Below are positions 1 to 36,067 of a stretch of DNA of 36,067 nucleotides, one piece after another (within the stretch, counting starts at the first letter, position 1; the number at the start of each line of letters is the position of its first letter). Origin of the DNA: Myxococcota bacterium. Lineage in GTDB: Bacteria; Myxococcota_A; UBA9160; UBA4427. A program made the translations under genes and the position numbers. The DNA is taken from contig JBCCZJ010000003.1 of assembly GCA_039187915.1 (NCBI GenBank), forward strand, positions 1 to 36,067, read 5' to 3'. The notes beneath the pieces were generated by a model. The model had not been told where the DNA came from and did not search any database. It worked only from the letters and a program-made list of their open reading frames with translations.

Positions 1-53
1 CAGCGCGTGAAGAGGCCATCGCTTTCGGAGGCGGGGCGAGCGGTTTCGGTCAC
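1..53 (-). CDS. 5' end of a gene running off the left edge (MTETARPASESDGLFTR...)
   Basis: GTG at 53-51, preceded on the minus strand by an AAGGA Shine-Dalgarno; open to the window edge; product unknown. Confidence 0.35.
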   Translation of the reverse strand, partial: MTETARPASESDGLFTR

Positions 54-350
54 GGTGTCCTTCGTCGGTCGACGTTCCGTCGATACGGTATCGCCGCCCT
101 GCGGCGTGCGCCGCCTGCGCCTGCTCCGGCGACCTGCACCGCAGCTGCGTGCTCTCACGCCGCGGGACGGGCCCGAGGGATCCGTCGCATGACCGGGCGG
201 GTAACGACGCGGCCGGCGCGCAGCACTTCGTCTCCAGCCGTGGGGTCATGGCGTCGATCCGGGGAACGAACATCGACGGGGTCGAGGCCCGCAGCCGGCG
301 GCCGGCGTCGCGCGGCCCGTCCCCGATCCCCTTAAATGAAGGAGTCCGTC

Positions 351-1820
351 ATGACCCGACATGCGAGCACCCTCGCCACCGTCACGCTCTTCGGGCCGCT
401 CCTCGCGGCGAGCGTCGCCCCCGCCGCGACGATCTGCGTGTCCGCGCAGGGCGGTTCCTGCCAGACCACGATCCAGGCGGCGGTCGACGCCGCGCAGGCC
501 GGTGACGTGATCCGCCTCAAGCCGGGCCTCTATTTCGAGAACGTGACGATCCCGAGCGGCAAGGACGGTCTCGAGATCTCGGGGCCGCGGACCGCGATCC
601 TCGATGCCGGTGACGACCGCGACGGCGCGACGCCCGAGAACATGGGGCCCGCGCTCAGCGTGGCCTCGAACGGCGTCGCGATCCGGTCGATCACGATCCG
701 GAACGGGGAGGGCGCGGGCGTGCTCCTCGCCGACGGCGTGACGGGGACGCGCGTCGACCGCGTCCGGTTCTCTCACAACGGCGACTACGGCGTGCTGAGC
801 GCAGGGGTCGGCAACGACGATACGACCGTCCTGCGAAACGCCTTCATCGGGTTGGACAACACGGGGGCGACCGATCTCCTCGGCGATCGCATCACCTTCG
901 CGAGCAACGTCGTGCTCGGCGGAGACCGGCCCGTCACGATCGAGGGCGACGACCTCGTCTTCGAACGCAACCGCGTCGAGCTGAACGGAAACGACGGCGA
1001 CTGCATCGATCTCCGGGGAGATCGCGTGGAGGTCGTCTCGAATCACATCCTCGGCTGTGGCGGGGGATGGGGTCTCGATCTCGTCGGCAACGATGCGCTC
1101 GTGACGCGGAACCGCGTCGAGTACGTGCAGGATGGAATCGGCGTCTTCGGCACCCAGCCGACGGTCACGGACAATCGCCTGCTCTCGATCGAGGACGGGC
1201 CCGGGATCGAAGTCAATTGCAATACCGGCTGTGGGACGGCGCGGGTCGCGGGGAATCGGCTGGTGATGGGAATGGACGATGCGGAGGGTCTCGTGCTCCG
1301 CGCTGGGGCGCCGGGACTCCTCGTCGAGCGGAACCTCGTCGATCGCTTCACGGACCACGCCATCGAGCTTCTCACGACGGGCGCGACCGCGCGAAACAAT
1401 CGCGTCGTCGACTCGAGCGCCACCGAGTTCGACAGCTGCATCCGAGTCCAATCGGGCGTCGGGAACACGCTCGAACGCAATCGGCTCGACGGCTGCTCGG
1501 ACGGGATCGAAGTCAACTCTGCGGACAACGTCGTGCGGGACAACACGGCGGTCTGGGGATCGAAGGACGGCATCGACCTGACGGGGAACGCCGACGGCAC
1601 GACCGTGACGGGCAATCGTGCGTACTTCAACTCCGGCGTCGGCTTCGAGCTCACGGAAGGCGTCACCGGCGTCGTGATGGAACGCAACAGAGCGCGGGGC
1701 AACCACACGGACCTCTGCGACGACTCCTCCGGCACCACGACCTTCGTCGACAACGATTTCGAAACGACCTACGTGAACGTGACCGACGGCGCCGTCAACG
1801 ACTGCCCGGTCGGGTTCTGA
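351..1820 (+). CDS. Secreted right-handed parallel beta-helix (pectin lyase-like/NosD-type PbH1 repeat) protein
   Basis: GGAG RBS at 341-344; signal peptide ending VAPA-A; TIQAAVDAAQAGDVIRLKPGLYFENV N-cap typical of beta-helix proteins; many GI.. / V..N.. repeats. Confidence 0.85.
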   Translation: MTRHASTLATVTLFGPLLAASVAPAATICVSAQGGSCQTTIQAAVDAAQAGDVIRLKPGLYFENVTIPSGKDGLEISGPRTAILDAGDDRDGATPENMGPALSVASNGVAIRSITIRNGEGAGVLLADGVTGTRVDRVRFSHNGDYGVLSAGVGNDDTTVLRNAFIGLDNTGATDLLGDRITFASNVVLGGDRPVTIEGDDLVFERNRVELNGNDGDCIDLRGDRVEVVSNHILGCGGGWGLDLVGNDALVTRNRVEYVQDGIGVFGTQPTVTDNRLLSIEDGPGIEVNCNTGCGTARVAGNRLVMGMDDAEGLVLRAGAPGLLVERNLVDRFTDHAIELLTTGATARNNRVVDSSATEFDSCIRVQSGVGNTLERNRLDGCSDGIEVNSADNVVRDNTAVWGSKDGIDLTGNADGTTVTGNRAYFNSGVGFELTEGVTGVVMERNRARGNHTDLCDDSSGTTTFVDNDFETTYVNVTDGAVNDCPVGF

Positions 1821-1824
1821 TCGG

Positions 1825-2886
1825 ATGGGTCTTGGCTCGATCCGGCGCGCCGTCGGCGCGATGGCGTTCACCGGTCTCGTCTTCTGTCTCGTGACCGGAA
1901 GCGGAGACCCGATCGTGCGCGGCGGAGATCGCGCGACGGATTCGTCTCGGAGCCCCCTGGCCGGGGCGGCGTCCCCCGCATCGCCGAAACGTCTCGAGAC
2001 GTCGCGCAGCGCCCCCGCGGCGAGGGCGGAGGCGGGGCACCACCCGCGCCCGCTTCGAAAGGGTGAAGTCCGGATTCGCGTGGAGGGAGATCGCGTCTCC
2101 ATCGAAGCGGTATCCGTCGCGCGTTCGGCCCTGCTCTCGCGGCTTTCGGACCGGCTCGACTTCACGGTCGAGGATCGTGCGGCGGCGGATCCGGTGCTCT
2201 CGATCGCGCTGCCGCCGGCGCCGATCGAGTCGGTCCTCGCGACGCTCCTCGCGCAGGCATCCTATCGCCTCGACTACGGACCCGTCGGAACGCGCGACGG
2301 CGACGACCGGATTCGTGCGAGGCTCGAACGCCTGGCGCTGCTCGGAGCGGAGGATGCCCTGCCGGGCGGCGCCGGTCCGGCGCCGATTCGAGACTCGAAG
2401 TCGGGCGAAGCGCGCGGGGAGACGCGTCGCATCGCGCCGCCGGGTCCCGTCGACGAGGTCGCGCGCGCCCGTGCCCTCGAAGCCCGTGCGGACCGCGAGC
2501 GGGCCCGTCATGCGGAAGCGCTCGAAGCGCTCGAGTCTCCGGACGCGCGCGTCCGGGCCGACGCGGCGCTCGCCCTCGAGGTCGACGACGCCGGCGACCG
2601 CGATCGATTGGCGGCGCTCCTGCTCGAGGATCCCGATGCGGGGGTCCGGCAGGAAGCGGCGTTCCAGCTGGGATTCGGCCCGCCCGAAGAGGTCGCGCCC
2701 CTGTTGGAGCGCGCGCTCCTGGACACGGACGCGGGCGTCGTCCTGATGGGGGTCGCTTCGATCGCCTTCGTCGAGTCGACGTCGGCCCTGCCGAGCCTGC
2801 GCGCGCTCTCCGCCCACGCCGATCCCCTCGTTCGGGAGAAGGCCTCGCGGGCCGCCGCCGTGCTGTCCGCGATCGCCGACGAATAG
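1825..2886 (+). CDS. Membrane-anchored HEAT-repeat protein with a secretin/TonB N-terminal (STN/N0)-like domain
   Basis: N-terminal hydrophobic helix; VSIEAVSVARSALLSRLSDRLDF...PIESVLATLL resembles STN; C-terminal PBS-lyase HEAT repeats (PDARVRADAALAL, DPDAGVRQEAAFQLG, ADPLVREKA). Confidence 0.7.
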   Translation: MGLGSIRRAVGAMAFTGLVFCLVTGSGDPIVRGGDRATDSSRSPLAGAASPASPKRLETSRSAPAARAEAGHHPRPLRKGEVRIRVEGDRVSIEAVSVARSALLSRLSDRLDFTVEDRAAADPVLSIALPPAPIESVLATLLAQASYRLDYGPVGTRDGDDRIRARLERLALLGAEDALPGGAGPAPIRDSKSGEARGETRRIAPPGPVDEVARARALEARADRERARHAEALEALESPDARVRADAALALEVDDAGDRDRLAALLLEDPDAGVRQEAAFQLGFGPPEEVAPLLERALLDTDAGVVLMGVASIAFVESTSALPSLRALSAHADPLVREKASRAAAVLSAIADE

Positions 2887-3063
2887 GCGCCGACGCGGAT
2901 CGCGTGCCGCGCGCGGTGCGCCTATCTTCGCGAGCGCTTCCGGTCGTTCGCTCGGCATGCGAGGGCTCGACCGGGCGTGACGTTCGACTGCGCCGGCCCG
3001 AGGCCGCGGGCTTCGGGCGTCTCCCCGAACCGGCCGGCTCGAAGCGGCGATCAGAGAGACATC

Positions 3064-4155
3064 ATGCCCGTCACCCTCGACGAGTTCCCGATCCACCAGG
3101 GTCCGGAATCGATGAAGCATTTCCTGACCAGCGATCGCAACGTCTACGACCGCTGCATCATGCACGCCGTCGACCGGAGCGGGGAAGTCCAGCTCGCCGC
3201 GGGGCTCGGCGTGTACCCGGGCGTCGGCGTGATCGACGGCTACGTGGCGATCCGTCAGGGTCGCCGGCTGACGTCGCTTCGCACCTCGGGCTCCCTCTCC
3301 GACGACCGCATGGTCCAGCGCGTCGGTCCGCTCGAGATCGACGTCGCCGAGGCGCTGCAGACGGTCTCGTTCCGCTGCGACGATCCGGGCAGCGGGATCG
3401 AGGTCGACCTCACCTGGGAAGCCGCCGTCCCGGCGACCGACGAACCCCGTCACCTGATGCGTCAGGGCGACACCCTGATCCTCGACGCCTTCCGCTTCGT
3501 TCAGCAGGCGGACGTCGCGGGTCGGGTTCGCGTCGACGATCGATCGATCGAGGCGACCGACTGGGTGGGTGCGCGGGATCGCTCGTGGGGCGTGCGCCCG
3601 GTCGGCGACGCGACGAGCCCGAAGCGTCCGTTCGGCGACCACGCCATGTGGTGGTGCTGGATCCCGCTTCGCTTCGACGACTTCTCGCTCATGTTCGTGC
3701 TCGAAGAACAGCCCGACGGAATGCGCACGATCAATCACGCGATCCGCGTCCGACCCGACGGTCGAGTCGATCAGCTCGGTTGGCCGGAGGTCGAGATCGA
3801 GTATGCGCCGGGCACGCGCTATCCGGTCCGTGCGCGGCTCGGGGTGAAGGAGCGCGGGGGCAAGGCGCTCGAGCTCGACGTCGAGCCGCTCGGCCCGATG
3901 CCGCTCAGCGTCGGGCTCGGTTACGGACCCGACGACGACGGCTGGAACCACGGACGTTGGATGGGCGAGAAGTGGGTAGAACGGGTCGACCACGACCTCG
4001 ACGCCGAGGCCACGAAGGAGCGCGTCGCCTGGAGCATGATCGACCATGCTGCGCGGGCGTCCTTCGACGGGCAGACCGGCTACGGCATCTTCGAGCATCT
4101 CTGCATCGGCCGTCACGACCCCTCGGGCTTTCCGGACCTGATGACGATGGCGTGA
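3064..4155 (+). CDS. Conserved hypothetical protein of an actinobacterial-type family (probable tocopherol-cyclase/AttH-like beta fold)
   Basis: Motifs LDEFPIHQ, SDRNVYDR, GLGVYPG and GARDRSWGVRPVG recalled from mycobacterial conserved proteins; strong GC3 bias; ATG at 3064 preferred over 2977. Confidence 0.65.
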   Translation: MPVTLDEFPIHQGPESMKHFLTSDRNVYDRCIMHAVDRSGEVQLAAGLGVYPGVGVIDGYVAIRQGRRLTSLRTSGSLSDDRMVQRVGPLEIDVAEALQTVSFRCDDPGSGIEVDLTWEAAVPATDEPRHLMRQGDTLILDAFRFVQQADVAGRVRVDDRSIEATDWVGARDRSWGVRPVGDATSPKRPFGDHAMWWCWIPLRFDDFSLMFVLEEQPDGMRTINHAIRVRPDGRVDQLGWPEVEIEYAPGTRYPVRARLGVKERGGKALELDVEPLGPMPLSVGLGYGPDDDGWNHGRWMGEKWVERVDHDLDAEATKERVAWSMIDHAARASFDGQTGYGIFEHLCIGRHDPSGFPDLMTMA

Positions 4156-4200
4156 GTCGTGCGCCCACGCGCGGCGCCGCCCTTCGGTCGATCGGCGTCG

Positions 4201-4214
4201 GATTGTCGACAATC
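4201..4214. promoter_or_regulatory. Perfect palindrome GATTGTCGACAATC, putative GntR (FadR/VanR-type) operator
   Basis: AT-rich 14-bp palindrome in GC-rich intergenic DNA ~250 bp upstream of the 4462 operon; fits the TNGT-Nx-ACNA GntR pattern. Confidence 0.5.
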
Positions 4215-4461
4215 GTGCGCCCTCCGCCCTCTCCTACTCGCGTCAGATCCGTCTCAGGGGCGACTCCCCCCATCGCGATCGTTCGTGCGACGGTGCGCGG
4301 TGCGCGTCGTTCATTAGTTCGTGCGCGCGCCTCGCATCCTTCGATCGAGCGGTTAGGCTCTTCCGGGTCCGCCGCCTACTGAACCCCGCCGCGGCCGGAC
4401 GTCTGCACGAAATCGCCGGTGCTCGCGCGTCCATCGCGCGTCCCCGAGGAAGGGTTGGGTC

Positions 4462-5385
4462 GTGGGTACAGAGTTCGAAGTCGCCGTCGACGATGCGAGC
4501 AAGTCGTTTCCGTCCATCCCGATCGCGTGGTCGTGGAATCTCCGGCCGCTGCTGGCCGAGGCGAGCGATGTCGACGGCGTCGGCTCGGATGCGGTGCGCG
4601 AAGCGGCGCGCGAGCGATGGCTGAAGCAGGGGACCGGCACGCTCGCGCACCCGCTGACGGGACACAATCTCGTCCTGCAGTACGCGCGCAACACCGAGCC
4701 GGTCATGACGACGATCTGCGGGCCCGGCGGCTACGACACCTGGCAGCACGGCGAGTCCGGCTCCGACGGTCGCGGTCGGGGGCTCTACATGGGCGCCGAG
4801 ATCACCTTCCATGCTCCGATGCCCGGAACCGCCTTCGGCGAGATCCGCCATCACCTCGACGGGATCTACGGCGTGAAGGGCAGCGCTTTCGTCCGGCACG
4901 TGAGCGAGCTCTGGAGCCAGGACGGGAAGACCCATTACCAGGACGTCGCGATCATGTGTCGCGTCGCCGGCATGGCGCCGGACGGCGTCGAGAAGCCGCC
5001 CAAGCATCCTGTCGTCGTGCCCGACCGGGATCCGGACTCCGTGATCGCTCACCAGCTCGCGGGCAAGCGACTCGTCTTCCGCTGGGCGTGTGCCTCGGAG
5101 GATCCGAACCTGCGCCACGTCGACGAGTCGGATCCGCGCGCCCACGGCCCGTGCGCGATCAGCATCGTCACCCACGACGTCCTGCGCGAGTTCGCCGACG
5201 ACGACGTCGCGCGCCTGCGCGGCATCCGGGTGCCGGCCTTCCTTCGCCCCTTCTACCAGGAAGACGACCTCGAGGTCTCGCTCTGGAAGGTGGACGACGA
5301 GACCGTCGTCGCGCGACTCGTGCGACCGAAGATCGAGGGCGCGGATCGCCACGTCTTCGATCTGGAGGTTCGCATCGCGGGCTGA
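4462..5385 (+). CDS. Divergent double hot-dog MaoC / (R)-enoyl-CoA hydratase-2-like protein
   Basis: SEDPNLRHVD...PRAHGPC corresponds to the hydratase-2 motif SGDxNPLHxD...PILHGLC; VPDRDPD linker; GTG start after AGGAAGG. Confidence 0.65.
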   Translation: MGTEFEVAVDDASKSFPSIPIAWSWNLRPLLAEASDVDGVGSDAVREAARERWLKQGTGTLAHPLTGHNLVLQYARNTEPVMTTICGPGGYDTWQHGESGSDGRGRGLYMGAEITFHAPMPGTAFGEIRHHLDGIYGVKGSAFVRHVSELWSQDGKTHYQDVAIMCRVAGMAPDGVEKPPKHPVVVPDRDPDSVIAHQLAGKRLVFRWACASEDPNLRHVDESDPRAHGPCAISIVTHDVLREFADDDVARLRGIRVPAFLRPFYQEDDLEVSLWKVDDETVVARLVRPKIEGADRHVFDLEVRIAG

Positions 5386-5447
5386 TCGGACGGACGTGGC
5401 ATCCATGCGTGGCGCTCCGGCGCCCGCGGAATCTCCGGGAGGATCGA

Positions 5448-6761
5448 ATGGACATTCGGCAGGCGATGGCCCTGGAAGCCATCCAGAACTACTCGGCGGG
5501 GACCGTGCTGCTCGTGGGTACGCACGTGTTCAAAGGGCGGGTGAAGGTCAACCTCGAACGCACGCTGCACAGCGGCATCGAGATCGAGAACGTCCGTCAG
5601 GTCGACGGCTCCCGGCTGATCCTGCCCTTCGAGGACGACGAGGGCCAGCCGCGCCGCGCGAGTCTGATCAACGAGGCGACGGGCTACGGCGCGGACATCC
5701 CCGGTTCCAAGGTCAGCTGGCGGACGCTCGCCCTCGACTTCGAGAGCGACACCGCCGTCTCGATCATTCGCCGGCTCGCACGCAAGACGCGCTTCGACGC
5801 CCGGGTCACCAACCTGGCCGAGTCCCTCCAGGACCGTTTCGGTCTCTCGTACGAGCATCTCCAGAGCATCGATCCGCGAACCGTCGCGGTGAACTGCAGC
5901 TACGACGGCACGCGTCGCCTCGGGCTCCACCACACCGCGATCGCGCGCGCGGGCTACACGTACCAGCGCGCGCAGGACGGCCAGCCGAACCTGGGCGGCC
6001 CCTCCGTGATCGACCACTGGGCCGCCTGTCGCGCCGCGCTCTACGTCTCGACCGGCATCCGCATCGCGGAGAAGACGGGGATCGGTATCAAGTACGACGT
6101 GACGTTGCTCGGGATCGCCGTCGAAGGGCAGGGCTACATGGGCACGACGGCCTGGACGCAGCGCTTCAAGGAGATGATGGGCGGTGGGCCCTTCGATCGA
6201 CAGCCCTACGACCGGCATTGGTTCGTTCCGAGCTTCGGCAACTTCGAGTGCAAGCCCGAGGAGCGAACGCGCGAGGACGGGGCGACGGAGACGGTGCCGC
6301 AGTACGTGGTGATCGGTGCGGTCACGACCGCGGCCTCGAAGGCCCTCGGCAACGTGCTCGGTGCCGAACAGCTGGCCGAACACTGCACGGACTCGTGGGA
6401 GATGTTCCACCATCGCGACGAGATCGGCGCGTCGATCGAGGAGCGGACGAAGCAGATGACGCCGGACGAGGTGATCGAGCTGATCGGCAAGATCCCCGCT
6501 CAGAAGCACGTGCACCTCGAGGAAGTCGCCGACGACAAGCATCTCCGCGACCGGAACATGATCGCGCCGGTCATGGCCTCGGACGGGGAAGAGATGCTGG
6601 TCGCCAACTACGACGGGGCGGAGTTCGATCCGGCACCGGCGATGGCCCACGGCGAGCACACCGAGGAGCTGCTGCTCGAAGCGGGATACAGCCTCGACGA
6701 CATCGACACGATGGAGCGGGAGAAGATGGTCTTCTGCGCGACGCGTCGTGCGCGGGCCTGA
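5448..6761 (+). CDS. Divergent family III CoA-transferase (CaiB/BaiF-like)
   Basis: GGAGG RBS; RTLALDF (cf. KRSIxLDL); VTNL...DRFGLSYEHLQSIDPR (cf. VENF...RLGLGYExLxxxNPR); GPSVIDH with a candidate catalytic Asp; EKTGIG; C-terminal HGEHTEELLLEAGYS (cf. LGEHTxEVLxELGY). Confidence 0.75.
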   Translation: MDIRQAMALEAIQNYSAGTVLLVGTHVFKGRVKVNLERTLHSGIEIENVRQVDGSRLILPFEDDEGQPRRASLINEATGYGADIPGSKVSWRTLALDFESDTAVSIIRRLARKTRFDARVTNLAESLQDRFGLSYEHLQSIDPRTVAVNCSYDGTRRLGLHHTAIARAGYTYQRAQDGQPNLGGPSVIDHWAACRAALYVSTGIRIAEKTGIGIKYDVTLLGIAVEGQGYMGTTAWTQRFKEMMGGGPFDRQPYDRHWFVPSFGNFECKPEERTREDGATETVPQYVVIGAVTTAASKALGNVLGAEQLAEHCTDSWEMFHHRDEIGASIEERTKQMTPDEVIELIGKIPAQKHVHLEEVADDKHLRDRNMIAPVMASDGEEMLVANYDGAEFDPAPAMAHGEHTEELLLEAGYSLDDIDTMEREKMVFCATRRARA

Positions 6762-6779
6762 GGCCAGAGGAGGAGTTCG

Positions 6780-7679
6780 ATGAGTCTGCTGTCCCTCGGC
6801 GCTGCGACCGTCCGCGAAGTCTTCGAGCCGGCGTTTCTCTCGCCGGTCCGCTCCAACCAGCCCTACCGCGTCGTGTTCGACGCCTTCGAGCGCGACCGCA
6901 CGGCGTGTCTGCTCGTCACCCACCCCTCCACGGGCAAGCTCCAGGGCGTCTACACGGCGCGCGACGTGCTGCGAAAGCTCGCGGAGCATCCGATCCCGGG
7001 CGATGCGGACGCCCAGGTCCACGACTACATGCGCACGAATCCCGTCGCGCTGACCCTCGACGATCTGTTCATCGACGTGGGCAAGCTGATGGTCGGGAAG
7101 GGGTTTCGACACGTCCCGCTGATCCAGCCCGGCGATCCGCCCTACGACGACAACGGGATTCCGGTCGGCTTGGCGCGCCTCGAGATCTGGATGAAGGTCG
7201 CGTTCGACGCGCTCGGCGAGGCCGACCGCGAGGCGCTCTCGAAGGTCGGTCAGGCCGAGATCGTGACGAATCCCATGGTGACCGCCGACGAAGGCGACTC
7301 GGTGAAGAGCGCGCTCGACCGCATGCTGACCCGCAAGACGCCGGTCGGGGCCGTCGCGGTCACGCGCGGTGGCGCGCTCGTCGGCGTGCTCTCGGAGCAG
7401 GACCTCACGCTCGAAGTCGCGCGACGCATGATCGTCGACCTCGAGGACCGATGGGACGATCCGATCAAGCACTACGCTTCGAAGGAAGTCTTCTGGCTTC
7501 CGGAGAGCGCGACCGCGCTCGACATCCTCGACCTCATGATGGACCGCCGATTGGCCCGCGTCCCGATCGCGCGCGAGGGCGAGAACGGTCTCGAGGCGGT
7601 GAAGATGGTGAGCACGCGCAGGCTCCTGCCGCAGATCCTGAAGATCATGGAGCCCGGCTTCTCGCCACCCGGTCGCTAG
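6780..7679 (+). CDS. Tandem CBS-domain protein (two Bateman pairs)
   Basis: GGAGGAG RBS; GKLQGVYTARDVL, VHDYMRTNPV, GFRHVPLI, GALVGVLSEQDL and RRLARVPI are CBS hallmarks. Confidence 0.8.
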   Translation: MSLLSLGAATVREVFEPAFLSPVRSNQPYRVVFDAFERDRTACLLVTHPSTGKLQGVYTARDVLRKLAEHPIPGDADAQVHDYMRTNPVALTLDDLFIDVGKLMVGKGFRHVPLIQPGDPPYDDNGIPVGLARLEIWMKVAFDALGEADREALSKVGQAEIVTNPMVTADEGDSVKSALDRMLTRKTPVGAVAVTRGGALVGVLSEQDLTLEVARRMIVDLEDRWDDPIKHYASKEVFWLPESATALDILDLMMDRRLARVPIAREGENGLEAVKMVSTRRLLPQILKIMEPGFSPPGR

Positions 7680-8251
7680 CGCCGAGGATTCGAATCGCGC
7701 CGCGGCGGCGCGTCGCCCCCACGTCATCAAGGGGGGGCAGGACGGCTCGTCGGGGGCGCACGCCGTCTGCAAGCCGAGTGCAGCTTCCGTGCGGTCGTGC
7801 CCGCAACGACTCGCCTTTTTCGACCGTGGCGGGGGATCGGCTCGCACCGCCGACGCCGGCCGGTTCCGTTCGACGCGTCCGATTGTCCCGGATCCGGCGC
7901 GCATGAACCGGACGCCAGACGCGATTTGATGTGTATCATGCGGGCCGCGAGGTCTCCGATCCCGATCGGAACCGCGCGCCGGTTGTTCGTCCGACGTCGG
8001 CTCGTCCTCCATCGAGAGCGGGCTGGATCCGCGGACCGACGGCGGCGCGTTTCGCGCACGAGCGTTCCGGGTCGGATACGACCCGACCCGCTGCGGGTGT
8101 GGACGAGATCGGGGGATTCGATCGGCTGAATCCGGACACGTCGCCGACAGAGCAATCGCACGCCAACCGAAGACCCATGCTTCGGCCAGCCAGCGAAGAG
8201 AGCGCCGAACGCGATCCCGCGATCGGCATCCTGGGAAAGAGGATCAGAGTA

Positions 8252-8950
8252 ATGCTGAATCGGATGATGATTCGCACCAGCGCGATCGTGTTGATCGCGA
8301 TGGGGCTTTTGGCCAGTGGGACCGCATCGGCGGTCACGGTGCCGTTCACGGAGTCCTTCGACACCGGTACGGAGAACTGGACGGACGCGGGCGGCGGCCC
8401 GCTCACCTTCGTCGCGAGCGGCGGTGCGGACGGCGGCGGTTACGTCTCCACCACCTTCGACTACTCGACGTTCAACTCGCCCTTCGGTGGCGGGCCGATC
8501 CTGTTCCGCGGGACCGGAGCGGACAACCCGAGTGGCGGCGCCTTCATCGGTGACTGGATCGGCGACGGCGTCCTCTCGCTGACGGCCAACGTGCGTCACG
8601 ACTCTCCCGTGCCGCTGAACTTCTCGACGCGGCTCGCGCCTGCGCTGAACACGCCGGGAACGAACCTCATCTCCTTCGCGCCCGTTCCGGGTGGGGTCTG
8701 GACCGAGCTCACGTTCAACGTGACCGTCGCACCGGGCCTCTGCGTGTTCGAGCGCCCCGGCGGCTGCACGCTGGCGGGCTTCCAGGACGTCGTGAACCTC
8801 CAGTTCTCGACCACCGACCCCGACGGCGTCGGCCTGGTCACGCTCGACCTCGACGAGATCTCGCTGAACCCGATTCCGGAGCCCGGCACCGCGCTCCTGA
8901 TGGGGCTCGGCCTCCTGGGTCTCGGCCACGCGGGTCGACGCAACGCCTGA
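8252..8950 (+). CDS. PEP-CTERM sorting domain protein
   Basis: Signal peptide ending TASA; C-terminal IPEPGTALLMGLGLLGLGHAGRRNA (PEP motif, TM helix, basic tail). Confidence 0.9.
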   Translation: MLNRMMIRTSAIVLIAMGLLASGTASAVTVPFTESFDTGTENWTDAGGGPLTFVASGGADGGGYVSTTFDYSTFNSPFGGGPILFRGTGADNPSGGAFIGDWIGDGVLSLTANVRHDSPVPLNFSTRLAPALNTPGTNLISFAPVPGGVWTELTFNVTVAPGLCVFERPGGCTLAGFQDVVNLQFSTTDPDGVGLVTLDLDEISLNPIPEPGTALLMGLGLLGLGHAGRRNA

Positions 8951-9039
8951 GGAATCCCGCTTCCGGTTCGGCGCACGAGAGCGCGCCGACCGGACTCGGC
9001 TCCGCGACGGGCTCGGCCAGCATGGCCGGGCCCGTCGTC

Positions 9040-9102
9040 TTTTCGGGCCCCGGGTTCCTCGTCTCGGGCCCCGGGCGCCTGGTCTCGGGCCCCGGGTGCC
9101 TC
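9040..9102. repeat. Three tandem 21-bp units with core TCGGGCCCCGGG
   Basis: ttttcgggccccgggttcctc / gtctcgggccccgggcgcctg / gtctcgggccccgggtgcctc, between convergent genes. Confidence 0.8.
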
Positions 9103-9146
9103 GTCCGCTCGCGTTCGCCGCGTCTGCCGGCCTCGCGGCGGGCGGG

Positions 9147-10397
9147 TCAGCGCGGGGCTTCGCGCTCGCGGAGCCAGCGCAGCGCCTGCGCGATCCCCGA
9201 CAGCATCATTTTCCCGTGATCGAGGTCGCCGAGCGAGACGGCTTCCGCCTCGGCGCCTCGCGCGCGCAGGGCGCCCGCGCCCGCCCGGGCCTCGGCACGG
9301 GAGACGTCGACGTCGTCGTTGCCGAAGAGGAAGCGGATCGGCGCCTCGGGGGTCCAGTCGAGGACCGAATTCGCGGCGAGGGCGTCGGTGAACCAGTGCG
9401 CGCCGCCCGCCGCGTACGCTTCGAGGAAGTCGGCGCGAAACAACCGTCGAGGATCCTCGGGAAGCGCCGCGACGATCTCGGACGTCGCATGGTGCCCGTC
9501 GAAGACGTCCCAGATCCGCTCGGCGTATTCCTCGGCGAGCAGCGTCTCGAGGGGCCGGTCGTAGGCCATCGCATAGGCGCTCGCGGTGTACGCCAGGTAG
9601 AACGCATGGGACGGCGCCGTCCCCGTGAGCGCCTGGGCGAGGCTGATCCCGCGCAGGTCCGTCGGTCCCGAGATCGACACGCTGGCCTCCACCTTCATCT
9701 CGTCTCGGGCGAGGCCTTCGAGCGCACGGTGGGCCGCGAGGGTCGAGTACCCGCCCTGTGAATAGCCCATCAGGAAGAGCGGGTCGGGGCGGTCGATCGA
9801 GAGCGACTCGAGCAGGGCATCGCTCGCCCGGATCAGGTCGATCGAGGCGGACGCCTCCGTGACCGCGTGCAGGTACGGGTGGCGGTCCTCGCTGCCGCCG
9901 AGGCCGACGTAGTCCGGGGCGATCAGCAGGCTTCGCGTCCCGGCGATGGTGGAAGACAGCAGGAAGCTTCGCCGGGAGAGGGGATACGAGGGGACATTCT
10001 CGCGATTCGCGCTCGTGCCGTGGTGGTAGACGATCGTGCTGCGGAACGGGCGTCGGTGCGGGATCGCGACGAGTCCGCTCGCCACGACGAGGCGGCCGTC
10101 GACGCCCGGCGTGCGGTAGCGGAGTCGGTAGAGCGTGGCGCCGCTCTCGATGGCTTCGAACTCCCGGAGTCGCGCGTAGCGCGGCGTCGCCAGTGCGGTG
10201 ACGAGGCGATAGGCGAGCACCGGGTAGCGCGCGACGCGTTCGGCGCCCAGCAGGTCGCCGCGAGCGGCCGCCGGCGACGGCGCGGGCACGTCGATCGCGA
10301 CGATCCGGACCGCGTCGAGCACGCAGGCGCCTGCGACGAGCGCGGTGAGCACGCAGACGACGCCAGCGCGCGCGAGCGTGGGGCGTAGGCCTGACAT
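9147..10397 (-). CDS. Secreted alpha/beta hydrolase (secretory lipase-like)
   Basis: GGAG RBS; N-terminal hydrophobic segment; ASGLVAIP, HHGT, PDYVGLG, nucleophile elbow GYSQGG, C-terminal DHG. Confidence 0.85.
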   Translation of the reverse strand: MSGLRPTLARAGVVCVLTALVAGACVLDAVRIVAIDVPAPSPAAARGDLLGAERVARYPVLAYRLVTALATPRYARLREFEAIESGATLYRLRYRTPGVDGRLVVASGLVAIPHRRPFRSTIVYHHGTSANRENVPSYPLSRRSFLLSSTIAGTRSLLIAPDYVGLGGSEDRHPYLHAVTEASASIDLIRASDALLESLSIDRPDPLFLMGYSQGGYSTLAAHRALEGLARDEMKVEASVSISGPTDLRGISLAQALTGTAPSHAFYLAYTASAYAMAYDRPLETLLAEEYAERIWDVFDGHHATSEIVAALPEDPRRLFRADFLEAYAAGGAHWFTDALAANSVLDWTPEAPIRFLFGNDDVDVSRAEARAGAGALRARGAEAEAVSLGDLDHGKMMLSGIAQALRWLREREAPR

Positions 10398-10718
10398 GGA
10401 GAGGCTCCTACACGGGGGAGGGCGGTTCGCGGCCCACCCAGCTTAGTCGAGCGGGCGGTGGCCTTTCCAAGCGCGCCGCGATCCGTGGCGACTCGGGTTC
10501 GGGCCGGGTCCGGAACAAGCGCTCCAGCCGAAACCTGTGCTCGATCCGGCCCGGATCTCCGGGAGTCCGTCTCGCAAGCACCCGGATGTTCGACGGGCCG
10601 GCCTGATCCGTCGCTTCAGGCGACCGTTATTTCGTTCCGGGGGAGCGATTCCGGGAAAAAACCGCCCCGGCGGGCGAGGATGGGGATAGAATGGGGCCTC
10701 CTGGGAAAAGGGGGCTTC

Positions 10719-11504
10719 ATGCCTACGCTGCTTGCTGTTTCACGCTCTTGCTCGCTCCTCCTCGCCGCCGGCCTCGTCCTGCTCGCCGGAAGCGCCTCGG
10801 CCATCACCCTCGACTTCGAGGGCCTGGTCAACGGGGAGAACCCGAACCCGACCGGCGGCACCGCCGGCACATTCCTGTTCGCGACGCCGATCGCCAACGT
10901 CACGATCGGCAGCCCCGACCTCGCGGGCGTCGCCGCCTTCGACACGTCGACGACGGGGCCGAACGCGGGCGGTCCGGATCCCGACCTGCTGGTCGATTCC
11001 GGGATCGCGCTGATCGTCCAGAACATGAACGTCACGACGCAGACCGTCCCCGGCATCTTCGATACGCCGAACGACGATCCGGGGGACAACCTGATCTCGG
11101 TCGTCTTCGATCAGGCGGTGACGGTCCTGAGCCTCGACGTGATCGACATCAACGGCAACGGTCCGGCCGAGGTCCGGCTGCGCGACAGCGCGGGGCTCGT
11201 CCGGCTCTACGACCTCACGATGAACTTCACCGGGGATCCGGTCGACGGATTCCCGGGCATCCTGACCCTCGATACGCTGCTCGAAGCGGATCAGGTCGGT
11301 GTCGGTCCGCTCCTGAGCGGGGGCGCCACGCCGATGGCGTTCTTCAGCGAGGACGCGGGCTTCGACCCGACGGACGTGGTCGGGATCGACTACAACCTGT
11401 TCGGTTCCGGCGCGCTCGACAACCTCGTCTTCGTCCCCGAACCCGGTACGGCCCTGCTGCTCGGCCTCGGTCTCGCGGGACTGGCGCACCGGCCGCGTCG
11501 CTAG
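10719..11504 (+). CDS. PEP-CTERM sorting domain protein
   Basis: Signal peptide ending SASA followed by ITLDFE; C-terminal VPEPGTALLLGLGLAGLAHRPRR. Confidence 0.9.
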   Translation: MPTLLAVSRSCSLLLAAGLVLLAGSASAITLDFEGLVNGENPNPTGGTAGTFLFATPIANVTIGSPDLAGVAAFDTSTTGPNAGGPDPDLLVDSGIALIVQNMNVTTQTVPGIFDTPNDDPGDNLISVVFDQAVTVLSLDVIDINGNGPAEVRLRDSAGLVRLYDLTMNFTGDPVDGFPGILTLDTLLEADQVGVGPLLSGGATPMAFFSEDAGFDPTDVVGIDYNLFGSGALDNLVFVPEPGTALLLGLGLAGLAHRPRR

Positions 11505-11862
11505 CCGCGCCCGCGCCGCCGGGCGCGGACGCCGGCCGACGAGCGCAGCCGCGCCGCTCGGCTTAGAGCCCGGGAAAGGCGCGCGGTGGAGCGCGTGACG
11601 ACGTGCTCCCGGAGCGTCGCGACGCGTCCGATCCCTGGGACCGAACCCCGCGACGACGACGTACGGGTCGTCCTGGACCGCTCCGCCCGCCGGCGAAGCG
11701 CGCGAATGGCCCAAGGCCACCGCGAGCGAAGGCGCCTCGGACCCTCTGGCGCGCGCGCCGGGCGGACGCGTCGGCCGACGCCGAGTCGTCTCGATCTCCG
11801 TTGCTCGAAGGTACGGAGTCGAGGCGCAGGGGAGGCGCACGATCGAAACGATCGAGATCTTC

Positions 11863-13104
11863 CTAGGCGAAGCCGAAGAGCGCCGGCAGGGCGAAGATCA
11901 CGAAGAGCGTCCAGACCAGGAAGGCGGGCAGGACTCCCGCGACGAAACGGCGGAGCGCGTCGTGTGCGCCACGCCCCGTCACGAAGCGCGTCAGATGGAC
12001 CGCCACGCCGGCGAGGAAGACGAAGAGCAGCAGGTTCTCGCCGAGGACGGCGACGCGGTTCGGCGTCCACCCGCCCTCGATCGTCCGGTAGAGGATCGAG
12101 AACAAGGCGAGCGCGTCGACGGCGACGGCGATCCAGGCGATGCCCGCCTGGATCGAACCGATCCACCGGCTCCGGCTCTCCGGTTGGGGGGAGAGCGTCG
12201 CCAGCGCGATCAGCGCCGCAGCCGCGGCGAGCATGGCGTTCAGCACGATCAGCGCGGCGCGATCCTCGTGCGGGCTGCGGCCGGTCCAGAGGATCGCCAG
12301 CGCGTACGCCCCGAGCGTGGCGAGGGCGAGCGGCGAAAAGATCCGGGCGAGCTGGGGCGCGAGCGCTTCGCCTCGGAACTCGCGCGCGCGGGCCAGGCCG
12401 GCGGCGACGATCGGCGAGGCCGCCAGTCCGACCAACACGACGTTCTCGTAGTACCACGGGGCGATCTCGATCTCGATCACCGAGAACATCGCGACCGTGA
12501 GCGCGGTGAGCAGCACGCCGCCGAGGAGGATGGCCCCGGTGAAGACGAGGACTTCGCCCGACCGGAGCACGTAGTCGATCCGGAAGGCCTCGCGTCGCCA
12601 GCGATCGCCGGCCGCCCAGATCCCGACCAACGCCCAGAGCAGGAGCGGCGTGTGGATCAGCACGAGGTCTCCGGTGGACGAGGTCCCGATCGGGATCGTG
12701 AGGCCCAGCGAGAGCGCACCGATCGCGATTCCGTACACGCCGAGGTCCGCCTTGCGGGACCGCGCGCCTCGCTGCCGGAGGACGAGGGCGACGGGGACGA
12801 AGACGATCCAGGCGGCGGTTCGCGCGACCCATGCATCGTCTTCCAGAAGCGTCATCATGCGGATGCCGAAGCCGGCGACCAGCGCGAGCGCGGCGACCTC
12901 GAACCAGTCGACGCGCGAGGTCGCCGTCTCTCCTTCGCCGTGGCTCGGCTCGAGGTCGAGTCGCGCCCGCCACGCGCGCGCGATCGCATGCCCGGCGCGC
13001 GTGCCGGAGAGGGCGACCAGCTCCGCGCGGAAGGCCTCCGGATCGGCTCGGTACTGCCTCTCGAGGGCTTCGGGTTCGTCGAGGGGCAGCGTGTTCTCGG
13101 TCAT
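11863..13104 (-). CDS. Multi-pass membrane protein, DUF4153-like
   Basis: N-terminal PEALERQYRADP...AWRARL; many TM helices; REALIxxN-like and GWTPNRVAVLGENL motifs; GGGAG RBS before ATG at 13104. Confidence 0.65.
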   Translation of the reverse strand: MTENTLPLDEPEALERQYRADPEAFRAELVALSGTRAGHAIARAWRARLDLEPSHGEGETATSRVDWFEVAALALVAGFGIRMMTLLEDDAWVARTAAWIVFVPVALVLRQRGARSRKADLGVYGIAIGALSLGLTIPIGTSSTGDLVLIHTPLLLWALVGIWAAGDRWRREAFRIDYVLRSGEVLVFTGAILLGGVLLTALTVAMFSVIEIEIAPWYYENVVLVGLAASPIVAAGLARAREFRGEALAPQLARIFSPLALATLGAYALAILWTGRSPHEDRAALIVLNAMLAAAAALIALATLSPQPESRSRWIGSIQAGIAWIAVAVDALALFSILYRTIEGGWTPNRVAVLGENLLLFVFLAGVAVHLTRFVTGRGAHDALRRFVAGVLPAFLVWTLFVIFALPALFGFA

Positions 13105-13379
13105 GTGTTTCTCCCGCGTGAGACAGACCCGCGCCAGACGCTTCGCGTTCCGTCGAACGCGAAGGGCGGCGATCCCGGCTGGGCCTGGTTCTTCGCGCTC
13201 GAGCCGCGCTGAGGCGCGGCGAGCATTCGACCCGCTTCGTCCGCACCGAGGCATGCGCCGCGCCCGCGGAGCGGAGCCGTCTCGATTCCCTATCGTCCGA
13301 TCGGGTGCGTTCCGGACGATCCCGGCTCCCGGCGGTGCGCTGCGCGCCGCCTTTCCCGAAGCGCTGCACGAACGCCACG

Positions 13380-14444
13380 ATGGACCCGATCAGCCAGGCC
13401 GCCCTCGGCGCCGCCGCCGCCCAGTCGCTCTCGCGCCCCGAACACGTCCTGCGCGCCGGCGTCCTCGGTGCGCTCGCGGGCATGGCGCCCGACCTCGACG
13501 TCCTGATCCGCTCGTCCGAGGACCCGCTGCTCTTCCTCGAGTACCACCGGCAATTCACCCATTCCCTCTTCTTCGTCCCGATCGGCGCGCTCGCCTGCGC
13601 GCTCGTGCTCCGCCCGCTCGTCGCGCGCGACCTGTCGTGGCGCACGGTCTACCTCTACTGCCTCTTCGGCTTCGCCACCCACGGTCTCCTCGACGGCTGC
13701 ACCTCCTACGGCACGCAGCTGCTCTGGCCCTTCACGGAGCTCCGCGTCGCCTGGAACAACGTCTCCATCATCGACCCGCTCTTCACGCTCCCGCTGGCCG
13801 GAATCGCTCTCCTCGCGGCGAAGACCGGCCGCCCCGGACGCGCGCGGATCGCCTTCGCCTGGGCGATCGCCTATCTGCTGCTCGGCGTCGTCCAACGCGA
13901 GCGCGTCGAGTCCGTCGGCCTCGCGCTCGCGGAGCGCCGCGGACACGCGCCCGCGCGGGTCGATGCCAAGCCGGCCTTCGGCAGTCTCCTGCTCTGGAAG
14001 ACGATCTACGAAACGGACGGCCGATTCCATGTCGACGCGGTCCACCTCGTCCTGCGCCCGACGATCTACGAGGGCGAGCGCCGCGAGCGGCTCTCGATCC
14101 CGCGCGATCTCCCCTGGCTGGACCCCGAGAGCCAGCAGGCGCGCTCGCTCGAGCGCTTCCGCTGGTTCTCGAGCGATGCGCTCGCCCTCGATGCGAGGCG
14201 TCCCGACACGGTGATCGATCTCCGCTACTCGATGCTGCCGAACCGGATCGATCCCTTGTGGGCCCTCGAGCTGGACCCCACGGCGGCCGCCGCCGCGCAT
14301 CCGGCCTTCGTGACGTTCCGCAAGCTCACGCCGGCGGATCGGCGGACGTTCTTCGCGATGCTGCGCGGGGCCGACCTCTCAGCCGACCTCGGGGCCGCGT
14401 CCGGCGGCCCGACGAGCGAAGCAGAGGCCCATCGCCTCCGATGA
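13380..14444 (+). CDS. Inner-membrane metal-dependent hydrolase (YdjM/DUF457-like)
   Basis: MDPISQAALGA, APDLD, HRQFTHSL and THGLLDGCTSYGTQLLWPF motifs. Confidence 0.9.
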   Translation: MDPISQAALGAAAAQSLSRPEHVLRAGVLGALAGMAPDLDVLIRSSEDPLLFLEYHRQFTHSLFFVPIGALACALVLRPLVARDLSWRTVYLYCLFGFATHGLLDGCTSYGTQLLWPFTELRVAWNNVSIIDPLFTLPLAGIALLAAKTGRPGRARIAFAWAIAYLLLGVVQRERVESVGLALAERRGHAPARVDAKPAFGSLLLWKTIYETDGRFHVDAVHLVLRPTIYEGERRERLSIPRDLPWLDPESQQARSLERFRWFSSDALALDARRPDTVIDLRYSMLPNRIDPLWALELDPTAAAAAHPAFVTFRKLTPADRRTFFAMLRGADLSADLGAASGGPTSEAEAHRLR

Positions 14445-14537
14445 GGGTCCCGAACCGTCCGATCTGAGAGCGTCTTCACAGAGCGCGCGCGCCGTCGGCC
14501 GTAGGTTGAGGAGGTCGAAGCCGGCATCCCGCGAGGC

Positions 14538-14807
14538 GTGATCGTGTCCACCCGCATCCTTCTCTTCATCCTCCTCCGCCTGCACTGGTCGCTGCTGGAC
14601 CTCGTGCACGAGGACGCGCGCTGGCAGCGACTCGCCGACGGGCCCGAGGTCAGGGCCGAGCGCCTCCTGGAGATCGTCTCGGCGTCGACCGGCGACGCGG
14701 GCCTCGCGGGATCGGCCCTCCGGATCGATGCCCCGCGGAGCCGATCGGGGGAGGGGCAGGGCGGTCCGGCGGCGGGCGATCCCGCGTCGGTGGCGATCGC
14801 GGCCTGA
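14538..14807 (+). CDS. Small hypothetical protein (89 aa)
   Basis: GAGG upstream; strong GC3 codon bias; hydrophobic N-terminus; fills an otherwise empty intergenic gap. Confidence 0.45.
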   Translation: MIVSTRILLFILLRLHWSLLDLVHEDARWQRLADGPEVRAERLLEIVSASTGDAGLAGSALRIDAPRSRSGEGQGGPAAGDPASVAIAA

Positions 14808-14843
14808 GGCGACGCGGCCGCGAGCAGGCGACCTGCGTTCGGC

Positions 14844-15329
14844 TCAGCCCGTGCGCGTGTAGGCGAGCTCGACGGCCTTTGCTTCCTGGCCGTCGGGCGT
14901 CCGATTGTAGGCCGTGAGGGTCAGGTGGTCGTCGTCCAACAGGCGGTACTCGGTGCGCCAGCCCCAGGCGTCGCCGGGCTTCCCGTCCTCGCCCGCGACG
15001 TCGTACTGCCCCGACACGCAGAAGCCGAGGGCGGGGCCCGCGAGCGGCTCTCCTTCGGAGAAGAGCAGGCCGTAGCTCATGTGGGGGACGTCGACCCAGG
15101 CGACCTGGTAGCGGCCGGTCACGCGGTTCCGAGCGATCCACTCTTCGCCCGACCGAGGCTCGCCCAGGAGCGTTCCAGAATACACGTGCCGGATCGCGGC
15201 GCCGCCCGGCATCGCGCGGAAGGTGCCGGTCACCGCCGACGTGTCGGCCAACACGCCCGGCTGGAACCAGGTCTGGCAGGTCCCGCGCCAGGCGCCCAGG
15301 AGTCTCGTCAGGAGATCGTCTTCGGTCAT
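14844..15329 (-). CDS. DUF1579-like beta-barrel protein
   Basis: LLGAWRGTCQTWFQPG, WVDVPHM, WGWRTEY and LTAYNRTPDGQE motifs. Confidence 0.75.
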   Translation of the reverse strand: MTEDDLLTRLLGAWRGTCQTWFQPGVLADTSAVTGTFRAMPGGAAIRHVYSGTLLGEPRSGEEWIARNRVTGRYQVAWVDVPHMSYGLLFSEGEPLAGPALGFCVSGQYDVAGEDGKPGDAWGWRTEYRLLDDDHLTLTAYNRTPDGQEAKAVELAYTRTG

Positions 15330-15637
15330 CGCGCGGAGAGCGTACTCCAGAGCGCGCGAGACGGGCTCGAAGGAGATTTCGGCCCCCCTGTGAAGGCCTT
15401 CACGGAGCGGAGGGCGCACACGTTCGATCCTTCGAAGGAGCGATTCAGCGGAGCGCATGCAGAGTGCGTGTTCTTCGCGAGCCGGTCGGTTCGAGCCCGT
15501 CGAATCGCATCCGGCCTTCACATCCGGTTCCAGCCCCGCGGCGAGAACGCTCGTCCTTCGGGCAGGAGCCCCGCGTCGACCGATCGCCGAACCCGGTTTC
15601 GGCGATCTCCGGCGGCTTCGAGGGAGGTCCGAAGATC

Positions 15638-17767
15638 ATGCAACTCAACCCAGACCTGCGCTCGCGCCTGCTGAGCGCGTGCGCGCTTCTCCTGCTGTCG
15701 CTCGTGGGCGCGCCGCTGGCGAGCGTGGCCCACGAGCAGAGCTACGGATTCGCCTGGGCTTCGCAGTCGTCCAGCCCGTCCTACGAAGTCGGGAACACGG
15801 TCTTTGCCTACAACGATGCCGGCGGCGACATCCGGATCGAACGGATCGGGACGGGCCGTTACACCGTCGACTTCCTGGAGCTGGGCGAGCTGCCCGGCGG
15901 AGGTGGACATGTCCAGGTCACGGCCTACGGCACTTCGAGCGACTACTGCAAGGTGGCCTCGTGGACCGAAACCCGGGTTTCGGTCCTCTGCTTCGATCAG
16001 TCGGGCAGTGCGACCGACTCGCTGTTCAACGTGATCTATCTGCGTCCGCAGGCGAACGACACCCAGTACGCCTACACCTGGGCGGCCAGCCCGACCTCCC
16101 CGTCCTACACCCCGCTGTCGTTCTACACGCACAACGGCGGGAGCAGTGCGCCGGTCGCGGTGACGCGCTCCTCGACGGGGGTCTACGAGGTCTCGTTCGC
16201 GGACTTCGGGCTCGTGGGAAGCGGCGGCGGACACGTCCAGGTGACCGCATACGGCAGCGGCAACAGCCGTTGTCAGGTCCGCAGCTGGGGCGGGGGGAAC
16301 GCGACGGTCCTCTGCTTCTCGCCGAGCGGCGCTCCGGCGGATTCGGCCTTCAACGTCCTGATCTGGCGTCCCGATGCGGGCGACGACGGCGTCGCCTTCG
16401 CCTGGGCCGATGCGGATTCGTCGGCGAGCTACTCCCCGGCGAGCCTCTACGCGTACGAGCCGAACGGCGGCGCCATCACTGCCTCGCGATCCGGCACCGG
16501 GGACTATTCCATGTCGTTCTCGGGATTCGAAGACGTCGGCGTGGGGGGCGGGCACGTCCTCGTCACCGCCTACGGGATCTCGGACATCCGCTGCAAGGTC
16601 CGGAACTGGGACAGCTCGACGGTGAACGTGCGATGTCACGACGCGTCCGGGAATCCGGCGGACAGCCGGTACGCCGTCATGTTCCTGCGCCCGCCCAAGA
16701 AGACGTGGGCCCGCAACTTCGCCTACGCCTGGGGAGACGCTCCGACCGCCTCGTCGTATGACGTGACGGACCGGCCTTGGACCTTCAACCGCTCGGGCTA
16801 CGGCACGACGATCGAACGACTCGGGACCGGGGACTACCGGGTGCGATTCGATTCGTTCGACTTCATTCCCGGGGGTGGGAACGTCCAGGCGAACGCCTAC
16901 GGAAACTCCGGCAACTACTGCAACGTGATCGGCTGGTCCGCGGGCTACGCGGACGTCGGCTGTTTCGACTCGAGCGGGACGCCGGCCGACACGCTGTTCT
17001 CGGTCTTCTACCTGAAGGCCGAAGACATCGAGACCGCGGCCGCCTACGCGTGGGCCAACAACGCGACCGCGCCGAGCTATACGCTCGCCGGAGCCTACGC
17101 GAACAATCCCGGCGGCGGAGCGATCAACGCCGCTCGGACGTCCGTTGGCACCTACTCGATCGAGTTCGAGGACTTCGACGACTTCGGATCGGGCGGCGGC
17201 CATCCCCAGGTATCCGCCTACGGCTTCGGGAACGATGCACGCTGCAAGACCACGGGCTGGACCAACACCACGGTCTTCGTCCAGTGCACCGATCCGGCCG
17301 GCTTCCTGGTCGACTCACGCTATTCGGTGCTGTTCGTGCGGCCGGACGAGAAGGACTTCTCGCTCGGCTTCGCCTGGGCGAGCGAGGCCAGCACGCTGGC
17401 CTACGCGCCGCCTTCGACCTACGCCTTCAACTCGGCCGACGGTGGGATCACCGCCAGCCGGACGGGCACCGGGGAGTACACCCTCCTTTGGTTCGGGCTC
17501 GAGGAGCAGGGCATCGACGGCGGCAACGTCCAGGTGACCAGCTATGGCCTGAGTGACGCGTATTGCAACGTCGGCTTCTGGGGGACCGGGAACGCGACCG
17601 TGAACTGCTTCGACGCGTCGGGCACCCCGACGGACAGCCAGTTCAACGCGATGTTCGTGAAGGCCACGCCCGTTCCGGAGCCGGCGCTCGGATGCCTGCT
17701 GGGATCCGGCGGGCTCGGGCTGGCCCTGCTCGGCGTCCGCCGGCGATCCTCGGAGCCGAAGCCGTAG
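15638..17767 (+). CDS. PEP-CTERM protein with six tandem ~105-aa Cys-containing repeat domains
   Basis: GGGAGG RBS; signal peptide; six repeats of AWA...SY...R..TG.Y...F...GG.VQVTAYG....C....W....V.C....G...DS.F; C-terminal VPEPALGCLLGSGGLGLALLGVRRR. Confidence 0.9.
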   Translation: MQLNPDLRSRLLSACALLLLSLVGAPLASVAHEQSYGFAWASQSSSPSYEVGNTVFAYNDAGGDIRIERIGTGRYTVDFLELGELPGGGGHVQVTAYGTSSDYCKVASWTETRVSVLCFDQSGSATDSLFNVIYLRPQANDTQYAYTWAASPTSPSYTPLSFYTHNGGSSAPVAVTRSSTGVYEVSFADFGLVGSGGGHVQVTAYGSGNSRCQVRSWGGGNATVLCFSPSGAPADSAFNVLIWRPDAGDDGVAFAWADADSSASYSPASLYAYEPNGGAITASRSGTGDYSMSFSGFEDVGVGGGHVLVTAYGISDIRCKVRNWDSSTVNVRCHDASGNPADSRYAVMFLRPPKKTWARNFAYAWGDAPTASSYDVTDRPWTFNRSGYGTTIERLGTGDYRVRFDSFDFIPGGGNVQANAYGNSGNYCNVIGWSAGYADVGCFDSSGTPADTLFSVFYLKAEDIETAAAYAWANNATAPSYTLAGAYANNPGGGAINAARTSVGTYSIEFEDFDDFGSGGGHPQVSAYGFGNDARCKTTGWTNTTVFVQCTDPAGFLVDSRYSVLFVRPDEKDFSLGFAWASEASTLAYAPPSTYAFNSADGGITASRTGTGEYTLLWFGLEEQGIDGGNVQVTSYGLSDAYCNVGFWGTGNATVNCFDASGTPTDSQFNAMFVKATPVPEPALGCLLGSGGLGLALLGVRRRSSEPKP

Positions 17768-17922
17768 CCCGAGGATCGTCTCCTCGAGGGAGGCAGCCGG
17801 GTCCGTCCCGTCGCGAGCGCGCGACGGGGCGCCCCGGCTGCGTCCGCGAGGGGGACGAAGACCCGCCCTGTCGCAGGCCGATCGACCGGGTCTCGGCTCC
17901 CCGGGGCACGGCGCGTCGCGGA

Positions 17923-20469
17923 TCAGCGCGCGGGGGGCATCGGGCTTCGGAGCCGATCCCGAATCGCACGCGCATACGGGGGCGATCGCGCCTCCAACTC
18001 GCTCGCGAGCCGCTCGAGATGCGCGCGTACTTCTTCGAAGTCCGCGCTCCGGTCGTGACTCCGCCAGAGCGCCTGGAACGCGGCTCGATCGTCGCCTTCC
18101 GCTGCGATGACGAGGCCGCGGAGATAGGCGTCCCGTGCGGCGACGTAGCGCGTGGCCCGCGCGAGCGCAGCGTCACGGGCCGGCGTAGCGGGCGCGATCA
18201 GCGCGTCCAGATCGGCCGGACCCACGCGGTCGAGCATCGACAAGAGTCGCCCGTAGGACACGGAGTCGCGCTGCGCCGCGAAATGGGGTGCTCGGTAGAC
18301 GACGCTCGGCAGATCGTCGCGCATGATCGCGGCTTCCCCGGCATAGAGACGAAGCTGCTCGGGAGACGCGAGCGCCGCGCCCACGAGGGACACTTCGGTC
18401 TTCAGGCCGTTCTGCTCGAGCACCGCGCGAGGCGGCAGATCCCGAGAGGCTCTGCCCGGAAAGCCGATCGGAATCTCGAGCGCCCCGGACCGACGCCCCA
18501 CGAGTCCGATTCCGGGCCGGTTCACGCCGTAGTCGCCCAGGAAGGCCCATGCCGACGGGAAGGCGGCCTGGAACGTGGCCACGATCGAGCGCAGCGACGC
18601 TTCGTCGAGCTGATAGGTGGGCAGCCACTGACAGAAGAGTCCGTCGTCGTCGAGGCGGGCGCGGATCGCCTCGAAATGCTCGAGCGTGTACAGCGTTCCG
18701 GCGCCATCCCGTCCCGGGTGGAAGAAGTCGGCGACGATCACGTCGAAGCGATCCGTCGAGCTGCGAGCGAAGCGCCGCGCATCGGCCACCACGATCGAGA
18801 CGCGAGCGCTCTCGGCCACGAGGCGACCCGTGTCTTCGAAGAAGGGAAGGACTTCGACCACCTCGGGCAGCAGCTCGACGCCGGTCACCTGCAGCTTCGG
18901 AAAGTGCAGCGCGGCGCGCAGAGTGCCTCCGCTCGCGACGCCCAGAAAGGCCGCCTCCCGCGGAGCCGGATGGAGCAGCAGCGGGATCAGTGCCTCTCGG
19001 CGCGTGAGCTGGCCGTGATCGGAGCCCCCCATCTGGAAGCGGCCGTTCACGCGGAGTCGGCGCGCTCCTTCGACGGTGTCGACGACCGCGACCGACGCCA
19101 TCACGCCTTCGCGCCACGCGATCATCGATTCGCCCTCTCGGACCAGCTCGCTCGGCAGCGACAGGGGCCGCAGCAGCACGAGCGGGAGCGCCAGGACGAC
19201 GAAGAGCCATCGTCTCGCCAGGAGCAGGTATCCCGCCACGAGCGTGCCGAGGAGGAGCGGTGCGCCGAGCATGGGAAGCGCGAGGACGCCGACGACCGGC
19301 GGGGCCACCGCGGAGCCCAGCGTGTTCACGGCGACCGCGTGTCCGACGCCCCCCTGTTCTCCGCGGGCGCCCTGCACGAGGTGCGAGAAGGTCGCGCCCA
19401 TCAGCAGCGTCGGAAGGAGGAAGACGAGCGCGGCGACGAGCGCCTCGGAGGCGGCCACCGCTGCGGGCGCATCGCCGAGCGCGAATCGCCCCCAGCGATA
19501 GAGCGCGACTTCGTGGTAGAGGGCGAGGCCGCCGAGCGCGCAGGAAGCCGCGAGGCCGGACAGGAGGCGACGGAGGAGCGGCTCCGTTCGTTCCGACCGG
19601 GCCCAGCGCTGGTAGGCCGCGGCCCCGAGCGCGGTCCCGGCCAGATAGAGGCTGAGGACGACGGCGAACGAGTAGATCGAGTTCTCGAAGATGCGCGAGA
19701 GGATGCGGACGCCGAGAGACTCGTACGCGATGCCGAGGAAGCCCGTGGCGAACCAGAAGAAGGGAAGTCGTCGCGCCCCGTCGCGCGTCTCCGCGTCGCG
19801 CGGGCGGGGGGCGGCCGCGCTCCCGGATCCGGTCGCGGTCGCGGGCGCGTGGCGCGCCGTCCGCCGCAAGACCCACGCGGTCGCGCCGCAGAAGAGGTTG
19901 ATCGCCGCGAAAGTCAGGATCGCGGAACGAAAGCCGAGGAACGGCAGGACGACGTAGGCCGCTCCGAGCGTCCCGACCACGGCGCCGAGGTTGTTGGCGG
20001 CGTAGAGCGCGCCCACGTGGCGCCCCGGCGAGACGGCGAACGCCCAGCGCTCGATCGCCGGCAGGGTCGCGCCCATGGCCACCGTCGCCGGCAGGAGCAG
20101 GACCAGGGGCACGCCGAAGGCCACGCTCCAGTGTCGCCCCGTGGCGCCGTGCTCGAGTCCGATCCAGGAAGCGCTGAGGGTTTCCGCGGCCGGGATCAGC
20201 GCGAGGGTGGCGAGGGCCCAGAGTCCGATCAGCACTTCGAGCGCGGCGTACCACGCGGCGGGATCGGCGCTCTGGCTGATGCGACGGTCGAGCAGGCCGC
20301 TCCCGAGCGAGAGCCCGGCGAAGATCGCGCTCGCGACGGCGAGGACGCTGGCGATCTCGTGGCCCAGGCCGAGCGCGAAGGCTCGCGCCCAGACGATCTG
20401 GTATCCCAGGCCGGCGGCGCCGGAGAGGAAGAAGAGGGCGAGCACCAGGATCGAGACGGAGCGGATCAC
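17923..20469 (-). CDS. Fused membrane transporter-like / spermidine synthase-like (SAM-fold) protein
   Basis: Two N-terminal TM repeats (LFFLSGAAGLGYQIVW...ATVAMGATLP...LYAANNLGA and again GIAYE...MGATF...VNTLGS); SAM-fold motifs FLGVASG, VELLPEV, DARRF, FDVIVAD, LYTLEHF, CQWLP; GTG start at 20469 is inferred. Confidence 0.85.
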   Translation of the reverse strand: MIRSVSILVLALFFLSGAAGLGYQIVWARAFALGLGHEIASVLAVASAIFAGLSLGSGLLDRRISQSADPAAWYAALEVLIGLWALATLALIPAAETLSASWIGLEHGATGRHWSVAFGVPLVLLLPATVAMGATLPAIERWAFAVSPGRHVGALYAANNLGAVVGTLGAAYVVLPFLGFRSAILTFAAINLFCGATAWVLRRTARHAPATATGSGSAAAPRPRDAETRDGARRLPFFWFATGFLGIAYESLGVRILSRIFENSIYSFAVVLSLYLAGTALGAAAYQRWARSERTEPLLRRLLSGLAASCALGGLALYHEVALYRWGRFALGDAPAAVAASEALVAALVFLLPTLLMGATFSHLVQGARGEQGGVGHAVAVNTLGSAVAPPVVGVLALPMLGAPLLLGTLVAGYLLLARRWLFVVLALPLVLLRPLSLPSELVREGESMIAWREGVMASVAVVDTVEGARRLRVNGRFQMGGSDHGQLTRREALIPLLLHPAPREAAFLGVASGGTLRAALHFPKLQVTGVELLPEVVEVLPFFEDTGRLVAESARVSIVVADARRFARSSTDRFDVIVADFFHPGRDGAGTLYTLEHFEAIRARLDDDGLFCQWLPTYQLDEASLRSIVATFQAAFPSAWAFLGDYGVNRPGIGLVGRRSGALEIPIGFPGRASRDLPPRAVLEQNGLKTEVSLVGAALASPEQLRLYAGEAAIMRDDLPSVVYRAPHFAAQRDSVSYGRLLSMLDRVGPADLDALIAPATPARDAALARATRYVAARDAYLRGLVIAAEGDDRAAFQALWRSHDRSADFEEVRAHLERLASELEARSPPYARAIRDRLRSPMPPAR

Positions 20470-20781
20470 GGGACCCTTGCGGTCCCCTGAAATTCGAGAT
20501 GATGTGCCGGCCACCGATCCTCCCCGCGCTCGAGCATGCCACTTCGGGCGGCGATCGACGAGATCGCGCGGCGAACGGTAGGGGGCTGCCAGAGGTCCAC
20601 CAATTCCAAGACGGAATCGCCGCTCGTGCCCCTCGAGTTCCCCTTGCGCGTCGGCCCGGGCGAATCCGTCCAATGCGCCGCCCGGGGGTGGGGCCCTCGA
20701 CCCGTTTCCCGATCCGCGGGCTACGGTGCGGCTGGTCGAATCGGAATCAGGGGCCTGCGAGCGCGTGTGGGTGAGGAAACG

Positions 20782-22731
20782 ATGAGCGTCGATGTGCTCG
20801 TCCTGGCACTGCTGTTGGCGGTGGGGATCGCCGGGGCCGTCGCGGGACTGCGCGGGCGGCGTCCCCATCGATTCGTCGGGATCGTCGCTCTCTTCTTCGG
20901 CCTGGCGCTGGCTCTCGCCGCCGAAGCGGTCTGGCGCAGTCAGCTCGCCCCACCCTCGATTCCGGAAGCGCAGGTCGTGGATCGTCCGATCGTCGTCCGC
21001 GAGGGGGAGTCCATCGGCCCCGAGACCTGCCGATCCTGCCATCCGCACCACTACGACACGTGGCGGAGCTCGCATCATCGGACGATGACCCAGGTGCCGA
21101 CGGAGGCTTCCGTGGTGGCGGACTTCGACGACCGCGTCGTGACGTTCTTCGGTCGCGATTTCCGGTTCTATAAAGAGGACGATGCGTTCCTCATGGACAT
21201 GGAGACGAAGGGATCGGAGAGCCGGACCTTCGAGCTGGTGCTCTCGACCGGCGCCCATCACCAACAGGCTTTCTGGTTCGCGACCGAAGAAGGGCGCAGT
21301 CTCGGGAAGCTCCCGCTCATCTGGATCAACGCCGAGCAGCGCTGGGTGCCGTACGGCTCGATCTTCATGGCGCCCCCCTCCCGCCCTAGCCTCGGTGTGG
21401 GCGTCTGGAACCGATCGTGCATCAAGTGCCATACGGTCGGCGGACGTCCGCGAAGCGACCCGGAGGCGGGGCACGACACGCACGTCACGGAATTCGGGAT
21501 CTCGTGCGAGGCCTGCCATGGAGCGGCGGGCGGGCATGCCGAGGCCCATCGCAATCCGCTCCATCGGTACGCGCAGCACTTCTCGACGCAAGACGATTCC
21601 ACCCTGGTCAATCCGGCCGACCTCGATCACGAGCGCAGCGCGCAGGTCTGCGGGCAGTGTCATTCGGTCTACGACTTCGCCGACGAAGCCGGCCGCGCGA
21701 GCTACGACGAAGAGGGATTCGGCTACCGCCCGGGCGACGACCTCCGCGACACGCGGCACGTCTACCGCGATCGAAGAGGCGAGGGGGATCCGATCGTCGA
21801 GGCCAAGCTCGCGCGCTCGCCGCGGTTCTTCGATCGTCGCTACTGGTCGGACGGCATGGTCCGCGTGAGCGGTCGCGAGTTCAACGGCCTTCTCGAGACG
21901 CCCTGTTTTCAGCAGGGGGAAATGTCGTGTCTGTCCTGTCATGAGATGCACGCCCATGAAGGGGACCCGCGTCCGAGAAGCGAGTGGGCGAACGATCAGC
22001 TCGGTGCAGGCCGGGACGAGAACGCGGCGTGTACGCAGTGTCACGAGGCGCTGGGGTCGGACGAACGACTCGCGGAGCACACGCATCATGCGCCGGGGTC
22101 CACGGGGAGCTCCTGCTACAACTGCCACATGCCTCACACGACGCTGGGGCTCATGAAGGCCATGCGAAGCCATACGATCGACAGTCCCGACGTGCGAACC
22201 GAAGTCGAGACCGGTCGTCCCAACGCCTGCAACCTGTGTCACCTGGACGAGACGCGTGCCTGGACCGCCGCATACCTCGACGCCTGGTACGAGATCGATC
22301 CGCCGGACTTGGAAGCGGACGACCAGGAAGTCGCCGCCTCGATTCGCTGGTTGCTCGAAGGGGACGCCGGTCAGCGCGCGATCGCAGGGTGGCACTACGG
22401 CTGGGCGCCCGCGCAGCAGACCTCCGGGACGGACTGGATGGCCGCCTCGCTCGCGGAGCTCCTGACGGATTCCTACGATGTCGTACGCTTCGTCGGGTCG
22501 CGCTCGCTCCGCGCGCTTCCCGGCTTCGAGGATTTCGAATACGACTACGTGGGCTCGAAGGTCGCGCGGGACGTGAGTCGCTTCGAGGCGCTCGCTCGCT
22601 GGCGCGCGCGCGACGCGAGGCCGACGCCCCGCGCCGCGCTGTTGATCGACGCGGAGGGCGATCTGGACGAGGCGACGTTCGATCGCCTTCGCGGGAATCG
22701 CGAGGACCCGATCGTCGTGCTGGCCGAATAG
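20782..22731 (+). CDS. Membrane-anchored octaheme c-type cytochrome (c554/c552-like N-terminal module)
   Basis: GAGG RBS; two N-terminal TM helices; eight CXXCH motifs: CRSCH, CIKCH, CEACH, CGQCH, CLSCH, CTQCH, CYNCH, CNLCH. Confidence 0.9.
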   Translation: MSVDVLVLALLLAVGIAGAVAGLRGRRPHRFVGIVALFFGLALALAAEAVWRSQLAPPSIPEAQVVDRPIVVREGESIGPETCRSCHPHHYDTWRSSHHRTMTQVPTEASVVADFDDRVVTFFGRDFRFYKEDDAFLMDMETKGSESRTFELVLSTGAHHQQAFWFATEEGRSLGKLPLIWINAEQRWVPYGSIFMAPPSRPSLGVGVWNRSCIKCHTVGGRPRSDPEAGHDTHVTEFGISCEACHGAAGGHAEAHRNPLHRYAQHFSTQDDSTLVNPADLDHERSAQVCGQCHSVYDFADEAGRASYDEEGFGYRPGDDLRDTRHVYRDRRGEGDPIVEAKLARSPRFFDRRYWSDGMVRVSGREFNGLLETPCFQQGEMSCLSCHEMHAHEGDPRPRSEWANDQLGAGRDENAACTQCHEALGSDERLAEHTHHAPGSTGSSCYNCHMPHTTLGLMKAMRSHTIDSPDVRTEVETGRPNACNLCHLDETRAWTAAYLDAWYEIDPPDLEADDQEVAASIRWLLEGDAGQRAIAGWHYGWAPAQQTSGTDWMAASLAELLTDSYDVVRFVGSRSLRALPGFEDFEYDYVGSKVARDVSRFEALARWRARDARPTPRAALLIDAEGDLDEATFDRLRGNREDPIVVLAE

Positions 22732-22739
22732 GACGCGAT

Positions 22740-23207
22740 GTGAGTGAGCCCTCCGAGAAAGAAGAGCGATCGGCGACGTTCCGCCTTCAGGATCGACACC
22801 TGACGGTCGGCTGGTGGTCGCTGGCGATCTTCGCGCTCCTCGGCATCCTGCTCGAGGCCATGCACGGGTTCAAGGTGGCGTGGTTCCTCGATCCGGCCTT
22901 CGAGATCCGCAGACTGCTCTTCAGGCTGGCGCACGCACACGGGACGTTGCTCTCGCTCGTTCATCTGGGTTTCGCGGCGGCCTTGCCTCGCCTTCGGAGC
23001 GACCGGGCCCGCGGCCTGCGCCTCGCTTCGACCGGCTTTCTGCTGGCCGGGACGCTGCTCCCGCTCGGCTTCTTTTTGGGGGGCCTCCGGATCTACGGCG
23101 GCGATCCGGGGCCGGGCATCTTCCTGGCGCCGATCGGAGCGCTCTGCCTGATCGTGGCCGCCTTCCGGACGGCCTGGGCCATGAGCTTCGAACGGGCGGA
23201 TCGATGA
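22740..23207 (+). CDS. Small His-containing four-helix membrane protein
   Basis: GTG start 8 bp after the cytochrome stop; hydrophobic helices; LEAMHGFK and RLAHAHGTLL motifs. Confidence 0.75.
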   Translation: MSEPSEKEERSATFRLQDRHLTVGWWSLAIFALLGILLEAMHGFKVAWFLDPAFEIRRLLFRLAHAHGTLLSLVHLGFAAALPRLRSDRARGLRLASTGFLLAGTLLPLGFFLGGLRIYGGDPGPGIFLAPIGALCLIVAAFRTAWAMSFERADR

Positions 23208-23434
23208 CGCGCGGCGCGTGGGGCAGCCGCTCGCGTCGTGGCCCGCGCTGCGGCGGGGCTTCGCGGCGCCGGTGATCGGCCTCGTCGAGGCGCGTGGCGC
23301 GGTTCTCCGCGAATCGACGGGGATCGCCGGTCTCGCGCTCTTGTCACCGGGGCGTCGAGACTGCAGAGTCCGGAGCGGGTCGATCGCGCGCAGCGCCTCG
23401 ACGGGTCGGGCTCGAGCTGGATAGGAACCGAAGC

Positions 23435-24511
23435 GTGCCGACGGGTGGCATACACGAATTGCCGGAGGGACCCCTCGATCTCGTGGGCGACGTCCATGGC
23501 GAGTACGACGCACTCGTCAGTCTGCTGCGCAAGCTCGGATACGACGACCTCGGGAGACACGGCGAGGGGCGTCGGCTCGTCTTTCTCGGCGACCTCGTCG
23601 ATCGGGGACCGAACAGCCCGGCCGTCCTCAGGACGGTCAAGCGGATGGTCGACGCGGGCCATGCGCAGTGCATCGCCGGGAATCACGAGATCAACGCGAT
23701 TCGTGATCAGCCGGAGAAGGAGCGCGCGGGCGAGGGCTGGTGGCATGGCCGCGACGAAGCGGTCTATCGCGCCGTCGCCGTCGATCCACGCGAGAAGGAA
23801 GCTTCCTTCCTCCCCTTCCTGCGAAGCCTGCCGGGTGCTCTCGAGCGCGACGGGCTTCGTGTCGTCCACGCGTGCTGGCACGAGCCCTCGATCGGACGGA
23901 TGCGGTCGGCCTCGAGCGTGATCGACGCCTTCCACGAAGAAGCTGCGGCGAACCAGCCCAACCTCGAGGACCTCGGCCGGGCCCTGCGCGACCGCGCGCG
24001 CGCGGAGCAGTTCGAGTGGCGGCGCATCAAGGACGAGAAGCGGAAGCTCGAGCTGATTCCCGAGCTGGCGGCCTACGACGAGGCGAACCAGATGGGGAAC
24101 GCGATCAAGGTCGCGACCTCGGGGATCGAGCGGGCGGCGCGGGACAGCTATTTCGCTTCGGGCAAGTGGCGCATGGTGGAGCGCGTCCCGTGGTGGGAAG
24201 AGTACGAGGGCCCGCCGGTGATCGTCGGCCACTATTGGCGTCGCTATCGACCGGATGCCTCCCCTGCGCAGCGCCAGCGGAACGCGGAGCTCTTCGGCGG
24301 CAGGCCGCCGCAGTCGATGCTCGGACCGGCGGGGCGCGTCATGTGCATCGACTACTCGGTCGGCATGCGCTTCCTCGAGCGCCACCGCGCGAGCGGGGCC
24401 TCGCTGAAGCGATTCGAATCCTGCCTGGCCGCGTTGCGGTTGCCCGAGTGGCAGCTGGTCTTCGACGACGCCCGACCGAGTCTCGCCGTCGAGGGACGTC
24501 CGCCGGACTGA
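23435..24511 (+). CDS. Calcineurin-like metallophosphoesterase (PPP/ApaH-like)
   Basis: GDVHG, GDLVDRG, GNHE, VHA and GHY metal-binding motifs; GTG start after AGGA is inferred. Confidence 0.9.
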   Translation: MPTGGIHELPEGPLDLVGDVHGEYDALVSLLRKLGYDDLGRHGEGRRLVFLGDLVDRGPNSPAVLRTVKRMVDAGHAQCIAGNHEINAIRDQPEKERAGEGWWHGRDEAVYRAVAVDPREKEASFLPFLRSLPGALERDGLRVVHACWHEPSIGRMRSASSVIDAFHEEAAANQPNLEDLGRALRDRARAEQFEWRRIKDEKRKLELIPELAAYDEANQMGNAIKVATSGIERAARDSYFASGKWRMVERVPWWEEYEGPPVIVGHYWRRYRPDASPAQRQRNAELFGGRPPQSMLGPAGRVMCIDYSVGMRFLERHRASGASLKRFESCLAALRLPEWQLVFDDARPSLAVEGRPPD

Positions 24512-24641
24512 CCGGTCGGGGGAGCGTCCCTCTTCCATGGAAAGAGGCCGACGCCGGCCGCCCGCGGACCGGGAGCGCGCCATTCGCTGCTTCTGTGAAG
24601 TCGCCCACGTTGTCGTTGCCTCGCTGGAACTAGGCTCCGTC

Positions 24642-26630
24642 ATGATGCAGCGCAGTCTCCTCCTTCTGATCGTCCTCTTCGTCTTCTCCCTCGAAGCCCT
24701 CGAATCGGCGGCCGCGACCCGCTTCGTTCGTTCGACCGACGGCACCGACGCGGGCAATGCCTGTCTGGTCGAGAGCTCGCCCTGTCGGACCATCCAACAC
24801 GCCTACGACTCCGCCGCGGCCGGCGACGAGATCTGGATCGCGGGTGACTTCGACGAGAGCGTGAGCACGACCTTCCCGGTCTCCTTCGTCGGCCGCAGCC
24901 GCTTCGTCCTCCCCCCGACCGGCACGGCGTTCGGTCTCTGCGCCGGAGAGACGGGCATCAATCGCTGCCCGCGCTGGACCACCTCCTCGTCGAGCGCCCC
25001 CGCTCTACTCCTCGACCCCGGCGCGCTCCAGGCGACACGGGTCGAGCACGTCCGCTTCGTCGACGTCTCGGGGCGCGCGGCCGTGCAGGTCGAGTCGGGA
25101 TCGATCCAGATCCTCGACGCGCTGTTCCGGAACAATCGGAACACCGGCGGGGGGCTTCGCCCGGGCGGCGCCCTGTCGATCGCGGGCGCGAACGGCGTGA
25201 CGATCGAGCGCTCGATCTTCGAGGAGAATCGGGATGCGAGCTCGGGGGCGCTCGCCGGAGGCGGTGCGATCTCCTCGTTTGCTCCGCTCGTGGTCTCGGA
25301 TTCGACGTTCGCCCGCAACGAGGCGGAGTTCGGTGGCGCGCTCTTCTGTGGCGCTGGGCAACTGGACGTGACGAACTCGGTCTTCGATCAGAACGTCGCG
25401 AGTGAGGCCGGGGGCGCCATCCGGATGGAGTTCATCACGCCCGCGACGATCCGCGACGGCACGTTCCGCTTCAACGAAGCGGGCTCCGAGGGCGGCGCCG
25501 TCAGCGCGCTGGTGAGCGCGCTCGAGGTCTCGGGGACGACGCTCTTCCAGGAGAACCGGGTCGACGTCGACCCCTCGCTGGGAAGCGGCGGCGGGGGGGC
25601 CGTCTCCGTCGCCGGACTGACGACACGGATCGACGGGGCCACGTTTCTCGGCAACGTGATCGAGAGCGCGAACAGCGAGGCCGCGGGCGCTGCTCTCGTC
25701 GCTTCGTCGAACGGCTCGGTCACGATCACGGACACCCGCTTCGAAGAGAACGTCGAGGGCGCGACCGGCAGCGCCCGGGAAGTGGGCATCGTCGCCGCGA
25801 CCGGCGGTGCCGATCTGGACCTGCGGTCGAGTCTGTTCGCGAACGCCGGCGTGAGTGCCGACGGAACCGCGCTCGTGCTCGATGCGAGTACGCTCACCAT
25901 GCGGGATTCGGAAGTCCACGACTATGCCGGCGGGATCTATCTCGAGACTCTGTCAGGCCTCGCCACCCCCAGCGAGGTCGAGGTGCTGCGGTCGACGCTG
26001 GCGGCCCACGCGACCAATGTCTCCGTGCGCACCGCAACGAACGTGCAGCCCCACGAAGTCCGCTTCTTCAACGCGACGCTCTCGGGCGCGTCCGCCGCGA
26101 ACGTGGACGTGGGCGAAGCGGGTATCTTCGAGTTCGTCTTCACGACCCTCGCCGACGGGACTGCTTTCGACTTCAGCGCCTTCGCGCCCGCGTCCACGCT
26201 CCAGGTCGCCGTGCGCGACTCGATCGTCGACGGCGACTGCGTCTTCGGCGGCGCGCCCTTCGCGGGACCGACGCTCGCCCTGGGCACGCGCTGGAGCGAC
26301 GCCTCCTGCGGCGCCGGTTCGGGGCTCGTTCCGAACCTCGGGCTGCTGCCCCTCGCCGACAACGGCGGACCGACGGAGACCCACTTCCTGACCCCGGCGA
26401 GCCCCGCCATCGACGCCGGAGCGCTTCGCTGCCTGACCGCTCCGATCGATGCCCTCGACCAGCGTGGCGTCACCCGTCCCGAAGGCGCCTGCGACGCGGG
26501 CGCCGTCGAAGTGCCTGAGCCGGGATTCCGGCTCGGACTCCTGATCGCTTCGATCGGGCTCACCGCGGCGGGAGGGCGCACGCGCCGTGGGGGCCGCCCG
26601 AGCGCCGCGCGGCGGCTCTCGGCGAGCTGA
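24642..26630 (+). CDS. PEP-CTERM protein with polymorphic-membrane-protein-type beta-helix repeats and a choice-of-anchor Q-like domain
   Basis: Signal peptide; PCRTIQHA; repeated FxxN...GGA(I/L/V); LLPLADNGGPTETH...SPAIDAG...DQRGVTRP...CDAGAVE; VPEP plus TM helix and basic tail. Confidence 0.88.
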   Translation: MMQRSLLLLIVLFVFSLEALESAAATRFVRSTDGTDAGNACLVESSPCRTIQHAYDSAAAGDEIWIAGDFDESVSTTFPVSFVGRSRFVLPPTGTAFGLCAGETGINRCPRWTTSSSSAPALLLDPGALQATRVEHVRFVDVSGRAAVQVESGSIQILDALFRNNRNTGGGLRPGGALSIAGANGVTIERSIFEENRDASSGALAGGGAISSFAPLVVSDSTFARNEAEFGGALFCGAGQLDVTNSVFDQNVASEAGGAIRMEFITPATIRDGTFRFNEAGSEGGAVSALVSALEVSGTTLFQENRVDVDPSLGSGGGGAVSVAGLTTRIDGATFLGNVIESANSEAAGAALVASSNGSVTITDTRFEENVEGATGSAREVGIVAATGGADLDLRSSLFANAGVSADGTALVLDASTLTMRDSEVHDYAGGIYLETLSGLATPSEVEVLRSTLAAHATNVSVRTATNVQPHEVRFFNATLSGASAANVDVGEAGIFEFVFTTLADGTAFDFSAFAPASTLQVAVRDSIVDGDCVFGGAPFAGPTLALGTRWSDASCGAGSGLVPNLGLLPLADNGGPTETHFLTPASPAIDAGALRCLTAPIDALDQRGVTRPEGACDAGAVEVPEPGFRLGLLIASIGLTAAGGRTRRGGRPSAARRLSAS

Positions 26631-26739
26631 GACGCACGAGAGGCGGAATCCCTCACGATCAGGCTCGCGAGTTGCCCGTTTTCGTTGGGCTTTGCGCCTT
26701 CCTCGACGAGTGCATCCACGCCTCGAGAGGAATCTTCCC

Positions 26740-29700
26740 ATGCGCATCTCCGCCGTCGCCCACCGGATCCTGTCCACCAGTCTCGCTGTTGCGGCCACGA
26801 CCGTTTTCGCCTCCGCATCGGCGCTGGCCCAGCCGAGCCCCGCCCCCGTCTCCGCCGAAGACCCGCTCGGCGAGGGGCGTCTGGTCATCGGCTCCCCGGA
26901 ACTGGTCGTCGCCCAGGCCGGCTCCTGGAATCCCTACTTCCCGCTCGACAGCCGCGCACAGCAGCATCTGCTCGACGCGGTCGGCTCGGTCGACACCCAT
27001 GCGATGGAGCAACCCGGCAACACGGCGACCAGCGGGAGCTCGCGCATGCTTCCCGATACGCTGATCGACGTCACCGTCGGACGCTTCCTCGACGACGATG
27101 GCGGACGTGCCCTGCCGCGCTCGATCACGGCCTGGATCGGCCAGAGCAATGAGCTCGTCCTGAGCGCCCCGGGACTCAACCGGCTCTCGCTCTCGCTCGG
27201 CACCTTCGCCAGCTCCCTGCCGACCGGCCATGCCTTCCCGGCGCTCGCGACGCCCTATCGATCCCTCGCCGGCGCCTACGCCGATGAGCTTCGACAGTTC
27301 CGGATCGAAACCGGTGACGTCGACGGCGACGGCGTCGACGAGACCGTCGTCGCCCAGCGAAACGCGTCGGGGCAGATCCAGGTCTCGATCTATCGCTTTC
27401 AGGGCTCGGACGGATCCGCGGTCCGCACGCGCTTCCTGCTCGACGAGTTCGTGTTCAGTACGGTCTTCTATGCTTCCGGCGCCTGCTCGCGCGGGCCGGC
27501 TTACGCACCGGTCGGCGCGATGGCGTTCGACGTGGCGATGACGGACGTCGACGGAGACGGCGCGGACGAGCTCGCCATCGCCTTCAATCGCGCCCACTGC
27601 GATTGGACCGGCGCCCAGGGTCGAGATGAGTGGATCCAGACGCCCTCGATCGCGATCTACCGTGACCAGAATCCCGGCCCGTCCCAGAACTGGGCCGTCG
27701 AGGTCGCGCCGCAGGACGTGTCGACGCCGCGCCACGCCGCGCGCAACCGATCGAGCGGCGCATGGACCGGAGAAGTCTGGCCGCGCGTCGCGATCGTCGG
27801 TGCCGACCGCAACGGCAATGGCCGCGAACAACTCCTGACGGCCGCGACGACGGACGACGGCCAGGTCCTGCTCACGCAGATCGAGGTCGACACCCTCGCT
27901 TCGCCCTGGACGGCCACGAACGACGGCGTGCAGTACGCCGGCCCCGAAGCGGCGTGCGGCTGCGATGGCGGCCCTTTCACGGTCGAGGCGGACGACCTCG
28001 ATCGCGACGGCGACGCCGAGATCGTCGTCTATGCGAACGACGAGCTCCGGATCTTCTCCGAGAACCCCAACAAGGACGTCCCGGCCACCGGTATCGAGGC
28101 CTACCTCAACGGCCTTCTCGTGGAGCGGGCTTCGACCACGCTCGAGCCCTCGCGTCTCGACGCCACCAGTCATCGCGTGCTGACCTTCGGCGACCCGGAC
28201 ATCGACTTCGGCGATTCGTTCGCCCGCGAGATCCTCGTGGCCGAGGCGCTCTCGACCGCGTCCGGTCGCGCGGGGGACCTCGCCCTCCTGCGATGGGACG
28301 GCGACGCCGCGATCGACTTCGTCGCCAGCCAGCCTCTGCCGACGCTCGCGGTGGCCGAGGCGGATCGTGCCTATCCCGTCGCGCTGGCCGCGATCGAAGT
28401 CGACGAAGACGGGGCCCGACTGTCGGCACCCGCCTGCGAGACCGCGTTCGACGTGGCTCAGCCGCTGGTGATCGTCAACGCGCCGCCGATCCACTTCGAC
28501 ACCGAGAACCGATCTCCCGCGGACGGGGCGTGCGTGGATTCGTCGACGCCCGGCTGCTTCGACGTGAACGCCTGCTATCCGGCGGTCGCGGGCTCGACCT
28601 GTGATTTCACGGCCAGCTACATCGAAGAATCGACGATCGAGGTCGCTTCCGAGGTCCGCGCCGATTGGGCCACGTCTCGCACGCGCACCGAATCGAGCGG
28701 CCTCGAGGGCGGACTCCAGGCGGCCGAGTTCGCCTACGTGAAGGCCTCGGTCGACGAAGAGCTTCGACGTTCCGTCGGAGAGCGCTTCGAGAAGGTGAGC
28801 TCGAACGCGAGCCAGCTCGAACTGACCACGACGATCGTCGCCAGTCGGCGCGACCGGGTGCTCGTGAGCGAAATCGACTACGAAGTCTGCGAGTACGAAG
28901 TGCTCGGCAGCGAAACGAACGAGCCGCTCGGCCACGTCGTCGCGGTCGTCCCCGGCGACGTCTCCCCGCCGAGCTGGCGCGCGCTCGATTCCGTCGCGAA
29001 CGGCGCGCTCCTCGCGGACCGCCACGAGGCGGGCAATCTCCTCTCGTACTCCGATGGAGGGGCCCTCTCCCTCGCGGCACTGAATGCGCGACCCGAGGTC
29101 GCGAGCGCGCTGCTCGTGACGGCGCCCCAGCAGGTCACGCCGGGAAGCGGCGACGCGGGCGGCTTCACCGTCCGTCTGGCGACCGTCGAGTCCGAGGAAC
29201 TCGTCCGCGCCTCGAGCCAGCGGATCTCGAGCTCGCTCTCGGTCGAAGGCAGCGAGGGCGTGAGCGGCGACATCGCGAACGTCTCCGCCTCGATCGGCGT
29301 CGCGACCGAGGGGAGCTACGAGGCGAACGACATGAACACCCATCGCACCACGGTCTCCGACTCGGTCGAGGTCCGCGTCGACCTCGGCTGGCTCGACGGC
29401 GGATTCGCGCAGGGTCTCGGCGCGCCCGACTACGAGATCCAGGGCCTGGTCTACTGGGACGTGAACGGCACCTTCGTCGTCGACTATGCCGTCGACCTCG
29501 ACGTCGCCCCGGTCAGTTTCTGGGACAACTATTACGGCGCTGCGCCCGACCTCACTTTCAATCTGCCCTGGCGCCAGGATTACGCGAAGGGCATCAGCTC
29601 GACGCTCGCGACCGAACTCGAGCGATCGCCGGACATCGCGGTCGTCGGTGGTCGCATCCTTCCGAACGAGCCGTTCGCGGTCGAGGTGCGCGTCGCGAAT

Positions 29701-30069
29701 CGGTCGACGCGGGAGGAGGCCTACGCGCCGGTCGGCGTGCGCGTCTACCTGGGCGACCCGCGCGAGGGCGGCGTCGAGGTGACTCAGCCGACGCCGGTGT
29801 TCTTCGACCCGGCGGCGCGAGAGACCCAGGTCCTGCGGATCGAGGGACTCGTCGCGCCGGCCGGCTATCCGATTCCGGACACGCGCGTCTTCGTGGAGCT
29901 GGATCCCGAGGACCGGGTGACCGAGATCCACGAGGACAACAACCAGGCGTGGGCCGCCTTCGAGAAGGATCCGTTCGCGGACTACGTGCCGGAGCCGCGG
30001 GTCGCGCTCGGGTTGTTGATCGGCGTCGCTGCGCTGTCCGCGCTGTCGCGGCGGCGGAGCGGATCGTGA
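26740..30069 (+). CDS. Large PEP-CTERM protein with FG-GAP/VCBS repeats and a C-terminal CARDB-like domain
   Basis: GAGG RBS; signal peptide ending ALA; GDVDGDGVDE, TDVDGDGADE, ADRNGNGREQ and DDLDRDGDAE Ca-binding repeats; DPEDRVTEIHEDNN (CARDB); VPEPRVALGLLIGVAALSALSRRR. Confidence 0.88.
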   Translation: MRISAVAHRILSTSLAVAATTVFASASALAQPSPAPVSAEDPLGEGRLVIGSPELVVAQAGSWNPYFPLDSRAQQHLLDAVGSVDTHAMEQPGNTATSGSSRMLPDTLIDVTVGRFLDDDGGRALPRSITAWIGQSNELVLSAPGLNRLSLSLGTFASSLPTGHAFPALATPYRSLAGAYADELRQFRIETGDVDGDGVDETVVAQRNASGQIQVSIYRFQGSDGSAVRTRFLLDEFVFSTVFYASGACSRGPAYAPVGAMAFDVAMTDVDGDGADELAIAFNRAHCDWTGAQGRDEWIQTPSIAIYRDQNPGPSQNWAVEVAPQDVSTPRHAARNRSSGAWTGEVWPRVAIVGADRNGNGREQLLTAATTDDGQVLLTQIEVDTLASPWTATNDGVQYAGPEAACGCDGGPFTVEADDLDRDGDAEIVVYANDELRIFSENPNKDVPATGIEAYLNGLLVERASTTLEPSRLDATSHRVLTFGDPDIDFGDSFAREILVAEALSTASGRAGDLALLRWDGDAAIDFVASQPLPTLAVAEADRAYPVALAAIEVDEDGARLSAPACETAFDVAQPLVIVNAPPIHFDTENRSPADGACVDSSTPGCFDVNACYPAVAGSTCDFTASYIEESTIEVASEVRADWATSRTRTESSGLEGGLQAAEFAYVKASVDEELRRSVGERFEKVSSNASQLELTTTIVASRRDRVLVSEIDYEVCEYEVLGSETNEPLGHVVAVVPGDVSPPSWRALDSVANGALLADRHEAGNLLSYSDGGALSLAALNARPEVASALLVTAPQQVTPGSGDAGGFTVRLATVESEELVRASSQRISSSLSVEGSEGVSGDIANVSASIGVATEGSYEANDMNTHRTTVSDSVEVRVDLGWLDGGFAQGLGAPDYEIQGLVYWDVNGTFVVDYAVDLDVAPVSFWDNYYGAAPDLTFNLPWRQDYAKGISSTLATELERSPDIAVVGGRILPNEPFAVEVRVANRSTREEAYAPVGVRVYLGDPREGGVEVTQPTPVFFDPAARETQVLRIEGLVAPAGYPIPDTRVFVELDPEDRVTEIHEDNNQAWAAFEKDPFADYVPEPRVALGLLIGVAALSALSRRRSGS

Positions 30070-30087
30070 GCGCTCGATTGAAGTCGC

Positions 30088-30180
30088 CCCCGGAAGGGGC
30101 TGAGGTGCCCTGGCCGAGACGACTTCTCAGTTCCCCATGTAGCGGTGGTGCCGAAAATCAAGCTTGTTCTTCCTATCCGC
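30088..30180 (+). mobile_element. 93-bp repeat copy 1, ending in an IS91/ISCR oriIS-like terminus
   Basis: 83/93 identical, ungapped, to 32205-32297; ends GCTTGTTCTTCCTATCCGC, resembling the ISCR/IS91 oriIS consensus G..TTGAA(C/A)TTCCTAT. Confidence 0.7.
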
Positions 30181-30346
30181 TCGACCGCACGTCGAGCAAG
30201 AGCGCATCCGCCGGCCGCTGCTCGACGCAGCTCTGCTGGCTGAGCATCGGGATCGCCTCCGGCCGCAATTCGTTCGCGCACGCCACGAGAACGAGCGCGG
30301 TTGAGAGGGCGAGGAGCCCGAGACGAATCGCGTGTCCGCTCATCAT
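30173..30346 (-). pseudogene. Truncated rhodanese-like lipoprotein (57 aa)
   Basis: MMSGHAIRLGLLALSTALVLVAC (lipobox)...ADALLLDVRS matches a rhodanese N-terminus, then stops at a TAG supplied by the 93-bp repeat. Confidence 0.65.
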
Positions 30347-30377
30347 CAGAGGCGCGCTACCTCAGAGGCGCGCTACC
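30346..30377. repeat. Perfect 16-bp tandem duplication TCAGAGGCGCGCTACC x2
   Basis: 30346-30361 and 30362-30377; duplicates the last codons and stop of the upstream lipoprotein gene. Confidence 0.9.
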
Positions 30378-30964
30378 ACGCCGTCCGCGACCTGCAGGGC
30401 GAGATGTTCGATCAGCTGCCGACGGGCGGGATCGACGTAGGCCTCCGGCGTGGCGAAGATCGCATGCACGATTCCGGCCTCCGCTTCGACCTCGAAGGTC
30501 GCGATCGTGTTTCCATCGCGTGAGAGGGTCACCTCGAGAGCTCCCTCGTAGTCCTGGAAATAGGGAAGGATGGGGGCGGGCAGGAAGAAGAACCAGCCGG
30601 TCGCCGCCGCAGCGATCGTTCCCCAGAGGATCGCTTCGTCGAGTCCGCCGATTCCGCTGACCTCGACGATGATCTGGTCCGCGCTCGGAGCGGGTTCGAC
30701 GGGATAGTGGACCGCGGAGAAGGCCTTACGCCCGATCAGGGCCTTCTGGATCGCCTCGGCGAGTTCGCCGTTGCCCCACGGAACACCGGCCTCGTTCACG
30801 CGCAGGATGGCTTGCGCGCTTCCGTCGCCCTTGGGCGCCTGCGGCGCGTACGCCCCTGGGCCGGTCTGGAACGACCAGCAGCCCGCTTGCGTGAGGAAGG
30901 TGACGAAGAGGACAGCGACCAGGCCGCGGCGGAGGGGCTGGGCACGTCGGAGTCGTCGGATCAC
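30362..30964 (-). CDS. Putative lipoprotein, function unknown
   Basis: Basic N-terminus, hydrophobic core, TQAGC lipobox-like motif; internal hydrophobic hairpin; GTGA overlap with the upstream gene. Confidence 0.7.
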   Translation of the reverse strand: MIRRLRRAQPLRRGLVAVLFVTFLTQAGCWSFQTGPGAYAPQAPKGDGSAQAILRVNEAGVPWGNGELAEAIQKALIGRKAFSAVHYPVEPAPSADQIIVEVSGIGGLDEAILWGTIAAAATGWFFFLPAPILPYFQDYEGALEVTLSRDGNTIATFEVEAEAGIVHAIFATPEAYVDPARRQLIEHLALQVADGVVARL

Positions 30965-31191
30965 GGGGCGGCCTCCTCGGTCGGGTTCGGGGTCTCGTCG
31001 TACGAAGCGGCTTCGTCATCGGTGGCCGCAGTCGGCGGTGCGGACGGCTCGCGCGAGATCGTCCACACCAGATCGTTGTTGGCGCGGGCGTCCTCCGGCA
31101 TGGCGACGTACTGACGTGCGCAGGCGAGGGCGCTCGTCGAGAGGAGCAGCAGGAGGATCATCCATCGGGCTGCGTTCGATCTTCTCGTCAT
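30961..31191 (-). CDS. Small lipoprotein (76 aa)
   Basis: MTRRSNAARWMILLLLLSTSALAC lipobox; ATGA overlap with the upstream gene; acidic disordered tail. Confidence 0.6.
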   Translation of the reverse strand: MTRRSNAARWMILLLLLSTSALACARQYVAMPEDARANNDLVWTISREPSAPPTAATDDEAASYDETPNPTEEAAP

Positions 31192-31925
31192 CGTGCAGCT
31201 CCCTCGCCGTTCAATCGAGCCCACTGCGCGCCGTCTCCGGGCCCGCTCCACTCGGCCGGTGTCTCGCCGAGGCGGGCGTAGCGATTCGCGAGGGTGAGGA
31301 TCGCCGCGGCCATCGTCCGGACCGTACGGCCGTGGGTCTTGTCAAGAACTGTCTGATCCGGGGAGCCCACGGTCACGACATCCTGGGACTTCACGTGGAA
31401 GTTCCGACTCGCGACGAGGCCGGCCCCGTTCGTGACCTCGAGGCGCACGCGGTAGTCGCTCTCCGACAGGACGGACTGCATCTGGGCCATGACCTCGACC
31501 TCCGCCATCAGGAGGGTGCCGCGTACCTGAAGGACATCGGCGTCGAAGGGGCCTTCCTCGACGACCTCGAAGTCGGCGGACTCGAGGGCCTCGATCAGGT
31601 CCTCCGCGAGCCAGGTCGGCGGCGCCTTCGAACAGAGGAGTTGCATCCGGAACATCGGACGCGAGGACGAGGTGCCCTTCTTCGTCCGTCCGGAGCTCGT
31701 CTTCTTCCCTTCCGCGGGTCCCTGGCACGCGGCGGTCTCTCGCTCGTCTTCGAAGGGCGTGACCACGTGGACGCGCATTCCTTCGTCGGCGCGGAAGTCG
31801 ACGCGCGTCCTGACCAGCGGGCGCCGGAGTTCGGGCGCCTGGGCGCACGCAAGCGTCAGTGACCCGACGAGCGCGACCAGCCCGAAGAGCGTGATCGCAA
31901 AGCGAAGGGAAGGGGAACGGATCAT
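31188..31925 (-). CDS. Lipoprotein, possibly YajG-like fold
   Basis: GGAG RBS; MIRSPSLRFAITLFGLVALVGSLTLAC lipobox; VVTPFEDER and WLAEDLIEALESADFEV pattern. Confidence 0.7.
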   Translation of the reverse strand: MIRSPSLRFAITLFGLVALVGSLTLACAQAPELRRPLVRTRVDFRADEGMRVHVVTPFEDERETAACQGPAEGKKTSSGRTKKGTSSSRPMFRMQLLCSKAPPTWLAEDLIEALESADFEVVEEGPFDADVLQVRGTLLMAEVEVMAQMQSVLSESDYRVRLEVTNGAGLVASRNFHVKSQDVVTVGSPDQTVLDKTHGRTVRTMAAAILTLANRYARLGETPAEWSGPGDGAQWARLNGEGAAR

Positions 31926-31984
31926 CGCGGCTCCTGTCCGATTCGGTCGGTGGAGCCGCGAAGATAGGAAGCTGATAGGCGATG

Positions 31985-32204
31985 AGCCAGCGATGCTTCT
32001 GCGGCTTGTCCGTGCCTGCGGGTCGATGTGGACGTTGACGATCGACGGCGTCGAGTCGTCCAGCGCTTGCTTCAGGGCAGCGGTCAGTTGGTCCGGCGTT
32101 CGAACTGAATCGCCCCTGATCCCGAAGCCTTCGATCCTCTTCTCATACCCGGCCTGGATCGTATAGGCCATCGCCGGCCACTGGAAGCGATCTTCCTGCA
32201 GCTT
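31985..32204 (-). pseudogene. C-terminal fragment of a TPP-dependent enzyme (oxalyl-CoA decarboxylase / 2-hydroxyacyl-CoA lyase-like)
   Basis: AYTIQAGYEKRIEGFGIRGDSVRTPDQLTAALKQALDDSTPSIVNVHIDPQAR, then KPQKHRWL in a shifted frame; no N-terminal part; abuts repeat copy 2. Confidence 0.7.
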
Positions 32205-32297
32205 CCCCGGAAGGGGCTGAGGCGCCCCGGCCGAGACAACTCGTCAGTTCCCGATCGAGCGGTGGTGCCGAAAATCCAGCTTGCTCTTCCTATCCGC
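32205..32297 (+). mobile_element. 93-bp repeat copy 2, ending in an IS91/ISCR oriIS-like terminus
   Basis: Direct repeat of 30088-30180 with 10 substitutions; ends GCTTGCTCTTCCTATCCGC. Confidence 0.7.
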
Positions 32298-32475
32298 GTT
32301 CATCGAATCGTCTTCCGCGAAGCGTCGATCTCGACGCGCCCGAGGGGCCGGGACCCTTCGAATCGAGGCGGGCACGCGGGTCGAGAAGCGGCCGACGATG
32401 CGCAGGGCCGGCGCCTTCGCGAGGCGTCCGAGCGTCGGGTCGAAGGAACGCGAGTGGAGGCAGTCCCGATCCAGC

Positions 32476-33890
32476 CTAACGACGCTGCGCCGACGGTGAC
32501 TTTCGCCGCTTCGGGCGTCGGCGTAGGGCCATCGCCAGGACCCCGATCATCAGCCCTGTCGGTCCGTCGAGTTCCGGTACGAAGAAGGGCGTCTCGACCC
32601 GATAGCCGATCGAGTAGGGACCCGAGGGGCCGGACCCGAAGTAGGTCAAAATCACGTCGTGGGTGCCGGGGCCGAAGAGGGCCTCGAGACCTGGATCGAT
32701 CGCCGTGTCGTCGAGCAGGGTCGGCGCCACGCCCGTCTCGCTGGCCTGCAAGATGAAGCTCGCGTTGAGGTCGAACGCGTCCACTGGCGGGCCGCCGCCG
32801 GGGAGCGACACCTGCGGTACGCCGAGGACGCGCAGATTCCTGGCACGCAGCGTGTATTGGTCCCGGAGGACGCCGAATGTCGGGAAGTCGTCTTCGACGA
32901 AGATGCTGCAGTCGAGAGAACCGGCGAGGCAGAACGCCGTATCCTCGTGCGCGAGTGATCCGAAATGGAGCCCGGTTGCGACGACGGCGTTCCGGTACTC
33001 CGCGGACTCCGGCGCGACGTCGCCGTCCACGGTGAAGGCGTCGAAGCTGAGTTCCGCCGCGAACCAGCCGCCGTCGAGACCCTGGTCGTCGAGGAAGGCC
33101 TGTACGTCGGGCGGCACGATCCCGGAGATGAGCGCGGGATCGGCGAAGGCGCGGCCCGAGAAGGCGTAGGGGACGATGTCGCTCGCGGCGGCGTCGAAGG
33201 ACCAGGCGACGCTACCGCTTCCGGACCACGAGACGTCCGGCGGCGAGCCGCAATTCGTCCCGCTCAAGCTCGCGAGTTCCGGCCGGATTTCGAGCGTATG
33301 GGTCGCCCCGAGCATCACGGGGCGGGTCGCTGTCCCGATCGCCGTCGGGCTCGCGTTCGACACGTCCACGGCGGCGAAGAAAGCGCCGTCTAATCTGAAC
33401 TCGAGGCGGCCCGAGCAGAGCGAACCGCCGACCGGACTGCAGGCCAGCGAGTAGTCGAGGGTGAGCAGCCCTCTGCGCTCGAGACGAACGTGTAGGAGAA
33501 GCCGTCGCTTCGATCGTTGTTCGCCTGGCAGGCGTGCGTGAAGTCGGCTCCGGGATCCGAGACGTTCAGACCGCCGCTGAAGCTCGTCGTGCCGGACGAG
33601 GCGGACGAGAACTGCGTGGTCATGTTGATCGTCGCGTTCGCGTTCGGGCCCGTCCCGGAAGCGGCGTTGGCATCGGCGGTGGCGGAAAGGTCGCCCAGAG
33701 TCGCGAGCTGTGTGTCGCTTCCGAGCGCAGTCTCCTGGTCGACCAGGACGCCGCAGGTCCCGGGCCCGGTGCAGACCTGCGCGAAGCTCTCGAGCGAGAT
33801 CGAACTCGAGACGGGCGTCGCCGCCATTGCGACCGTGGGCAGGAACCGCGCTGCAACGAAGGCTGCGACGGGCCGGGCCGGACGGACGTC
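32476..33890 (-). pseudogene. Frameshifted PEP-CTERM-type surface protein (VPEL variant)
   Basis: N-terminal part (..AMAATPVSSSISLES..) is in the 33390-34040 frame and the C-terminal part (LLTLDYSL...VPELDGPTGLMIGVLAMALRRR) is in the 32476 frame; one added base at the CCC at 33469-33471 joins them; start uncertain. Confidence 0.65.
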
Positions 33891-34116
33891 AAAGTCGCCT
33901 GCCGACGTCGGAAGCCACGCAATCGGTGGAGTCAGCACATGCAGGTTGAACGTGTCGCAGAGGCTACCGAGGCGAAAGAGGCGGGCGAAGCGGGGACGCG
34001 CAAGTCGCACGATGATTGCCGGTGGCCGCGAAACTCTCACGGCCTCCTGGCCGACTCAGGGACGGGCGGGCCCATTCGATCCGATCGCGCTACGCGCACG
34101 GCGAAGAACCCCTAAA

Positions 34117-34160
34117 TGGAGCCGACGATCCGACTCGAACGGACGACCTGCTCATTCCGA
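34117..34160 (-). tRNA. 3' half of tRNA-Thr (probably CGT), likely an integration att site and not a functional tRNA
   Basis: Minus strand AATGAGCAGGTC-GTCCG-TTCGAGT-CGGAT-CGTCGGC-T-CCA gives the 3' anticodon strand, T-arm, 3' acceptor strand, U discriminator and CCA; no D-arm or 5' acceptor strand upstream. Confidence 0.8.
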
Positions 34161-34316
34161 GAGGACGGGGAGGGTGACGAAAAGCAATAGGTTACGGGGC
34201 GTCGAGGGCATTGGATGGCAATGCGCGGCGAGGGACTGCATGCGTACTCGCTGATCGAGAAGGAGCGCCTCGCCAGGCCGCGTGTATTCCCGTGCGTGCA
34301 CCCCGGTCCATCGCTT

Positions 34317-34757
34317 CTACGCGAGATCCCCAAGCTTCAAGACCTCCAGCCCCGAGATCGCAGGCAACCTCCGATCGTTAGTGATCATCGTGGTCGCCCG
34401 TGTTGCGAGTCCCGCCGCGAGCTGGAGCGCGTCCGGTGTCCGGACGCCGTGGACTGCGCGGAGTTGAGCCGCCGCCCGGAGTTGCTGCCGATCGATGTCG
34501 ACCAGCTGGAGGTGCGGGGCGCGAGTGAGAAGCCGCTCGTAACGCTCCGCCAATGCGACCTTGCCGGCGCGATAGGGCACGACCAACACTTCGAGCAGCG
34601 TGATCGCCGAAGTCACAGCCTCGATCTCGCCGCTAACGATCGCCCGGAAGAGCGGCTCGACCTTTGCCAGGTAGGTTGGGTTCTCTTCGATCCAGTAGAT
34701 GAAGATGGCGGTATCGAGGGCGATCGGACCTTCCCCGAGACTGTCGATCAGTCCCAA
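34317..34757 (-). CDS. vapC: PIN-domain toxin (VapC/FitB-like)
   Basis: IALDTAIFIY, TSAITLLEVL and RTPDALQLA...TND acidic PIN motifs; TTG start overlapping the antitoxin stop. Confidence 0.88.
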   Translation of the reverse strand: MGLIDSLGEGPIALDTAIFIYWIEENPTYLAKVEPLFRAIVSGEIEAVTSAITLLEVLVVPYRAGKVALAERYERLLTRAPHLQLVDIDRQQLRAAAQLRAVHGVRTPDALQLAAGLATRATTMITNDRRLPAISGLEVLKLGDLA

Positions 34758-34978
34758 GAATCGCGCTCCTTTGCGACGTGCTCAGCGGCGTCGGTCTCGG
34801 CCCAGATCTCTTTCCCGAGTCCCTGGAGTTCGAGGAGGGAGACGGGTTCCGGCTCCTCGAGCACGTCCGTCAGGATGTGCGTGACCTCCTGGGCGATAGA
34901 TCGATGATTTGCACGTGCGCGCTCACGAAGCCGTTCGTAGAGGGTGTCAGAGAGGCCCTTGATGTTCAGTGTGGCCAT
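34748..34978 (-). CDS. FitA/Arc-like ribbon-helix-helix antitoxin
   Basis: AGGAGG RBS; MATLNIKGLSDTLYERLRERARANHRSIAQEV; directly upstream of and overlapping the PIN toxin. Confidence 0.88.
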   Translation of the reverse strand: MATLNIKGLSDTLYERLRERARANHRSIAQEVTHILTDVLEEPEPVSLLELQGLGKEIWAETDAAEHVAKERDSWD

Positions 34979-35366
34979 GGTTCCTCCTGAATGGAGACAT
35001 TTTGGAGGACTCTTGATGGGATAGCAAGGCCGGTCGATCCGGAGGCTCGACGAGCCCGCCGCGGGTCGGTCGGCGGTGGGGGCCTCGTGGAGGACAACCA
35101 GGCCACCGACAACCTGCGGCGACTTCGAAAGCGACGCCGTCGTGCTCGACCGTGGATATCGGGGTAGGGCGTGCCGCCACGCGGCGCCGCGCGGCGACCG
35201 CGCGTTCACGAAGACCGGGAGAACAGGAAGTGGCGGCGCGGAGCGACTGCCAAGAGAGGTCGCGGAGATGGCGGCGCGATCCGAAGGGGAACGCGATGTC
35301 TCCGCCGGCAAGCCGTTTGCGGGGCGAGGTTGATTCGATGGAGGTTCCGGCGAAGTCGCCGCAATT

Positions 35367-35432
35367 CGCTACGAACGCCACGAGCCCGAGAAGCGGCTCC
35401 TTCACCGCGTGGTGCGCGAGCATCTCGAGCCT
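35367..35432 (+). pseudogene. N-terminal remnant of an IS91-family (ISCR-like) transposase
   Basis: RYERHEPEKRLLHRVVREHLE matches the N-terminal YxRxxPExTxLYxxVxEH motif of IS91/ISCR transposases; no zinc-finger or HUH motifs follow. Confidence 0.65.
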
Positions 35433-35733
35433 TCGTCCAGCGCTCACGGTCCGCCGGCACTGTCCTTCACGGGCGGCGCCGAGCGCGATTCCATTCAGGC
35501 AGCAACGGCCTCGGCGACAGCCGAAACGACTCCCGTGTGGCATCGATGCGCAAAACGAGACAGTCCTCATTCCGCGAGCGCGAAATCGTAACTGGCACGA
35601 CTTGCCCTCGGGATACGCCTCGACCGTCCCAGCAATCGTAGTCAGATCTCAGCAGGACATTCCGAGCGAACGATCGCTAGATGCGCGCATTCAGAGCCGC
35701 TCTCCTCCAACGGCCGAGGCCTGAATCGTACGT

Positions 35734-36067
35734 TCAGAGCGCCGACTCGACCCTCGGAAGCCATACGGTGAATCTCTCACCGTTGCGTTCGAGGACAACT
35801 TCGTGATTCGGACCGCTGACGTTGTTTTTTGATTCCAAGACGACCTCAAGATGCGGGAGGGTAGGACGTACTGCCCGTTCCATCGAACCACGCGATCTCC
35901 AAGTCGAATCCCGGCTCGCGTTGCGTCGCCTTCGCGTAGAATCCCCGCGATCGTCGCTTTTCCCGATTCCCAGGACCATGTCAGCTGAAGGCGCACAGGC
36001 AGGTCGCTGAAAAGGAGGTCGGTGGCAGCAGGGCGGATCGACGCGTCTCCCAGATCAAAATCGACCG
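35734..36067 (-). pseudogene. 3' end of a PDZ-domain protein with an apparent frameshift, partial at the window edge
   Basis: TIAGILREGDATRAGIRLGDRVVRWNG in one frame and EVVLERNGERFTVWL in another, switching near 35860-35875; open to the right edge; lower GC. Confidence 0.55.

Follow-up and report, generated by a model that had tools for sequence, protein, structure and literature searches.

Elements of the IS91/ISCR group owe their reputation mainly to the assembly of antibiotic-resistance regions, and their pick-up of genes is still largely inferred. In eukaryotes, the non-autonomous Helitrons, which are likewise rolling-circle HUH elements, occur as short forms that outnumber the autonomous ones, capture gene fragments, carry a hairpin near one terminus and generate no target duplication. 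For the DNA described here they provide an analogy only, with a Rep-helicase transposase architecture, other hosts and no sequence relation to our units.

The oriIS of IS91 and IS801 is described as containing two imperfect subterminal palindromes, the last 82 bp being sufficient, and both elements as transposing without target duplication, with one-ended transposition amounting to 1–10% of events; for IS91, the functional form is given as a bottom-strand ssDNA circle, and termination failure as the cause of mobilization of neighbouring DNA (PMC13181058). An oriIS placed 167 bp after the coding sequence is on record (PMC5737581). In the ISCR literature drawn on here, transposition itself is presumed, not demonstrated. 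Miniatures of IS801 (229, 360 and 679 nt) have been obtained in trapping experiments with Pseudomonas syringae pv. phaseolicola (Bardaji et al. 2011, PMC3189936); that report traces them to one-ended, prematurely terminated transposition of full-length masters, and also records that IS801 took along 290–1431 nt of neighbouring gene DNA.

These miniature right-end derivatives of IS801 are the closest precedent of two short units found in the window (the whole 36,067-nt stretch of DNA analysed in this study), so the proposal of the first-pass annotation that the pair represents an undescribed mobile system was, going by that account of IS801, too strong. Like the IS801 miniatures as reported, our units are continuous pieces of the right end, in which the right terminus is intact and the left end falls at a constant internal position. 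In contrast, the IS801 forms are longer and rare in the genome (the report gives no genomic copies of the 360- and 679-nt forms), and they start at GAAC-like tetranucleotides, with a clear tetranucleotide target, whereas the units described here start with CCCN, have no evident target and represent a minimal 93-nt ori module present in hundreds of copies across a genus.

A repeat search of the window revealed two ungapped 93-nt direct repeats, identical at 83 of 93 positions (89%) and spaced 2117 nt from start to start. Copy 1 (30088–30180, plus strand), a solo right end (oriIS region) of the ISCR-like IS91-family type with homology to reference oriIS sequences, was recognized by model R1 with 91 bits (E = 1.7e-22), and copy 2 (32205–32297, plus strand), a canonical solo right end, with 85.7 bits (E = 5.2e-21). 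Both start with CCCCGGAAGGGG and end with CTTCCTATCCGC, and the sharp common boundaries that had been claimed for an ungapped 93-bp pair are real. The short terminal palindrome (CCCCGGAAGGGG) is followed by a second, imperfect GC palindrome; next come a conserved spacer, which reads TTGTCAG...TATCGGTGGTG.GAAAA, and finally the core at the terminus, GCTTG..CTTCCTATCCGC. Comparison of the flanks showed no direct repeat (target duplication) around the pair. To the left of copy 1 lies a stretch of 12 nt, GATTGAAGTCGC (30076–30087, plus strand), which resembles the IS-internal CTTGAAATCGY preceding transposase-linked units. The sequence TGAAnTCG(n) was found immediately 5' of 8 of 49 full-length units: copy 1 of the window and seven units from relatives, five of which adjoin a transposase gene or gene fragment. 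The right flank of copy 2 opens with GTTC. Across the whole 4.88-Mb MAG, the unit HMM (E ≤ 10) matched only copy 1, copy 2 and a third, diverged copy formed by the first bases of contig C52 (C52:1-93).

A search for the 93-mer in the genome and its relatives, which the first-pass annotation had put forward as a check, returned many sharp-ended copies: 822 unit matches (model, E ≤ 1e-3) in all 31 genomes of the genus, with a maximum load of 89 units per genome. The hosts are uncultured marine MAGs labelled Myxococcota. Since the MAG contains only three HMM matches and a unit is present in every one of the 31 genus genomes, the repeat pair of the window is not a chance similarity. The same 31 genomes hold 71 Y2_Tnp pieces (versus the 822 units), and one relative carries 63 units and zero Y2_Tnp matches. 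The left start was CCCN in all 49 unique full-length units, the flanks of which are mutually unrelated, and none of the 49 was bordered by a target duplication of at least 4 nt. Relatives also hold identical units with differing flanks, as well as 5'-truncated units that retain the ori end. Unlike IS91, which needs CTTG/GTTC beside its oriIS, only 3 of the 49 units have a tetranucleotide of this type at positions +1 to +4, and the 20 nt that follow the unit share no consensus; this defining feature is documented for IS91, IS801 and IS1294 and may or may not extend to ISCR elements. IS91 also carries an orf121-like gene, none of which was noted here.

An inverted-repeat MITE was rejected as an identity for the unit: its two ends, CCCCGGAAGGGG and CTTCCTATCCGC, do not form an inverted repeat, and a target duplication is lacking.

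A 245-nt variant of the unit with a passenger MITE is represented by one transposase-linked and three solo copies, all with the same left base. For contrast, the MITE inserted in one unit subfamily is a genuine TIR MITE and has an 8-bp duplication.

The relationship of the units to transposases was apparent from the relatives, whose enzymes carry the Pfam domains Y2_Tnp/Zn_Tnp_IS91, are 39.7–42.5% identical to the ISCR1, ISVsa3 and IS91-family proteins, and have ISCR_clade_Ia as their best NCBIfam match (E = 6e-103). In 14 of the 21 transposase loci fetched from relatives, a unit of the same strand follows the transposase match at a distance of approximately 90–265 nt, which confirms the expectation that units would be found downstream of intact IS91 tnp genes. 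In two further loci the distance is 559 and 1175 nt, and in one distant subfamily 1.9 kb; the remaining four lack a unit but have no more than 210 nt of sequence left after the gene. In the full element the module follows the transposase gene at about 150 nt, and the part that begins with the first palindrome and runs up to the terminus is common to solo and transposase-linked copies. At the opposite end, a palindrome (GTTCAC..GTGAAC, then ..CTCG) conserved 110–190 nt ahead of the gene marks the left end (terIS) approximately.

The best match of R1 in ISCR1, in ISVsa3/ISCR2 and in an E. coli IS91-family element was located approximately 170–240 nt downstream of the transposase gene, and the model aligned a shared core, ..GAAAA..G.TT....CTTCCTATnCnC, with these reference oriIS sequences. 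The match in ISCR1 is at the tnpA-distal end ...CTTCCTATACCC (E = 0.0079) and that in ISVsa3 at the tnpA-distal end ...CTTCCTATACGT (E = 0.0053), while in the E. coli element the whole unit was aligned, up to the end ...CTTCCTATACGC (E = 2.8e-4). The suggestion that these are IS91/ISCR-like ends was borne out by this core, and judging from sequence homology and its placement after transposase genes the 93-nt unit is very probably the right end (oriIS) of an IS91/ISCR-type element. The likeness to ISCR elements extends to (i) an HUH Y2 transposase (40–42% identity for ISCR1 and ISCR2/ISVsa3), (ii) an oriIS 170–240 nt after the gene, with the same core, and a lack of both inverted repeats and target duplication, and (iii) a location beside unrelated captured genes, the copies often being repeated or truncated. 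In contrast to ISCR elements, the commonest form here is the bare 93-nt oriIS module without a transposase (up to 89 per genome), and the cargo consists not of resistance genes but of housekeeping or lipoprotein genes in uncultured marine MAGs labelled Myxococcota. The palindromes of the unit speak less clearly for an oriIS, in which imperfect subterminal palindromes would form hairpins in single-stranded DNA: two are visible, but they are weak. Covariation is modest, in that 14–21 of 21 sequences pair per position of the first palindrome (72% of cells), a level equalled by 33 of 500 shuffles; the folding energy of the window copies (bottom strand) is no better than that of shuffles (z of −0.26 and +1.68), and RNAalifold retained only a 3-bp stem on the units.

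A repeat of this kind could in principle represent a structured small RNA, a terminator module or the conserved 3' end of a gene instead of transposon DNA. In copy 1 a GC hairpin opens the unit, 19 nt downstream of a stop codon; a single minus-strand frame stays open through both window copies; and on C52 an ORF with a PEP-CTERM-like tail owes its final 14 codons and its stop to the unit. However, this tail has no NCBIfam or Pfam match, substitutions between units lack a 3-base periodicity, and no Rfam match was obtained either for the window at the gathering score or for positions 29950–32450 at E ≤ 1, where a lone chance miRNA match falls outside the units. Moreover, many units lie inside broken genes. 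A coding origin was rejected because the flanks of the 49 units are unrelated, family matches are missing and transposase linkage accounts for the repeat; together with the homology to the ISCR oriIS, this linkage fully explains the unit, and the RNA or coding interpretation is extremely improbable. Instead of the two lone copies, or the coding or RNA homology, that the first-pass annotation had named as evidence against its reading, we obtained 822 units and found neither a coding frame nor an Rfam family.

The units of relatives are grouped, with a spacing of 2–4 kb, and such arrays, with direct repeats flanking gene cassettes, recall the recombination sites of an integron- or dif-like cassette system operated by a tyrosine or serine recombinase. 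We regard this explanation as highly implausible: the unit ends are not inverted repeats, there is no attC-like R''/L''-L'/R' layout, the enzyme found beside units is an HUH Y2 transposase, and the integrase-core (rve) matches are ordinary IS fragments cut by units.

In the genome under study, the only transposase trace found is an N-terminal remnant of an ISCR-like IS91-family transposase (35334–35471, on the plus strand like the units), which corresponds to residues 4–52 of the 601-aa protein of a relative used as the tblastn query (61% identity, E = 1.4e-10). The remnant that had been reported about 3 kb away is thus real, yet very small (46 codons), and no DNA similarity was detected upstream of its coding part. 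Pfam Y2_Tnp had zero matches in the MAG, which is 75% complete, and therefore the missing match is not proof of absence.

The genes between the copies are all encoded on the minus strand. Next to copy 1 lies the 5' fragment of a rhodanese-domain lipoprotein gene (30181–30346, approximately 55 codons), which encodes a signal peptide with a lipobox, is cut at the copy-1 boundary and closes its frame at a TAG within the unit. The fragment aligns with residues 41–77 in the N-terminal part of a lipoprotein encoded on contig C322 of the same genome (36% identity, E = 7e-6), and the alignment runs to LDVRS, stopping at the copy-1 boundary; the C322 protein carries the Pfam Rhodanese domain, while the fragment has no Pfam match of its own. 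At the other inner edge is the 3' fragment of a TPP-dependent enzyme gene (32010–32204, the last 65 or so codons), cut at the copy-2 boundary and covering only positions 112–151 of the 151 of TPP_enzyme_C (E = 8e-4). It is 80% (protein) and 82% (DNA) identical to the 3' end of the full TPP-enzyme gene on C322, where an intact homologous cluster is present, and 72–83% identical at the DNA level to 16 relatives, in which the homology stops at 32203–32204, the base before copy 2. Both genes, as had been noticed, are broken exactly at the unit boundaries, with no continuation on the far side of the units. On the outside, each unit is flanked by the 3' end of an intact gene; these two genes are convergent and unrelated to the inner pieces. 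The left end of the segment is TCGA..., not the CCCN of the miniatures. Both junctions are bridged in contigs of an independent assembler from one public run, probably of the same sample as the source.

Three open ORFs occupy the space between these fragments, at 30362–30964 (200 aa, LTQAGC), 30961–31191 (about 76 aa, ALAC) and 31188–31925 (245 aa, LTLAC). The claim of three intact lipoprotein genes holds insofar as the frames are open and lipobox-like signal peptides can be recognized by eye; none of the ORFs, however, has a Pfam or NCBIfam match that would assign it to a family. The 245-aa ORF is 37% identical to an ORF beside the rhodanese gene on C322 (E = 4e-28).

Taken together, the pair is very probably made up of solo IS91/ISCR right ends, and the window is best read as a fossil of one-ended rolling-circle capture. 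The transposase would nick the ori end of a unit (...CCTATCCGC) and the bottom strand would be peeled off leftwards. Where peeling halts past the two palindromes, at the site after the CTTGAAATCGY of the master, a 93-nt miniature would be released and inserted elsewhere. A solo unit has no proper terminator and, with the transposase supplied in trans, a run from its ori end would take along the DNA to its left. Copy 2 may once have resided within the TPP-enzyme gene; a run starting from it would have taken the 3' end of this gene, the three lipoprotein ORFs and the first 55 or so rhodanese codons, giving a 2.1-kb product that now adjoins copy 1 between two convergent genes. The anatomy of the locus somewhat favours capture of the 2-kb segment in this way over recombination. 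In keeping with it, cut genes recur at units in the clusters of relatives (alkyl-sulfatase, carbonic-anhydrase and enoyl-CoA-hydratase genes, all truncated, plus an integrase fragment with a unit on either side).

Ordinary recombination or deletion following two independent miniature insertions would also yield a 2-kb mosaic between IS91-family right ends: RecA-type exchange between dispersed units, or adjoining deletions, would have removed gene halves and juxtaposed unrelated DNA. Genomes of relatives contain dozens of near-identical 93-nt units, which is enough for homologous exchange. In their clusters, units lie at the seams of unrelated fragments in both orientations, neighbouring pairs being on one strand in only 31 of 46 and 24 of 33 cases. 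Large duplications involve units as well: one is inverted, at least 20 kb in size and has three units per arm, and another, of at least 13 kb and 95% identity, terminates exactly at the ori end of a unit. Furthermore, the IS801 authors assign most genomic fragments to reorganizations and not to one-ended transposition (PMC3189936), and approximately 94 kb of the relatives' clusters yielded no duplicate of any part of the cargo. Recombination would, however, require two insertions plus at least two events with outer ends just past the stop codons of the intact convergent genes, whereas a single insertion of a 2.2-kb composite accounts for both outer ends at once. The genome itself now has only three units, and the TPP fragment, being 82% identical to its own locus, does not derive from a recent local rearrangement of that locus. 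We consider recombination a serious rival, though less probable than capture.

No sign of actual movement was obtained. No circle junction or excision form was present in assembled Logan contigs of public runs, a result that is uninformative either way; one contig joint (29512 to 32656, side 21) lies off the unit ends and below the reliability hint. Flank DNA searches of 30 genus relatives identified no empty site, only the conserved TPP 3' end, other units, two short local matches and one distant homologue of the right-flank gene (in genome G009), without synteny with the window. For an rve-type IS cut by two units (G012) and sought in intact form as an empty-site control, only a 79%-identical relative was found.

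A more speculative idea, to which we give little weight, is that solo oriIS units act as launch and landing pads, and that downstream of a master IS cargo builds up into arrays of one orientation. The HUH transposase would then join a circle composed of cargo and one unit to a resident unit, at the nick site of the latter. If this were true, it would amount to integron-like gene gathering in which a rolling-circle enzyme takes the place of the tyrosine recombinase, and the unit-cargo-unit arrangement of the window would be a two-unit fossil.

In the genome analysed, where the two copies differ by 11%, the unit system is a fossil, probably an old inactive capture with three lipoprotein genes, and the window by itself is a modest result. 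The kind of element is known; what is unusual is the occurrence of such tiny ends at dozens of copies per genome in the relatives. Located at the seams of unrelated gene fragments, these units provide hundreds of natural junctions, which may disclose the rules by which the element initiates, terminates and inserts, and 93 nt plus a cloned transposase would be a simple substrate for testing such rules.

The repeat search recovered the 93-nt unit as two ungapped direct copies on the plus strand of the window (copy 1, 30088-30180; copy 2, 32205-32297), identical at 83 of 93 positions, both starting with CCCCGGAAGGGG and ending with CTTCCTATCCGC; the paired repeats with sharp, shared ends described in the first-pass annotation were thus borne out. 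BLAST and a unit HMM revealed a third, diverged copy in the 4.88-Mb MAG (contig C52, positions 1-93; about 76% identity over 70 nt), which begins at the first base of its contig; a 331-aa ORF with a PEP-CTERM-like tail takes its final 14 codons and its stop from this copy. Beyond these three, neither search gave a unit match better than E = 7.8 in the MAG, and a 21-sequence HMM returned only the same three units at E≤10. The contig break at the border of the C52 unit hints that the population carries more copies than were assembled. Both outer junctions of the window pair are bridged by contigs of an independent assembler from one public run, but this run is probably the source sample, so the bridging is not independent support. 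The public-run contig over copy 1 shows five differences from the window within 30125-30141, and at three of them (30125, 30126 and 30139) it reads as copy 2 does. The cause could be micro-heterogeneity among strains, gene conversion between the copies or assembler mixing of both repeats.

BLASTN of the 93-mer, the check proposed in the first-pass annotation, gave matches in 20 of 61 related genomes, with common sharp ends and unrelated flanks, and Pfam analysis of 128 flanking ORFs placed Y2_Tnp or Zn_Tnp_IS91 domains beside copies at five loci. At 14 of 21 fetched transposase loci the unit lies on the same strand, about 90-265 nt past the end of the transposase match; at two it follows at 559 and 1175 nt, at one, which belongs to a distant subfamily, it follows after 1.9 kb, and at the remaining four, where the sequence after the gene is at most 210 nt long, no unit was found. 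The transposase of the relatives is 39.7-42.5% identical to those of ISCR1, ISVsa3/ISCR2 and plasmid IS91-family elements, and its best NCBIfam match is ISCR_clade_Ia (E 6e-103, under the strict cut-off of that model). R1, a covariance model of the unit, was applied to three reference elements with its filters disabled, and its best match lay about 170-240 nt after the transposase gene in each: in ISCR1 (...AAAAGGTGGTTTATACTTCCTATACCC), in ISVsa3 (...GAAAAGGGCGTTTATTCTTCCTATACGT) and in an E. coli IS91-family element, where the alignment spans the whole unit (E 2.8e-4). In the literature, the oriIS (replication-origin end) of IS91 and IS801 contains a pair of imperfect subterminal palindromes, the terminal 82 bp of the right end are sufficient and target duplication is absent (PMC13181058); a reported oriIS lies 167 bp past the CDS (PMC5737581). 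The transposase linkage, the homology to reference elements and the agreement with the literature indicate that the unit is very probably the oriIS/right-end module of an ISCR-like IS91-family element, as had been suspected. Readings of the unit as an RNA, a coding sequence or an attC site are close to excluded.

The borders were analysed in 49 unique full-length units whose flanks were part of the fetched DNA. All 49 start with CCCN on the left; none was flanked by a duplication of at least 4 nt, the right flanks lacked a consensus, and tetranucleotides of the canonical CTTG/GTTC type occurred in only three. The motif A(A/C)(G/C)CTTGAAATCG(C/T) always precedes transposase-linked copies, and solo copies (those without a transposase gene) start directly after the motif position; copy 1 is preceded by a recognisable 12-nt form of it (GATTGAAGTCGC), copy 2 is not. 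The relatives carry identical units with differing flanks, as well as 5'-truncated units that keep the ori end. In a subfamily of one genome (G012; e.g. L231:1504-1746) a 143-nt inverted-repeat MITE, with 22-nt terminal repeats and the 8-bp target duplication AAATTCCT, lies within the ori core. The resulting 245-nt form is present at four sites whose flanks differ, once linked to a transposase gene and three times solo; all four copies have the same left base and end with ...TTCCTATCCGC, which argues that the left and right borders together define what is moved. The closest precedent for the solo units is the right-end miniatures of IS801 (229, 360 and 679 nt), trapped in vivo and ascribed to one-ended transposition from full-length masters (PMC3189936).

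The R1 census of the genus, in which at most 138 candidates were scored per genome, gave 822 matches at E≤1e-3 in all 31 genomes (1 to 89 per genome; 3 in the MAG studied here). Pfam Y2_Tnp matched 71 pieces in 22 of the 31, and one genome contains 63 units and zero Y2_Tnp matches; solo units are therefore in excess of transposase genes. Among 121 genomes sampled in the order, 29 (14 of 59 genera) had an R1 match at E≤1e-6, and high counts were confined to this genus. Most public records with an exact core motif bear titles of Myxococcota, Myxococcales or Deltaproteobacteria MAGs, and a few bear Gemmatimonadota or Spirochaetaceae titles; the few matches in Erysipelotrichaceae and Mesomycoplasma are probably due to chance.

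In two well-assembled relatives, 46/53 and 33/40 neighbouring unit pairs lie no more than 10 kb apart (9.5% and 12.7% expected under random scatter), with median gaps of 3.6 and 2.6 kb and the same strand in 31/46 and 24/33 of the close pairs. Two clusters start at a transposase-linked unit and extend for at least 35 kb, mostly in its orientation. Another genus has three direct units spaced 2.9 and 1.7 kb apart, the first attached to a transposase gene, and two of them are 100% identical over 97 nt. Units in these clusters abut broken genes: an alkyl sulfatase is cut at profile position 89 of 139 and a carbonic anhydrase at 228 of 254, an enoyl-CoA hydratase lacks its first 85 positions, and an integrase-core fragment is cut at both ends by two units. 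The remainders of the sulfatase and hydratase were looked for across the unit and not found; that of the carbonic anhydrase would be too short for detection.

Several larger rearrangements were also observed. On contig G019:C18 (about 2.8-23.2 kb) a large segment is duplicated in inverted orientation (93% identity in the 3 kb that were compared); each arm has three units, spaced 3.35 and 3.87 kb apart in mirror image. In G003 a segment of at least 13 kb is duplicated at about 95% identity (C14:1-13142 and C24:71953-85125); one end coincides exactly with the ori end of a unit linked to a transposase gene and the other is off the contig. The segment may be a one-ended product of great length or a within-bin strain variant. 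At L047 (G017:C36, 3587-4366) and L048 (G009:C45, 3082-5206) a second, inverted unit lies at the 5' part of the transposase gene or within it, and the gene, or what is left of it, thus stands between units in opposite orientations. An 84-nt repeat at L046 (G034:C7; 7686-7769 and 9193-9276; 98.8% identical) corresponds to a tRNA gene's 3' half, with T arm, acceptor stem and CCA, and its copies resemble the att sites of an integrative element located immediately upstream of an IS91-family transposase gene.

All genes between copies 1 and 2 are on the minus strand, and the broken genes noticed at both inner edges were confirmed by domain and protein alignments. Immediately left of copy 2 lies a 3' fragment of a TPP-enzyme gene (TPP_enzyme_C positions 112-151 of 151 only), with 82% DNA identity to a full gene (N, M and C domains) on contig C322 of the same MAG and 72-83% to 16 relatives, the homology stopping at 32203-32204. 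Within 31926-32243 the fragment continues in frame, with no intervening stop, into a 245-aa lipoprotein ORF; the TPP gene's own stop, kept in the C322 homologue, is absent. Copy 1 cuts a rhodanese-like lipoprotein gene after its first ~55 codons, which can be aligned, as far as LDVRS, with the N-terminus of the rhodanese-domain lipoprotein on C322. The three ORFs reported as intact between the copies are indeed open, with lipobox-like signal peptides by eye and no Pfam or NCBIfam match; the largest is 37% identical to an ORF adjoining the rhodanese gene on C322. Neither broken gene resumes beyond its unit, the stop codon of a 1160-aa FG-GAP protein (26587-30069, plus strand) lies 19 nt left of copy 1, and 178 nt right of copy 2 another gene, on the opposite strand, has its 3' end; the 2.2-kb block thus lies between two convergent genes with intact 3' ends. 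The tail of the FG-GAP protein (VPEP, hydrophobic stretch, RRR) resembles a PEP-CTERM sorting signal by eye and had no NCBIfam or Pfam match. Upstream on the plus strand are a multihaem cytochrome c (20536-22731; several CXXCH families) and a beta-helix protein (24537-26630). The nearby IS91-type transposase remnant comprises 46 codons (35334-35471), the only part surviving in this genome, and a minus-strand VapBC-type pair (34317-34981), in which a PIN-domain ORF (34317-34781, E 6e-17) and a ribbon-helix-helix antitoxin (about 34748-34981) overlap, separates it from copy 2.

Following the IS91/IS801 paradigm, the transposase would nick at the ori end and the bottom strand would be displaced leftwards, a stop at an internal site giving the 93-nt miniature. 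Because a solo unit would have no terminator, a run from it would take the DNA on its left. Copy 2 may formerly have lain at a related locus, inside its TPP-enzyme gene; a run starting there would have stopped about 55 codons into the rhodanese gene, and the product would now stand beside copy 1, having either landed at the nick site of copy 1 (accretion) or moved whole as a unit-cargo-unit composite. The proposal of a non-autonomous mini-element that captures genes, in our view somewhat more likely than not, is consistent with the fixed left start and with gene fragments ending at unit borders, but it faces a serious rival, possible rather than probable in our view, in which recombination or deletion between dispersed units produced the mosaic. 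Against capture speak the scarcity of the canonical target and the statistically weak palindromes of the unit, and the left terminus of the full element could not be placed to the base. Neither circles nor excision forms nor empty sites turned up in the public-run contigs or the relatives' flanks, nor did duplicated cargo in the relatives' clusters, and the IS801 authors regard most genomic fragments as reorganisation products (PMC3189936). If capture did occur in the window it is an old event, since the copies differ by 11%, the TPP fragment is 18% diverged from its own genomic counterpart and only 46 transposase codons remain.

The suggestion of an undescribed mobile system goes too far. The IS91/ISCR family is known, as are one-ended transposition, miniature right ends and gene capture, and among the papers matched by full-text searches on miniature and non-autonomous IS91-type elements the only comparable cases are those of IS801. 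The apparent novelty lies in the amplification of a minimal 93-nt ori module to dozens of copies per genome and in its placement at the seams of gene-fragment mosaics; the window pair is a small, decayed example.
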